Shown here: positions 1-64,000 of the stretch, in pieces
Numbering within the stretch: position 1 is the first letter of the stretch
How the letters are laid out: each line of letters begins with the position of its first letter
Notes under the pieces: generated by a model
Told to the model about the DNA's origin: nothing
Database searches by the model: none
Seen by the model: only the letters and a program-made list of their open reading frames with translations
Translations under genes and position numbers: made by a program
NCBI GenBank assembly: GCA_963805855.1
Contig: CAWDVW010000005.1
Coordinates: 1,022,297 to 1,086,296 of the forward strand
Length of the DNA: 64,000 nucleotides
Source of the DNA: Candidatus Dadabacteria bacterium
GTDB taxonomy: Bacteria; Desulfobacterota_D; UBA1144; Nemesobacterales; CSP1-2
Direction of reading: 5' to 3'

Positions 1-411
1 AAATCCACCCACACCGAGAAAAATCTATGGTCTAAGGTAGACGAGGACCTCAGCAATGTATTGATGGGTAAGGCAGACGTAGGACAAATTGTCTCTCGAA
101 GAAAAAAACACGGGCCTATCTATGTAAAGACGATCCCCAAAAATCCACCTCGTGTGGAGGTAGATAACGAATCCTCCGAATTCTCAACAATTATCGATGT
201 TTATACACATGACCGTGTAGGACTCCTTTACGACATAACAAAAGCCATAACCAATCTGGGACTTTCAATTACATACGCAAAAATCTCCACTAAGGTCGAC
301 CAGGTGGCAGATGTTTTTTATGTAAACGAAATAAATGGGGGTAAGGTTCACGATCAAATCAAACTGAATCAAATTAAATCAATGTTAAAAACAATAGATT
401 CCGGAGATTGA
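1..411 (+). CDS. glnD: [protein-PII] uridylyltransferase, C-terminal ACT domain (5' partial, runs off window edge)
   Basis: Frame is open from base 1; TIIDVYTHDRVGLLYDIT...AKISTKVDQVADVFYV is the typical second ACT domain of GlnD. Confidence 0.85.
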   Translation, partial: KSTHTEKNLWSKVDEDLSNVLMGKADVGQIVSRRKKHGPIYVKTIPKNPPRVEVDNESSEFSTIIDVYTHDRVGLLYDITKAITNLGLSITYAKISTKVDQVADVFYVNEINGGKVHDQIKLNQIKSMLKTIDSGD

Positions 412-471
412 AGACTTATGAGAAATCTTCTTTCAGTCAGTATGCTTTTGATTCTAATACACTAAAGAAAA

Positions 472-2082
472 ATGGTCCAGTCCGAAAAATTAGCAGATGA
501 TAAGCTTGAAGCGCCTTTTCTTGTTGTGGGAAGTGGGTTAGCGGGGCTTTATGCCGCGCTTTACGCTTCAAATTTTGGCGATGTAATTCTGCTTACAAAA
601 TCTACACTCGAAGAGAGCAACAGCTATTGGGCACAGGGTGGCATAGCCGCCGCGATGGACCCGGAAGATTCACCACTATATCATCTTGAAGATACAATCA
701 AAGCCGGAAGGGGTATTTGCAATGAAAAGGCCGTCGAGATACTCGTGCGTGAAGGTAGGGAAAGAGTCCTGGATCTAATTAATCTCGGGATGAAGTTTGA
801 CTCTACCGATAGGGGTTTTGAGCTCGGATTAGAAGGGGGACATACAAAAAGACGAGTTCTCCACTCGGGTGGGAATTCAACGGGAAAAGAGATTGTTGAA
901 TTTTTGATATCCTCTGTAAAAAAGTTGAAAAGAATTTTGATACTGGAAAGTACAGCCGTAGAGACATTGATATCCGATGGGAAAACATGTTTCGGGGCAT
1001 TAGCCTTCAAACAAACACCATCGAATAGGATACCCATCGTCTCGGGTGCGACTATACTCGCAACCGGTGGCGCTGCTGCGCTGTATTCAAGAACCACGAA
1101 TCCTCCCGGTGCAACTGGGGAGGGGATTTCGCTAGCGTACAGATCGGGTGCTGAAATCACGGATATCGAATTTGTTCAGTTTCACCCGACAACGCTTTAC
1201 GCTAAGAACGGCGGTGGATTCCTGATCAGCGAAGCTGTGAGGGGTGAAGGCGCACATCTCCTGAATAAGGATGGAGAAAGATTCATGCTTCGTTACCATG
1301 AGCTCGGAGAGCTAGCCCCGAGGGATATAGTATCGAAGGCCATATTTAATGAAATCAAAACATCAGGCGAAGACTGCGTATTCCTATCTCTCAAGCACCT
1401 GGACAAGGCGTTTGTAAGAAAGCGGTTTGCAAATATACATAATATGTGCTCTAAATCTGGAATCGATTTCAGCAGTGATTTAATCCCCGTAGCCCCGGCT
1501 GCCCATTATACAATCGGAGGCGTTAAGACAGGCCTAATGGGAGAAACCAGCATAAAAGGTTTATTCGCTTGCGGAGAGGTTGCATGCACTGGGGTTCACG
1601 GTGCCAACAGACTGGCAAGCAACTCACTTCTTGAGTGCATCGTTTTCGCCAAACGGGCGGTCGACGGCGCAAGAAATAATGGCGCCCCTATTAAAAATAG
1701 AGATCACGGGTCTATCAATAAATACAACCAACCCTTTCTTGGTCATCAAAGTTCTCAAAATGAGGCATCTTTCAAAATCAAAAATATTGTCGTGGAGTTA
1801 ATGAACCAAAATGTCGGAATAATTCGTAGTGATGAAGGGTTAAGGAATTCAATCAGAGAACTAGAAAAAATATCGATCTCGACAAATGAACTAAGCGGCT
1901 ACTATAAGCACAGGATGCAAAATATTATTGAGCTCTGTAAACTCACCGCAAATGCAGCCCTCCTGAGGAAAGAATCGAGGGGAGTACACATCAGGGGGGA
2001 TTTTCCGGACGAAGACCCAGAATTTAGGGCTCATATCGTGTGGAAAAGAGGATTCGAACCGACAATAATCAAGGGTAACTAG
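472..2082 (+). CDS. nadB: L-aspartate oxidase
   Basis: GSGLAG FAD motif, SYWAQGGIAA, FVQFHPT, GVHGANRLASNSLLE; clustered with nadC and nadA. Confidence 0.95.
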   Translation: MVQSEKLADDKLEAPFLVVGSGLAGLYAALYASNFGDVILLTKSTLEESNSYWAQGGIAAAMDPEDSPLYHLEDTIKAGRGICNEKAVEILVREGRERVLDLINLGMKFDSTDRGFELGLEGGHTKRRVLHSGGNSTGKEIVEFLISSVKKLKRILILESTAVETLISDGKTCFGALAFKQTPSNRIPIVSGATILATGGAAALYSRTTNPPGATGEGISLAYRSGAEITDIEFVQFHPTTLYAKNGGGFLISEAVRGEGAHLLNKDGERFMLRYHELGELAPRDIVSKAIFNEIKTSGEDCVFLSLKHLDKAFVRKRFANIHNMCSKSGIDFSSDLIPVAPAAHYTIGGVKTGLMGETSIKGLFACGEVACTGVHGANRLASNSLLECIVFAKRAVDGARNNGAPIKNRDHGSINKYNQPFLGHQSSQNEASFKIKNIVVELMNQNVGIIRSDEGLRNSIRELEKISISTNELSGYYKHRMQNIIELCKLTANAALLRKESRGVHIRGDFPDEDPEFRAHIVWKRGFEPTIIKGN

Positions 2083-2205
2083 TCTCGATCACTTCTTTTA
2101 ATTTACATTCTGAAAAATAAAGGTACAATTATTGGTTAGAGTTTTCTTAATTTTAGAAGCATTATATTTGAATAGGAACTTAATTATTTTTCACGGAGAT
2201 CGCTG

Positions 2206-4050
2206 ATGGAAAGGCCAGAAGAGAGACTAGATAAAGTCACTGTAAAATTTGCGGGGGATTCCGGGGACGGCATTCAGGTATTGGGAGACCAATTTGGCAA
2301 TGTAACGGCAGTGGTAGGCAATGACTTTGCCACATTGCCCGACTTTCCTGCCGAAATAAGAGCACCCCAAGGAACAACAGCCGGAGTATCCTCCTACCAG
2401 ATTCAATTTGCCGCGTTCGACATCCATACACCCGGAGATAAACCCGATGTGCTGGTCGCGTTCAATCCAGCCGCTCTCAAGGTGAACATGCAATTCGTAA
2501 AACCGGGTGGAATCATCGTAGCAAATGAAGATGAATTTACCGAACAAAACCTTAAAAAAGTTGGTTTCGATTCTAATCCACTTGAAGATGATTCGCTCCA
2601 TTCCTTCAGGGTTTATAAGGTCCCAATAACAAAACTTACACTCGAAGCACTCAAGGATGACACTATTGGGCACAGTGACAAGCTAAGATGCAAAAATTTT
2701 CTTGCACTTGGAGTGATCTCCTGGTTATTCTCGCGGCCACTTGATCCCGTTATAAATTTTCTAGATAAACGTTTCAAGGCCAAGCCGGAAATTATGGAAG
2801 CCAATGTTAAAGCATTGAGAGCGGGATACAACATTTGCGACACTATGGAAATCTTCCCGGTACACTATCAGATCCCACCGGCAAAGCTAGCACCGGGGAA
2901 ATACAGGAATGTTAATGGCTCACTTGCCACGGTATACGGATTGATTGTAGCCGCAGATAGGTGTAATCTACCGCTCATTTATTCAGGTTACCCTATCACG
3001 CCGGCAAGTGACATTTTGCAACTCCTTTCGGCTCTCAAGCATCACGGGGTTGTATCTGTACAAACAGAAGACGAGATAGCTGCGATATCTATGGCTATAG
3101 GCTCATGTTATTCCGGCGCACTTGGTGTAACAGGGACGAGCGGACCGGGACTTGCTTTGAAAATAGAGGCACTGAACCTCGCCACTATGACCGAATTGCC
3201 ACTGGTAGTATTTGATTTCCAGCGTTCTGGAATTTCGACCGGCCTGCCTACAAAAACGGAACAAGGCGACCTGCTTTTTGCCCTCTTTGGAAGACCCTCT
3301 GACTCTCATGTAATTGTGCTGGCACCGTGCTCACCCTCAGACTGCTTCTGGACATCCATTGAAGCCATAAAGCTAGCCACCAAGTATATGACACCTGTAG
3401 TTGTTCTTTCCGAACAGTTTCTACTTCATTCTTCAGAGCCATGGAAATTGCCGGATTATGATAAGATACCTCCAATAGAGGTAAACTTCAGAACCGATCC
3501 AGAGGGTTATTATCCCTATATGAGGGATGATAAGACATTTGCAAGGCCATGGGTGAAATTGGGCACTCCCGGACTTGAGCACAGGATAGGTGGTCTTGAA
3601 AAAAGCAACATATACGGAAACGTTTCTTACGACCCCGAGAATCACGATTTCATGACTAAGACAAGGGCGCAAAAAATACAAAAGGTCCTCCAAGATATTC
3701 CCGACGTAGAGGTTACGGGTCACCCTGAAGCGGAAATGATTGTGGTGGGTTGGGGAAGTACATACGGACATATAACGGCAGCCGTTGAATTGGCAATGCA
3801 GGAGGGCATGAAAATAGCGATGACCCACCTCCGACACCTCAATCCATTGCCAAAAAATCTTGGAGACGTACTTAGAAGTTACAAAAAGGTGCTCGTTCCC
3901 GAATTAAATCTGGGTCAACTCAACTTTGTCCTTCGTGCCAAGTATCTTGTTGACACAAAGGGTTATGATAGAATCACGGGAAAGCCTTTTGACGTTAGTG
4001 AACTGTTAGAATTCTTTAAAGAAGAATATAAAGGACTTAAAAGGCATTAA
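2206..4050 (+). CDS. korA: 2-oxoacid:ferredoxin oxidoreductase alpha subunit (gamma-alpha fused)
   Basis: FAGDSGDG, PAEIRAP, GYPITPAS, EDEIAA, TSGPG motifs; substrate specificity cannot be determined. Confidence 0.9.
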   Translation: MERPEERLDKVTVKFAGDSGDGIQVLGDQFGNVTAVVGNDFATLPDFPAEIRAPQGTTAGVSSYQIQFAAFDIHTPGDKPDVLVAFNPAALKVNMQFVKPGGIIVANEDEFTEQNLKKVGFDSNPLEDDSLHSFRVYKVPITKLTLEALKDDTIGHSDKLRCKNFLALGVISWLFSRPLDPVINFLDKRFKAKPEIMEANVKALRAGYNICDTMEIFPVHYQIPPAKLAPGKYRNVNGSLATVYGLIVAADRCNLPLIYSGYPITPASDILQLLSALKHHGVVSVQTEDEIAAISMAIGSCYSGALGVTGTSGPGLALKIEALNLATMTELPLVVFDFQRSGISTGLPTKTEQGDLLFALFGRPSDSHVIVLAPCSPSDCFWTSIEAIKLATKYMTPVVVLSEQFLLHSSEPWKLPDYDKIPPIEVNFRTDPEGYYPYMRDDKTFARPWVKLGTPGLEHRIGGLEKSNIYGNVSYDPENHDFMTKTRAQKIQKVLQDIPDVEVTGHPEAEMIVVGWGSTYGHITAAVELAMQEGMKIAMTHLRHLNPLPKNLGDVLRSYKKVLVPELNLGQLNFVLRAKYLVDTKGYDRITGKPFDVSELLEFFKEEYKGLKRH

Positions 4051-4085
4051 TAAGAAATATTGAATAAAGAGGAGACAAAATTGTA

Positions 4086-5108
4086 ATGAGCACTACAACG
4101 GAACATATTGAGCAAATAAAATACAAATCTACCGATTTCAAGTCTGATCAGGAAATAAGATGGTGTCCGGGATGCGAGGACTACGCCATATTAAAGGCGT
4201 TTCAGACGGCTCTAGCTGAAATTGGGATCCCAAAGGAAAAACACGCTGTAATATCCGGAATCGGATGTTCAGCACGTCTACCATACTACATGGATACTTA
4301 TGGCTTCCACACAATCCATGGCAGGGCAATCCCAGTCGCTACCGGTGTTAAGGTAGCAAATCCTGACCTTTCTGTATGGGTAATTACCGGAGACGGCGAT
4401 GGAATTTCAATTGGGGGTAATCACCTTATACATGTCATGAGGAGAAATGTTGATCTTACGATATTGCTCTTTGATAACAAGGTATATGGGCTCACGAAGG
4501 GGCAGTACTCGCCAACGAGCGACAAGGGAACAATAAATAAATCGGCACCGATGGGTTCCATAGAGGAACCTGTGCAACCCGTTACGCTTGCGCTCGCATC
4601 CGGTGCGACTTTTGTTGCTAGGACGTCCGCTTCCTATGTCCAGCATCTGAAAAATCTAATAATTGAAGCGCACAAACATAAAGGCACCTCATTTATTCAC
4701 ATCTATCAGAACTGCTATGTATATAACGATGAGGCTTTTGACTATTTCACCGCAAAATCCGTCAGGAATGATAGAAACATCTTTCTCGAACATGGAAAGC
4801 CGATGATTTATGGGAAAAATAGCGACAAAGGAATAAGGTTCAAGAGTGGAACAATCGAGATTGCCGAATTCGAGTCCGGGAACCCACCTGATGATATTAT
4901 CGCACATGACGAGACAGACCTCTCTCTTGCCTACACATTATCGAAAGTGTCTTGGCCAAAATACCCAGTCCCCATGGGTGTCATCAGAAGAGTTGAAAGA
5001 CCGACATTTGAAGGGCAAATATACGAGCAAGTAGATAGAGCAAAAAAGAAATTTCAACCGGATCTTAAGAAGCTAATTTATTCCAGCGATGTTTGGGAAG
5101 TCAAATAA
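4086..5108 (+). CDS. korB: 2-oxoacid:ferredoxin oxidoreductase beta subunit (TPP-binding)
   Basis: RWCPGC, SGIGCS, HTIHGR, GDGD...GGNH, YGLTKGQ motifs. Confidence 0.9.
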   Translation: MSTTTEHIEQIKYKSTDFKSDQEIRWCPGCEDYAILKAFQTALAEIGIPKEKHAVISGIGCSARLPYYMDTYGFHTIHGRAIPVATGVKVANPDLSVWVITGDGDGISIGGNHLIHVMRRNVDLTILLFDNKVYGLTKGQYSPTSDKGTINKSAPMGSIEEPVQPVTLALASGATFVARTSASYVQHLKNLIIEAHKHKGTSFIHIYQNCYVYNDEAFDYFTAKSVRNDRNIFLEHGKPMIYGKNSDKGIRFKSGTIEIAEFESGNPPDDIIAHDETDLSLAYTLSKVSWPKYPVPMGVIRRVERPTFEGQIYEQVDRAKKKFQPDLKKLIYSSDVWEVK

Positions 5109-5206
5109 ATAGGCCTAATTCGGGCGCTTCTGAACCTGTCCAATACGTTTTATCCCGCGACCACTCATCCCGGTAGTCGTCCAACCTAATAACTCTAGAA
5201 AATAAA

Positions 5207-6052
5207 ATGAAGGTCACAAACCTGGACTGGAACCAAGTAGATTTGATCATCGAAAATGCCCTGAAGGAAGATATCGGAGAAGGGGATGTTACCACCGACC
5301 TGCTTTATCCGGAGGATATTAGATGTGATGCCATTATTCAGGCTAAAGAACAAGGAATTATGGCCGGTCTTCCAATAGCCGAAAGGATTTTTAAAAAGCT
5401 AAATAATGATATCCAATGGGTTGAGAATAAAAGAGATGGTGAAAGCGTAGCAAAAGGCGATATTCTCGTCAAAATCCATGGATCTGAAAAGGCAATTCTC
5501 ACTGGAGAGCGAGTCGCCCTGAACTTTATACAAAGGCTCTCAGGTATTGCAACGCTAACATCAAAATTTGTGAAAGCTGTCGAGGGTCTATCGGCAAAAA
5601 TAACCGACACACGAAAGACAGTCCCGGGCCTCAGAATCCTCGACAAATATGCAGTCCGCACCGGCGGTGGTCACAATCATCGCATGGGACTGTTTGACGG
5701 AATCTTGATTAAAGATAATCACCTGAAGCTCATAGGAAGCATTACCGAGGCAATAAGCAGAATTAAGAAAATGACGGGAGGCCGATTTCAAATAGAGGTT
5801 GAAACATCAAGGCTAGAAGAGGTGAGAGAAGCACTGGCCGCCGGCGCTGATATAATAATGCTCGATAACATGTCCCTAAACACAATGAGAAAATCGGTTG
5901 AGATGATAAACGGTAGGGCGCTAATCGAGGCCTCGGGTGGAATTACCCTGAGAAATGTAAGAAAAGTTGCGGAAACCGGGGTCAATATAATTTCAATAGG
6001 CTCATTAACACATTCTCCCAAGGCTTTAGACATCAGTCTATATCTGGTATAG
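5207..6052 (+). CDS. nadC: Nicotinate-nucleotide diphosphorylase (carboxylating), QAPRTase
   Basis: ALKEDIGEGDVTT, DTRKTVPG, HRMGLFD, IKDNH, MLDNM, EASGGI. Confidence 0.95.
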   Translation: MKVTNLDWNQVDLIIENALKEDIGEGDVTTDLLYPEDIRCDAIIQAKEQGIMAGLPIAERIFKKLNNDIQWVENKRDGESVAKGDILVKIHGSEKAILTGERVALNFIQRLSGIATLTSKFVKAVEGLSAKITDTRKTVPGLRILDKYAVRTGGGHNHRMGLFDGILIKDNHLKLIGSITEAISRIKKMTGGRFQIEVETSRLEEVREALAAGADIIMLDNMSLNTMRKSVEMINGRALIEASGGITLRNVRKVAETGVNIISIGSLTHSPKALDISLYLV

Positions 6053-6093
6053 TTTTACACATTATTGAATGGGGAAAGGAAGGTTTTAATAAA

Positions 6094-7044
6094 ATGGAAG
6101 ACCGTACTTTGGTAGTGGAAGAAATCAACAGGCTCAGAAATGAAAAGAATGCCATTATCATTGCTCACAACTATCAAGTTCCAGAGGTCCAGGAAATTGC
6201 CGATTTCACGGGTGATTCTCTCGCCCTGTCTCAGCTTGCAGGAAAGACAGATGCCGATGTAATAGTTTTCTGCGGCGTTCATTTCATGGCTGAGACAGCG
6301 TCAATCATATCTCCAGATAAAAGGGTCTTAATACCCGATCTGGAGGCCGGATGTTCCCTTTCTGATACTATAACAGCCCAACAACTGAGAAAATGGAAAA
6401 GCGACCATCCAGGTGCAGTTGTTGTTTCCTACGTTAACACATCAGCCGAGGTAAAAGCAGAAAGCGATTATTGTTGTACCTCATCAAACGCAGTAAAAAT
6501 TGTGAGTTCTATTCCTGAGGAAAAGGAAATACTTTTTCTCCCTGATATGTTCCTTGGGGCCTATGTCGGGAAGGTCACTGGTAGAAAGATTCACCTATGG
6601 CTGGGAGAGTGCCATGTTCACGCGGGAATAAGACCAAAGGATATCAAACAAATTGGAGATGCTCACCCTGATGCAGAAATGTTAATCCATCCTGAATGCG
6701 GTTGCACAACCTCGTTCATTTACCATACATGTAATGGTTTCGACGGAGATAAAAACGTTCATATCCTCTCAACAGGAGGTATGATTGAATATGCGAAGAG
6801 CTCTGACTCGAGTGAATTTATAGTGGCTACAGAAACGGGGATGCTCCACAGGTTGAGAAAAGATAACCCCGGAAAAGCCTTTTATCCAGCAAACGAGAAT
6901 GCTGTTTGCAAGTACATGAAAATGATTACGATAGAAAAGGTTCTCAGCTCACTTCAAGACGATAAATACGAGGTAAAGGTACCAGAAGAGATCGCTGAAA
7001 AGGCAAAACAAGCCATTGACCGGATGCTAGAGCTTTCACATTAA
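6094..7044 (+). CDS. nadA: Quinolinate synthase
   Basis: AHNYQ, CGVHFMAE, AGCSL, YVN, CHVH, HPEC, CKYM (three Fe-S cysteines). Confidence 0.95.
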   Translation: MEDRTLVVEEINRLRNEKNAIIIAHNYQVPEVQEIADFTGDSLALSQLAGKTDADVIVFCGVHFMAETASIISPDKRVLIPDLEAGCSLSDTITAQQLRKWKSDHPGAVVVSYVNTSAEVKAESDYCCTSSNAVKIVSSIPEEKEILFLPDMFLGAYVGKVTGRKIHLWLGECHVHAGIRPKDIKQIGDAHPDAEMLIHPECGCTTSFIYHTCNGFDGDKNVHILSTGGMIEYAKSSDSSEFIVATETGMLHRLRKDNPGKAFYPANENAVCKYMKMITIEKVLSSLQDDKYEVKVPEEIAEKAKQAIDRMLELSH

Positions 7045-7670
7045 GGCTTTTTATCTATAAAAAATCTCGGTTTACTTTGTTTGAAACTGTTCTCAAACCA
7101 CACATCGAACTCGTCTTCACCTTCTCTATCAATGTTTTCCTTGTCCAAATTCCAGGTCAGTGGGTTATTCTTAATGTATTCACGTATTCGGGTTAAGGAG
7201 TCCTCATCCCTGATGATGTGCTCATAATAATTCCGTTGCCATACTGAGACATTTGCTGTATCCCGTATAGCATTTATTTGTTTTGAGGATTTCATTTTAA
7301 ACGTTCCAACAATTTTAGGAATTAACATTTGACGTCGTTTCATTTTATGATTTCTGTTTTGTAGGGGCACTTCATGAATTGCCCCTACCTTCTCTTCAAC
7401 CATAATAATTCCATGCACATGATTAGGCATCACAACAAAGGCATCTGTTTTTACATTTGGATATAACTGGTTCAGATCCTTCCAAAAACCTAATATAATC
7501 TTTCCATAATTATTGATCGTAAACTTCCCAGCAACATCTTTACCGAATAAACATAACCTATCCTTTGTACAAATCGTGAGAAAATACGCCCCAGCCTGCG
7601 AATAATCATATTCGTTCAAGCGAATAGATCGTCGACCTTTTCCAGAAACAGTAGACATTTTTATTCTCAA
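7041..7670 (-). CDS. REP-associated tyrosine transposase (RAYT, Y1 HUH family)
   Basis: RRSIRL.EYDYSQAGAYFLTICT, HUH motif MPNHVHGI, WQRNYYEHIIR, YIKNNP; the start may be the ATG at 7658. Confidence 0.9.
   Translation of the reverse strand: MRIKMSTVSGKGRRSIRLNEYDYSQAGAYFLTICTKDRLCLFGKDVAGKFTINNYGKIILGFWKDLNQLYPNVKTDAFVVMPNHVHGIIMVEEKVGAIHEVPLQNRNHKMKRRQMLIPKIVGTFKMKSSKQINAIRDTANVSVWQRNYYEHIIRDEDSLTRIREYIKNNPLTWNLDKENIDREGEDEFDVWFENSFKQSKPRFFIDKKP
7361..7388. repeat. GTAG-type REP-like palindrome embedded in the RAYT coding sequence
   Basis: GTAGGGGCA-C-TTCATGAA-T-TGCCCCTAC, a 28-bp palindrome with one mismatched pair; encodes VGAIHEVPL. Confidence 0.75.
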
Positions 7671-9451
7671 TATCCCTCAGTCAAACTGCCGGGCGTCCTT
7701 GGATCGGATGCTCCGTAAAGGAAATCCCCAATTTTCACAACACTTTCGGTGCTACCAATCGTGTTCCCAATCAAAACCCTGTGTCCCATCTCCCTTAAAA
7801 GTCTCACAGCGTCCCCGTTTAATCCCTCCTCAACAACCACTTCATCCGGCAGCCACTGATGATGAACCCTTACCGCATTTGTGGCAGCAGCGATGTTCAT
7901 ATCGAAATCAACGACATTAAGAATAATTTGTAGCACAGCAGTTATAATCCTGCTCCCTCCCGGACTTCCGGTAATCAGATAAGGCTTGTTATCTTTCAAC
8001 ACTATCGTCGGTGTCATTGAACTCAACATTCTTTTCTCAGGCTCGATAGAATTGTACTCACCCCCTATAAGGCCATATGCGTTTGGCACCCCCGGTTTAG
8101 AAGAAAAATCGTCCATCTCATTATTCAATAAGATCCCCGTACCGGGAACCGTAAGCTTTGTTCCATAGCTGAAATTTAGGGTATAGGTATTTGAAACAGC
8201 ATTGCCATGTCTATCAATTACTGAAAAATGCGTGGTATCTACGCCCTCCTTATACCTGCCAGGGGTTCCAGGAGAGATTTTTCCGCTTGGTGTTGCCCTT
8301 TCAGTATTTAATTTCCTCTGCAGCTCGTTCGCATAGTCCTTTGATATCAATCCTGCCACAGGAACAGCAACGAAATCAGGATCTCCAAGATACTTAGATC
8401 TGTCTGCAAAGGCCAGTTTCATCGTCTCGACAAGCGTATGAATCGTCTTAGCAGTATTATGCCCATATAATCCTCTGGGAAATCTCTCAAGTATATTTAG
8501 CATTTGAATCAGATGCACGCCCCCTGAGCTGGGCGGAGGCATTGAATATATATCATATCCCCTGAAGGTACCATGAACAGGCTCACGAATGACAGGGGTA
8601 TAGGAAGCCAGATCTTCAAAGGTAATCAATCCACCATCTCCCTTCATATAATGAACGATTTTCTCAGCTATCTTTCCTTTGTAAAATGCATCCGCGCCAT
8701 TCTGCGCTATTTGTCCGAGGCTCCATGCCAAGTCTTTCTGTCGAAAGGCCTCCCCCTCATCATAAGATGCTCCCCCGTGCTTATAAAATATCTTCATGCT
8801 AGCAGTCGAAGCCATCATCCCATCCTTTACAGTTGTAAGGGATCTTTTAAGCTCCGAGTCCATTGGGAATCCTTTTTCAGCCAACTCGATAGCCGGCCGT
8901 AGGGCTCTTTCTAGGGAGATTGTGCCGTATTTATCGAGGGCCAACGCGAGCCCCGCCACGGTACCGGGAACGCCCACTGCCAGTAAACTGTGGAGTGACT
9001 TTTCACTATCGACATTTCCCTTCTCGTCTAGAAACATATCTCTTGATGCAGCCTTCGGAGCCCTTTCTCTATAATCGATAGCCACCACTTTTTTCGGATC
9101 GGCCATATAGATCAACATAAAGCCACCCCCACCCAAATTACCTGCTCGGGGAAAGGTAACTGCCAGCGTAAACCCAACAGTAACAGCAGCGTCGACGGCG
9201 TTTCCTCCTTCCTTTAACACCTGAAGACCAGCCTCTGTCGCGTACATATTCGCGGATGAGACCATCCCCTTCCTAGCTACGACAGGTTGAAAAATATCCT
9301 TCGGATCGTCGATGGGTAGTTCCTGGGCAGTTAACGCATTGGAAGCAAATAACAAAAGAAGAAATGCGATTACCAAAATCTTCTTCGCATGCATGGGATA
9401 TGGTTTAGTGTTATTTTTAATCATAATGAGGTTACTCAAATTATGAAACAT
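7667..9451 (-). CDS. ggt: Gamma-glutamyltransferase (exported precursor)
   Basis: GGNAVDAA, autocleavage TTHFS, LNNEMDDF, RMLSSMTP, GSPGGSRI; signal peptide after MHAKK (probable true start). Confidence 0.95.
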   Translation of the reverse strand: MFHNLSNLIMIKNNTKPYPMHAKKILVIAFLLLLFASNALTAQELPIDDPKDIFQPVVARKGMVSSANMYATEAGLQVLKEGGNAVDAAVTVGFTLAVTFPRAGNLGGGGFMLIYMADPKKVVAIDYRERAPKAASRDMFLDEKGNVDSEKSLHSLLAVGVPGTVAGLALALDKYGTISLERALRPAIELAEKGFPMDSELKRSLTTVKDGMMASTASMKIFYKHGGASYDEGEAFRQKDLAWSLGQIAQNGADAFYKGKIAEKIVHYMKGDGGLITFEDLASYTPVIREPVHGTFRGYDIYSMPPPSSGGVHLIQMLNILERFPRGLYGHNTAKTIHTLVETMKLAFADRSKYLGDPDFVAVPVAGLISKDYANELQRKLNTERATPSGKISPGTPGRYKEGVDTTHFSVIDRHGNAVSNTYTLNFSYGTKLTVPGTGILLNNEMDDFSSKPGVPNAYGLIGGEYNSIEPEKRMLSSMTPTIVLKDNKPYLITGSPGGSRIITAVLQIILNVVDFDMNIAAATNAVRVHHQWLPDEVVVEEGLNGDAVRLLREMGHRVLIGNTIGSTESVVKIGDFLYGASDPRTPGSLTEGY

Positions 9452-9685
9452 ACATAATGTATAAAATATTTCCGTTAATCAAAGCAGTCTTCGTCTACAA
9501 TGCAGGATTCTTAAGGACAACCGGTTACGGAATTTTCAATTTAGCAATCTTGGATTGGAGGTGGGCGATGTCCGGAAAAGAGATTTTGTACTAGCCGAGA
9601 AGAAAGAAAGCAATCTCCTCGACTTCTTCCTTGAACGAAACCCAGATAAATTAGCTTTCTTAAACTTCAATGAATCTAGGACTAG

Positions 9686-10507
9686 CTAGGGTGTAAAACA
9701 CTCATCGGGCAACTTCCTTACGATTCTCGTACTGGGCTTGTCCTTAGCTTCTAATTCCTGTCGCCTTACCCTCGGTGTTAACCACCAGGCCAAATCACTG
9801 CCACAGCCGATCCCTTCCGTAACCGCTTCCTGCGGCCTGCACAATGGATTATCATCCGGGCAGCGAAGGCGCACATGAAAGTGACCGTCATGCCCCCACC
9901 AAGGCCTTATCTTTTCCAACCACTGCTCGCCTGGAAACATCTCGCAAAGTCTTTTTTTTATTACCGGATTAACGAAAATTCTTTCAACATCAATGTATGA
10001 GGCAGCCAGTTTTAAGATTTTGGCATGCAGAGGACTCCACTTGGTCGGGTCAATACCTGTAAGATTGGGGTTTAGTAAAGACAGGGGCTCAATCATTTCT
10101 CTCTCGGCAAGGGTGAGACTTCTTACCGTAGCAATTGGATGCTGCCAGAACAGAATGTCGGCATCAAGGCCGATCTGATGACTGCTATGTCCATCCGGCA
10201 TAGGCCCGCCGTTTTTCTGTGAAAGATCACCAATCAGCAAAGTTGCTCCGTATAAACCGTAGGCCTCTCTAGCCAGGGACTGGATAAATTTAATGAGCTC
10301 AGGGTGTCCGTAAAACCTGTCCCTGCTCAGCCTGATGACCTGATAACCTACGCCGTCTCGAGGCAGCGCGGAAGAGTGTTTGATACAACCCGCCGTATAA
10401 AAACCAATGGTCTGTGCCTTTGCAAGCTCTGAGGCATTTAATTCACGTAATGATTGTAAAGATATTATAAGAAAAATAGTAAGATAAAAGTACTTAAGTT
10501 GTTTCAT
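9686..10507 (-). CDS. mepA: Penicillin-insensitive murein endopeptidase
   Basis: IGFYTAGCI, RFYGHP, GHSSHQIGLDADI, RPWWGHDGHFHVRLRCP. Confidence 0.9.
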   Translation of the reverse strand: MKQLKYFYLTIFLIISLQSLRELNASELAKAQTIGFYTAGCIKHSSALPRDGVGYQVIRLSRDRFYGHPELIKFIQSLAREAYGLYGATLLIGDLSQKNGGPMPDGHSSHQIGLDADILFWQHPIATVRSLTLAEREMIEPLSLLNPNLTGIDPTKWSPLHAKILKLAASYIDVERIFVNPVIKKRLCEMFPGEQWLEKIRPWWGHDGHFHVRLRCPDDNPLCRPQEAVTEGIGCGSDLAWWLTPRVRRQELEAKDKPSTRIVRKLPDECFTP

Positions 10508-10670
10508 TCTCCATCCACAAAATACAAGGCCCTAAAATAATTAATAAGTTTTTCTATTCTAAACTAAAAATCCTACCAAATCACTATCTATAGCAAAATA
10601 TACGAAATAGATCTCTCCCAACTAATTTACTAACATAGAAGGCAAATCGAAAAGTGCTAAGTCACATCTT

Positions 10671-10907
10671 ATCATTCCCGAGAACTGTAAGTGGGAACCC
10701 ACCCCCCTGTCATTCCCGCGGATTGTTAGCGGGAATCTATGTCTTTGTTTCTGGATCCCCGACAAAGCTTGTCCCCTCATGCATATGGCGGGGAGTCCTC
10801 TGGGATGACACAACGACTAAAAATCTAATTCAACCACAACCCGGTCATCCTGAATTTATTTCAGGATCTAATAAAAACACGAGATGCTGAAACAAGTCCA
10901 GCATGAC
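10671..10907. repeat. Cluster of REP/dRS3-like palindromes (two inverted pairs, one with a nested insert)
   Basis: ATCATTCCCG..GTGGGAAC (10671-10698); GTCATTCCCGCG..GCGGGAATC (10709-10737); TGGATCCCCGAC...TGGGATGACA (10752-10810); GTCATCCTGAATTTATTTCAGGATCT (10844-10869); AGATGCTGAAACAAGTCCAGCATGAC (10882-10907). Confidence 0.8.
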
Positions 10908-11180
10908 TGACTATGACATTCAAGGTCTTGACGCAATTTTTGGAAGGCCGTTTAAGTCCTTTTCATTCTCCAAAGGATTAGCGAAAATAAATCTATTCAT
11001 GAAATTGTGCGGATTTTGCACAAGAAATATCTGGCTTCTACAATTGCGAAGCATGTTCCGGCCTCTCTTCGAGATCTATTCAGAGCCTCATCGGCCAAGA
11101 GTCCCGAGATTTTAGAAAGACTATCTGCTGAACCTATGAAAATATTACAATATGAATAGCGCCTTATACGGATAATCTAC

Positions 11181-11537
11181 TTAATCATCCACTATTTCTA
11201 CCTTTATATACTCCCCACCTTCGGGAACCCTCACCTCAGTGCCGTCGCTTAATTTAATTTCAAAATCGGCCCTGTATGATCCGGTGATGTCTGTTTCTCC
11301 AGGTTTCCACTCATATCTCCCGATGCCAGTCAATGGACTTACAACTACTTCGCCTTCACCTTCGATCCTTTTGACATCTGTAGGTTCCTCTGGTCCTTCC
11401 ATAAAGAACTTTATTTGAGCTCCCGTCAAATTGACCGGTAAAAAGGTATCCATATCAAATAGTCTGAATTGCACAGAAGGACTGATTTTCCCCCTTTTAA
11501 TCTTCAATAACTTCTCTACTTCGATCCTTAATTTCAT
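11181..11537 (-). CDS. Small beta-rich protein resembling the phage baseplate upper protein (BppU) N-terminal domain
   Basis: Pattern PVNLTGA.IKF.M...G..RYEW..G.TD..G.Y.A.FEI..SDG....VP..GYI.V.I, recognised from phage structural proteins. Confidence 0.55.
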   Translation of the reverse strand: MKLRIEVEKLLKIKRGKISPSVQFRLFDMDTFLPVNLTGAQIKFFMEGPEEPTDVKRIEGEGEVVVSPLTGIGRYEWKPGETDITGSYRADFEIKLSDGTEVRVPEGGEYIKVEIVDD

Positions 11538-11774
11538 TTTTCAAATTATATTTCGTGAGTCAATTAATTCATCCTTGTAAGAATTAAGAAAAGATTATGC
11601 CTGAACGAAGAGCGCACGAGCAAGCTGCAAATTATCGGAGTGCTCAGGCAGACTCCACAAAATAGGAAACAATGGTTGTTTCAGTGCATGTTGAAGTTTT
11701 CCTTAACAATCAAAAAAAATGTAGTACAATTCCTTGTCAATACAATCAGTAAAGATCCTCATAGTGCCCGGGAA

Positions 11775-12731
11775 ATGAGACAATTGAGTCCAGTCGCAAA
11801 AGCGCCATATCTTATATTCTTTTTGATCTTAACTACTTTTGGATGTAGCCATAACAATGGTTCGTTAAGCAAAAACAATACTTTTATCAAACAGGCGTCG
11901 GCCGTAGTTTCAATAACAAATCCGGATTTTGTTATTCAACCCCCAGTCACCTTTACGTGGCTACCTGAGCCGATCCAGGTATTCGAGGACCCTCGCTCCA
12001 ACGAGTTGCCAATCCAGGAGACATTTCGGAAAGCCATAGCTGAGTCGTTGACAAATAGAGGCTATGCATTTAAGCAATCAACAATAGCTTGGAAATCCGG
12101 GCCCTCTTCAGTCCGTAAAAAAGCAGATATCGAGCCTAAAGACCTTATTCTGGTGAAAGACTGGGAGTGGGCGGGACCTAGTTTTGGCGCGGGAGGAATT
12201 CTGAAAGAGATTACTCTCGAAAACACGAGTAAAGAAAACCTTGCGGATCTGAGACTGAAAATTGATTACCTTGGCACAACCGGTCCTAAGGAAGGATACG
12301 GTGGCCCGACAAGCATTTTTGTAATCCACGATTCCCTGCCCGCAAAAAGTATAAAGACCTTCAAGGAAATAAATGTTGGATTTCGACACCCTGATGAGAA
12401 GAGAGAACAAATAATCGTATTAAATGCAAAAAGAATTCCCAGCGATTTGTTGATAGGTTTTACGCTGGCTCTTGAAAGCGCGCTCAGTGATCAGGAAATA
12501 TCCCAAAATTATGACATTGCTCCAGGACTGTCGAGTAATAAAGATAATCCAAATGATTATCAAAAGGGTACGGTAATAATCGACGTAGCAGATGCTGAGA
12601 GCAGAACGCTCATTTGGAGAGGCGCCTTGCAGGCGCTCGCGAGTTCCGATATTCCAGAGGACGTGCGACGGGAGAGAATTAATAAAGCCGTAAAGATATT
12701 AATTGACAATTTTATTGACTCGACTAAATAA
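11775..12731 (+). CDS. Lipoprotein with DUF4136-like domain split by an inserted ~110-aa domain
   Basis: Lipobox LTTFGC after a hydrophobic stretch (start ATG 11775 preferred over 11640); AIAESLTNRGY and YQKGTVIIDVADAESRTLIWRG are typical of DUF4136. Confidence 0.65.
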   Translation: MRQLSPVAKAPYLIFFLILTTFGCSHNNGSLSKNNTFIKQASAVVSITNPDFVIQPPVTFTWLPEPIQVFEDPRSNELPIQETFRKAIAESLTNRGYAFKQSTIAWKSGPSSVRKKADIEPKDLILVKDWEWAGPSFGAGGILKEITLENTSKENLADLRLKIDYLGTTGPKEGYGGPTSIFVIHDSLPAKSIKTFKEINVGFRHPDEKREQIIVLNAKRIPSDLLIGFTLALESALSDQEISQNYDIAPGLSSNKDNPNDYQKGTVIIDVADAESRTLIWRGALQALASSDIPEDVRRERINKAVKILIDNFIDSTK

Positions 12732-12768
12732 AATGTAATTAAGAGTCGTCAGGACCTACGGTGATACA

Positions 12769-14718
12769 TCAATCGATTGAGCTGTGTTCCTGTTTGGTCA
12801 CGGCTGGTTGCTGTTGGGTAATACAATGAATCGTCCCCAATCCATATAACAGGTCTGTGCAGTTGATACCGATAACCTTCCTGTCCGGAAATTGATCTCT
12901 AATAATCCTTAATGCCAATTTGTCGTTCTCGTGTCGAAAGGTTGGAACTAAAACTACCTTATTGGCAATATAAAAGTTGAGGTAACTCGCGGGAAGTCTA
13001 ATGTTCCTACCCCGGACAACCCTGCGAATTGGATGAGGCATCGGCAATTTTATGACATTTAGTTTATTTCCGCCTTGATCCTTTGATTTAAGCAGTATCT
13101 GATAGTTATCTTTCAGGACAGAATAGTTCTCGTCTTTTTCATTCCCCTCATAAGCACACAAGACGGTCCTCGGATTGACAAAGCGAGCGAGATTATCGAT
13201 GTGGCCGTCAGTATCATCTCCTACAATGCCTGATTTTAGCCATATGATGTGACTCACTCCGAAATAGTTCATCAAATATTTTTCCATGTCTCTTTTTGAG
13301 AGACTAGGATTTCTGCTATGGTTCAAGAGACATTGCTCAGTCGTTAGCAGAGTCCCTTTACCATTGACATCAACCGAGCCTCCTTCAAGGATTATCCCAG
13401 GCCTGCAATAAGCCAAATGGGTTTCCTGACCTATGATATAAGGGATTTGGGTATCTCTAATAAGATCCTTATATTTCTCTCCCCATGCGTTAAATATCCA
13501 GTGAACAATCGCCATCTGCTTTTTGCGCGTATTAACTACGAATATTGGGCCATAGTCCCTAAACCAGACATCGGCATAATCCCATACATGGAAGTTGACT
13601 GCCTTTAAATCAATATTACTATTCTTTGAGAAAGCCTTAACCTTGGCTTTCATATTCAAATCCCTCACAAAAAGATTGATTGTCTCACCGCTATGCAGGG
13701 CTTCAATTATTTCGAGATATTTTTTCTCGACCTTTTTTACTCTACGAGGAAATGTCTCCGGGTCATGGGGCCATGACAACCAGGTCGCCTCGTGATTTTC
13801 CCATTCGGCAGGCATGATGTATCCTGACTCCTTGGGTGTGTCATTCAAGATAGGCGAACCGATCAAGCCATAGGTCTCGGGACGTCGGTTCTTAATGAAT
13901 CCCCAACCTTCCTGAATGCGTTTGTTTTGGCTAATATCCAAATCTGCAATCAAAACTTCCTCATCTTTCTCACTTGCCCTTTTGAGTACCTTTCCAAACG
14001 CATCGCAGACAAAGGATGATCCCCAGAAGCTTATTTTACCTTCCCTTCCTACCCGGTTAACGACGGCAATATGCACTCCATTTGCTATGGCATGGGAACG
14101 CTGAATAGTCTCCCAGGCGGAAATCCATTCTGAGTAAGATAGGGAATCGCCTTCGAGATACCCAATTGCAGAGGGATAAAAGATAACATCCGCACCTTGA
14201 AGGGAATTGTTTCGCGCAGCTTCAGGGAACCATTGATCATAGCAAATTAGTACGCCAAAAGTCAGATTGTGTGTATTAAATACACGATAACCGGAGTCGC
14301 TCTCTTCAAAATAGCTCTTCTCATAAAAAAAGGGATCATGCGGGATATGTGTCTTCCGGTATGCACCGAGAAGTGTCCCGTCCGCATCAATCACGGCAGC
14401 AGTGTTGTGGAAGTTGCCGCCAGAATCTACTTCAAAGATAGGTGCAATGATTACTACATTTAATTCCTTTGCTAGGCCCGATAAGACGGATGTCGATTCC
14501 CCGGGAATAGTCTCGGCCAAAAGCGCGACATCTTTTCTCTCATCAACCGGAAAATACTTGGTTCTGTATAATTCTTGAAGACAGATAAACTGCGCGCCCC
14601 TTTTAGCCGCTTCTCTTATTTTGGCTATAGTTTTTTTCACATTAAGGGCGATATTATTTGAGACACGAGTCTGCACAAGTCCGATAGTAACGATATTCTT
14701 ATTTCTTTTCGTCAGCAT
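12769..14718 (-). CDS. Fused N-carbamoylputrescine amidohydrolase (nitrilase family) + agmatine deiminase
   Basis: N-terminal half: LQEL, YRKTHIPHDP.FYEK, ICYDQWFPEAAR. C-terminal half: MPAEWE, DVWFRDYGP, LEGGS, GDDTDGHID, GTIHCITQQ. One uninterrupted frame; start at 14718 preferred. Confidence 0.9.
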   Translation of the reverse strand: MLTKRNKNIVTIGLVQTRVSNNIALNVKKTIAKIREAAKRGAQFICLQELYRTKYFPVDERKDVALLAETIPGESTSVLSGLAKELNVVIIAPIFEVDSGGNFHNTAAVIDADGTLLGAYRKTHIPHDPFFYEKSYFEESDSGYRVFNTHNLTFGVLICYDQWFPEAARNNSLQGADVIFYPSAIGYLEGDSLSYSEWISAWETIQRSHAIANGVHIAVVNRVGREGKISFWGSSFVCDAFGKVLKRASEKDEEVLIADLDISQNKRIQEGWGFIKNRRPETYGLIGSPILNDTPKESGYIMPAEWENHEATWLSWPHDPETFPRRVKKVEKKYLEIIEALHSGETINLFVRDLNMKAKVKAFSKNSNIDLKAVNFHVWDYADVWFRDYGPIFVVNTRKKQMAIVHWIFNAWGEKYKDLIRDTQIPYIIGQETHLAYCRPGIILEGGSVDVNGKGTLLTTEQCLLNHSRNPSLSKRDMEKYLMNYFGVSHIIWLKSGIVGDDTDGHIDNLARFVNPRTVLCAYEGNEKDENYSVLKDNYQILLKSKDQGGNKLNVIKLPMPHPIRRVVRGRNIRLPASYLNFYIANKVVLVPTFRHENDKLALRIIRDQFPDRKVIGINCTDLLYGLGTIHCITQQQPAVTKQEHSSID

Positions 14719-15106
14719 AATGAGAGACTTTAATTTAACATATTTATTTTCATTATCATTGTTTGCGTAACTAACAAGAATTAAGCTCTGTCCACCGCGC
14801 CTCGGGGTGGCACGCATTGAGGCCTTTGGGGCTCATTTTATAAAAGATGAGGAACACTATGTATTATTTTCCCCGTTTAAAAAAAAAGGCACACAGAAAC
14901 ATAAATTGAGACAAGATCGATTTATATGCTCGGCTTAACTTGATAAAAGTTATTGCATAAGCTTATGAAATGTGTATAATGTCAGCTTAGGAGAGTTTAA
15001 ATTCAGCCAAGTGAGGATGGTTAGCCCTTCTAGATAAATACTATTTAGGTTCAAGGTTCATACAGATATTGCTTAATTTATTCCCATAAAGTCATTCGAG
15101 CCAGGT

Positions 15107-16810
15107 ATGACTGAATTTTCAAAACGAAAAATAGCCTACTTTTCCATGGAAATAGCTGTTAATCCGGGCATGCCGACTTACAGCGGTGGCCTGGGTATGT
15201 TGGCGGGTGATACAATTCGCTCCGCTGCCGACCTCAAAGTTCCCATTGTAGCTGTGTCATTACTACATAGGAAAGGGTATTTTTATCAAAGGCTTGATCC
15301 AAATGGGTGGCAAAGAGAGGAACCGGCAGAATGGGTAGTAGAAGATTTCCTGGTAGAAATGCCTGAAAGAGTTTCGGTTCTAATTGAGGGCAGGTCAGTT
15401 CACATTCGCGCGTGGAAATACCTGGTCACAGGAATAGCAAGCTTCGAAGTACCGGTTTATTTTCTTGATACTTATCTTCCAGAGAACTCCGAATCGGACA
15501 AAACGTTGACACATTACCTTTATGGAGGAGATCAAAGGTACAGACTCTGTCAGGAAGTCATTTTAGGTACCGGCGGGGTCAGGATGCTTCGTGCACTAGG
15601 GTATAGAGATATAGGGCGATTTCACATGAATGAAGGTCATTCGAGCCTTTTGACGCTTGAGCTTCTCAATGAAGAAAGTAAAGGTGAACAAAATGGCACC
15701 TTTACCATTGAAAACATAGAGTCCGTGAAAAAGAGATGCGTTTTTACCACTCATACCCCTGTCCCTGCAGGGCATGATCAGTTTCCGTTGGAGATAGTTA
15801 AGGATATCATTGGTCTTAAAGCTTCAAATGGCATCAAAGACATCATCAGCTGCAACGGACTACTTAACATGACCCATCTGGCGTTAAATCTGAGTAGTTA
15901 TATAAACGGTGTCGCAAAAAAACATGGCGAAACCTCGAACCTTATGTTCGATGGTTATCATGTTGATGCAATAACAAATGGCATTCACGCGCCTACTTGG
16001 GTTTCAAACTATTTCAAAGAACTTTTTGATCGATATGCGCAAGACTGGATGCAGGATAACTTCAACCTCAGGCACGCATTGAACATTCCTAATTCTGAAT
16101 TATGGGATGCGCATGTAAAGGCGAAACAAGAATTGATCGATCATGTGAACAGGGAAACGAATGTTGGATTGGACCTGGATCATCTCACGATTGGATTAGC
16201 TAGAAGGGCTACTAGATATAAGAGGACGGATCTTATTTTCACTGATATCGAAAGATTGAAAGGTATCTCAACTGAAATCGGTCCCATTCAGATCATCATT
16301 TCAGGAAAGGCTCATCCAAAAGATCATGATGGAAAGGAATTAATACATCGAATATATGAAGTCAAAAAATTGCTCCAAGGAGAAGTCAAGATCTCCTACC
16401 TTGAGAATTATGATATGGTCCTTTCTAAAAAGATAATCGCCGGTGTCGATGTCTGGCTTAACACACCCCAACCTCCTCTCGAAGCATCGGGAACAAGCGG
16501 AATGAAAGCAGCATTAAATGGGGTACCAAGCTTAAGCGTCCTGGACGGATGGTGGATAGAAGGATGCATTGAAGGGATTACGGGCTGGTCTATAGGCGAA
16601 AATGGTCGAAAAATCGATCAAAATAAAGACCAGACCTACGATGATGCCATATCCCTCTACCATAAACTCGAGCAGGTCGTTCTTCCACTATTCTACAATG
16701 ACCGGGATAGCTTCATAGATGTAATGCGAAACGCTATAGCTTTAAACGCATCATTTTTCAATACTCAGAGGATGCTTAAAGAATACGTACTAAGAGCCTA
16801 CTTAAGTTGA
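15107..16810 (+). CDS. glgP: Alpha-glucan family phosphorylase (short form)
   Basis: [36 protein letters not shown] motif [14 protein letters not shown]. Confidence 0.92.
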
Positions 16811-16849
16811 TTGGTGATAATTTGTGACAGATGTGACCACTTTCTTATC

Positions 16850-16981
16850 ACTATATCCATCAATATACGACAAATATCTCTCCTTACCCCTGTCTTCACT
16901 AAATATGTTTCGTTAGTTATTCCCCCTCTGGGTTATGTGATATGGGCTGTTCGGTATTACTATCCTTGCTATTCTCGGCAT
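16850..16981 (-). pseudogene. Truncated RAYT/Y1 transposase remnant
   Basis: My translation from ATG 16981: MPRIARIVIPNSPYHITQRGNN*RNIFSEDRGKERYLSY; typical RAYT N-terminus with an in-frame TAA at 16913-16915; the rest of the gene is absent. Confidence 0.75.
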
Positions 16982-17052
16982 AGATTAATTCTCAAATAAT
17001 ATTGGCGTCTTTTAACTTAATTAGTGTCTGTCACCACTTTGTGACCACTTTC

Positions 17053-17528
17053 CTAGATCAAATTCCTATCAAGTGTTCTGTATTGTATAGCTTCAGAGAT
17101 GTGGCGTGATCGGACCTGCTCGGAGCCTTCGAGATCGGAGATAGTTCGTGCGACTTTTAGAATCCTGTCATATGCCCTGGCGCTCAGCCCAAATTTGTTT
17201 ATCGCGGTCTCTAGAAGCTTATGTCCAGCCTCATCGGGCTTTGAAAACTTCCTAACAACCCTCGGTGGCATCTGCGAGTTAGAGTGGATCTTCATCCTCC
17301 CGAACCTGTCCTTTTGAATCCCCCGCGCACCATTCACTCTTCTCCTTATCTCAGAAGATGTCTCACCCCTATCCTCGCCGGAAAGCTCTTTGTACCTGAC
17401 GGGTGGGACCTCAATATGAATATCAATTCTATCCAGGAGCGAACCCGAGACTTTTGCTCTATATTTTTGAATCAGAATGGGAGAACACGTGCATTCCTTA
17501 AGCGGGTCTCCATAGTACCCGCACGGGG
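17053..17528 (-). pseudogene. comM: 3' fragment of ComM/YifB Mg-chelatase-like AAA+ ATPase
   Basis: Reads PCGYYGDPLKECTCS...KVSGSLLDRIDIHIEV...LSARAYDRILKVARTISDL...HISEAIQYR; homology stops abruptly just upstream of PCG. Confidence 0.85.
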
Positions 17529-17904
17529 ATCCCTGAGGTTAACAATCAAACCAAATTTGCTCTAGAGTTTGCTAAGTCTTATAACATCAATAGGGCTAGG
17601 AATTTGAAATATGGTCATGATAATTACCACGAGTCGATTAAAACTCTTCATATTAGAAAACTTAAATCTCAACTTTAAATCCTAAAATGAACAATAAAAT
17701 ATTTTTCGCTCGATGGCGCAATATAAATTTTATCGAGACCACTTAATTGTGCCCTTTCTATTGTAACCTTATAATTATATTTTAATTAATATATAATAAT
17801 TATTGACTTTTGCCGATGTTTAAACGTATATTTTTGAATAAATAAAGGAAAAAAGAGTTAAGGATTCTGGCTAATACTCGAAAAAAGAAAATTAAGCCAC
17901 TAGT

Positions 17905-18355
17905 ATGGAACATTTCCGTAACCTAACTAATGATTTAGAAATATCATATACGATTACTCGAGCAGTTCATAAGTACCTTGATTTAGACGAGGTTTTTAAA
18001 ATCGCACTAGATATGACGATTGCTTTAGAAAATGTAGATATGGCATTTATTTATCTCGTTGATTTTGGTAGAAAAGAAGCAGTCCTCCGAGCTCAAAGAA
18101 ATGTTCCTAAAGATTACATAAAAAGGGCTGGAAGTATACCTTATCCTAAAGGCATAACCTGGAAGATAATTGATTCAGGGAAAGCAATAAATATCGAAGA
18201 CATTCAAAAGGATCGATATGTTGGTCCGGCAGGAAGGAAGCTTGGGCATCACGGCGTGCTAGGGATACCGATCACAATTGAGGACAAAGTTATTGGAGTC
18301 ATTTATTTTGCAAGCTACAAAGAACGTCAATTTAGAGCTCAAGAAGTCGATCCTA
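17905..18355 (+). CDS. GAF-domain protein (sensor N-terminus), 3'-truncated at the chimeric junction
   Basis: LDLDEVFKIALD...GITWKII.SGK.INIEDIQ.D...GIPI..EDKVIGVI....Y..RQF GAF pattern; the ORF stop lies inside adapter-like sequence. Confidence 0.75.
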
Positions 18356-18403
18356 AGCAATAACGGTTCTATGTACGTGTACACCTTAAACCATCGTATT
18401 GCT
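18356..18403. other. Back-to-back Nanopore ligation-adapter remnants = chimeric junction between two genomes
   Basis: AGCAATAACG resembles adapter bottom strand GCAATACG; ATGTAC...CGTATTGCT resembles top strand AATGTACTTCGTTCAGTTACGTATTGCT; abrupt GC and codon shift; genes truncated on both sides. Confidence 0.85.
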
Positions 18404-18602
18404 GATCGAGCGGCCTGTGGCCGGCGCAGCTGCCTCACTACGGACAGCCACCGGCCGAGCTGGCACCATCTCCGCGACCGACGCCATTGTGGCCGCGTAT
18501 GCGGACACCTGCCCCGAGCCGATGGTCCTCACCACCGACCCTGCCGACCTGACCGCACTCGCGGGACATGCCCAACGTCGCATCACCGTCGTTCCAAGCT
18601 GA
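18404..18602 (+). CDS. PIN-domain (VapC-like) protein, 5'-truncated at the junction
   Basis: ISATDAIVAA...VLTTDPADL is the C-terminal PIN acidic motif pattern. Confidence 0.65.
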
Positions 18603-18634
18603 CCGAGGAAACCGGCATCGTCGTCCGCTACTCG

Positions 18635-20471
18635 GACCCTGTTGGCGAATCCTGTGACACGCTCTCGATCTGCACGGCGTTGATCTTCCGGGGCGGCATG
18701 ATCTTGGCCGCGGTTGGCCTTCCCCCGTTCCCGGCCGCAGAATGGGCTTGTCATGTCGCTTCAGCCGCGCCGCTTGCCGGGGGTTCCCGCCGACACCGCC
18801 AGGGCGGCCAAGGCCGCGTTCCCCAAGGGCAGCCTGGCGATCCGGATCCGTGACGAGCTGGGTGAGGTGTGGTCCGACCAGCGGTTCCAAGACCTGTTCG
18901 GGAACCGCGGCAGGCCGGGGATCTCCCCAGCCCAGCTGATGATCGTGCTGGTGCTGGCCATGGTGGAGAACCTGACCGACCGGCAAGCGGCCGACATGGC
19001 CCGCCGTGCGATCGACTGGAAGTACGCGCTCGGGCTGGCGTTGGACGATCCGGGGTTCGACTTCACGGTGCTCTCGGAGTTCCGGGCCCGGCTGGTCGCG
19101 GGGTCGATGGAGACCGAGGCGCTCGACGCGCTGCTGATCGCGCTGGCGGGACGGGGACTGGTCAAATCGGGCGGCCGGCAGCGCACCGACTCCACCCACG
19201 TGCTGGGCCGGCTGCGCAGCCTCAACCGGCTGGAACTGGCCGGGGAGAGCATCCGCGCGGCGCTGGAGGCGCTGGCCGCCGCCGCGCCGGCCTGGCTGGC
19301 CGGTGTGATCGACGAACAGTGGGCAGGGGTGTACGGAAGCCGCATCGACAACCTGCACCTGCCGCAGAGCGACACCAAACGCGCCGCGCTGGCGCTGTCC
19401 TACGGCCGCGACGGCTACCGTCTGCTGGAGGCGGTCTACGCCGCCGGCGCGCCGGCATGGCTGGCTGAGCTGCCCGCGGTCGAGACCCTGCGCCGGATCT
19501 GGGTACAGCAGTACTACCGGGTCATCGACGAGGCCGGGGAGCAGGTGATCCGGCGGGAAGCGACCGAGCAGGGGCTCCCGCCGGGCAGATCGAGGCTGGT
19601 CTCCCCCTACGACCTGGATGCCCGCTACAGCGAGAAACGCGGCACGGGCTGGACCGGCTACAAGGCCCACCTCACCGAGACCTGCTCCACCTCCGGCGAG
19701 GACGACCCGGACACCGGCCGACCCGCCGCACCGAACCTGATCACCCATGTGGCCACCACCGCGGCCACCGTGCCGGATGTGGCGATGACCGAACCCATCC
19801 ACGACAGCCTCGACGCGAAGGACCTGCTCCCCGGCGAGCACGTCGTGGATGCCGGCTACACCTCCGCCGACCTGCTGCTCACCGCCCGGGCCCGCGGGGT
19901 CACCCTGCTCGGCCCGTTGCTGGCCGACACCTCCCCCCAGGCGCGGGCCGGCGGCTACACCACCGCCGCGTTCACCATCGACTGGGACACCCACCAGGTC
20001 CGCTGCCCGCAAGGCGCCACCAGCACCGGCTGGAGCCCGTGCACCCAACGCGGCACCGAAGCCATCGTGGTCAGGTTCGACGCCGCCACCTGCCGGGCAT
20101 GCCCGGCGAAACCCCGGTGCACCACCGCCACCCGGACCGGACGCCAGCTGTCGCTGCGCCCCCGCCACGTCCACGAGGCCGTCGAGCAGGCCCGCGCCGA
20201 GCAGAGCAGCGACCAGTGGCAGCACGACTACAAGATCCGGGCCGGAGTCGAGGGCACCATGCGCCAGGCCACCCACGTCACCGGCATCCGCCGCGCCCGC
20301 TACCTGGGCCTGCCCAAGACCAGCCTGGAGCACAACCTCGCCGCCGCCGCGATCAACCTCATCCGCTACGACGCCTGGCTCACCGACAAGCCCATGGACA
20401 GGACCCGAACCACACACCTGCAACGGATCTTCCCACGCGCTGCATGACGCCCAGAATTTGCCAACAGGGTC
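18635..20471 (+). mobile_element. Complete IS1182-family insertion sequence
   Basis: IRL GACCCTGTTGGCGAATCCTG vs reverse complement of IRR GACCCTGTTGGCAAATTCTG (18/20); 6-bp target duplication TACTCG at 18629-18634 and 20472-20477. Confidence 0.92.
18753..20447 (+). CDS. IS1182-family DDE transposase
   Basis: ENLTDRQAA, WKYALGL, QRTDSTHV, SPYD.DARY, W.GYK.HLTETC, VDAGY, Y..RAGVEGT. Confidence 0.92.
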   Translation: MSLQPRRLPGVPADTARAAKAAFPKGSLAIRIRDELGEVWSDQRFQDLFGNRGRPGISPAQLMIVLVLAMVENLTDRQAADMARRAIDWKYALGLALDDPGFDFTVLSEFRARLVAGSMETEALDALLIALAGRGLVKSGGRQRTDSTHVLGRLRSLNRLELAGESIRAALEALAAAAPAWLAGVIDEQWAGVYGSRIDNLHLPQSDTKRAALALSYGRDGYRLLEAVYAAGAPAWLAELPAVETLRRIWVQQYYRVIDEAGEQVIRREATEQGLPPGRSRLVSPYDLDARYSEKRGTGWTGYKAHLTETCSTSGEDDPDTGRPAAPNLITHVATTAATVPDVAMTEPIHDSLDAKDLLPGEHVVDAGYTSADLLLTARARGVTLLGPLLADTSPQARAGGYTTAAFTIDWDTHQVRCPQGATSTGWSPCTQRGTEAIVVRFDAATCRACPAKPRCTTATRTGRQLSLRPRHVHEAVEQARAEQSSDQWQHDYKIRAGVEGTMRQATHVTGIRRARYLGLPKTSLEHNLAAAAINLIRYDAWLTDKPMDRTRTTHLQRIFPRAA

Positions 20472-20495
20472 TACTCGCACTCCAAAATCACCGAT

Positions 20496-20516
20496 GCCCA
20501 GGTCAGAGACCTGGGC
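20496..20516 (-). terminator. Hairpin directly downstream of ssrA
   Basis: GCCCAGGTC-AGA-GACCTGGGC, a perfect 9-bp stem 10 nt past the tmRNA 3' end. Confidence 0.55.
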
Positions 20517-20525
20517 TTCGTCCAG

Positions 20526-20908
20526 TGGAGGTGCCGGGAATCGAACCCGGGTCCTCCGTCGCTTCACGAGGGCTTCTCCGTGCGCAGTCCGCTGTGCCTC
20601 TACTCGGATCCACCGGTCGCGCGGACGAGCCAGTGTGACGATCCCAGTCGCTGTGTGGTGTTCCCGCCTACCCCGCGACCGGGCGGACGGGTGAGTCCCC
20701 TAGCTGATGCCGGGGTCCGGGGCGGGGACGCCCCCGGTCCGACAGCTCGCTACTGGATCAGGCCGCGAGCGCGAGGCTCCTGCTGCGCCAGCGGTGCCGC
20801 TTTTCGGCGGCACTTATTTTTTTACGACGCATGGTTAACGAGATCATCGTCGTCTTCCTCGGCACGCTTCCCCTCGATCCGATTCCGGAGTCGAAACCGT
20901 TCACCCCC
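20526..20908 (-). ncRNA. ssrA: tmRNA
   Basis: 5' GGGGGTGAACGGTTTCGAC; 3' T-arm and acceptor GACCCGGGTTCGATTCCCGGCACCTCCA; tag frame ends ...LALAA* (20758-20811); smpB is about 1 kb away. Confidence 0.95.
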
Positions 20909-21018
20909 TTGCGCCGCCCGTGCGGCGGCTGCACCAGGGTAACGCCTGGGGCCCGCCGGATCATCCCGGATCCACCCGACGGGCGTCCGGCCCGTCGAGC
21001 GGCGTCGACCTCGCCGGT

Positions 21019-21937
21019 CTAGCCGGACCGGCCCAGGAGGCGGGCCGGGGCGTCGTGCAGGACCGACCGCAGGAACGGGGCGCCGAGCCGGTCGTCCGCG
21101 GCCGCCCAGCTCGCGACGGCGCGCACCTGCTCGGCGTAGGCGTAGGGGATGTTCGGGAAGTCCGAGCCGAAGACGACCCGGTCCGCGACGTCCACGAGCC
21201 GGGCGGCCCAGTCGGGCGGCAGCGGGGCGAACGCCTCGGTGAACGGCGTGCCGACCATCGTCGTGTCGAGGTGGCAGTGCGGATGGCGGGCCAGCAGGTC
21301 GAGGGCGTCGGCGAAGTCGGGCAACCCCGCGTGCGCGAGCACGGCCCGCAGGCGGGGGTGCGCCGCGAGGACCTCGCCGAAGACGTCGAGCCCGGTGTGC
21401 ACGCCACGGCGCGGGCCGTGGCCGCAGTGCACGACGACCGGGACGCCGGCCTCGGCGAGGAGGCCCCACGCGGGGGTCAGCAGCGGGTCGCGCGGGTCGA
21501 AGCCGCCGACCTGCACGTGCACCTTCGCGATCCGCGCGCCGGCCGTCGACCGCGGCGCCGAGGTAGTCGGCGACGTCCGGCTCGGGGAACAGCGTGGCGG
21601 TCGGCACGCGCGCCCGGGGTGGCGTCGGCGAAGGCCGTGACCCACCCGTTGAGCCAGCGCGCCATCCCGGCGCGGTGCGGATAGACCAGCGGCGCGAACG
21701 TCACGACGCCGAGGTCCTTCAGGATGGCGACCCGGCGCTCGGCTCGGGCAGCCGGTAGTGCACCGGCCAGGGCATCCCGTAGTGCTCCTGCGCCTGGTCG
21801 AAGTACCCCCACACCTTGCGCAGCACGTTCTCGGGCAGGAAGTGCACGTGGACGTCGACGATGCCGGGGACGCCGAGGTCGGCGAGGAACCGCGGGACGT
21901 CCGCGTCGTCGACCGGCGGAGCCGGAACGTCGGACAC
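21019..21937 (-). CDS. Amidohydrolase family protein (frameshifted, probably read errors)
   Basis: DVHVHF, KVHVQVG, VVHCG, AHAG, LDTT and FGSDFP motifs spread over three frames. Confidence 0.8.
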
Positions 21938-21983
21938 CTCCGGCGGAGCCGGAACGTCGGACCGGCCTGCGGTGCGGGCACCG

Positions 21984-22469
21984 TCACCGCAGCTCCCGCA
22001 CGCGCCCCTTCGCCGCGCGCCCGTAGGCCCGTGCGATCTCCCGGTCCGAGTCGCGCTTGGCCAGGTCCTGGCGCTTGTCGTAGGCGCGCTTGCCGCGGGC
22101 GAGCGCGAGTTCGAGCTTGACCTTGCCGTCGCGGAAGTACAGCGACAGCGGCACCAGCGTCAGCCCGCCCTCGCGGGTCTTGCCGATCAGCCGCTCGATC
22201 TCGTCGCGGTGCAGCAGCAGCTTGCGGTTGCGCCGCGGCTCGTGGTTCGTCCAGCTGCCGTGCGTGTACTCGGGGATGTGCAGGCCGCGCAGCCAGACCT
22301 CGCCGTCGTCGATCGTGGCGAAGGAGTCGACGAGCGACGCCCGCCCCAGCCGCAGGCTCTTGACCTCGGTGCCGACCAGCGCGACCCCGGCCTCGTAGGT
22401 GTCGAGGATGGTGTAGTCGTGGCGCGCCTTGCGGTTCTGCGCGATGGTCTTGCGGCCCTGCTCCTTCAC
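21984..22469 (-). CDS. smpB: SsrA-binding protein
   Basis: [27 protein letters not shown]. Confidence 0.97.
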
Positions 22470-22564
22470 CTGTCCAGTTTACGCCGATGACCAACGTGGA
22501 CGGCCGTCGCCAACGTTCTACCCTTGGAACCAGTAGATGTTCTACCAGGAGGCCTCTGGCCGGG

Positions 22565-22819
22565 ATGAACATCAAGAACCCTGAGGCGCAGGCGCTGGCC
22601 AAGGAGTTGGCGGATCTGACCGGCGAGACCATGACTGAAGCGGTGATCGTCGCCCTGCGTGAGCGGCTGGCCGAGGTTCGTTCCCGGGAGGAGCACGTCC
22701 GAGCTCGAACCGAGGCAATCATGGCGATCGGGCGTGAGGTCGCCTCGCGCATACCTCCCGAGCTTCGCGACAAAGACGTCGATGCCTAGCTGTACGACGA
22801 GCGCGGGCTGCCCCATTGA
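22565..22819 (+). CDS. vapB: VapB-like antitoxin (apparent TAG at 22787, then LYDERGLPH)
   Basis: [27 protein letters not shown] with the conserved tail LYDE.GLP; stop overlaps the vapC start. Confidence 0.8.
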
Positions 22820-23210
22820 TCGTCGATCCTCAGCCCTCGTCGCGATCGTGTTCCAGGAGTCCGACGCCGAGCGCTACGCCGAGGCTCTGGCGGATGCCCG
22901 ACCCCGTCCCTGCTTCCCGCACCGGGGTACGTCGAGGCCGCGATCGTCATCGACGGGCTCCGCGATCCGGTGGTCGGGTACCAGCTCGATGCTCTCGATC
23001 AAGGCGTCCCGCATCCGAATCGAGCCGTTCACCGAAGAGCAAGCACGAATTGCGCGGCAGGCATACCGGGACTTCGGACGCGGCAGCGGACACCCGGCAA
23101 AGCTGAACTTCGGCGACTGCATCTCCTTCGCGATGGCCAAGGCACTCGGCGAGCCGCTGCTCTACAAGGGGAACGACTTCGGCCACACCGGCATCCGCTC
23201 GGCGCTGTAG
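22816..23210 (+). CDS. vapC: VapC PIN toxin (frameshifted)
   Basis: MIVD.SALVAI..., FGRGSGHPAKLNFGDC, LLYKGNDF.HT. Confidence 0.88.
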
Positions 23211-24113
23211 CTACAGCCGCACGTACAGCCGCAACGTCACGTAGCCCGTCACCGCCGCCACCCCCGCGCCGATCATCAGCAGGATCGGCGAGACCCACAG
23301 GACGTCGCCGACCTCGATCGGCGGGATCACGCCGTTGCTGACGATCCCGGAGAGCAGGTCGTCGATGAACAGGAACTTGCCCACCAGGATCCCCAGCGAC
23401 GCGATCACCGCGCCCACCACCCCGGTGACCACGGCCTCGATGAGGAACGGGAACTGCGTGTACCAGCGCGTCGCGCCGACCAGCCGCATCACGCCGACCT
23501 CCACCCGCCGGGTGAACGCGGAGACCTGCACGGTGTTGCTGATCAGCAGCAACGCGGCGATGGCCTGCACGACCGCGACGGCGAAGGTCAGGTTGCGCAC
23601 GCCGGAGAGGAAGTCGAAGAGCTTGGCGACGACGTCACGCTGGTCGATGATGTTGCGCACGCCGACCTGGCCGATCATCGCCTCGCGCACGGCCTGCGCT
23701 CCGGCCTCGGGGTCGTTCAGCTTGACGCGCAGCGTCGCGGGCAGCGACTGCGGGCGCACCACCTCGGCCAGCGACTGGCCCTTGAACAGCTGCAGGTAGC
23801 GCTCGTAGGCCTGCTGCTGGCTCTCGAAGCGCACCGAGGCCACCAGCGGGGAGTTCTGCAACGTCGCCTTGAGCCCGGAGCAGACGGCCTGGCTGCAGTC
23901 GGCGTCGGCGGACGAGATGTCCGCGGTGAGCGCGACCTGCACCTCGACGCGGTCGCTGTAGAGCTGCTCGGTGCGGTCGATCGTCCGGACGGCGAGCAGC
24001 CCGGTGCCGACCAGGGCCAGCGAGATCGCCGTGGTCAGGACCATGGCGACGGTCATCGTGACGTTGCGCCGCAGGCCGGTGACGACCTCGCGGACGACGA
24101 AGTCGGTACGTCG
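23211..24113 (-). CDS. ftsX: Cell-division permease-like protein FtsX (start approximate, indels near 5' end)
   Basis: [39 protein letters not shown]; located between ftsE and smpB. Confidence 0.92.
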
Positions 24114-24119
24114 AGATCG

Positions 24120-24810
24120 TCAGCGGCCCGACCCCGTAGACGCCCCGCACGTCGTCGCGGACCAGCTTGCCCATGCTCAGCTCCACCACGCGCCGGCGCA
24201 TCGAGTCGACGATCGAGTGGTCGTGGGTGGCCATGAGGACCGTCGTACCGGTGCGGTTGATCCGCTCCAGCAGCAGCATGATGTCCTGGCTGGTGTCCGG
24301 GTCCAGGTTGCCGGTCGGCTCGTCGGCCAGCAGCACCATCGGCCGGTTCGCGAACGCCCGGGCGATCGCGACGCGCTGCTGCTCGCCGCCGGAGAGCTCG
24401 TGCGGCATCCGCTCGGCCTTGCCCTCGAGGCCGACCAGCTCCAGCACCTCGGGGACGATCTTGCGGACGGTCTGCGGCGGCTTGCCGATCACCTCGAGGG
24501 CGAAGGCGACGTTGCCGCCGACGGTCTTGTTCGGCAGCAGCCGGAAGTCCTGGAACACGCAGCCGATCCGCTGGCGCAGCCGGGGGACGCGGCGGCGCGG
24601 CAGCTTCGCGACGTCGAGGTCCGCGACCGTGATCGTGCCCCGGGTCGGGACGTCCTCGCGCAGCAGGAGCCGCAGGAACGTCGACTTGCCGGAGCCCGAC
24701 GGCCCGATGAGGAAGACGAACTCCCCTCGCTCGATGTCGACCGAGACGCGGTCGAGCGCCGGGCGCGTCGAGGTCTTGTACATCTTGGTGACGCGTTCCA
24801 GGCGGATCAC
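24120..24810 (-). CDS. ftsE: Cell-division ATP-binding protein FtsE
   Basis: [42 protein letters not shown]. Confidence 0.95.
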
Positions 24811-24847
24811 GACCGCGCAGCGTAGTAAGTGCCCGCCGCGGGCCGGC

Positions 24848-25961
24848 CTACCGGGCGGCCGTCTCCTGGCTCCGGCGCCAGCGGATGCCGGCCTCGATGA
24901 AGCCGTCGATGTCGCCGTCGAGCACGGCGCTCGGGTTGCCGACCTCGTGCTCGGTGCGCAGGTCCTTGACCATCTGGTACGGGTGCAGGACGTAGGAGCG
25001 CATCTGGTTGCCCCACGACGAGCCGGTCGTCCTTGAGCGCGTCCATCCTGGCCTGCTCCTCCTGGCGGCGGCGCTCGAGCAGCTTGGCCTGCAGCACCAT
25101 CATCGCCGAGGCCTTGTTCTGCAGCTGGCTGCGCTCGTTCTGGCAGGAGACGACGATGCCGGTCGGGCAGGTGGGTCAGGCGCACGGCGGAGTCGGTGGT
25201 GTTCACGCCCTGGCCGCCGGGGCCCGAGGAGCGGTAGACGTCGACGCGGAGGTCCTTCTCGTCGATGTCGACGTGGTCGGTCTGTCTCGACGACCGGCGC
25301 GACCTCGACGCCGGCGAACGACGTCTGGCGGCGGCCCTGGTTGTCGAACGGCGAGATGCGCACCAGCCGGTGCGTGCCCTGCTCGACCGACAGCGTCCCG
25401 TAGGCGAACGGGGCGTGGACCTGGAACGTCGCCGACTTGATCCCCGCCTCCTCCGCGTAGGAGGTGTCGTAGACCTCGATGGCGTAGCCGTGGCGCTCGG
25501 CCCAGCGCAGGTACATGCGCATGAGCATCTCGGCGAAGTCGGCGGCGTCCACCCCGCCGGCCTCCGAGCGGATCGTGACGAGCGCCTCGCGGGCGTCGTA
25601 CTCGCCCGAGAGCAGCGTGCGGACCTCCAGCTCTGGATGTCGTCGCGCAGCTTGACGGCGCTCGACGTCGGCCTCGGCGAGCGACCCGGCGTCGTCCTCC
25701 TCCTCGGCCAGCTCGTAGAGCACCGGGCAGGTCGTCGAGGCGGCGGCGCAGCTCCTCGACGCGCCGCAGGTCGCCCTGGGCGTGCGACAGCCGGCTGGTG
25801 ACCTTCTGCGCGGCCTCGGGGTCGTTCCACAGGTCCGGGCGGCCCGCCTGCTCCGACAGGTCCGCGATCTCGGCGCGCAGCGCGGGCAGGTCCGTGACCG
25901 CCTCGATGCTCTCCAGCGTGGTGGAGAGGTCTTTCAACTCGGCCGCGACGTCGGGGTTCAC
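24848..25961 (-). CDS. prfB: Peptide chain release factor 2 (several indels)
   Basis: SPF motif (RISPFD), [33 protein letters not shown]. Confidence 0.95.
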
Positions 25962-25985
25962 AACGGTTCAGGGTACGCGCGGAGG

Positions 25986-26504
25986 TCAGTCGAGCGGGAT
26001 CGCGTCCAGCAGCTTGACCATGGCCCGGTTGTGGGCGACGGCGAAGTCCGCGACGGCCCGCCGGTACGGGTCGTCCTCGCCGCGGGCGGCGGCCCGCGCC
26101 GACGCCAGCCGGGCGCCGAACGTGTCGCGGTTGCAGCGGACGAGCTCCTTGCGCTCGTCAGCGGGGATCGCGCCGGCGTGCAGCAGCCGCAGGACGAGCG
26201 GGCTCCGCAGGGACTCCGAGCCCCCGCCCGACGCCAGCCAGGCCGCGAACGCGCGCCGGCCCGCCGCCGTGATCACGTACTGCTGCGACGCCCGCGGCCC
26301 CTGCTCGCCCAGCTTGAGCAGGCCCGCCTCGGTCAGAGCGGGAAGCTCGCGGTACACCTGGCTGCGGGTGACGGAGAAGAAGGAGCCGAACCGGCCGTCC
26401 GCAGCGGAGACCAGCCGGCCGCCGGACATCGGGCCGTCGTGCAGGAGACCGAGCAGGGCGGCGGCGGTCGCGTTGATTACTGGCGCTCTCCCCCGGGGCG
26501 TCAT
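25986..26504 (-). CDS. PadR-family transcriptional regulator
   Basis: [30 protein letters not shown]. Confidence 0.85.
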
Positions 26505-26556
26505 TCCATAACGGTGACACGGGACCGCGCGGTTCGCCCGGTGACGCCCGTCGGGT

Positions 26557-27341
26557 TCACCGGCCGGTGAGGCGCGCCCGCAAACGCTCCAGCGAGGCGT
26601 CGTCGAGCCCGTTCGCCCGCAGCCAGCCCACCGCGCCGTCGGAGCCGTCGCGGCCGTGCTCGTCGTCCAACCGGGACAGCACCGTCGCGATCACCTCGGC
26701 CCGGGGCAGGTGCGGGGTGAGGTCCTCGGGCATGTCCCGGCCCAGCGCCGTCGTCCACCGCCGGAACATCGCCTCCACGTGCCGCGCGGACAGCGCGTAG
26801 TCGGCGATCACCGCCTCGCGCTCGACCCCGACCGCGTCGAGCACGAGGGCGAGCAGCACGCCGGTCCGGTCCTTGCCCGCGGCGCAGTGCACGAGCGTCG
26901 GGCCGGCGTCGGAGCTGGCCGAGCAGGCGCACGGCCTGCACGACGTTCTCCGTCCGGTCGACGAGGTAGCCGAGGTAGGCGCGCAGCAGCGGGTCGGTGT
27001 CGTCACCCGGTCTCGGGCAGCGCGGTGCCGTCCTCGGGGATGAAGCTCAGCGGAACGGTCTCGACGCCGCGCGCCGCCACCGCCGTCGGGCCGTCGCGGT
27101 CGATCTCCCGGGCGGTCCGCAGGTCGATCACGAGGCGCAGGCCGACCACGTCGACGAGGTGCGCCACGTCGTCGTCGGTGAGGTAGCGCAGGTTCGCGCT
27201 GCGCAGCAGCTCGCCGAACCGGGTGCGGCCCCCGTCGCGCAGGGGCAGACCACCGGCGTCGCGGACGTTGTCCAGCCCCTCGAGCTGCACCCAGCGGTCC
27301 GACTCGGTGTCCTTCACGGTCTCCTGCACGGCGTCGCCCAC
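26557..27341 (-). CDS. Protein tyrosine/serine phosphatase (frameshifted)
   Basis: NVRDAGG, VIDLRT..E, P-loop VHCAAGKDRTG, DYALS. Confidence 0.85.
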
Positions 27342-27577
27342 GACACGACACTAACCACTCCGCCTGGGGTCCGACCTCGATCGCGGAGACGGGACCTGTC
27401 GCACAGCGTGACGATTCGGCGCCGGTCCCGCCGACCAGCGCGAACGCCACCGGTCGCGCGCGACGACCGTTCGGCGCTGCTCACGCGGCTCGACCACGGC
27501 CCGGTTCGATCCGACGAGCGGTGAACACGTTGCGCCGAACGACGTAACGTCTCCTTGTTCCGGCCCCGCCACTTCCC

Positions 27578-27583
27578 TACAGT
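27578..27583 (+). promoter_or_regulatory. Putative -10 element of the SLT gene
   Basis: TACAGT (TANNNT) about 8 nt before the structured leader begins. Confidence 0.45.
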
Positions 27584-27591
27584 TCTGTACC

Positions 27592-27685
27592 GAGCGTCAC
27601 GACCCGACCACGTACACAGCGGAGCCGGACTCCCCACCGGCTCCCCGGGCCCTCCCCACCCGGTGTGCCCGTGGCCGGGTCGCTC
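27592..27685 (+). ncRNA. Candidate structured cis-regulatory leader RNA
   Basis: Long closing stem enclosing two hairpins with ACTCCCCA and CCCTCCCCA loops, just upstream of SD GGAAGGA. Confidence 0.5.
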
Positions 27686-27707
27686 CCCGCGCTGGAAGGA
27701 CAGGTCC

Positions 27708-28497
27708 GTGGCTGGTCACCGCTCCCCGAGTGGTCGCCGCGCGCAGCCGCGCCGTCGTGGTCCGCGATCGCGCCGCGCACCGGGCCCCGTCGGACGGCCA
27801 GCGCCGCGTGCAGGTCGTCGCCGCGGCCGCCACGCTCGGTGCGGTCGCCGCCGGCACGGCCACGACCTTCCTGTCCGGCGCCACGGCCGCCGCGGACCCG
27901 ACCCCGGCCGTCGCCGACATGGCAGCCGCGACGCCGAACCCGATGCTCGCGGCGAGCGCCGGCGTGCTGCAGCCCGCGGAGCGGATCCGGGCGCTGACCG
28001 CACCGTCGCCGATGCTGCCCGTCGCGTACCGCTTCGACGGCGACGACGCCACCGAGCAGCGGGTGGCGTCGGTGCAGAAGGCGAGCCGGCTCGCCGAGCA
28101 GCTCGCTGCCGTGCACGCCGAGCAGGCCCGGATCCAGGGCGTGATCCGGGCGGGCGGGCTGGACGGCTGGATCGCCGAGGCGCTGCAGGTGATGGGGCTT
28201 CCGCAGCGGCTCGCCCCGGGCGTCAAGAAGATCATCCTGGCGGAGTCGGGCGGTAACCCGCACGCGATCAACACCTGGGACAGCAACGCCGTGCGGGGCA
28301 CTCCGTCGCGCGGGCTCATGCAGACGATCCCGTCGACGTTCCGCACGTACGTGCACCCCGAGCTGGCCGACCGCCCCATCACGGACCCGGTGGCCAACAT
28401 CACCGCGGGCGTCCGCTACATGATCGACCGCTACGGGATGGAGACGGTCGCGGCGGGCGGCCGCAGCGACGGCCTCGGCAGCTACGTCGGCTATTAG
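27708..28497 (+). CDS. Secreted lytic transglycosylase (SLT-domain) protein
   Basis: IILAESGGNP.AIN.WDSNA..GTPSRGLMQTI..TF, DPVANI; probable start GTG 27708 (MAGHRSP) followed by one indel. Confidence 0.85.
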
Positions 28498-29778
28498 TTA
28501 GGCCACGACCGGCGGGGTCACCGGGGCGCCCGGCGGGGGCGGGTCGGGCTCGCGCGGGTCGGGTGCCCGCGGATCCGGCGCCACGTCGTCGTCGGCGGCG
28601 GTCGCCCGCAGCTGCGCGAAGGTCGCCCACGCCACGGCCACCATCGGCACCGCCACCACGGCCCCGATGATCCCGGCCAGCACGGTGCCGGACGCGACGG
28701 ACACCGCGACGACCACCGGGTGCAGCTTCACCGCCCGGCTCATGATCACCGGGTGCAGCACGTGGCCCTCGATCTGCCCGATCACCACGATCAGCACGAG
28801 CACGGCCAGCGCCGTCAGCGGGCCGCGGCCGGCCAGGGCCACGAGCGTCGCGATCCACAGCGCGATCGGGGCACCGATCAGCGGGATGAACGCGCCAAGC
28901 AGGACGAGCAGGGTCAGCGGCAGCGCCAGGGGAACCTTGAGCAGGAACAGCGCGATCCCCACCAGGGTCGCGTTCGACACCGCGACGATCACGACGCCCC
29001 GGGTGTAGCCGGCGAAGGCCGTCCACCCGGCCCGGCCGGCGGCGTCCCAGCGGGTGCGCCGCACCGGGAGCTGGCCCAGCACCCAGCCCCACAGCCGCTC
29101 ACCGGAGTGCAGGAAGAACAGCGAGCAGAACACCGCGAGCGCGAGGCCGGCGAACAGCTCCGCGACGACGCTCGCCTCCCCGGCGGCCTGCGCCGCGAGC
29201 TCGCCACGGTTCGCCGCCAGCCACGCGAACGCCTGGTCGGTCAGCCGCCGGAGCTCACCCGCCGGCAGCCCCAGCGGCGGCCCCGACAGCAACCTCTCGA
29301 TCTCGCGGATGCCGGTGGCGAACTGCCCGATCAGCCGGCCGAACTGCCCGACCGCGGACGTCGCGACGAAGGTGACGACCGCCCCGACCACGATGATCGC
29401 CTGGATGACGGCGATCGCCACCGCCGCCACGCGGGGCATCCACCGGGCGAGCTGGTCGGTCAGCGGGCGGAGCAGGGCGGTGATCAGCAGGCCGACGAAC
29501 ACCGAGATCGCGACGAAGTGCAGCCGCCCCAGCGCCACGAACACCAGGTAGACCGCCACGGCGACGGCGACGGACCGCCAGGCGTACCCGGCCGCGACGC
29601 GCAGCCCGTAGCGCACCGCCTCGTCCGGGTCGGGCCTGCGGGCGGCGGGTCGCGCTGCACCGTTCGCGATCGGCCTCCCCGACGGCGGCTGCGGTCCGGG
29701 CCGCGGCACACCGGGCCTGCGCACGCGCAGACGCGTCGGTGGCCGCCTTCGGCCCGGACCGGGTCGAAGACCCGTCAT
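28498..29778 (-). CDS. AI-2E (PerM) family transporter
   Basis: Multiple TM segments, FIPLIGA, QIEGHVLHP, LHPVVV, GAVVAVP. Confidence 0.88.
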   Translation of the reverse strand: MTGLRPGPGRRRPPTRLRVRRPGVPRPGPQPPSGRPIANGAARPAARRPDPDEAVRYGLRVAAGYAWRSVAVAVAVYLVFVALGRLHFVAISVFVGLLITALLRPLTDQLARWMPRVAAVAIAVIQAIIVVGAVVTFVATSAVGQFGRLIGQFATGIREIERLLSGPPLGLPAGELRRLTDQAFAWLAANRGELAAQAAGEASVVAELFAGLALAVFCSLFFLHSGERLWGWVLGQLPVRRTRWDAAGRAGWTAFAGYTRGVVIVAVSNATLVGIALFLLKVPLALPLTLLVLLGAFIPLIGAPIALWIATLVALAGRGPLTALAVLVLIVVIGQIEGHVLHPVIMSRAVKLHPVVVAVSVASGTVLAGIIGAVVAVPMVAVAWATFAQLRATAADDDVAPDPRAPDPREPDPPPPGAPVTPPVVA

Positions 29779-29929
29779 CGCCCGCGTTTCCTCACGGCAT
29801 CCCCCTGCTCGCATGGGTGTCGCCCGCTGCGAGGCAGTGTCGCACCCATCCCCTTCCTCGGCCTGCGTCGTCGGGCCCATACAGCGATCCGTGACGGGAC
29901 CGCGGACGACCTGGCGAGCGCGCGCCTGA

Positions 29930-30793
29930 TCACCATCCGTAGCCGTCGAGCACGGCCTCGATCCGGGGGACGTAGCGCTCGCCGAAGTGGCGCAGGTTCA
30001 CCAGCAGCTTGTGCAGCTGCAGGGCAGGGCGGCGCTGTGGGTAGCCCGCGTCCGGCGGCCACTCCTGCCGGTAGGCCTCGTGGAACTCCGCGGGCAGGTC
30101 GGCCATGTCCATGAACGCCAGCTCCAGCTCGCGGTCGACGTAGGCCACCGCCGGGTCGACGAGCCAGCGCCCGCCGACGACGTTGCCGGTCCACAGGTCA
30201 CCGTGGGTCAGCGACGCGGGCGGGTGCTCGGGCAGCAGCGCCGGCAGCGGCCCGGCGCAGGCGTGCTCCAGGCGACGGCGCAGCGCGTCGGGGACGGCCG
30301 GGTCGGCCAGGTGCACCCGCACCCGGTTCGCGACGTAGAAGTCGTTCCACCTGTCGTGCCATCCGTTGTGCTGGGTGATGCGGCCGCCGGAGTTGTCACG
30401 GTGCCAGCCGAACCGCGGGCCGGTGGTGCGGTGCAGGCGGGCGACGGCCCGGCCCAGGCCGGCCCAGTCCGGCGACCCCGCCACGCGCTCGAGGACCAGC
30501 AGGTCGCCCGCGGCGGCCAGCACCGACGGGACCGGCGCCCCGGCCCCGGCCAGGGCCGCGAGCCCGTCGGCCTCGACCTCCGCCGGGTACGGGCAGCGCT
30601 TGACCACCACCGGGCGGCCGTCGGCGAGCGTCCCGCCGAGCACGGTGCAGACGAGGCCGCCGGGCAGCGGCTCAGCGCCGGCGAGCGGCGGCAGGTGCGC
30701 GGGCCAGCCGGGGACGTCCACGCGCGCAGCCTGCCCGAGAATGGCGGGGTGCGCGTCGCGGACCGGTTGCACCGGCCGGGCGGCGCCGGACAT
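29930..30793 (-). CDS. Fructosamine kinase family protein
   Basis: EADGL..L, RFGWHRDN, LTHGDLWTGN, VDPAVAY.DRELELA. Confidence 0.85.
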   Translation of the reverse strand: MSGAARPVQPVRDAHPAILGQAARVDVPGWPAHLPPLAGAEPLPGGLVCTVLGGTLADGRPVVVKRCPYPAEVEADGLAALAGAGAPVPSVLAAAGDLLVLERVAGSPDWAGLGRAVARLHRTTGPRFGWHRDNSGGRITQHNGWHDRWNDFYVANRVRVHLADPAVPDALRRRLEHACAGPLPALLPEHPPASLTHGDLWTGNVVGGRWLVDPAVAYVDRELELAFMDMADLPAEFHEAYRQEWPPDAGYPQRRPALQLHKLLVNLRHFGERYVPRIEAVLDGYGW

Positions 30794-30826
30794 GCTGGCA
30801 CCGGCGCGGACCCGGGAGGTAAGGGC

Positions 30827-33800
30827 GTGGAGTCGCCGTTCGTCGGGGACAGCGAGATGGCGCAGCGCATGCGCGAGGTCGACTGGGCCGGTACGCCCCT
30901 CGGGCCGCCGGCGGGTTGGCCGCCCGCACTGCGCACGGCCGTCGAGCTGCTGCTGCGTTCGCAGCTTCCGATGTACGTCGCGGCGGGCCCGCGGTGGTCG
31001 CTGCTCTACAACGACGCCTACGCCCCGATGCTCGGGGCGCGGCACCCGGACGCGCTCGCGGCGGCGTTCGCGGACGCCTGGCCCGAGGTGTGGCCGGGTC
31101 TGCAGCCCGTGCTGGCGGACGCGCTGGCCGGCAAGGCGGTCTTCCAGGAGGACATGCCGATGCTGCTCGCCCGCCGCGGCTGGCCGGAGGAGGCGTGGTT
31201 CACCTACTCGCTGAGCGCGATCGGCGGCGAGGACCCGGGCGCGGACGGGGTGTTCTGCGCCTGCACCGAGACCACCGCGCAGGTCGTCGGCGAGCGGCGG
31301 CTGCGGGCGCTGGGCGAGCTCGCCGAGCTGGGCAGCGCGACGGACGTGGAGGCGGCGGGTGCGGCCGCCGTCGAGGTCCTGTCGCGCTACCGCGCGGACG
31401 TCCCGGCCGCGCTGCTCTACCTGCTCGGCGACGACGGCGCGCGCCTGGTGGCCGCCGAGGGCGTCGAGCCGGGTGGGGCCGCTGGCCCCGCGGACCGTCG
31501 GCGACGACGGGTTCTGGGCACCGGCGCTCCGCGAGGTGGTGTCGAGCGAGCACAGCACGGTCGTCGAGGGACTCGCCGCCACCCTGCCCGAGGGGCGGCT
31601 GCCCGGCGCGGGCCCGCTGCATCCCGGGCTGCTCGGCGGCGAGCGGCACGACGAGCGTCCGTTCGACGCTGCCGTCGTCCTGCCCGTCCGCATCGGCGCC
31701 GGCGGGCCCGCCGCCGTGCTGGTCGCCGGCGTGAGCCCGTACCTGCCGTTGGACGAGGAGTACCGGGCGTTCCTCGAACTGGTCGGCCATCACCTGTCCA
31801 CGGCGGTGACGGCGGCGGACGCCTTCGCGGCCCAGCAGCGGCGCGCCGAACGACCTGACCGAGCTGGACCGGGCCAAGACGGCGTTCTTCGCCCGGATCA
31901 GCGACGAGTTCCGCACGCCGCTCACGCTGGTGCTCGGGCCGGTCGCCGAGCTGCGCGACGCCGCGCCGCCCGGTTCGGGCCTGCGCACCGATCTCGAGCT
32001 CGTGCACCGCAACGCGCAGCGCCTGCGGCGGATGGTCGACCGGCTGCTGGAGCTCTCGCGGCTGTACGCGGGGCAGGTCGACCCGCACTTCGAGCCGGTC
32101 GACCTCGCCGCGCTCACGGCCGGCCTGGCCGGGATGTTCCGGTCTGCCGTCGACCACGCCGGGCTCACCCTCGAGCTGGACTGCCAGGAACTCGGCGAGC
32201 CCGCCTTCGTCGACCGGTCGATGTGGGAGCAGGTGGTGGTCGCCCTGCTCGCGCGGGCCGTCGCCGTCGCACTCCGGGCGGATCACGGTCACCCTCGGCC
32301 GGGAGGGCGGTTCCGCGGTTCTGCGGATGGCGGCCACCGGCACTGCTGCGACGCCGCCCGACGACGGCGGCGTCGGGCCGGCGCTGGTCACCGAGCTGGT
32401 GGGGTTGCTCGGCGGCACGGTGACCACCGATCCGGCGACCACGAGGCGGATGGCGGTCGGCCGTGACCGTCGCGGTGCCGCTGGGCCGCCACCACGTGCC
32501 ACCCCGCCCCTCGGGTACGGCGCGCCGACGACTCCGGGCCGCTGCGGGTGCGTGTCCGTCACCGAGGCGCTGTGGTGGCTTCCCGGAGGCCGACGCCGGG
32601 GATCCGCCGTCCGTCCTCCTGCCGGACAACCCTGACGCGAGCCGCATCCTGGTGGTCGACGACCACGCGGACATGCGCGCCTACCTCACGCGGCTCCTCG
32701 GCCGCACGCACCGCGTCGAGGCCGTGGCGGACGGGGCGGCCGCGCTGGTCGCCGCCGTGGCCGACCCGCCCGACCTCGTGCTCGCCGACGTCTCGCTGCC
32801 CGGGTTGAGCGGCCTGGACCTGCTGACCGCGCTGCGGGGCGACCCGCGCACCTCCCTGGTGCCGGTGGTGCTCATGTCGGCGCGGGCCGGGCCGGAGGCC
32901 GCCGTCGAGGGTCTGGGCGCCGGCGCCGACGACTACCTCGTCACCCCGTTCTCGGCCCGCGAGCTGCGGGCACGCGTCGACGGCCGGGTGGCGCTCGGCC
33001 GGGCGCGTCGCGAGGCCGAGCGCCGCTTCCGGGCGATGGCCGACTCGACCCCCACGCTCATCTGGGCTGACGGGCCGGGCGGGCAGCGGCTCTTCGTCAA
33101 CCGGGGCTGGCTGGAGTTCACCGGCGCCGAGCCCGACGCCGACCTGGGCCTGGCCTGGCAGGACCGGATCCATCCGGCCGACCGGGCGCACTACGGCCGC
33201 GTGCGCGCCGCCGCGGACGGCGGGCCGTTCGAGGTCGAGTACCGGCTGCGCGCCGCGAACGGCCACTACCGGTGGGTGCTCGACCGCGGGGCGCCGGCGG
33301 AGGGGTACGTCGGCGGCTACGTGGGGGGCTGCCTGGACATCGACAGCCGGGTCGGGGAGCGGGAGCGGCAGCGGCTGCTCGCGGTCATCGGCGCAGCCAT
33401 GGATCGGGAGACGACGGTTGTCGAGCGCCGGCAGACGCTCGTGCGCACCCTGGTCGACGAGGGCCTCGTCGACATGGCGCGGTTCGTCGAGATCAGCGAC
33501 GGGCAGGCGACGGACGGCCTGGCCATCGCGGCGCACACCGCCGAGCAGGAGGCGGTGCTGCGCCAGCTCGACGTCGACTGGATGCGGGTGGGCCGGATGG
33601 TCACCGCGGGCGAGGTGCGGCAGTACGACGTCGACGACGACTTCATCCTCGCCAGCAGCACGGACGAGCGGCAGCGCGAGCTGCGGCGCAGTGTGGGTTT
33701 CGGCACTATCGCACTCGTCCCGCTCAGCGCGCGCGGGCAGACCTCGGGGCTGCTCGCGGTCGCGCGTCACCGCGACTCGACCCCGTTCGACGACGGCGAC

Positions 33801-36275
33801 ATCGCGTTGCTCGCCGACCTCGCCGAGCGCGCGGCCACGGCCCTGGACAACGCGCTGCTGCTGGAACGCGAGCAGGCCAACCGGGCGCGGCTGGAGGTGC
33901 TGCAGCGGGCGACCGCCGCGCTGTCCGCCTCGGCCACCCTCGAACAGGTCGCCGCTACCGCCGTCGAGCAGTTCGCCGGGCTGGCGCGGGCCACTGCGGT
34001 CATGCTGTGGCTGCTGTCGGGTACCGGCGGCGACGCGGTGCTCGAGCCGGTCGACGGCCTGGCGCTCGGCTCGCCGGCAGGCGGATCGCGGTCGACGAGC
34101 CGGTGGCCCCCGCCGAGGCGGCGCGCACCCGTGGCCCGGTGTGGGCGGAGGACGGCGATCCGGGCGCGGTCGACTGCATCCCGCTGGTCGCCGCCGGCAC
34201 GTGCTTCGGCGTCGTCGGGCTCGGCGGGCAGCCGCGCGACGTGCGCACCGGCGCCGCCCGCGCCGCGCTGACGGTGCTCGCGAAGCTGTGCGCGCAGGCG
34301 TTGCAGCGCGCCGGGCTGCTCGCCGCGGAGAGCGCGGCACGGCGGACGGCGGAGGAGTTCGGCGAGGTCGTCGGTGCGCTGTCCGGCGCGACGCGGCTCG
34401 TCGACGTCGCCGAGGTCGTCCTGGACCACACCGTCCGGCTGGGCGCGAGCTCCGCCGCGGTCCTGCTGCGCGCCGGGGAGCACCTCGACGTGCTGGCCGC
34501 GCGCGGCACGGGCGCGGTCCCGGCGACGGCCCGCCGGCTGCCGCTGGGCTCGCGTCACCCCGCCGCGCAGGCGGCCCGCACCGGCGAGCCCCTGTGGGAG
34601 GGCAGCAGGTGGGACGGCAGCGGACCGGACGCCGGCACGCTCGTCGCCGTACCGCTCGCGCTCGGCGGCCCGACCCGGCCCACGGGCGCGATCGTGCTGC
34701 GGTTCGCCGACGGGCGGCCGACCTTCTCCGCGCAGGAACGCGCCGCGGTGCTGACGCTGGCCGGGCAGTGCGCCCAGGCGCTGGACCGGGCGCGGCTGCA
34801 CCAGGCCGAGCACGACGTGGCGGACGTCCTGCAACGCAGCCTGCTCCCCCCGGCGCTGCCGCCGCTGCCCCGGCTCCGGGTCGCCGCCCGTTACCTGCCC
34901 AGCGCCGTCGGCATCGCCGCGGGCGGTGACTGGTACGACCTGCTGCCGATCGACGAGAACCGGGTCGCGGTGGTCGTCGGCGACGTCGTCGGGCACGGGG
35001 CGACCGCGGCCGCGGTGATGGGCCAGCTGCGCAGCGCGCTGGCGGCCTACCTGCTCGACGGCCACTCCCCCGCCGCCGCGCTGGAGCGGCTCGACCGGTT
35101 CGCCCGCCGGGTCCCGGGGTCGGCAGGCAGCACCTGCGTCTGCCTCGTGGTCGACTGCGGGACCGGCGCGCTGTGCTGGGCCAGCGCCGGGCATCCGCCG
35201 GTGCTGCTGCTCGAACCCGCCGGCCCGCGCTACCTCGAGGAGGGCGGCGGGACGGTGCTCGGGGTCGTGGGCCGCCCGCCCTACCGGCAGGCCGAGGCGG
35301 TGATCGAGCCGGGCAGCTCGGTGCTGCTCTACACCGACGGGCTCGTCGAGCGGCGCGGCGAGGTCCTCGACGAGGGCCAGGCGCGGCTGGCCCGGGCGGC
35401 CGGCCGGGTCCGCGACCTTCCCCCGGACGAGCTGGTGAGCGCCGTCGTCGACACGGCGCTGGCCGACGGCGCGCTGGGGGACGCGGCCGCGCCCGACGAC
35501 ATCGCCGTCGTCGCGGTCCGCCTGGTGCCCGGCCCGCTGCACGGGGTGCAGCCCGCCCAGCCGCGCCGGCTGCGGGTGATGCGCCGCGCCGTCGAGGACT
35601 GGGCGGCGGCGGTGGGGCTGCCGGACGAGGTGCTCGACGACCTGCAGTACGCGCTGGGCGAGGCCGCGGCGAACGCCGTCGAGCACGCCTACGGCAACAC
35701 CGGCGAAGGCGAGTTCCGGTACACGCTCGAACACCGCCCCGGGCCGGACGGTGGCGTCGCCGTCGAGGTGCGCGACGACGGCCGGTGGCGCCCCGTGCCG
35801 GCCGACTCCGGGCACCGCGGGCGCGGCGTGGCGGTGCTGCACGCCGTCGGGAAGGACGTGCGCATCGACTCCGGGGACGGTGGCACGACCGTCACCTTCC
35901 GGGTGCCCGTGCCGCCCGTCGAGGCGCCCCGCCGACCCCGCCTCGCGGCGCAGGCCCGGTCCGCGGGCCCGACGTCCGATCACCGCCGTTCCCGGCACGG
36001 ACCCACCCGTTCTGCGGGTGGCCGGGGACCTCGACCTCGACGGCGTCGCCGCCGTGCGCGGCGTGCTGCTGGCCGCGACGGGGCCCGCCGGGCTCGTCGT
36101 CGACCTGCACGACACCGGCTACGTGAGCAGCGCCGGGGTGGCACTGCTGGTGGAGCTGTCGACGCGGGTCGCCGCGCAAGGCGCGCCGTTCGCGCTGCGG
36201 GTCAGCGCGGGGTCGCCGGTGGCGCGGGTGCTGGACCTGACCGGGCTGCGGGCGGCGCTGCCGGTCGACCCCTGA
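30827..36275 (+). CDS. Giant signalling protein: PAS-GAF-degenerate HisKA/HATPase-REC-PAS-GAFs-SpoIIE(PP2C)-RsbW-like ATPase-STAS (several indels)
   Basis: DWAGTPLG PAS start; SDEFRTPL; LVVDD..D..LPG REC; LQRSLLP, GGDWYD, VGDVVGHG, YTDGL, DDIA PP2C; EAAANAVEHAY...RGRG; GDLD...SSAG STAS. Confidence 0.82.
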
Positions 36276-36825
36276 GCAGGCGGTGGTGCGTCCGGATCCG
36301 GGCGACGACGTCGTCGCGCACCTGCTCGGGCGGGGCGGAGGCGTCGACGACCTGCGCGCCGAGCCGCGGCACCAGCGCGAGGAATCCCTGCCGGACGGCC
36401 TCCAGCCCCTCGGGGGTGAACTCGCCCTTGCGGGCGAACGCGACCTCGCCGGGCAGGTCCAGGACCAGCACGAGGTCCGGCCGCGGGGCCAGGTGGGCGA
36501 GCACCCAGAAGTAGGGCCGCTTCAGCGAGCGCCACGAGCCGGTGATCGGCAGGAGGGCGTCGTAGGTGTAGCGGTCGAAGACGACGAGCCGGCCGCGGCG
36601 GGCGTGCACGGCCCCGCACGCGACGCGCCACCACACCCGGAACGGGCGCAGGACGATCGCCGCGACGGCGTGTAGGCGGGTGTAGCCGGGCCTGCCCGCG
36701 CCCTGCCACATGCCCATGTAGATCTGCCGGACCGGAGCCGGGTAGCTCTGCGCCAGCCCGGCGAGCAGCGTCGACTTACCGACACCGTCCGGGCCGAGCA
36801 GGGCGACGGTCAGGCCCGCGGACAC
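36272..36825 (-). CDS. Thymidylate-kinase-like P-loop protein
   Basis: GPDGVGKST, FDRY..D, PDLVLVLD, ARKGE; the 3' end is affected by an indel. Confidence 0.65.
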
Positions 36826-37274
36826 GCGTCCTCATGCGACGCGGTTCATCGACGGCACCGCGGCAACCTACCGGCTCGGCACGGCAGCCCCGAGATCACC
36901 GGGCCGGCGGCAGCGACTGCTGATCGGTGGCGCCACCGCCGACGTCGCCCGCAGCCTGCGCGTTCCACTTCCCGACCGCCGCGTCGAACTCCGAGCTCGT
37001 CCGGAGCCGCATCTCGGATTTCGTCACCGTCACCCCGAAGTGGTCGTCGACGGTGAACCCCCAGAATCCGGGGCAGCGCTCGCTGCCCGGAAGGGCAGAC
37101 CGTCCGCGCCGTCTCCGCGCACCGCGCGATCGGGCAGGCTGTTCCGCCTCGACTCCGGCACGATGTCACGTGCCCGCCGGCATGTGCCGGGGGCGCGAGA
37201 CAGGACCGAGGAGCCGACGGGAGCAATCTCGTGGTGCCTGCCACGCCGCCGTCTCGCGTGTGCGCCCCAATCCC

Positions 37275-37360
37275 CGCGAGTCGGCACGTTTGCCTGCGCG
37301 AGTCGGCACCTTTGCCACCGCGAGTCGGCACGTTTGCCGGCGCGAGTCGGGCACCTTCGT
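37275..37360. repeat. Four tandem 22-bp repeats
   Basis: CGCGAGTCGGCAC(G/C)TTTGCCnn starting at 37275, 37297, 37319 and 37341 (last copy degenerate). Confidence 0.85.
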
Positions 37361-37376
37361 CCTGCGGGAGGGCGTG

Positions 37377-38185
37377 ATGCGCACGCATCGGCACCTCGAC
37401 GACGAGGTCGCGGCGGGCAGGCAGGGCCCGCGGCACACCCCCTCGGGCCTGGCCGGCCTGCAGCGGGCGGCCGGCAACCGGGCCGTGAGCCGGCTGCTCG
37501 ACCCGGCGGTCCCCGTCCAACGCTGCGGCTGCGGGGGTGCACCGGGCCCGACCGTGGCCGAGCTTCCGATCCAGAGGTTCGGATTCGGCTTCCTCGGCGA
37601 CCTCGCATCGGAGATCGGTTCCCTGGCCGGCGGCGACGAGGCGGAACCCCTCCAGCAGAAGTCCGCTCCGGCCACCTGCTCGGAGCAGCCGACCTGGAAC
37701 CCCGAGGTCTCGATCCCCGCGGACATCCGGGCGGACACGGCGCTGGACTTCTCCCAGCAGGTCAAGTCGGCGCTGGGCGGCAACGCGCACATGAAGCCGT
37801 CGCTGGGCGCCCGACGTCGACGACAAGGGTCGAATCACCAAGGTCAACATGACGATCACGACCAAGATCGTGCGGCCGCGGTTCGCCGGTGGCCGCCCGT
37901 CCGACGAGGAGCGAGCCCTCGTAATTGGAGGGGCTCATCAAGGCCCACGAGGAGCGCCATCGGGACATCGCGAAGAGGTTCGCCCAGCGCGCGCTCTGCG
38001 CGGCGATCGGCAAGACCGGCGACACCTACGCGAAGGCCATCAACGGCGTCCTGTGCGAGATGAACAAGGCGCAGGAGGCGCTCGACAAGACCGAAGGCAC
38101 CGTGCGCTGGACCCTCGACCCGGGCGGAACCAAGGTCGTCGACGTGAGCCTCGCGCCCGAGCCGTCGGCCAGCTACCCCTGCTGA
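37377..38185 (+). CDS. Putative secreted/eCIS-type effector with HExxH metallopeptidase-like C-terminus (two indels)
   Basis: LQRAAGNRAVSRLL..VQR..IQR N-terminal motif; AHEERH.DIA in the C-terminal frame. Confidence 0.55.
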
Positions 38186-38218
38186 TCGCCACGACCGCAC
38201 AGGCGGTCCAGCCGGACC

Positions 38219-38917
38219 TCAGCCGCTCGAGTGCGCCGTCAGGGCGTCGCGGATGGTCAGGGGCGGCCGGTCGAGCAGGCGCTCCAAGGTCGGGTCGACG
38301 GCGGCGAACTCGCGGTTCCGGCTCGCGGCGAACAGGCCGACGAGCATCTCCGCAGCCGACGTCGGAACCCCGTGGGCGACCAGGTTCTCCCGGTACTGCG
38401 CGTCGGACACCACGGTCCGCCGGATCGGCCGCCCGGTGACCTCCGACGCGACCGCGGCGATGCCGGCGAGGTCGAGGGCCGTCGCGCCGGTCAGGGCGGC
38501 CGTCGGACGGTCGACGCTCTGCTCGGTCAGCAGGATCGCCGCCGCCTCGGCGAGATCCGCGTGGGCGGTCCAGGACACCGGGCCGTCTTCCGGGGCGGCG
38601 ACCTCGCCGGTCTGTAGGGCCTGTCGAGGAGCATCAGGCCCGACGACGCGTAGAAGCCGTTGCGCAGCACGGTGAACGCGAGGCCCGACTCCGTCAGCAT
38701 CGCTTCCGTGGCGGCGTGGTCCGGCATGGGCGCGAACGGCGACGCCCGGTTCGCGCCCATGTGGCTGGTGTAGACGATTTGGCCCACGTCGGCCTTGCGG
38801 GCCGCGTCGATCGCCGTGCGGTGTTGCCGGAGCGCGGCCTCGCCCGTGCTGGACGCGGAGACGAGCAGGACCTGCTCGGCATCCTCGAACGCCTCGGCGA
38901 GGCTCGCCGCATCGTCG
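38219..38917 (-). pseudogene. NmrA/SDR-like NAD(P)H-binding protein lacking its N-terminal GxxGxxG segment
   Basis: Begins at DDAASL.EAF..AEQVLLVS; has IVYTS, DH.ATE, LRNGFY; about 50 N-terminal codons are missing. Confidence 0.75.
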
Positions 38918-38919
38918 AG

Positions 38920-39462
38920 AGACCGGCCTGCTCGACGCCGTCGCCGAGTACGGCTTCGACACCTATCTCGCGCAGAAGGCCCTCCGCCCTTCCGGCGGCG
39001 ACCCGGTCGACGACCTGCGCACCGGCTGGGACCTGCACGTCGGTTTCGGGCTGGCCAACCCGGGGCTCTATGCGCTCATGTACGGCGACCCGCGACCCGG
39101 CGCCGCCTGTTCTGCAGCCGTGCAGGCGAGGCAGATGCTGCGTGCCCACGTCCGGCGGGTGGCGGAGGCGGGCCGGCTGCGCGTAGGTGAGGAGCTGGCC
39201 GTCGACCTGTTCCACGCGGCGGCCTCCGGGACGGTGCTCACGCTGCTTGCCGTCGCCGAGAAGGAGCGCGACCCGGCACTGTCCCCGCTCACCTGCGAGG
39301 CGGCGCTCGCGGCGATCACCACCGACACGCCGGCCGTACCGGCGCCGGGACCGGTCGGGGCCGCGGTCGCCCTCCAGGCGGCGTTGGGCGACGTCACCGG
39401 TCCTGACCATCGGCGAGCGCGCCCTGATGCGGGAGTGGCTCGACCGCATCGCGGCGAGCTGA
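38920..39462 (+). pseudogene. TetR-family regulator lacking its HTH
   Basis: Begins at TGLLDAVAEYGF..YL, then DPVDDLR.GWDLHV.FGLANP.LY.LMYG; no start codon or HTH. Confidence 0.75.
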
Positions 39463-39525
39463 TGCGTCGATCCGGCACGCGGAACGGTCCCCGGAGCGGG
39501 CTCCGGGGACCGTGGTACCGACGAC

Positions 39526-40377
39526 TCAGCTTGCGTGGGTCTCGATCGCCTCACGCACCTTCAGCGTCGTCGCAGCCGCCTGGGCCAGATCCTGCTGGAA
39601 CACCATGTTCATGCCGAACGCACTGTCGACCGTCCACATGCAGGTGGTCATCGGTGCGTGCTCGGCGCAGCGCATCGTGCCGCCGAGCGGCCCGGCCGGC
39701 TGGTCCACGAAGTTCAGCTCCTGGGAGCCCAGCGACTGCTGGAACCCGGCCGCCATCCCCGTCAGCACCTGGTCCGGGCTTCCGGCGGTCGTCGTGCCGG
39801 CGACGATCACGAATGCCGGCAGCTGCCCGGGATCGCCGTACATCCCCACCACCGGGTCCGCGGAGACGGCCGCCAACTGCTGCCGTGCCGCGTCGACCAG
39901 CTGCCGGGAGGACTCGTTGTCGATCAGCGGATGCCCGTCGACCACCGGCGGCAGGGACATGGTCACCGCTGTGGCGGCCGGCGCGGCGGACGGGGTCAGG
40001 CCCGGGATGGTGCGGGTTCCCGTGACCAGAAGCACGGCGGCACCGAGGAGCCCGATCATCAGGATCCCGGCCAGAGCGAACGCGACGATCTTGCCGGTGG
40101 AGGGTCCGGTTCGGGGTCGCCTGGCAGCAGGCAGCGGCGCCGGGGGAACGGCCCGCCCTGCTGGCCCCAGGAGTTCGCGTAGCCCGGGTGCTGCGGGTAG
40201 GTCTGCTGGTGGGGCGGGTAGGGCTGCTGCTGGGGTAGGGCTGCTGTGCGGGTAGGCCGGGTACGGCGGCTGCGCAGGGGCGGGGCTCGGGAACTGCTGA
40301 CCGGGGCCGGACGCGGGCCAGGCCCATTGCTGGGTCGGGCTGCCCGAGGGTCCGTTCACGCTGTCGGGCCGGGTCAT
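39526..40377 (-). CDS. Hypothetical membrane protein with Pro-rich N-terminus and one TM helix
   Basis: Pro/Gln-rich N-terminus, hydrophobic IVAFALAGILMIGLLGAAVLLV, extracellular domain with two Cys. Confidence 0.6.
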   Translation of the reverse strand: MTRPDSVNGPSGSPTQQWAWPASGPGQQFPSPAPAQPPYPAYPHSSPTPAAALPAPPADLPAAPGLRELLGPAGRAVPPAPLPAARRPRTGPSTGKIVAFALAGILMIGLLGAAVLLVTGTRTIPGLTPSAAPAATAVTMSLPPVVDGHPLIDNESSRQLVDAARQQLAAVSADPVVGMYGDPGQLPAFVIVAGTTTAGSPDQVLTGMAAGFQQSLGSQELNFVDQPAGPLGGTMRCAEHAPMTTCMWTVDSAFGMNMVFQQDLAQAAATTLKVREAIETHAS

Positions 40378-40842
40378 CTGCAGCTCCCTACGGTCAGTGC
40401 CGGGTGATGCGTTCAGGGTGGCGACCGCCGAGCCGGCACGGCATGAGGCAGACCCCCGGTCTGCGCCCGTACGCCCTACCACCTGAGGTAGGGCAGGCCC
40501 CTCCCCACGCCATCACCCTGCTGGATCGGGCCGCCCTGAATCTCAGCGAGAGCCTTTTCGTGCTCGGCGGCGGCTCCTGGCATGGGACGGCAGCCGCTCT
40601 GAGCGTGGGCACTCGAGTCATCACCGCGTACGATCCGCCGCAGCATGTGGTTGCGCCTAGGGTTCCGCCTGTCGCCTGCCTCCTCACCCACAACCAGGGT
40701 GATCAGGGTCTGGACCGAGCGGCGCCACGGCCTCCCGAACGACGTGTCGGGATCGGTCGACACCTGACGGGAGAGAAGCCCCGAGGGCTCCGTGTTCGAC
40801 GTGCCCATCTTCGGACGGGACCGACGCCAGGGGGCCTCCTCG

Positions 40843-41739
40843 ATGGCTACTGTTCTCGTTGCCCTGACCTCCGCGACCGCTGATCACGCCGCAAGCGCCC
40901 CCTCCGGAGTGACCGGCGGGGTCTTGGGGATCACCCTCGTCGCCGCGGTGCTGCACGCGGTCTGGAACGCGATGGCCCACGGGGTCTCCGACCGCCTGGT
41001 CGGATTCGCCCTCATCGGCGTGGCTTACACCGTCATCGGCGGGGCCGCCGCGCTCGTGCTCGGGCCGCCCCCACCGGCGGCATGGCCCTTCGTTCTCACC
41101 TCAGCGCTGCTCCACGTGATCTACACGCTGTTGCTGTGGGCGAGCTACCAGCTCGGCGACTTCAGCCAGGTCTACCCGGTCGTCCGCGGCACGGCACCCC
41201 TGGTGGTGGCGGCGATCGAGGTCGCGCTGGGCCACGTTCTGCCGGCGCGACAACTGGTGGGGATCGCGGTGATCTCGCTGGGGCTGATCAGCCTGGCCCT
41301 CGACGGCGGCCGCCTGACGCGCGCTGCGCTGCCCGCCCTGGGAGCCGCGGGAGCCACGGGGATCTGCATCGCCGGGTACACGGTCATCGACGCCGGCGCC
41401 GTCCGCGCGACCCCGGTGCTGGTCTACGCGGCCTGGATGTTCCTTCTCCAGGGACCGGTGATGCCGCTGATCGCCCTGCTGCGGCGTGGACGCGGCCTGA
41501 GAATCCCGGCCCGCGTGACGAGTGCGGGGCTCGGTGGTGGTGTGGTGTCGCTCGCGGCCTACGGGCTGGTACTCGTCGCCCAGACCAGCGGGGCAACCGC
41601 GGCGGTCGCCTCGCTGCGGGAAACCAGCATCGTCTTCGGAGCCGTCATCGGCACCGTGTTCTTCGGAGAACGCTTCGGGGTCGGCCGGGTGATCGCAGCC
41701 GCCGTGGTCGCCCTGGGCATCGCCGTGGTCAACGGGTAG
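40843..41739 (+). CDS. EamA/DMT family transporter
   Basis: AAVLHAVWN, GDFSQVYP..RG.AP, YTVID, LRETSIVF, GERFG. Confidence 0.88.
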   Translation: MATVLVALTSATADHAASAPSGVTGGVLGITLVAAVLHAVWNAMAHGVSDRLVGFALIGVAYTVIGGAAALVLGPPPPAAWPFVLTSALLHVIYTLLLWASYQLGDFSQVYPVVRGTAPLVVAAIEVALGHVLPARQLVGIAVISLGLISLALDGGRLTRAALPALGAAGATGICIAGYTVIDAGAVRATPVLVYAAWMFLLQGPVMPLIALLRRGRGLRIPARVTSAGLGGGVVSLAAYGLVLVAQTSGATAAVASLRETSIVFGAVIGTVFFGERFGVGRVIAAAVVALGIAVVNG

Positions 41740-41879
41740 CGCCGTACCGAATGGCACAGCTGAGCCGCTCGTACAGCGCGGACCACACTGCACTGTCCGC
41801 CACACCGCATCCGGGCTCGCGTGGCACAGAGCCCACGTGGGCGGCACCCATGAGACGACTACGTCCTCGTCGGCGACAG

Positions 41880-43177
41880 TCAGTCCAGGCCGAGGCCGCG
41901 TCGGCCGGTCTGGTTGAGGTCGTCGACGCTGAACCGGTTGTCCCAGGTGCGCTCGTAGTCCTCGGTGGGGAAGTCGGTTGGGCTGGAACCGGTCAGGAAG
42001 GCCTCGCGCACGCTGGCGGCGTAGGTCTCGTTGCGGGGGCACCAGGGGGCGGCGGGGATGTACATGACGTTGCCCCAGCCCTTCTGGTCCTTCACCGGGG
42101 CGACGCTGTGGATCATGTCGCAGAGCCACCAGACGGAATCGCCGGCCTTGACGTCCGGGATGCCGGTGACGGCCTGCATGAGCAGGGGGTGCCACTTCTC
42201 GTTGGCGGGGAAGACCTGGTTGACGGTGACACCGCACATGTCGTCGTCGGGCACGTCGGCCAGTAGCGGGCGGAGCATGAGATAGCCCATGGCCTCGGGG
42301 ATGGGGACGGTGTGCAGGACGCCCTGGTCGTGGTCCATGTCGGAGAGCGCGGTCCAGCCCTGGAAGGTGCGGAACGCCGAGCACATGGTGGTGCCGGGGT
42401 ACTGCGGGCCGGCGGTGCGGTGGGAGGCGTCCCAGGGGTCGTACTGCTCGACGGTGCCGTCGAACAGGTGCCGGAACGCCTTCTGGTAGCCTGGGTCATC
42501 CACAGGTCGAGGGTGCCGGGGTCGAGGTGGGTACCGAGGCCGCCGGAGTCGGCGCCCGGGGGCCGGCGGCGGATGCGGTCGGGGTAGAGCGAGTCGCGGT
42601 CGGGGTCGAACCACTGCACGCCGTCGGACTCGCTGCGCCACTGGCTGTTGAGGAATGTCTGCACACGGGCCATCCGGTCGCTCTGGCGTGCCTGCATCTG
42701 CGCCGGCGACCAGTAGACGGGGTAGATCTCGGGCTTGGAGCCGACGCTGCCGAAGAAGTCGTCGCCCGGACCGCGGTAGTTCTCGAAGAATCGGTTGCTC
42801 TCGACGTAGTCGACGATGCCCTGGTCCCAGGCCGTGGCCTGCTCGTGCGGGAAGTGACCGCGCACGATGAGGCAGCCGCGGCGATGGAGCTTGGCCAGTG
42901 CGTCGGCGGTGACGGTGCCGGCCTCGATGTCGGCGTAATCGATCACCGGCCAGACCGTCTCGCCACGCTCCTTTTCCGCTGCGATCTCGGCTACCCGCTC
43001 GGCGACGCGCGCCTCGATGACGGCGAAGACCTCCTCGACCGTGCGTCCGGACGCGGCGATGCGGGCCCGCAGCGCGGCCTTGATCTCCCGGATCGCTGCC
43101 TGCAGATCGGCGGGCGGGGTCTCCCAGTGCGGCAGCGTCGGCAGAGCGGGGGTGCCGAGGGTCGAGGCGGACGTCAT
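41880..43177 (-). CDS. DUF1479 (YbiU-like) putative Fe(II)/2-oxoglutarate oxygenase (one indel)
   Basis: YWS..Q..ARQ, YPDRIRRRPPG, H.D, FRTFQGWTAL, GDSVWW.CD.IHSV, MYIPAAP. Confidence 0.85.
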
Positions 43178-43187
43178 GTCAGCTCCT

Positions 43188-43256
43188 TTGGTGAGGACTC
43201 CTTAACTAGAGGAAACGGTAGATGCCTGCGCGTCTTCAGGCAAGAGTCCTTACTAA
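43188..43256. promoter_or_regulatory. Two imperfect palindromic operators between ybiU-like and ROK genes
   Basis: TTGGTGAGGACTCCTTAACTA (43188-43208) and TCAGGCAAGAGTCCTTACTAA (43236-43256), both near TTAGTAAGGA-N-TCCTTACTAA. Confidence 0.55.
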
Positions 43257-43257
43257 G

Positions 43258-44469
43258 ATGGTTGCCATGGCCCCTGCCAAGCCGTCGCTCGACCTGCTGC
43301 GGTCGCTGACCGACGAGCACGTGCTGCGTGCCCTGATGGAGCAGCGGCGCCTGACGCGTGCCCAACTCGCCGCTCGCACGGGACTGTCCAAGCCGACGGT
43401 GTCCGACAGCGTGCGCCGGCTGTGCGAGGCAGGTCTGCTCGGCGAGACACGGGGGAACGGACCACCGGACGCGGGCGGGTCGGCTCGTACTACGCGCCTC
43501 GCCGAGGACATCGGCAGCGCCCTGGTGGTCAGTGTCGCCCCGGAGGGGATCGTGGCCGAACTGCTGGACGCTCACGGCGACGTGATCTCCACGGCGACCG
43601 CAGACGTCGCGCGCCCAGCACAGCCGGCGCAGGTCGTCGAGGCACTGACAACGGCGGCCCGGACAGTGCAGAAGGATGTCTCACAACAGCCCCGGCTCGC
43701 GGTGGTCAGCGCCGCCGACCCGGTGGACCGGGCCACCGGCCGCCTGGTCCACCTGCCCGACTCCCCGTTCCTGCTCGGTGAACTGTCCCCGACGGACGTG
43801 CTGGCCGGGCTCGTCGACGGCCCGGTCATGGTCGACAACGACGTCAACTGGGCGGCACGAGCCGAACGCGACGCCATCGACAGCCAACAACTCGACGACT
43901 TCGCCTACCTGCACCTTGGCGAGGGTCTGGGCTGCGCCGTCGTCAACGACGGCGTGGTACGCCGGGGACACGCCGGTCTCGTCGGCGAGATCGCCCATGT
44001 CCTCACGACCGGTCCGGACGGGCGCGCCGTCCCCCTCATCGACGTGTTCGGTGCGCTGCGCCTCCGCCGTCCTGCATCGACGGCGATCGACGTGCCCGCA
44101 CTGCTGGCGGCGGTCGGATGCGACGATGCGCCGGCACGCGATCTGCGGGCAATCCTGGCCCGAGCGATCTGCGGTGTCCTCGCCGCCGTGGTCGCCTTCT
44201 GCGACCCCGCAATCGTCGTCATCGGCGGCACGTGGGGCCCCGAGCCCGTCGTCCTCGACGCCATCGCCGCGGAGTTCGAACCGGCGCCTGGTGCTCGAAC
44301 CCCGACCACCCTGCTCCGGCCGTTTGCTTCGGTCGCTTCGGTGTTCGTCGCGGTGCGCGACGTGGCTGCGAGCGGAGCTGGCGTTCTAGCGTGCGACGAG
44401 CTCGACTCCGTCATGTGCGCGTGTGGCGACGCCTTCGTGGAGGGCGTCCAGGAATGGTCGCCGGGCTGA
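43258..44469 (+). CDS. ROK-family transcriptional regulator
   Basis: HTH TRAQLAARTGLSKPTVS, VDNDVN.AA.AE, LGEGLGCAVV, G..GLVGEI; the C-terminal ~60 aa look non-homologous. Confidence 0.82.
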   Translation: MVAMAPAKPSLDLLRSLTDEHVLRALMEQRRLTRAQLAARTGLSKPTVSDSVRRLCEAGLLGETRGNGPPDAGGSARTTRLAEDIGSALVVSVAPEGIVAELLDAHGDVISTATADVARPAQPAQVVEALTTAARTVQKDVSQQPRLAVVSAADPVDRATGRLVHLPDSPFLLGELSPTDVLAGLVDGPVMVDNDVNWAARAERDAIDSQQLDDFAYLHLGEGLGCAVVNDGVVRRGHAGLVGEIAHVLTTGPDGRAVPLIDVFGALRLRRPASTAIDVPALLAAVGCDDAPARDLRAILARAICGVLAAVVAFCDPAIVVIGGTWGPEPVVLDAIAAEFEPAPGARTPTTLLRPFASVASVFVAVRDVAASGAGVLACDELDSVMCACGDAFVEGVQEWSPG

Positions 44470-44536
44470 CCCGCCGCCGCCTCGACGACGCGCCCGAGGC
44501 CGGCTGAACTGACCCCTGGTCACAACGGCACGCGGA

Positions 44537-44571
44537 AAACGGCCCTCAGGGAGAATCCCTGAGGGCCGTTT
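44537..44571 (-). terminator. Intrinsic terminator after tRNA
   Basis: AAACGGCCCTCAGGGA-GAA-TCCCTGAGGGCCGTTT, perfect 16-bp stem. Confidence 0.8.
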
Positions 44572-44575
44572 CGGC

Positions 44576-44652
44576 TGGTAGCGGGGGTAGGATTCGAACC
44601 TACGACCTCTGGGTTATGAGCCCAGCGAGCTACCGAGCTGCTCCACCCCGCG
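44576..44652 (-). tRNA. tRNA-fMet (CAT)
   Basis: CGCGGGGTGGAGCAGCTCGGTAGCTCGCTGGGCTCATAACCCAGAGGTCGTAGGTTCGAATCCTACCCCCGCTACCA; C1:A72 mismatch and three G-C pairs in the anticodon stem. Confidence 0.97.
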
Positions 44653-44802
44653 CTGGCGTGTTACCGCCGTCTTGCTGTTGTGAGAACTACTCTACACCCC
44701 CCTCCGAGGCCCCTGCAGGCGGGTGTGGATCGACGAGAAGGGGGGCGCGAGGCTCGCGGTCGAGCCCCGTGCCCCCTCCGTCGATCGTGCTCGGTCGGCC
44801 GG

Positions 44803-47745
44803 TCAGCCGCCCGGACCGGGCGCCGGAGCCGACGTCGGCGGGGCGCCGGCGACCTGCTGGTAGCGCTGGACCGCGGCGTCCAGTGCGGCCAGGGCCTGGC
44901 CCTGGGCGGCGAAGTCACCGCTCTGCTGCGCGGCCTTCAGCTGGTTGATGGCCTGCTGGATCGCCGCCGCGGCCGCCGCCTGGTCCGGGTTCGCCGGATT
45001 CGGGGCCGGGATCGCCGCGCCCGGCGCGGGCTGTTGCGGCTGCTGCCCGGGCTGGGCGACGGTGCTGCCCGCACCCGGGCCGAAGACGTCCTCCAGGGCT
45101 CCCTGCAGGCTCGCGTCGTACCCGACCCGGCCGTTGTAGCTCACCAGCACGCGGGCCAGCACCGGGTACGAGGCGCTCTGGCCGGCCCGTTCGATGTACA
45201 CCGGTTCCACGTAGAGCAGGCCGCCCGCCACCGGGAGGGTGAGCAGGTTCCCGTACTCGATCGTGGTCTGGTTCTGTCTCAGCAGGTTCAGCTGCGAGCT
45301 GACCTCCGGTGAGCCGAGGAACTGCGCCTGCACCTGTTGCGGGCCGAGCGTCTGTGTCTCCGCAGGCAACTCGAGCACGGTGATCTTCCCGTACGTGGCG
45401 GGGTCCGAGCTCGCGCTCACGTACGCCGAGAGGAACTGCCGCGCTCGGCTGACCAGCGCGCTGGTCAGCTGGAAGGTCGCGCCGTCCTGGTCCGGCAGCC
45501 CGGCGAGCAGGTAGTACGGCGGTTGCGCCGACCCGCCGTGCCGGCGCGCCCTGCACGGTGGGGTCGGACGGGACGTCCCAGAACGACACCGTCGGAGAAG
45601 AACTCGCCGGGGGTGTCGACGTGGTACTGGGTGAGCAGGTCCCGCTGGACCTTGAACAGGTCCTCCGGGTAGCGGAAGTGCGTGCGAGGCTGTCGGAGAT
45701 GCCGACGCCGGCTTCACGACGCCCGGGAACGCCGTCATCCAGGTCCTCAGCACCGGGTCCGTCTCGTCGAACCCGTAGAGGGTGACGGTGCCGTCGTAGG
45801 CGTCGACGGTGGCCTTCACCGAGTTGCGGATGTAGTTGATCTCTCGTTCGGCAGCCGCGGCACGGTGCCCTGCAGGGCCGTCGGCGGTGGCGTCGCCCAG
45901 CGCCATCTGCTTGGCGTAGGGGTAGTCGCCGAGCGTGGTGTAGCCGTCGACGATCCAGGTGACCCGTCCGTCGACGACCGCCGGGTACGGGTCGGTGTCC
46001 AGCGTCGAGGAACGGGGCGACCGCCTTCTCCACCCGGTCCGGCGGGTCGCGGACGTAGAGGATCTTGGACTCATCGTTGATCGGGCTGGAGAGCAGGAAG
46101 TTGCGCTCGCCGGAAGTAGCGCGAAGATGAGCCGGCGGAAGAAGCTGCCGAGCGAGACCCCGCCCTCGCCGTCGTAGGTGTTGTTGAGCTGCCGGTCGTC
46201 GGAGCCGTGCAGGTCCGACTCGCGGGAGCGGCGCCGTCGGGCGCGCCGACGACGGAGTAGTCCGTCGATCAGCTCGCCGTAGTAGATCCGCGACTCGCGT
46301 GACACGAGGCCGCTCGGGAGCGGACGCGGCGTTGCAGTGTCGTTGCTGGTGAATCGGGGCAGACCGCCCTGCCCGCCTGCGTCCTGCAGCTGGGCGATGA
46401 CCTCGTTGGCCGGCGCGGCGACGAAGCCGTTGCCGTGGGTGTAGACGGGTGCCGGTTGATCCAGGTCCTCTGGTTCTTGACAGCCCCTCGCTGTTGAGCT
46501 CGCGCACGGCGACGATGTAGTCCTGCGTCTCGCCGTCGGCGGTGTAGCGGTCGATGTCGAGCTTGTCCGGGAAGCCGTAGAAGTTACGGTCTGCTGCTGG
46601 AGCTGGGTGAACGTGTCGCCGAGACTTGTTGGGGTCGAGCAGCCGGACGTTGGGGATGGTCTCGCGTGTCGTCGCGAGCTCGGCGGGCGTCGCCTCCGGA
46701 CGGTCCCGGCGGTAGGGCTGGGTAGTCGACTACTTGTCCTGGTCGAGGCCGAACGCCTGGCGGGTGGCTCGATGTTGCGCTGGATGAGGGCGCCTCCCGC
46801 TCGTTCGCGCTCGGCTCGACGACGAACTGCTGCACACCGCGGGCCACGCCACACCGATCAGCAGGCTGGACGCACCAGCAGCAGGACCAGCGATCGCCGG
46901 CAGCTGGAAGTTGCGGGAGACGACGCGGCGAAGAACGCCGCGCACAGATGATCGAGATGAACACCAGGATCAGCTTGGCGGGCATCACGGCGTTCACGTC
47001 GGTGTAGTGGCACCGGTGAACGTCGGTGCGGTCGAGTACAGCAACCCGTAGCGGTCCAGCCAGTAGGCGACCGCCTTGAGCTGCACGAACACCCCGGCGA
47101 GCACGAGAGGTGAGCCGCGCGCGGCGGCCGACACCTGCCCGGCGCGACCTGTCAGCCGGAGGCCGCCGAACACGTAGTGGGCGACCAGCGAGCCGATGAG
47201 GCTAGGATCGTGACGGCGAGAAGCCAGCCCAGCACCAGCCGGTAGAAGGGCAGCTCGAAGGCGAAGAAGCTGACAGGTCGATGCCGAACTGCGGGTCCGT
47301 GGCTGGCCGAAGGCGGTGGAGTGCGGAATGCTGCACGGTCTGCCAGTTGCCCTGCGCCGCGAAACCCGCGAACAGGCCGACGAGCAGCGGGATGCCGATC
47401 CCGAAGAGCCGGCAACCGCGAGATGATCACGGTGCGGTACCGGGCGATGGGTCTTCGGGTCCCGAGACGTCGGACGAAGACGGGGCGGAACCGGTAGGCG
47501 ATCCACAGCGAGAGGGCGACAGCCCTCCGATCAGCACCGCGCCGAGCAGGAACTGCAGGAGCCGCGTGAAGATGATCGTGGTGAAGACGTTGCGGTAGCC
47601 GGCCTCGCCGAACCACAGCCAGTCGACGTAGAGGTTGATCAGGCGGGACCCGACCACAGTAGCAGCACGAGGACGCCCGCGGCGATGGGCAGGACCGGGT
47701 ACGGCGGTTCAGCGTCGGGGCTCCCACCGGGGGCCGCATGGCCAC
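44803..47745 (-). CDS. UPF0182 family membrane protein (very many indels)
   Basis: [56 protein letters not shown]; conserved position beside tRNA-Met. Confidence 0.85.
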
Positions 47746-47925
47746 GGGACACGCTCCAGTGATCGGTGACTTCTCGTGCGGGCTGTCCCACGCCACGCCG
47801 ACGTGCCGACGTGGGCCACACCCTGCTGTGCCAACTCTACGGACGGCGTGTGGAGTTCCCGTGGGCTGGGCTGAGATGGGCAAACGGGAGGAATTGCCGG
47901 TCGGCGTCGGCGGGCGGCGGCGGGC

Positions 47926-48942
47926 TCAGCAGGAGCGGGGTAGCGCCCCGCTGTCGAGTGCCTCCAGCTGCGTGACCGCATCGCCCAGGCCGGTCACGCG
48001 GACCAGCTGCAGACCCTGCGGGGCGGTGGCCGCGGCCTCGGCGCAGTTCTCGTCGGGGACGAGGAACACCGTGGCCCCGGCGTCGTGGGCGGCCCGCATC
48101 TTGAACGGGATGCCCCCGATGGGCGAGACGTCGCCGGTCGCGTCGATCGCGCCGGTGCCGGCGATGAACCGGCCGCCGGTCAGGTTCCCCGGCGAGAGCT
48201 TGTCGACGACCGCGAGCGCGAACATCAGCCCCGCCGACGGTCCCCCGATGTCGCCCAGGCTGATCCGGATGTCACCGGTCCGGGGCTCGACGGTCGGCCG
48301 CACACCGAGCAGGCCCTGGGCGCGGTCGGGGCTCGCGGCCAGCGCGACGTCCGCCGTCTGCTCCTGCCCGTCGCGACGGTAGGTCACCGTGACGCTCTGG
48401 CCGGGCGCGGTGCCGGACAGCGCCTCGGACACCGACGCGGGCGTGCCGACCGTGCGTCCGGAGACGGCGACGAGCTCGTCGCCGACCCGCAGCGCCGACG
48501 CGGCCGGGGAGTCCGGGACGACCGCGCCGACGACGACCCGGGTCGGGATCGCCAGTTGCGTCATCGCGGCGAGCTCGGCGTTCGACTCGGAGGTGGCGAA
48601 CTGCTGGGTGTTCTCCTCGCGCACCTGCTCGTCGGTCTTGCCGGGCGGGAAGATCTCGCCACGGGGCACGACCTGGCGGCCGCCCGACGCCCAGGCGCGC
48701 AGCATCTGCACGAAGGTCAGGCGGTCCGACACCGCCACCGTCGTCATGTTGAGGTGCCCGGACGTGGGGAAGGTGGACAGGCCGTCGACGGTGACGACCG
48801 GCGCCCCGTTGACGTCACCGAGCGTGTCGTAGGTCGGGCCGGGGCCCAGCGCCACCATGGGGACGGGCATGCCCGCGCCGAGGACGCCCAGCACCGCCGC
48901 CAGCAGGGCGGCGGACAGGAACGTGCTCGACCGGCCTGCCAC
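47926..48942 (-). CDS. YlbL-like PDZ + Lon (S16) protease
   Basis: PGPTYDTLG, G.LNMTTV, IGGPSAGLMFAL, IAGTG.I, IGGI.FK. Confidence 0.9.
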   Translation of the reverse strand: MAGRSSTFLSAALLAAVLGVLGAGMPVPMVALGPGPTYDTLGDVNGAPVVTVDGLSTFPTSGHLNMTTVAVSDRLTFVQMLRAWASGGRQVVPRGEIFPPGKTDEQVREENTQQFATSESNAELAAMTQLAIPTRVVVGAVVPDSPAASALRVGDELVAVSGRTVGTPASVSEALSGTAPGQSVTVTYRRDGQEQTADVALAASPDRAQGLLGVRPTVEPRTGDIRISLGDIGGPSAGLMFALAVVDKLSPGNLTGGRFIAGTGAIDATGDVSPIGGIPFKMRAAHDAGATVFLVPDENCAEAAATAPQGLQLVRVTGLGDAVTQLEALDSGALPRSC

Positions 48943-48961
48943 GAGGTCCGAGCCTAGTCTC

Positions 48962-49010
48962 CACCTGTGGATCTCCGCCTTGCTCCGCTGCGGCGTTGAT
49001 CCACAGGACA
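48962..49010. repeat. 49-bp palindromic dispersed repeat, copy 1
   Basis: Reverse complement matches 55903-55951 at 45/49; internal IR CCTGTGGATC...GATCCACAGG. Confidence 0.8.
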
Positions 49011-49066
49011 CGATCTGGGCTCCCGGGCGATGGGCGGCGCGGGGTCAGTCCGCGTACCGTGGGGCC

Positions 49067-50467
49067 ATGACGAACGAGCCGCCATTCGGGTTCGGCTTCG
49101 GGCCCGCGGACCGCGACCCCGACCGTGACCCCGAGCGCGAGCCCGGACCGCAGGACCCCTTCGGCCTCGGTGCCGGATTCCCCGGGCTGCCCGGCGGGAT
49201 GCCCGGGATGCCGCCGGGCGGGTTCGACATGAGCCAGCTCGGGCAGATGCTCACCCAGCTCGGGCAGATGCTCAGCCAGGCGCAGAACACCGGCGGCGGC
49301 CCGGTGAACTACGACCTCGCGGCGAATATCGCGAAGCAGCGCCTGGCGGGTACCACCTCGTCGCTGACCGACGCGCAGCGCAGCGCCGTGCGCGACGCCG
49401 TGCGGCTCGCGGAGCTGTGGCTGGACCCGGCCACCACGCTTCCCGGCGGGGGCGACGGAGGTCGCGGCCTGGTCGGCGAGCGAGTGGGTGAACGCCAGCC
49501 TGCCCACCTGGAAGCGGCTGTGCGACCCGGTCGCCCAGCGCGTGTCGGTGGCGTGGGTGGAGGCCCTGCCCGAGGAGGTCCGCGCCGGCGCGGGCCCGAT
49601 GCTGGCGATGCTCGGCCAGATGGGCGGCCTCGCGTTCGGCAGCCAGCTCGGAGGCGGCCTGGGCCAGCTCGCGGCAGAGGTGCTGAGCTCCACGGACGTC
49701 GGCGTGCCCGTGGGACCGGCCGGCACCGCCGCGCTGCTGCCGGAGAACATCGAGAAGTTCACCGCGGGCCTCGACCGGCCCGCCAGCGAGGTGATGATCT
49801 ACCTCGCCGCCCGGGAGGCGGCGCACCAGCGGCTGTTCGCCCACGTCGGTTGGCTGCGGGAGCGGCTGCTCGGCACGGTCGAGGAGTACGCACGGGGCAT
49901 CACCGTCGACACGCTCCCGGATCGAGGAGCTGGCCCGCGGCATCGACCCGTCGAACCCCGGCGCGATCGAGGAGGCCATGCGCTCGGGGATGTTCGAGCA
50001 GCAGACCACGCCGGCGCAGCAGGTGGCGCTCGCCCGACTGGAGACGCTGCTCGCGCTGATCGAGGGCTGGGTGGACGCCGTGGTGGCGGACGCCGTCGGC
50101 GACCGGCTGCCCGGGGCGGCGGCGCTGCGCGAGACGCTGCGCCGGCGGCGCGCCGCGGGGGGACCCGCCGAGCAGACGTTCGCGACGATCGTCGGGCTGG
50201 AACTGCGGCCGCGGCAGCTGCGCAACGCCGCCGAGCTGTGGCGGCGCCTCGGCGAGCAGCGCGGGACCGCGGGAGCGAGACGCGCTGTGGGCACACCCGG
50301 ACCTGATCCCGTCGGCGGACGACCTCGAGGACCCGGCCGCCTTCGTCGCCCGCGAGGAGCTCGGCGACCCGATCGCCGAGCTGGAGAAGGCGATGCAGGC
50401 CGAGGCCGAGAAGGACCCGGACGACAAGACCGACGGCGAGGAGCCCGGCGCCGCGCCGACCTCCTGA
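49067..50467 (+). CDS. Zinc-dependent metalloprotease (DUF2342/zincin, Rv3195-like; indels)
   Basis: GPVNYDLA, LAELWLD, YLAAREAAHQRLF, LETLLALIEGW, GLELRPR. Confidence 0.85.
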
Positions 50468-50499
50468 TCCCGCGCTGACGAGCGGCGCCTCCACCCGGC

Positions 50500-51072
50500 C
50501 TATCCGACGGAGGCGTCGCTCGCCTGTTCGTCGACGTCGCCGTCCGTGCCGACCAGGCCCAGCCCGGCCGCGGCGGACAGCCCCTCCAGGTAGCCCATCG
50601 CCCGCTCGGTGCGGGGGTAGCGGCGCACCCAGGCCCAGAACGCCTTGTCGTGGCCCGGTTCGAGCAGGTGCGCCAGCTCGTGGACGAGCACGTAGTCCAC
50701 GACCCAGCCCGGGGCGTCGCGCAGGCGCTCGCTGACCCGGATCGTGCCGTCCGCCGGGGTGCAGGACGCCCAGCGGGTGCTCATCGTCGGCACCCACCGC
50801 ACCGTGGTGGGCTCGGCGCGGCCCTCCAGGTACCGGCGCGAGAGCTCGACGCTGCGCCGACGGAGTGCGTCGTCGCCGGTGCGGGCGGGCGAGCGGCGTC
50901 GCGCCTCGCTGCGTTCGAGGCGGCGCACCATCTCGTCCACCCAGCGCGTCTCCTCCGACTCGCTCATCCAGCCGGGGATGAAGACGATCACCGTGTCGCC
51001 CTCACGCCGGGCGCTCACCATCCGGCGGCGGCGTTCGCTACGACGGACCTCCACGACCGCGGGCCTGACCAC
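50500..51072 (-). CDS. M48/DUF45-family metallopeptidase
   Basis: RW.SCT, DYVLVHELAHL...H...FW. Confidence 0.85.
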   Translation of the reverse strand: MVRPAVVEVRRSERRRRMVSARREGDTVIVFIPGWMSESEETRWVDEMVRRLERSEARRRSPARTGDDALRRRSVELSRRYLEGRAEPTTVRWVPTMSTRWASCTPADGTIRVSERLRDAPGWVVDYVLVHELAHLLEPGHDKAFWAWVRRYPRTERAMGYLEGLSAAAGLGLVGTDGDVDEQASDASVG

Positions 51073-51202
51073 CGACCCAGACTATCCTCGGCCGACCCGG
51101 CACCGGAGCGGTCGGCCCCGACCGTGCCCGAGTTGTCCACAAGCCGCATCCGCCTGTGGACAGCCGGATGCGTCGGAGCGCCGGGGCCGGGACGCTGCCG
51201 AC

Positions 51203-52246
51203 ATGACTTCACAGGCGTCCGCCCTTCGCCCGTCCACACTCCCGCGCCGGCTTCGGCTGTCGCCGCACCGGTCGGTGCTCGTGCGGGGGCAGTCCGCGCG
51301 GCTGCTGGGGCTGGATCCACGGACGGCGCTCGCCGTCGACGACCTGCCGCCACCGCTGGCCGGCATGCTGGACGAGCTCGCCGCACCGACCGAGCGGGTC
51401 GGTCTGGTGGCTCGGGCCGTCCAGCGCGGTGCGGATCGCGACGAGGCCGAGGAGCTGCTCCGGCGGCTGGTCGACACCGGGGTGCTGGTCGACGCCGAAG
51501 GGCCGGAACGCGTGGCTCGGCAGCGGGCGGCGGCCGCGGTCACCGTGGTGGGCGGCGGCCCGCTGGCGGCGGGTGTCGCGGCGGGGCTCGGACGTGCCGG
51601 CATCGGTGCCGTGTGGGTCGAGGCCGCCGCGGACGGCGCGGTGCAGGAGGGCGACCTGGGTACCGGTCTGCTCGACACCGACCGGGGACGGTCCGCACTC
51701 GAGGCGGTGGTCGACGTCGTCCGGCGGGTCGCGCCCGGGACGAGCGTCGGGCCGCCCCCGGCCCGCGCCGCGCCGGACCTGTGTGTGCTCGCCGACGCCG
51801 TCGTACCCGATCCCACGCGGGTCGCCGCCCTGCACCGCGACCGCGTCGCGCACCTGCCCGTCCGGTTGCGCGACGGCATCGGAGTCGTCGGGCCGCTCGT
51901 GCTTCCGGGTCGCTCGGCGTGTCTGGGGTGCGTCGAGCTGCACCGGCGCGGCCGCGACCCCGGCTGGCCGGCCGTCACGGCCCAGCTCGTCGGACGCCAC
52001 GGCCGAGGCGATGCGGCCACGGCGGTGGCCACCGCGGCGCTCGGCACCGCCCAGGTGCTGCGTGCGGTGGACATCGCCGGTGGTGGCGGGACGGCCGTGC
52101 CCCCGGTGCTCGGCGCCTCCCTGGAGCTCGACCTCGGCACGGGGGAACTGCTGCACCGCCCGTGGCCCCCGCACCCGGACTGCACGTGTGGCGCATCCCC
52201 GCCGCACGGACGTGCGAGCCGCCCTCCGGACGGGGGACAATCATGA
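51203..52246 (+). CDS. ThiF/TOMM cyclodehydratase-like scaffold protein (Rv3196-like)
   Basis: Rossmann-like VVGGG, HLPVRLRDG.GVVGPLV.PG.SACLGC, HP.C.C end; conserved position before the ABC1 kinase. Confidence 0.72.
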   Translation: MTSQASALRPSTLPRRLRLSPHRSVLVRGQSARLLGLDPRTALAVDDLPPPLAGMLDELAAPTERVGLVARAVQRGADRDEAEELLRRLVDTGVLVDAEGPERVARQRAAAAVTVVGGGPLAAGVAAGLGRAGIGAVWVEAAADGAVQEGDLGTGLLDTDRGRSALEAVVDVVRRVAPGTSVGPPPARAAPDLCVLADAVVPDPTRVAALHRDRVAHLPVRLRDGIGVVGPLVLPGRSACLGCVELHRRGRDPGWPAVTAQLVGRHGRGDAATAVATAALGTAQVLRAVDIAGGGGTAVPPVLGASLELDLGTGELLHRPWPPHPDCTCGASPPHGRASRPPDGGQS

Positions 52247-52273
52247 GGTGATGAGCGCAGCGAGGCCGTTGAA

Positions 52274-53590
52274 GTGAGTGACATTCCCCGGCGCACCGCA
52301 GCGCGTACGGCCAAGCTCGCGAGCCTGCCCCTGGGTGTGGCCGGCCGGGCCGCGGCCGGGTGGGGTCGCCGGCTGGCCGGCGGCAACAGCGACGAGATCT
52401 CCGCCCAGATGATGGCGCGCAGCGCCGAGCAGCTGTTCGCCGTGCTCGGTGAGCTCAAGGGCGGCGCGATGAAGTTCGGGCAGGCGCTGTCGGTGTTCGA
52501 GGCGGCGGTGCCGGACGAGCTGGCGGGACCCTTCCGGGAGTCGCTGACGAAGCTGCAGCACGCGGCCCCGCCGATGCCGACCCGCGACGTCCACCGGATG
52601 CTCGCCGAGCAGTTCGGCCGCCGCTGGCCCGAGCGGTTCCGCGAGTTCGACGACGCGCCCGCCGCGGCCGCCAGCATCGGGCAGGTGCACCGCGCGGTGT
52701 GGCAGGACGGCCGCGAGGTCGCGGTGAAGGTCCAGTACCCGGGCGCCGAGGAGGCGCTGCGGTCGGACCTGCGCCAGCTCGCGCGCATGAGCAGGCTGCT
52801 GCAGCCGCTCGTGCCGGGCCAGGACGTCAAGCCGCTGGTGGCCGAGCTGCGCGAGCGCATGGAGGAGGAGCTCGACTACCGCGACGAGGCCGCGAACCAG
52901 CGGGCGTTCGCCGAGGTGTTCGACGGCGATCCGCTGATCGCGGTTCCGCGGGTCGTGGCCTCGGCGCCGCGCGCGATGGTGAGCGAGTGGATCAGCGGGC
53001 GGAAGCTGTCGGAGGTGATCGCGGCCGGCACGGCGGACGAGCGGGACCAGGCGGGTGCGCTGCTCGCCGAGTTCCACTACTGCGCGCCCGCCCGGGCCGG
53101 CCTCCTGCACGCGGACCCGCATCCGGGCAACTTCCAGCTGCTGCCCGACGGCAGGCTGCTGGTGCTGGACTACGGTGCGGTCGCGCGGGTGCCCGCGGGC
53201 CTGCCGCGGCCGCTGTCGGTGATGACCCGGCTCGCGCTCGAGGACCGGCCGGACGATCTCATCGCGCACCTGCGGAACGAGGGGTTCCTGCTGCCGGGGA
53301 CGACCGTGTCCGGGGCCGACCTCATCGCGTACCTCGCGCCGTTCGCCGAACCGCTGCGCACGGAGTCGTTCCACTTCACCCGCCGCTGGCTGCAGAGCCA
53401 GGCCGAGCGGGTCGGCGACCTGCGCAGCTCCGGCTTCGACGTCGGCCGACGGCTGAACCTGCCGCCGCAGTACCTGCTGGTGCACCGGGTGTCGATGGGA
53501 ACGCTCGCGGTGTTGTGCCAGCTCGACGCGCGGGTTGCGCTGCGCGACATCGTCAGCAGGTGGAACCCGGCGACATTCGTCGACGTCTAG
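52274..53590 (+). CDS. ABC1/AarF/UbiB family kinase
   Basis: LKGGAMKFGQ, AAASIGQVH, VAVKVQYPG, EELDY..EA, HADPHPGN. Confidence 0.92.
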   Translation: MSDIPRRTAARTAKLASLPLGVAGRAAAGWGRRLAGGNSDEISAQMMARSAEQLFAVLGELKGGAMKFGQALSVFEAAVPDELAGPFRESLTKLQHAAPPMPTRDVHRMLAEQFGRRWPERFREFDDAPAAAASIGQVHRAVWQDGREVAVKVQYPGAEEALRSDLRQLARMSRLLQPLVPGQDVKPLVAELRERMEEELDYRDEAANQRAFAEVFDGDPLIAVPRVVASAPRAMVSEWISGRKLSEVIAAGTADERDQAGALLAEFHYCAPARAGLLHADPHPGNFQLLPDGRLLVLDYGAVARVPAGLPRPLSVMTRLALEDRPDDLIAHLRNEGFLLPGTTVSGADLIAYLAPFAEPLRTESFHFTRRWLQSQAERVGDLRSSGFDVGRRLNLPPQYLLVHRVSMGTLAVLCQLDARVALRDIVSRWNPATFVDV

Positions 53591-53943
53591 CGTAGAGGCG
53601 CGGCGCCGGGCTTGTCGGGCGCGGCGCCGACCAGCATCCCGACATTGGGCACCCGGCAGCGGCACGGCGGTGATCGGCGGCGCTCTGCACCATCGCCCGC
53701 GGCACCGGGCGCAGTGCACAGGTGTCGTCCGCCCGCATGACGGTGGAGCTGCGCGACCCGGCAGCGGTGGAAGCTGGGCGTCGACGACGGGTTGCCCGGC
53801 TGGACGGGACCTCCTCCCGGGGCGAGCCCATCGGACGGTCGGCGATGCTCTGCGGCCTGCCGAGTCCGGACAGCTCTCATCGGCATTCGGAGCTCATCGG
53901 CAATGCAGGGAATCACGGCCCGGGGGCCGAGGTTGCGCGGATC

Positions 53944-54882
53944 ATGGCAACCAAGGTCGTGGCCACCGCGTTCGGTGGTCCGGATGTCCTGTCCGTGGTC
54001 GAGGCCGACGTACCGGAGCCGGGCCCGGGCGAAGTGGTGATCGCGGTGAAGGCCGCGGGAATCAATCTGTACGACTACAAGATCATTTCAGGGATGTTGG
54101 GAGCGGATCCGGACCGGCTGCCGTTGCCGGTGGGTCTCGAGGTCGCCGGGGTGGTGACCGCCGCCGGATCGGACGCCGTCGGACCCGCGGGGCCGATCGC
54201 CGTCGGCGACGAGGTGGTGGCGCTATCCGGTGAACGGCGGGTACGCCGAGAGCGTCGTCGCCCCCGCGAGCGTGGTCGTGCCGAAACCGGCTGCCCTCGA
54301 CTGGACGGTCGCCGGGTCGATCCTCCTGGTGGGCGGGACCGCCGCGCACGCGCTGCAGGTGGCGGCAGCGAAGCCCGGGGAGACCCTGCTCGTGCACGGC
54401 GCCGCGGGCGGCGTCGGCCAGATCGCGGTGCAGCTGGCCGTGCAGGACGGGGTCCGGGTGATCGGGACGGCCCGCGAGTCGAACCACGACCTGCTGCGCG
54501 GCTACGGCGTGACTCCCGTGACCTACGGCCCCGGACTGGCCGACCGGGTGCGCGCGCTCGCCCCGGACGGGGTCGACGCGGCGATCGACACGATCGGCAC
54601 GGACGAGGCCGTCGACACGTCGCTGGAGCTGGTCGCCGACCACCGCCGGATCGTGTCGATCGCCGCCTTCGGGCGCGCCGACAGCGGCATCGTGCTGATC
54701 AGCGGGGACGACCCGGAGACGAACGTCCGGGCCGAATGCCTGGCGCCGGTTGCTGCGCGGGAGCGGCGGACGGCTCGCTGAAGGTCGTCGTCGCCCGCAC
54801 CTATCCCTTGGCCGAGGCGGCGGAGGCCCTGCAGTTCGTCCGCGACGGGCACGCCGGCGGGAAGGTCGTGCTGGTGCCGTAA
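53944..54882 (+). CDS. NADP-dependent MDR/quinone oxidoreductase (two indels)
   Basis: FGGPDVL, GLEVAGVV, GGYAE, HGAAGGVG, H..GKVVL. Confidence 0.85.
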   Translation: MATKVVATAFGGPDVLSVVEADVPEPGPGEVVIAVKAAGINLYDYKIISGMLGADPDRLPLPVGLEVAGVVTAAGSDAVGPAGPIAVGDEVVALSGERRVRRERRRPRERGRAETGCPRLDGRRVDPPGGRDRRARAAGGGSEARGDPARARRRGRRRPDRGAAGRAGRGPGDRDGPRVEPRPAARLRRDSRDLRPRTGRPGARARPGRGRRGDRHDRHGRGRRHVAGAGRRPPPDRVDRRLRARRQRHRADQRGRPGDERPGRMPGAGCCAGAADGSLKVVVARTYPLAEAAEALQFVRDGHAGGKVVLVP

Positions 54883-54946
54883 CCGGCATGCGCCAGCGGC
54901 CGCGCATCCGGCGGCACTCGCCGCCGGGCTCGTGCGTCGCGCAGAC

Positions 54947-54992
54947 CACGAGGTCACCCTCGGAACTCCTGCATCCCGAGGGTGACCTCGTG
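54947..54992. terminator. Strong hairpin between convergent transcription units
   Basis: CACGAGGTCACCCTCGG-12 nt-CCGAGGGTGACCTCGTG, perfect 17-bp stem. Confidence 0.65.
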
Positions 54993-55022
54993 CGCTCTCC
55001 TACGCCGATCCACGTCGCCCTG

Positions 55023-55115
55023 TCAGCAGTGATGCTGATGGGATCGTGCCAGGGCTTCGTGGAGCAGTGACGCGGTGCGGGAGGTCGGGCGGAACAGGCT
55101 TCGCTGCGTGGTCAT
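55023..55115 (-). CDS. Small ORF (30 aa) downstream of whiB7
   Basis: SD AAGGAG; MTTQRSLFRPTSRTASLLHEALARSHQHHC. Confidence 0.4.
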   Translation of the reverse strand: MTTQRSLFRPTSRTASLLHEALARSHQHHC

Positions 55116-55149
55116 CGGTGATCTCCTTCGGTGTGGTCGAGCCGAACGG

Positions 55150-55521
55150 TCAGGCGCTGACGGCGCCCAGTGCCGCCGCGTAGGCGGCGTCCCGGGCCAG
55201 GTCGGCCTTGCTGGGCCGGCCCCGTGGCCGTTTGCGCGGCACGACGACCCCGCGCTCGAAGATCTCCCCGCCCCAGACGCCCCAGGGCTCCTCGCGCTGC
55301 AGCGCGCCGGCCAGGCAGGCGACCCGGACCGGACAGCCGCCGCACATGGCCTTGGCCTGCTCCAGCTCGGCCGGTGACTCGGCGAACCACAGGTCGGCGT
55401 CGCCGGAGCGGCAGGGCAGCTCCAGCCCGGCGCGGGGTGCCGCGTCGAGCAGGGTGCCCAGCGCACCGGTCTCGGGTTGGTCGCAGGTTCCGCCCTCCAG
55501 CGGAACCGATCGAACTAGCAC
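55150..55521 (-). CDS. whiB7: WhiB7/WblC antibiotic-response transcription factor
   Basis: Four-Cys WhiB core, EPWGVWGG, AT-hook RKRPRGRP; SD AGGAGGT; located between uvrD2 and the ABC1 kinase. Confidence 0.93.
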   Translation of the reverse strand: MLVRSVPLEGGTCDQPETGALGTLLDAAPRAGLELPCRSGDADLWFAESPAELEQAKAMCGGCPVRVACLAGALQREEPWGVWGGEIFERGVVVPRKRPRGRPSKADLARDAAYAAALGAVSA

Positions 55522-55549
55522 CGCACTACCTCCTGGTGAGTTGGTGGAC

Positions 55550-55592
55550 AAAAGAAAGAGGGCCGCGGATCCCGGTGAGATCCGCGGCCCTC
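55550..55592 (-). terminator. Leader attenuator (intrinsic terminator) upstream of whiB7
   Basis: GAGGGCCGCGGATC-7 nt-GATCCGCGGCCCTC followed by TTTCTTTT on the minus strand. Confidence 0.85.
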
Positions 55593-55614
55593 GAACTTCG
55601 GCCTGATTGCGCCC

Positions 55615-55782
55615 CTAGATGGGGCGCCCTCGTGCGGACACACCGGTTCCGTTGACGGTCGGGAACTCGTCGAGCGCGATCGAGCACGCACGGTTGCGCT
55701 GCCAGCCACGCGGGTCCACCGACACGTCGATCCCGGACACGTGGGTGCCGAGGATCATCACGGTCTGCATCGTGTACTCCAT
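55615..55782 (-). CDS. whiB7 leader peptide (uORF, 55 aa)
   Basis: SD GGAGGAGG; MEYTMQTVMILGTHVSGIDVSVDPRGWQRNRACSIALDEFPTVNGTGVSARGRPI*; stop is 22 nt before the terminator. Confidence 0.75.
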   Translation of the reverse strand: MEYTMQTVMILGTHVSGIDVSVDPRGWQRNRACSIALDEFPTVNGTGVSARGRPI

Positions 55783-55844
55783 CTCGGCACCTCCTCCAGG
55801 AGATCGGGTGGTTCGGACGCGCGGATACGGTCCCTCGGCCCTAG

Positions 55845-55881
55845 ACAGTAGGCACCCCCGTCAGGGGCGCACAACCTATTT
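55845..55881 (-). promoter_or_regulatory. WhiB7-dependent promoter
   Basis: AAATAGG-TTGTGC(-35)-18 nt-TACTGT(-10): AT-rich motif just upstream of the -35, as known for WhiB7 targets. Confidence 0.7.
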
Positions 55882-55902
55882 GCGAGAGGTTCGCCCAACG
55901 CA

Positions 55903-55951
55903 TGTCTTATGGATCAGCGTCGCAGCGGAGCAAGGCGGAGATCCACAGGTG
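55903..55951. repeat. 49-bp palindromic dispersed repeat, copy 2
   Basis: TGTCTTATGGATCAGCGTCGCAGCGGAGCAAGGCGGAGATCCACAGGTG, inverted relative to copy 1. Confidence 0.8.
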
Positions 55952-55957
55952 AAATGA

Positions 55958-58021
55958 CTAGTCGCCGCCCTCCGCGACGAGAGCCAGCACGGCCTGGCCG
56001 TAGCGGTCGAGCTTGCTCGCGCCGATCCCGGGGATCGACACCAGCGCCGACGGGTCCGCCGGGCGCTGCTCGGCGATCGCCGTGAGGGTGGCGTCGGTGA
56101 ACACGACGTAGGCCGGCACCTGCTGTTCCTTCGCCGCGTTCCGCCGCCATTCCTTGAGCCGGTCGAGCAGCTCGACGTCGACGTCCGACGGGCAGTCGTC
56201 ACAGCGGCGCAGCTTCATGGCCATCGTGCCGAGCAGCGGCTTGCCGCACACCCGACAGCGGGGCTTCGCGGCGGCGGCGGTGCGCCCACCGGTGGGAACG
56301 CGCGCCGCCGGGTGCTCGTCGGGGATCAGCCCGTACAGGAAGCGGCTGCGCCGACGACGGCGACCCCGCCGGGTTGGCGCGACAGCGCCCACGACAGCGA
56401 CAGCAGCCGCCGCGCCCGCGTGATGCCGACGTAGAGCAGGCGGCGCTCCTCCTCGATCGCGGCGTCGTCGCCCTCGGCGTGCTGGATCGGCAGCGTGCCG
56501 TCGACCAGGCCGACCAGGTACACGGCGTCCCACTCCAGCCCCTTCGCCGCGTGCAGCGACGCCAGCGTGACCCCCTGCACCGTCGGGGGGTGCGCGGCGT
56601 CCGCCCGGCTGTCCAGCTCCGCGGAGAACCGGCGCAGGTCGGCCGACGGTTCGACGGCGACGAGTTCCTCCGCGAGCTCGACCAGCGCGAGCAGCGACTC
56701 CCACTGCGCGCGCTGCGCGGCACCGCCGGGCGGCTCGGCGGTGAGGCCGACGGGTTCCAGCACGGCCCGCACGACGTCCGGTCAGCGGCTCGCCCTCCGG
56801 CCCCGGCCCGGCCGCCCGGACCGCCGTCATCGCCCGCCGCACCTCGGGACGCGAGAAGAAGCGTTCCCCGCCACGCACCTGGTAGGGCACGCCCGCCTCG
56901 GTGAGCGCCTGCTCGTAGACCTCGGACTGGGCGTTCACCCGGAACAGCACCGCGATCTCCGCGGCCGGTGTGCCGTCGTCGACCAGGCGCCGGATCGCGC
57001 GCGCGACGGCCGCGGCCTCGGCGGGCTCGTCGTCGTACTCCTGGAACCGCGGGTCCGGCCCGGGCGGCAGCTGACCGACGAGCTGCAGGCGCGTGCCCGC
57101 GACACGGCCGCGCGCGGCACCGATCAGCGTGTTCGCCGTGGAGACGACCTGCGGGGTGGATCGATAGTCGCGCGTCAGGCGCACCACGACGGCCTCGGGG
57201 AACCGCCGCGGGAAGTCGAGCAGGTGCCGCGGGTCCGCGCCGGCGAAGGTGTAGATCGTCTGGTTCGCATCGCCGACGACGGTCAGGTCGTCGCGGCCGC
57301 CGAGCCAGGCGTCGAGCACGCGCTGCTGCAGCGCCGTGACGTCCTGGTACTCGTCGACGACGAAGCAGCGGTAGCGGTCCCGGAACTCCTCGGCGACCCC
57401 GCGGTGCTCCTCGAGCGCCGCCGCGGTGTGCAGCAGCAGGTCGTCGAAGTCGAGCAGCTCGGCGCGGTTCTTGAGCTCCTCGTAGCCCGCGTAGACGGTC
57501 GCGACCTGCTCGGCGGGCCCCGGGGTGTCGCGGCGCAGGCGGGCGACCGTGGCCGGGTAGTCGCCGGGCGTCACGAGGCTCGCCTTGGCCCACTCGATCT
57601 CGCCGGCGAAGTCGCGCAGCGACGCCGCGTCCGTCCCCGCACGCGCACGGGCCGCCGCCTGCCCGACGATCCGCAGCTTGCCCTCCAGCAGCTGCCACTG
57701 CTCGCCGCCGACGACCTGCGGCCAGAAGTAGCGCAGCTGGCGCAGCGCGGCGGCGTGGAAGGTCCGCGCCTGGACCCCCGACACGCCGAGCACGCGCAGG
57801 CGGGTGCGCATCTCCCCGGCGGCGCGGGCGGTGAACGTCACGGCCAGGACCTGCCCCGGAGCGACGTGCCCGCGGCGGACGAGGTGCGCGATCCGGCGGG
57901 TGATCGTGCGGGTCTTGCCGGTGCCCGCTCCGGCGAGCACGCACACCGGCCCGCGGGGCGCGGCGACCGCCGCACGCTGCTCGTCGTCCAGGCCGGAAGC
58001 CGGGTCTTCGGGGGAGCTCAC
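55958..58021 (-). CDS. uvrD2: ATP-dependent DNA helicase UvrD2 with tetracysteine and HRDC C-terminus (indels)
   Basis: [38 protein letters not shown], CxxC...Cxx[12 protein letters not shown]. Confidence 0.93.
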
Positions 58022-58178
58022 CGCTCTCCTTCGCTGCGCTCGGTCGGCGCTTCGCGAACTGCTGTGACATTGGTTCGCTCGCTGCGCTCGCTCACGAGGC
58101 CATCCTGACACCCGGGCCGACACGGTGTGACGGCTGTCCACAGGGAAGAACGAGCTCCGCCAGATGGTTGAAAGGTGC

Positions 58179-58427
58179 ATGTCTCAGGTGACGATGTACT
58201 CGACGACGTGGTGCGGTTATTGCCGGCGCCTGAAGCTCCAGCTCGACGCCGCCGGTGTGGCCTACGACGAGGTCAACATCGAGCGGGACCCCGAGGCTGC
58301 GGAGTTCGTCGAGAACGTCAACGGTGGCAACCGCACCGTGCCCACCGTGCGCTTCCCGGACGGCTCCGCGCTGACGAACCCCTCGATGGCGGAGGTCGCC
58401 GCCAAGCTGGACGCCCTCGCGGCATAG
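58179..58427 (+). CDS. mrx1: Mycoredoxin
   Basis: YSTTWCGYC, NGGNRTVPTV, DGSALTNPS; divergent from uvrD2. Confidence 0.9.
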   Translation: MSQVTMYSTTWCGYCRRLKLQLDAAGVAYDEVNIERDPEAAEFVENVNGGNRTVPTVRFPDGSALTNPSMAEVAAKLDALAA

Positions 58428-58477
58428 CACTCGCACCTACCTTCGGGGTCTCGCGCACAGGTTCTGCCTTATGTGGC

Positions 58478-59082
58478 TGCTCTTCTGACCGATCCGTGGG
58501 CGGTCCGAGCGGGGGTTGAGGGGCGCACGTCGCTCTGACGTCTAGGTTTCTGGCTTGTCGAGGGTCAGCAACCATGGACGAGGGACGACGTGCGCGGGGT
58601 CAGGCTATGGCGTGAGCTCCTTGGGGTCGAGCGGACGGTGATCGAGGACGTCGAGTTCGACCAGGGCACCGGGTGCGTGATCGCCCGGGTGCGCCCGAGG
58701 CGGGGGGCGCGGGGCCGCTGCGGGCGCTGTGGGTGCAAGGCTGCCGGCTATGACCGCGGGGAGGGTCGGCGCCGGTGGCGGGGGCTGGACCTGGGCACGA
58801 TCGAGGTGTGGTTGGAGGCCGAGGCGCCGCGGGTGAACTGCCCCGAGCATGGCCCGACGGTGGCAGCGGTGCCCTGGGCGCGTCACGGCGCCGGGCACAC
58901 CCGCGCCTTCGATGACACGGTGGCCTGGTTGGCGGTGCAGTGTTCGAAGACCGCGGTGTGTGAATTGATGCGGATCGCCTGGCGCACGGTGGGCGCGATC
59001 GTGGCCCGGGTATGGGCCGATACCGAACGCGAGCATGACCGATTCGCCGGGCTGCGCCGGATCGGGATCGACGAGGTGTCGT
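58478..59082 (+). mobile_element. ISL3-family IS, left end and 5' half of the transposase only (CDS from 58590)
   Basis: End-like TGCTCTTCTGA; zinc finger CGRC...CPEH, VPWARHG..HT, ends at RRIGIDEVS. Confidence 0.85.
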
Positions 59083-59170
59083 ATAATTATGCGGGTGATC
59101 TTGTCAAGGGGTTCAGCAGGATTTCCTTGGATCGATCTTGGTAGGGCTCGTGGGGAGTGTCCTCAGGACG

Positions 59171-60997
59171 TCAGGACGCCTCGTTGTCGAGTCGTTCGAG
59201 GATTCCGTCGAAGATTTTCTGTCGACCGACTTGGCCTTTGGCGGCGGCGTCTTCGCGTTGGCGCTGCAGGGTGGGCCTGAACTCGATGGTGGTCACGAAG
59301 AATGTGCAGGATTCGCAGATGGACTCGAAGTGGCAGTCCATCTCGACGGGGCGGGCGCAGTGGCCGTTGCCGAGCATGCGGCTGTTCATCTCCCGGCGGA
59401 GCTTGAGCATCTCAGCGCCCTCGGCGTCGGCCGGTAGGTGCGCCGCTCGGTCGTAGAGGGCCTCGACCTTCTCCGACACGGCGAAGTACTCGTCGGCGAC
59501 GGCGCGGTCGGCGATCTTCGCATAGACCATGGTCATCGTCATGGTGCGGTGGCCGAGTAGGGCGGCGATCGCCTCGAGTGACATGCCTCGGTTGATGGCC
59601 TGGGTGGCCAGTGTGTGACGCAGCTGGTGCGCGGTGATCTTGGCGATGCCGGCGGCGGCAGCGATCCTGGTCAGGGCCCGATCGACGCGGGCCGGCGGGA
59701 TGGGCCGCCCCCAATCCAGGAAGATCAGATCGGAGCGTAGGCCTGCGGGCCGGTCGGCCAGCCAGTCATCGAGCAGTGTCTTGAGCTGTGGGTGCAGCGG
59801 GATGTAGCGGTCGTTGTGCAGCTTGCCGACGGGGACTCGCAGCCAGTAGGCGGAGCCGATCTGCACGACGGCGTCGATGGTGAGCGCCATCAGTTCGCCC
59901 TTGCGCAGTCCGGTGCGTGCGAGCAGCTCGATGGCCAGGCGGGCGAAGGGGTCCGGGTCGGCTCGGGCCGCGCGCAGCAGCTTGGCCGAGGCGGCGTCAT
60001 CGAGGAAGCGGGGCAGCGGCTGGTCGGGGATGGGTAGGTCACCGGCGAAGATCAGCGGGCGCGTCGGCGCGTCGGGATAGTCCCATTCGGTGATCCGGTC
60101 GAAGAAGCACCGCAGCGTCGTGAGGTGCCCGCGGATGGTGTGGCGGTGCAGGGTGCCGCCACCGGCTCGGGGGCGGTTGGCGAGCCAGGACTTGTAGGCC
60201 TCGATGTGGTGGCGGCCGATGTCGCCGACGCAGCTCACCCCCGGTGCTTCGCGGGCCAAGAACGCGGTGAACTCGCGGAGCACCTGCTCGGCGATGCGCA
60301 CGGTCGAGGGCCGCAGGCTGAGCTCGAGCTGGGCGAGGTAGCGCTGCGCGGTCTCGGTCAGGCCGGGCGCGACGGCCGCCCACTGCGCGGTCGCGACGAC
60401 GCCCCGGTTCGGCCGGTGCAGCCGGGGTGGTGTGTCGGTCATCCCGGCGTGAAACAGCGTGGCGCGCAACCGGACCAGCGCGGAGCGCAGCTTGTGGCCG
60501 GCCTTGGGGTGCCCGGGGCGGGCGAACGCGGTGAGCAGAGCGTCGCCGCCGGAGTCGAGTTGCTCGGAGGTCACCTGCTCGGGAAGGACGCCGTGCAGCG
60601 CGGCCAGCTGTGCGAGCGCGGACCACTGGTCGCGCACCCAGACCTCGTCGGAGCCGAGCGTGCGCGCGGTGGCGGCGAGCCGGGCGCGCAGAGCGGGGTG
60701 ATGGCGGGCGGCGATGGAGCCCAGCCGAAGGTCGGCCCGTGCCAGGTACTCGGCCGAGACGCTCATCCTGGCGGTGACCATGAGCCAACACGCGAAGCGT
60801 CGCTGGTGGGCGGGCAGGCGTAGCTGCTCGTCGACCGGAAGCGCGGAAAACGCTGCGGGGACGGGGTATCGGGCGCAGAACGCCCGGGCTCCGCCGATGG
60901 TCGATGGCCACGTGCTCGCCCCGGCCTCGGTCAGTTCGGCGGTGAAGGCGCCCACCAGGTCCTCGGCCTGGGCGGTGAGGACGAGGCGGACGCTCAC
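59171..60997 (-). CDS. Large tyrosine recombinase with C-terminal Cys cluster (TnpB-of-Tn554-like)
   Basis: TGLR, GK, HQLRH, LLGH, Y catalytic set; NGHC..P...C....IC.SC.FF tail; start overlaps the upstream stop. Confidence 0.9.
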   Translation of the reverse strand: MSVRLVLTAQAEDLVGAFTAELTEAGASTWPSTIGGARAFCARYPVPAAFSALPVDEQLRLPAHQRRFACWLMVTARMSVSAEYLARADLRLGSIAARHHPALRARLAATARTLGSDEVWVRDQWSALAQLAALHGVLPEQVTSEQLDSGGDALLTAFARPGHPKAGHKLRSALVRLRATLFHAGMTDTPPRLHRPNRGVVATAQWAAVAPGLTETAQRYLAQLELSLRPSTVRIAEQVLREFTAFLAREAPGVSCVGDIGRHHIEAYKSWLANRPRAGGGTLHRHTIRGHLTTLRCFFDRITEWDYPDAPTRPLIFAGDLPIPDQPLPRFLDDAASAKLLRAARADPDPFARLAIELLARTGLRKGELMALTIDAVVQIGSAYWLRVPVGKLHNDRYIPLHPQLKTLLDDWLADRPAGLRSDLIFLDWGRPIPPARVDRALTRIAAAAGIAKITAHQLRHTLATQAINRGMSLEAIAALLGHRTMTMTMVYAKIADRAVADEYFAVSEKVEALYDRAAHLPADAEGAEMLKLRREMNSRMLGNGHCARPVEMDCHFESICESCTFFVTTIEFRPTLQRQREDAAAKGQVGRQKIFDGILERLDNEAS

Positions 60998-61998
60998 AGC
61001 CGCACCGACTGCGCCTCGATCGCCTCGGCCGCGCGCAGATACTCCCCGGCCAGCCAGTCGTTGGCCAGGTGAAGGTAGATCCGGGTCGACTCGATCGACG
61101 CGTGCCCAGCCTGGGCCTGGACGGCTTCCAACGCCATCCCCGCCTCACGCAGCCTGGTGAAACAGGTGTGACGGAGCTGGTGGCACGTCAAGTGCTCCAG
61201 GCCGGCCCGTCTCCTGGCCCCGTCGACGATCTCGTCCAGCCCGGCGGCCGAGAGCGGCCGGCCCCGCCGTGGCCCCTTCAGCACGACGAAGACCCGTTCG
61301 GTGCCGCAGGTTCGTGGGCGTTCGGTGTCGTAGTAGGCCGCGACGGTGGAGAAGAACCGGGCCGAGACCGGCACGATGCGCTGTCGGCCACCCTTGCCCT
61401 CGGCGACGAACACCCGCCGCTCGCCCGGCCGCAGGTCGGGCAGCCGCAAACCGAGCACCTCGCAGCGCCGCAGGCCACCGAGCAACATGGCCTGGGCCAT
61501 CGCCCGATCCCGGTGCGTGCGCAGCGCGGCCAGGAAAGCCTCGACGTCCGCCGGTTCGAGCACCCGCGGCAGCGTGCGCGGCGCTCGGATCAAGGGAACG
61601 CCCCGCACCCCGGGGCGGCTGCGTCGTCCCCGGGTGGCCAGGCCGCGTGGGACCGGGTTGGTCGCCACCCCGCTATCGCCCCGGGCCACGAGATAGTCGA
61701 ACAACCCGGACACGCTGGCCAGTCGACGCTTGATGGTACGGGCGGACAGGCCCGCCTCGCCGTCCTCCAGCCGCACCACCCCGCGGCCGCGGCGAGGAGC
61801 GCGCTGGGACTTGATGAACCCCAACACGTCCGCGGTGGTGACCTCGGCCGGTTGCTTCACCACCTCGGTGAAGAAAACCTTGAGGTCATAGGCCGCGGCC
61901 AGGAGCGTATTCGGACGAGCCCGCGCGGCGACGAATTCGAGATAGTCGTCGAGCAACGGATGACCGAGCATGACGGCCCGAAGCTCGTTGCCCGACAT
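60994..61998 (-). CDS. Tyrosine recombinase (TnpA-of-Tn554-like); start uncertain
   Basis: SAM-like N-terminal domain, GGLRRCE, GKG, HQLRH, AGH, IY catalytic set. Confidence 0.9.
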   Translation of the reverse strand: MSGNELRAVMLGHPLLDDYLEFVAARARPNTLLAAAYDLKVFFTEVVKQPAEVTTADVLGFIKSQRAPRRGRGVVRLEDGEAGLSARTIKRRLASVSGLFDYLVARGDSGVATNPVPRGLATRGRRSRPGVRGVPLIRAPRTLPRVLEPADVEAFLAALRTHRDRAMAQAMLLGGLRRCEVLGLRLPDLRPGERRVFVAEGKGGRQRIVPVSARFFSTVAAYYDTERPRTCGTERVFVVLKGPRRGRPLSAAGLDEIVDGARRRAGLEHLTCHQLRHTCFTRLREAGMALEAVQAQAGHASIESTRIYLHLANDWLAGEYLRAAEAIEAQSVRL

Positions 61999-62103
61999 CG
62001 TCTTGATCAGGCTGGAAATCACGGACAAGAGGGGTCTCCGCTCGCGAGGCCCGACACCGGCGAACGGCGGCGGGTCGACGGTCAAGATCACCCTCATATC
62101 ATG

Positions 62104-62605
62104 AGGAGATCTCGTCGATCCCGATCCGGCGCAGCCCGGCGAGGCGGTCGGTGCGGGCGGCCCGCTCGGCCACCACCCGGGTGACGATGTCGGCCACGCT
62201 GCGCCAGGCCACCCGCAGCAGCATCGCGACCACCGACAGGGTGGCGTGGCAGACCAGCCACGCGGCGGTGTCTTCGAAGGCGGTGGTGAACCGCGCCCCG
62301 GGCCGCGCCCAGGGCACCGCGGCGACCACCACCCCGTGCTCCCGGCACCTCACCCGCGACGTGGTGGCCTGCAGGTACACCTGGGTGGTGCCCAGGTCCA
62401 GGCCCCGCCAGCGCCGCGGGTCCGGGCTGGTGTCATAGCCCGGGCAGCGGCGCTGGCAGCGTGAACAGCGCCGCGCCGCGCCGGCCTTGACCCGCACCCG
62501 AGCCAGCAGCACTTCCTGGCCCCGGGCGTCGGTCTCCAGGTCTACCGACTCGATCACCGTGTGCTCGACCCCGAGCACCCGACGCCATAGCCTCGTGGTG
62601 CGCAC
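62104..62605 (-). pseudogene. Second, different ISL3 transposase, 5' half only
   Basis: CSRC...CREH, VPWARPG.RFT, ends at RRIGIDEIS; its upstream region shares TGAGGGGCGCACG with the left ISL3. Confidence 0.88.
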
Positions 62606-62716
62606 GCCGCGTCTCCGTCTTCGTCTCTGGTCGTGGAAACCCAGAGCTGAAGACAGGCTGGCGTGCGCCCCTCATTCCACAATCTTTACCGGCGGCCACC
62701 TACCCGCCGGAGGTTC

Positions 62717-62842
62717 GGGGGCGCTGCGCACCAGCCGGGCAGGCCCCCGGCCTGCCCGCAAGCCCTGCCCGAAGGGGCCGCAGAGGCTCGCAGGTCCAGG
62801 GGGGCGCGCAGCGCCCTCGCGTAGCGACGCCGCAGGCGCCCT
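62717..62842. other. Multi-hairpin GNA-triloop element (ssDNA-structure-like), interrupted by the intron
   Basis: AGGG[GGGCGC-GCA-GCGCCC][TCGC-GTA-GCGA][CGCC-GCA-GGCG]CCCT at 62798-62842, plus a 10-bp hairpin at 62736-62758. Confidence 0.6.
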
Positions 62843-64000
62843 GTGCGACACGAGGTCGCACAGCACAAGTGAACTCATTGAACTGGAGGTTTGGCTGATG
62901 CCGAGGATGTAGTTCCGAGCCAGTGCTCAAGGCTCGTCCCTGTCCTGGCGGGCGTCGTGGGTAACCGCGGGGTCCGAAGCCCAGGGTGAAGCCCAAGGGT
63001 CCCCGTCCCATCCGGGGGCTACAGGCGAGGGGAAGACCGGACGGGTGAAGCACGTAAACCCTCGCTGATGTCTCGTTAGCGCGACCCCCGTCAGATGGGA
63101 TGGTTTTAGCGGGGTACAGGACTGGCCGCTAGAGAAGGCGGCGGGTGCCGGCTGGTGAAGGGCGTCCAGCCGGGAGAGCACCACCGTCCCGGGATAAAGA
63201 GGGCACCCACCCCGGTCGATTCTTGTGCGTGTGGAACGTGGGAACCCCGCCGGGTCCCCGCCGCTATTTGGCGGGGTAAGCCGACCGTAAGGAAGGCCAA
63301 CTCCTTTTGGCGGGAACAGGATGCCCAAGAAGCAAATGCCGGTGGCCGAAAGGCGACAGGAAACCACGGGCGATACGGCTACACCTCCAAGTGGCCGCCC
63401 ATGGATAACTGGCCGGATACCGGACCTGTGGGCCGGACCCGAAAAGGTTGCTGACGTGGGCAGGTGAGCCTTTGAAGGACTAACGCAGGTGACCTCCGGA
63501 ACCGAAGGACAAGTTGGACACATGACGGGATACTCCTTCTCCACCCCAGCGGTGGCGACGGGCGCCCTGAACGTGAACGGACCCGAGGACGAGGCCCCCG
63601 ACTGGGACGCCATCGACTGGCGCGCCCACGAGGGCCGAGTACGGCGGCTACGGCGAAGGATCTTCAAGGCGACGCAGGAGCAGGACTGGGCCAAGGTCCG
63701 GTCCCTGCAGAAGATGTTGCTGCGGTCCTGGTCGAACACGCTGGTCAGCGTGCGCCAGGTGACCCAGCGCAACGCTGGCCGCACGACCGCCGGGGTGGAC
63801 GGGGAGATCGCGTTGACTCCCGCCCGCAGGATGGAGGTGGCGGTGCGCGTGCACCGCACCATCTCCTCCTGGCAGCCCCTGCCGGTCAAGCGGGTGTACA
63901 TACCGAAGGCCAATGGGAAACAGCGCCCACTCGGCATTCCGGTGATCATGGACCGGTGCCATCAAGGGCGGGTCCGCAACGCGCTGGAACCCGAATGGGA
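62843..64000 (+). mobile_element. Group II intron (5' part; runs off the window)
   Basis: 5' GTGCG; EBS1 AGGGCG (63159-63164) in a hairpin loop is complementary to exon end CGCCCT; RT ORF follows. Confidence 0.88.
63522..64000 (+). CDS. ltrA: Group II intron reverse transcriptase/maturase (3' partial)
   Basis: My translation: W..IDW...[12 protein letters not shown]...N.G..TAGVDG...[17 protein letters not shown]...DR..Q....ALEPEW. Confidence 0.93.

Follow-up and report, generated by a model that had tools for sequence, protein, structure and literature searches.

A TnpC-less two-recombinase transposon at a codon boundary of ISL3 transposase genes

In the stretch of DNA analysed here (the window, 64,000 nucleotides), a 3-kb unit with two tyrosine recombinase genes is enclosed by two halves of ISL3 transposase genes. 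The locus raises two questions: does such a unit seek out ISL3 genes at a fixed site, and how did this copy come to lie between two 5' halves? The best overall explanation, which we hold with good confidence, is that the unit is a Tn554-related transposon without TnpC that targets ISL3, and that the copy in the window is secondary.

The element and its immediate junctions

The unit, measured from repeat to repeat, extends from 59088 to 62098 (3011 bp) and is best explained as a cargo-free transposon moving by tyrosine recombination. Its terminal inverted repeats agree in 16 of 18 nt. The one next to tnpB (RE, 59088–59105) is TATGCGGGTGATCTTGTC and includes a TTGACA facing outward; its partner at the tnpA end (LE, 62081–62098) reads TATGAGGGTGATCTTGAC as reverse complement. 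Relatives with TnpB identities as low as 50% have the repeat core TATG[N][A/G]GGTGA at their ends as well. Both genes are on the minus strand and overlap by 4 nt (GTGA); the tnpB-like gene (59171–60997) encodes a long tyrosine recombinase of 608 aa (Pfam Phage_integrase, 2.9e-27) and the tnpA-like gene (60994–62097) a short one of 367 aa (Phage_integrase, 5.8e-32). The ATG of tnpA (62097–62095) falls within the terminal repeat. Cargo is absent: tnpB ends at 59171, just 65 nt from the repeat boundary at 59105, and between the repeats no third, TnpC-like gene was found, nor any other co-oriented ORF of at least 60 aa except frames that overlap tnpA or tnpB.

Both proteins align to Xer-type recombinases at the Arg, Lys, His-x-x-Arg, His and Tyr positions, which we take to be the catalytic residues, and judging from sequence both are apparently catalytically competent. 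The long protein aligns across the RxxE, K, HxxR and H...Y motifs. It consists of an N-terminal domain (residues ~1–190) that is all-helical in the predicted structure, a core-binding domain, a catalytic domain and a conserved Cys/His cluster at the C-terminus; residues 1–200 contain two Cys and no zinc-finger cluster. Between clades, the long proteins are 30–48% identical over the first ~300 residues, in contrast to 70–89% in the catalytic and C-terminal parts. Annotation pipelines label such genes merely as 'tyrosine-type recombinase/integrase', and broken IS halves stay unannotated.

The two ends differ in what lies directly outside the repeats. On the tnpB side, the bases AAT (59085–59087) stand between a Tyr codon of the left ISL3 flank and the repeat, in the same form as in the opposite-orientation insertions L017 and L020, where the junction reads TAC AAT directly followed by TATG. 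On the tnpA side, the element carries a hexamer, TCATGA (62099–62104, read on the minus strand), which is conserved in relatives and in metagenome copies, and whose TGA ends the truncated frame of the right ISL3 flank, 1 nt ahead of the tnpA ATG. TCATGA (or TGATGA) is found at the tnpA end in 12 of the 13 ISL3-clade members that have this end within their contig, regardless of the flank. A near-identical element is present in runs of 14 metagenome studies, and in the contigs of the four runs examined, identity to the element breaks at 59087 (X1 record 1, X2 record 17) and, in copies with different flanks, at 62104–62107. Two relatives are exceptions: in L013 the hexamer is on the tnpB side, and L010 lacks it, an outcome to be expected of unmatched crossover regions.

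Much of the original prediction was confirmed at this level: both junction strings are present exactly as quoted, and the 3011-bp cargo-free unit with 18-bp inverted repeats and two overlapping recombinase genes stands, as does the lack of a target duplication (at the junctions, flanking direct repeats do not exceed 2 nt). It also took ATAAT and CATGA to be two different 5-bp spacers, and this has to be abandoned. The two do not form a pair of variable coupling sequences. Throughout the subclade, the tnpA end has a constant TCATGA, and ATAAT consists of what is left of the ISL3 Tyr codon plus AAT; by sequence comparison, CATGA is a conserved sequence carried by the element.

Insertion sites in the ISL3 clade and in the wider family

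A homologue search with the long protein of the window gave 168 relatives, of which the best 80 loci were analysed. This sample includes many short MAG contigs and near-copies, and its counts are not counts of independent events. The ISL3 clade has 16 elements (the window copy, L010–L023 and L083), 14 of which are grouped in a quick tree of 67 rows (SH-aLRT 99). All 22 ends in this clade with at least 20 nt of flank (from 13 elements) adjoin an ISL3 tnp gene at one codon boundary; the remaining 5 ends have flanks of 9 nt or less. The boundary lies between the codons for GIDE(I/V)(S/K) and those for Y(R/K)(K/R)G and is used in either orientation, complete insertions pointing one way in L015, L018 and L023 and the other way in L017, L020, L022 and L083. 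Far-side flanks match DDE_Tnp_ISL3 from profile position 8–9 onwards (5.4e-47, 7.4e-50 and 6.7e-44) and begin at position 135 of 370 in the NCBIfam ISL3 model. All 7 complete insertions regain an ISL3 frame that is open across the motif when the element is removed in silico. The comparison shows that elements of the ISL3 clade integrate site-specifically at the start of the ISL3 catalytic domain, cutting the transposase after its DNA-binding part. The tabulation of homologous insertion sites that the original prediction had proposed therefore puts every informative end of the closest clade at the same place, and supports its claim of fixed-site targeting of ISL3 transposase genes.

Soil metagenomes contain copies with other flanks, where an ISL3 C-half adjoins the tnpB end (X1) or the tnpA end (X2, X12), and also uninterrupted ISL3 sequence, i.e., 'empty sites' (X12, X2). 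Individual loci deviate in their structure: in L014, tnpB is separated from the ISL3 half by ~740 bp of unexplained sequence, L019 is ~930 bp longer, and L010, in an independent contig, is a C-half/element/C-half structure, the mirror image of the form in the window. Comparing the flanks of complete insertions by eye, the 2-nt match is perfect in 17 of 25, and a computed list of flank pairs flags 18 of 29 as 'same'.

Across the family, 108 ends could be defined by motif, and 99 are left after setting aside 9 with less than 40 nt of flank. A motif rule assigns 80 of the 99 to one of five gene sites: ISL3, the C-terminal part of IS3/rve (between W and (Y/F)N), IS3 OrfA, IS21 IstA, and the LLGH codons in the recombinase gene of a sister element. 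Site identities were confirmed on representatives with Pfam and NCBIfam. By eye, 10 further ends read (L/F/Y)GG directly followed by TATG and belong to IS21, and 9 of 99 are without a class. Target class tracks the clades of the long recombinase in the tree, and insertions in LLGH are nested, one element within its sister (L041, L073, L091). ISL3 as the target thus holds for the ISL3 clade, but the phenomenon is broader than originally predicted, with other clades sitting in other genes, and the family looks like a group of parasites of other mobile DNA.

The copy in the window and competing readings

The left flank, ISL3-L, has the 5' part of a transposase gene on the plus strand (58590–59084, ending ...GIDEVSY; PF14690 1.1e-12, PF13542 9.2e-16), and the right flank, ISL3-R, has one on the minus strand (62105–62605, ending ...GIDEIS; PF13542 5.3e-13, PF14690 1.5e-09). 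Zn_ribbon_ISL3 and HTH_Tnp_ISL3 are found in both, and neither has the catalytic domain. The open frame of ISL3-L continues into the element as far as 59144. An outer terminal inverted repeat is present on each side (58517–58542 and 62649–62674; 26 nt, 77% complementary), and the 8 nt lying outside these repeats differ between the sides, without a shared target duplication. Both flanks are N-terminal (5') ISL3 halves facing inward. They are inverted relative to each other and ~70% identical over ~520 nt, and their similarity ends at ...GACGAG GTG TCG T and ...GACGAG ATC TCC T, respectively. The original prediction rightly described two divergent ISL3 copies cut after GIDE(V/I)S, but it placed both cuts in the same nucleotide register. 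Comparison with relatives shows that the left flank retains two extra ISL3 bases (from the TAT Tyr codon), so the cuts are 3–4 nt apart in ISL3 coordinates, which is the offset to be expected for two insertion orientations.

The flanks are truncated remnants, with zinc ribbon, HTH and outer repeat, and a profile search for the ISL3 3' half (DDE_Tnp_ISL3, PF01610) gave 0 matches in the 3.1-Mb assembly. With 5' halves of different ISL3s on both sides, and no ISL3 catalytic domain in the genome, the copy in the window is something other than a simple insertion; we infer a secondary rearrangement or, less likely, a misassembly. Its tnpA junction, which is like those of L015 and L023, would stem from an insertion in ISL3-R, and its tnpB junction, like those of L017 and L020, from an opposite-orientation insertion in the 70%-identical ISL3-L. 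Two element copies, or the tnpB end of one and a second ISL3 site, would then have recombined with deletion of all intervening DNA, including both catalytic halves. The genome of the window has one copy of the element. In a search of 120 genomes at class scope, this genome included, it was the sole match for the element or ISL3, and neither was found in 60 relatives.

The N-half/element/N-half structure is known from one assembly, where 1.9 kb separate it from the terminus of contig C5; a group II intron, itself a repeat, occupies this terminus. It could be that the targeting is real and that two ordinary insertions of opposite orientation were joined through the 3-kb repeat during assembly, as each junction taken alone is of a normal type, and none of the metagenome contigs from the four runs examined bridges 59087 with the window's own left flank. 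We nevertheless consider such a chimera unlikely. Two copies would leave two ISL3 C-halves, but DDE_Tnp_ISL3 is absent from an assembly that is 94% complete in 9 contigs and in which the element is single-copy; contigs of up to 1 Mb also suggest that the reads were able to span 3 kb. Furthermore, the mirror form exists in L010, and the atypical junction of L010 is impossible to obtain by path-switching in a 16-nt repeat.

Another reading concerns the targeting itself: the elements might prefer a short DNA word (e.g. YCC directly before TAC, or TGG before TWC), with insertions in IS genes being the ones that survive, since ISs are numerous and dispensable and insertions in essential genes would be lost. 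Element and target share merely 1–2 nt at the crossover, and the insertion points in ISL3 and in IS3/rve both precede a T(A/T)C codon. A 6-nt word would, however, occur thousands of times per genome, whereas 22 of 22 informative ends of the ISL3 clade are at one boundary, each clade has a single site of its own, and the nested LLGH insertions are equally precise, all of which makes this reading very improbable. Finally, it is hardly credible that the ISL3 halves belong to the element, i.e., that a composite of ~4.16 kb (58517–62674) is moved in trans by an ISL3 transposase: its outermost 26 nt are ISL3-type inverted repeats, and two inverted ISL3 left ends are formally a substrate for this transposase, but no direct repeat is shared beyond the two ends, the halves are only ~70% identical, the identical 3-kb core is found with other flanks and loses identity exactly at its own limits, relatives have an N-half on one side and a C-half on the other, the genome is without an ISL3 transposase, and a 4.16-kb unit with both N-halves and an 8-bp duplication was not seen among the best 80 of the 168 loci.

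Proposed mechanism and comparison with known systems

For a transposon that targets ISL3, movement would begin with the two recombinases excising the element as a circle, where a spacer of ~8 bp, with the carried TCATGA in it, would separate the facing repeats GATCACCCRCATA and TATGRGGGTGATC. The circle would then recombine with the ISL3 site, with a match between crossover region and target of just 1–2 nt (N-T). Such an unmatched crossover region can be likened to Tn916, which has non-homologous coupling sequences, and to the Tn554 footprint. Neither a circle junction nor an excision product is present in the metagenome contigs of four runs, and contigs cannot show rare forms. Binding of the conserved ends is probably the task of the short recombinase, and choice of the target probably that of the long one, which varies between clades in its N-terminal half. 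As there is no space for a separate tnpA promoter, and as the tnpA ATG on the right side of the window follows the stop codon of the cut ISL3 frame after a single nucleotide (TGA-T-ATG), tnpA is probably transcribed from the IS and translationally coupled to it.

A wider reading, which we put forward tentatively and would rate somewhat below an even chance, is that all TnpC-less two-recombinase transposons are obligate parasites of mobile elements with one motif per clade, that the fast-evolving N-terminal half of the long recombinase is an exchangeable target selector, that the ISL3 clade uses the promoter and reading frame of the IS, and that the DNA-binding-only transposase stump could inhibit remaining IS copies. 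If true, these are mobile elements that live on other mobile elements and disable them at their most conserved codons, and IS codons are a safe, multicopy and horizontally travelling landing site, which bears on the control of IS loads. Retargeting clade by clade, in which the catalytic core is kept and the N-terminal half varies, would provide a naturally occurring set of target-selector swaps. Tyrosine-recombinase transposons of a class that has received little study would also gain defined ends, a crossover region and targets, in a two-gene, 3-kb system that can be tested on plasmids.

The class of element has already been published, as actinobacterial Tn554-related recombinase pairs without TnpC. 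In the portions of Van Houdt et al. (2012, Mob DNA 3:6, PMC3414803) drawn on here, short (~350 aa, Famint36) and 'abnormally long' (611–828 aa, Famint41) recombinases are adjacent and co-oriented, lack tnpC and occur in multiple identical copies; the window element has the same arrangement, its long protein being 3 aa below that range. One member in Table 2 of that paper, on pREL1 of Rhodococcus erythropolis PR4 (NC_007491), is 53.1% identical to the long protein of the window in tblastn (residues 40–608, 94%, E 4e-152), and the terminal repeat core is shared at either end of this element (L090). Ends and target are not given in those portions of the paper; ends, junctions and clade-specific IS targets are defined here. 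Regarding the possibility, raised in the original prediction, of an already described family with this target, the class is indeed known from PMC3414803, but IS-gene targeting by this class was found in no paper in a literature search.

Similarity to TnpA and TnpB of Tn554 is given as 'data not shown' in the same portions of PMC3414803. Tn554 of Staphylococcus has TnpA, TnpB and TnpC (PMC10214605, in the part used here). All three are required in Tn554, whereas the window element has neither tnpC nor cargo. The window element also differs in its clear terminal inverted repeats and in its target, a multicopy mobile-element gene as opposed to att554. There is no evident 6-bp donor footprint of the Tn554 kind, which is copied from the donor's left flank to the new right junction; within clades the hexamer is conserved, with variation confined to 1–2 nt. 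In 8 of the 25 complete insertions the base after CATAA on the tnpB side does not match the target, and this base could represent a donor footprint of 1 nt.

RIT elements (ritA-ritB-ritC) and the four-gene SE/GInt elements are likewise small transposons driven only by tyrosine recombinases, but they consist of three or four genes, against two here, and their ends are built differently. One SE is inserted into insJ of IS3, as mentioned in the part of PMC10214605 used here. Tsy transposons have a YRec, an HTH and an active TnsF-like long recombinase; short and long recombinase are both needed, a circular intermediate is formed, and the long protein chooses the Walker B codons of comM (Faure et al. 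2023, PMC10293859, in the sections available). The window element differs from that account in having no HTH gene (its genes overlap and leave no room) and no GIY-YIG gene, and in the location of its Cys/His cluster, which is C-terminal where Tsy has N-terminal zinc fingers. Both Tsy recombinases are catalytically competent, as is predicted for the pair in the window from the Xer alignment. Both systems combine a short and a long recombinase and insert into the codons of a conserved protein motif, in comM for Tsy and in transposase genes here.

The element and its fixed site in ISL3 genes

Measured from repeat to repeat, the element is 3011 bp long (59088 to 62098) and ends in inverted repeats, TATGCGGGTGATCTTGTC on one side and TATGAGGGTGATCTTGAC (given as the reverse complement) on the other, identical at 16 of 18 positions. 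It encodes two recombinases on the minus strand, the 367 aa TnpA (60994..62097) and the 608 aa TnpB (59171..60997), each with a Phage_integrase domain and a SAM-like core-binding domain. The genes overlap by GTGA, and there is no space for cargo or a third gene. In NCBIfam both proteins match only generic Xer and integron models, with scores far below the cut-offs. Both align with solved Xer-type recombinases across the Arg, Lys, His-x-x-Arg, His and Tyr motifs, which we take to be the catalytic set. The flanks are 5' parts (N-halves) of two ISL3 transposase genes with Zn_ribbon_ISL3 and HTH_Tnp_ISL3 domains, one to the left (from 58590, plus strand) and one to the right (from 62605, minus strand); they share ∼70% identity and are both directed inward. 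A unit of this kind, with terminal repeats, two recombinases and ISL3 flanks, had been predicted at 59079-62107, and is borne out at 59088-62098 by the junctions, the open reading frames and Pfam.

The ATG of tnpA (62097-62095) lies within the terminal repeat, and just outside that repeat is the hexamer TCATGA, whose TGA stops the ISL3 frame one base ahead of the ATG. A promoter scan of 58400-62800 found none upstream of tnpA within the element. The sole promoter-like match in that interval is weak (9/12 matches) and sits at the tnpA end (62075-62102, plus strand), directed outward into the right ISL3 half and antisense to it.

Searching contigs from one genome per species with the long protein gave 168 relatives, and the best 80 of these 168 loci were analysed. 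Among them, the closest clade (loci L010-L023 and L083) has TnpB identities of 67-99% in the best tblastn segment. Flanks of 20 nt or more are available for 22 of its ends, and all 22 adjoin an ISL3 transposase gene at one identical place, reading ...GIDE(I/V)(S/K) on one side and, on the opposite strand, Y(R/K)(K/R)G... on the other. The far side is the DDE_Tnp_ISL3 domain, that is, the catalytic part or C-half, starting at position 8-9 of the Pfam profile and at position 135 of 370 in the NCBIfam ISL3 model. Three complete insertions have tnpA beside the N-half (L015, L018, L023) and four have the opposite orientation (L017, L020, L022, L083). In silico deletion of the element together with one of the two copies of a 2-nt repeat leaves the ISL3 frame open through the motif in all seven. 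The original prediction had proposed ISL3 transposase genes as a fixed insertion site, to be checked by tabulating where homologous elements insert; the tabulation, with one ISL3 codon boundary throughout the closest clade, supports this.

Two members of the clade have additional DNA. In L014 (8363-9144), ∼740 bp of unexplained DNA without a recognisable repeat separates the tnpB end from the ISL3 N-half, and in L019 (8-3951) the element is 3944 bp, ∼930 bp over the length of its relatives; cargo or another insertion may account for this extra DNA. The long recombinases of L010, L011 and L012 are 98-99% identical to that of the window, and their metagenome-assembled genomes are labelled as three different phyla. 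Because all three contigs are only 1.7-3.4 kb, mis-binning of a repeat is likelier than a real host range of this breadth.

Related elements and their target sites

The repeat core TATG-N-(A/G)-GGTGA recurs in terminal position in relatives whose TnpB identity is as low as 50%. It defined 108 ends, of which nine had less than 40 nt of flank; among the other 99, a motif rule assigned 80 to one of five sites, ten more were assigned by eye to the IS21 site, and nine stayed unclassified, one of them a probable chance motif match. The five sites are the GIDE(I/V)(S/K) boundary of ISL3 transposases, the C-terminus of IS3-type rve transposases (W|(Y/F)N..R.H), the end of IS3 OrfA (...LK(K/R)AA|), IS21 IstA at (F/L)GG|(V/A)P, and the LLGH| codons in the long recombinase of a sister element. 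The predicted ISL3 targeting therefore stands with a wider scope, since family sites also lie in IS3, IS21 and a sister recombinase.

Calling flanks by the longest abutting reading frame or by third-position GC was abandoned, as it chose antisense frames in high-GC DNA; the final calls use motif rules checked with Pfam and NCBIfam. Representative sites were confirmed by Pfam (rve, rve_3, HTH_Tnp_1, HTH_21 and Phage_integrase). The N-terminal parts of IS21 are not recognised by Pfam, but are recognised by NCBIfam, in which two separate IS21 clades are cut at the same profile position (176 of 294). The IS3 cuts fall at positions 81 and 351 of 369. In a quick tree built from long recombinases (67 rows), where rows with short flanks were left unlabelled and a few ISL3 labels were assigned by hand, every target class is restricted to its own clade or clades.

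One locus is nested (L041, 5093-10802): an IS3-type transposase gene is cut at W|YN by a two-recombinase element, whose own long recombinase gene in turn has a second element inserted after its LLGH codons (end at 8480). The LLGH junction is also found in L073 and in the plasmid locus L091.

A probable rearranged copy in the window

The window copy combines the junctions of both insertion orientations. At the tnpA end, the junction with the right ISL3 half (TCC|TCATGA|TATG) is that of L015 and L023, and at the tnpB end, the junction with the left half (TAT AAT|TATG) is that of L017 and L020. The host assembly (3.1 Mb, 9 contigs, 94% complete) has a single copy of the element and no DDE_Tnp_ISL3 domain anywhere, so a straightforward insertion into a single IS does not account for this copy. 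The arrangement of N-half, element and N-half is most likely a rearranged derivative. It could have come about by recombination between two element copies in ISL3 insertions of opposite orientation, or by one copy's tnpB end recombining with a second ISL3 site. Either route would yield the window form exactly, and both catalytic halves would be deleted provided that the sites lay in direct order. The mirror image, C-half, element and C-half, is found in L010 (1-3429), where the element is 99% identical to that of the window and the two C-halves are nearly identical to one another in inverted orientation. In the complete chromosome carrying L017 there are one element and two intact ISL3 DDE genes, and also an ISL3 DDE match from profile position 8 with no element alongside (C1:898058-898795), which may be an orphan C-half from a similar rearrangement.

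The main alternative is that this copy was misassembled through the 3-kb repeat, but then the missing C-halves would have to be placed elsewhere, and the assembly has none, which speaks against it. Near-identical copies of the element occur in runs from 14 studies, for the most part soil metagenomes, and the best-matching run may come from the same sample as the window. Four of these runs, all as contigs, were compared with the window. Pieces identical to the window break off at 59087 and at 62104-62107, and beyond these points the sequence becomes that of an ISL3 C-half, in run X1 next to the tnpB end and in runs X2 and X12 next to the tnpA end; X12 and X2 also contain ISL3 sequence that is uninterrupted across the site. 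Among the joints listed for the four runs none is a circle junction, a rare form that contigs would not reveal in any case; a joint in X1 between opposite strands (59026/62142) is accounted for by the inverted ISL3 halves. The idea of a composite transposon moving between the ISL3-type outer terminal repeats (58517-58542 and 62649-62674) was rejected, as the 8 nt outside the two differ and there is no duplication.

The 4.2-kb region had no match in a DNA search of 60 host relatives, and a protein search with the right ISL3 half across 120 genomes of the class, its own included, matched its own genome alone. In a synteny comparison meant to tell deletion from inversion, the neighbouring helicase gene had counterparts of 35-38% identity in three of five relatives, and none in the two genomes of the same genus. 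To the right of the ISL3 half there is only ∼170 bp of unique DNA before a group II intron (62843-64000), with an Rfam group-II-D1D4-7 match at 62916-63000 (34.3 bits) and a reverse-transcriptase N-domain reading frame (63489-63998) that runs past the contig end. This repeat probably accounts for the contig stopping there.

Junction anatomy, proposed recombinase roles and known elements

The common inserted form is a hexamer and repeat at one end, and a repeat followed by A and one variable base at the other, with the hexamer varying by clade (TCATGA, TGATGA, TCACGA, TCAGGA or TTTGGA). It can equally be read as a pentamer and repeat, then repeat and A, with a 2-nt duplication N-T. Compared by eye, this duplication is perfect in 17 of 25 complete insertions, and the remainder match in T only; the frame-removal list has 29 pairs, 18 of them flagged as the same. 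If the two ends were joined, ∼8 bp would separate the facing repeats, as in the core site of a tyrosine recombinase. This spacer has almost no match in the target, so crossover would run through an unmatched region, to which the coupling sequences of Tn916 are comparable. Variant junctions (a hexamer at the tnpB end in L013, none in L010, and the additional 5 nt on the tnpB side in the Streptomyces IS21 clade) are compatible with such a region being resolved in alternative ways. An unmatched crossover region would also resemble the footprint described for Tn554 and SE elements (PMC10214605). Throughout the family, the tnpB-end repeat also retains a TTGACA facing outward, which in a circle would sit 17 nt from CATGAT, beside the start of tnpA; a junction promoter is a possible, speculative, reading.

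Tn554-related recombinase pairs without TnpC are a published class (Van Houdt 2012, PMC3414803), so the element type itself is not new. The pREL1 member of that class, from Rhodococcus erythropolis PR4, is a 53% relative of the window element, and sits in IS3 orfA. In the available part of that paper ends and target are not given, whereas here both are defined. In the openly accessible articles searched, supplements aside, no account of IS genes as targets of this class came up, and a lead, Tn5714 of plasmid SCP1, gave only an unrelated paper. The target behaviour appears to be undescribed.

Between clades, residues 1 to ∼300 of the long protein, a confidently modelled all-helical N-terminal domain and the core-binding domain, are 30-48% identical, and the catalytic domain and C-terminal cluster are 70-89% identical. 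This cluster (C-x7-C-H-x4-C-x2-C, after the catalytic Tyr) is the same in all 30 aligned relatives and probably forms a zinc site, in a part of the model where AlphaFold confidence is low; its region (window 59171-59360) is the best-conserved part of the 608-aa protein. With the full-length model, Foldseek gave no more than the generic recombinase fold. Conservation is higher in the short protein than in the long one (64-78% vs 50-60%). From this, and from the variable N-terminal part of the long protein, we infer that the short protein would serve the conserved ends and the long protein would select the target. For Tsy, the long recombinase has been shown to select the target (PMC10293859).
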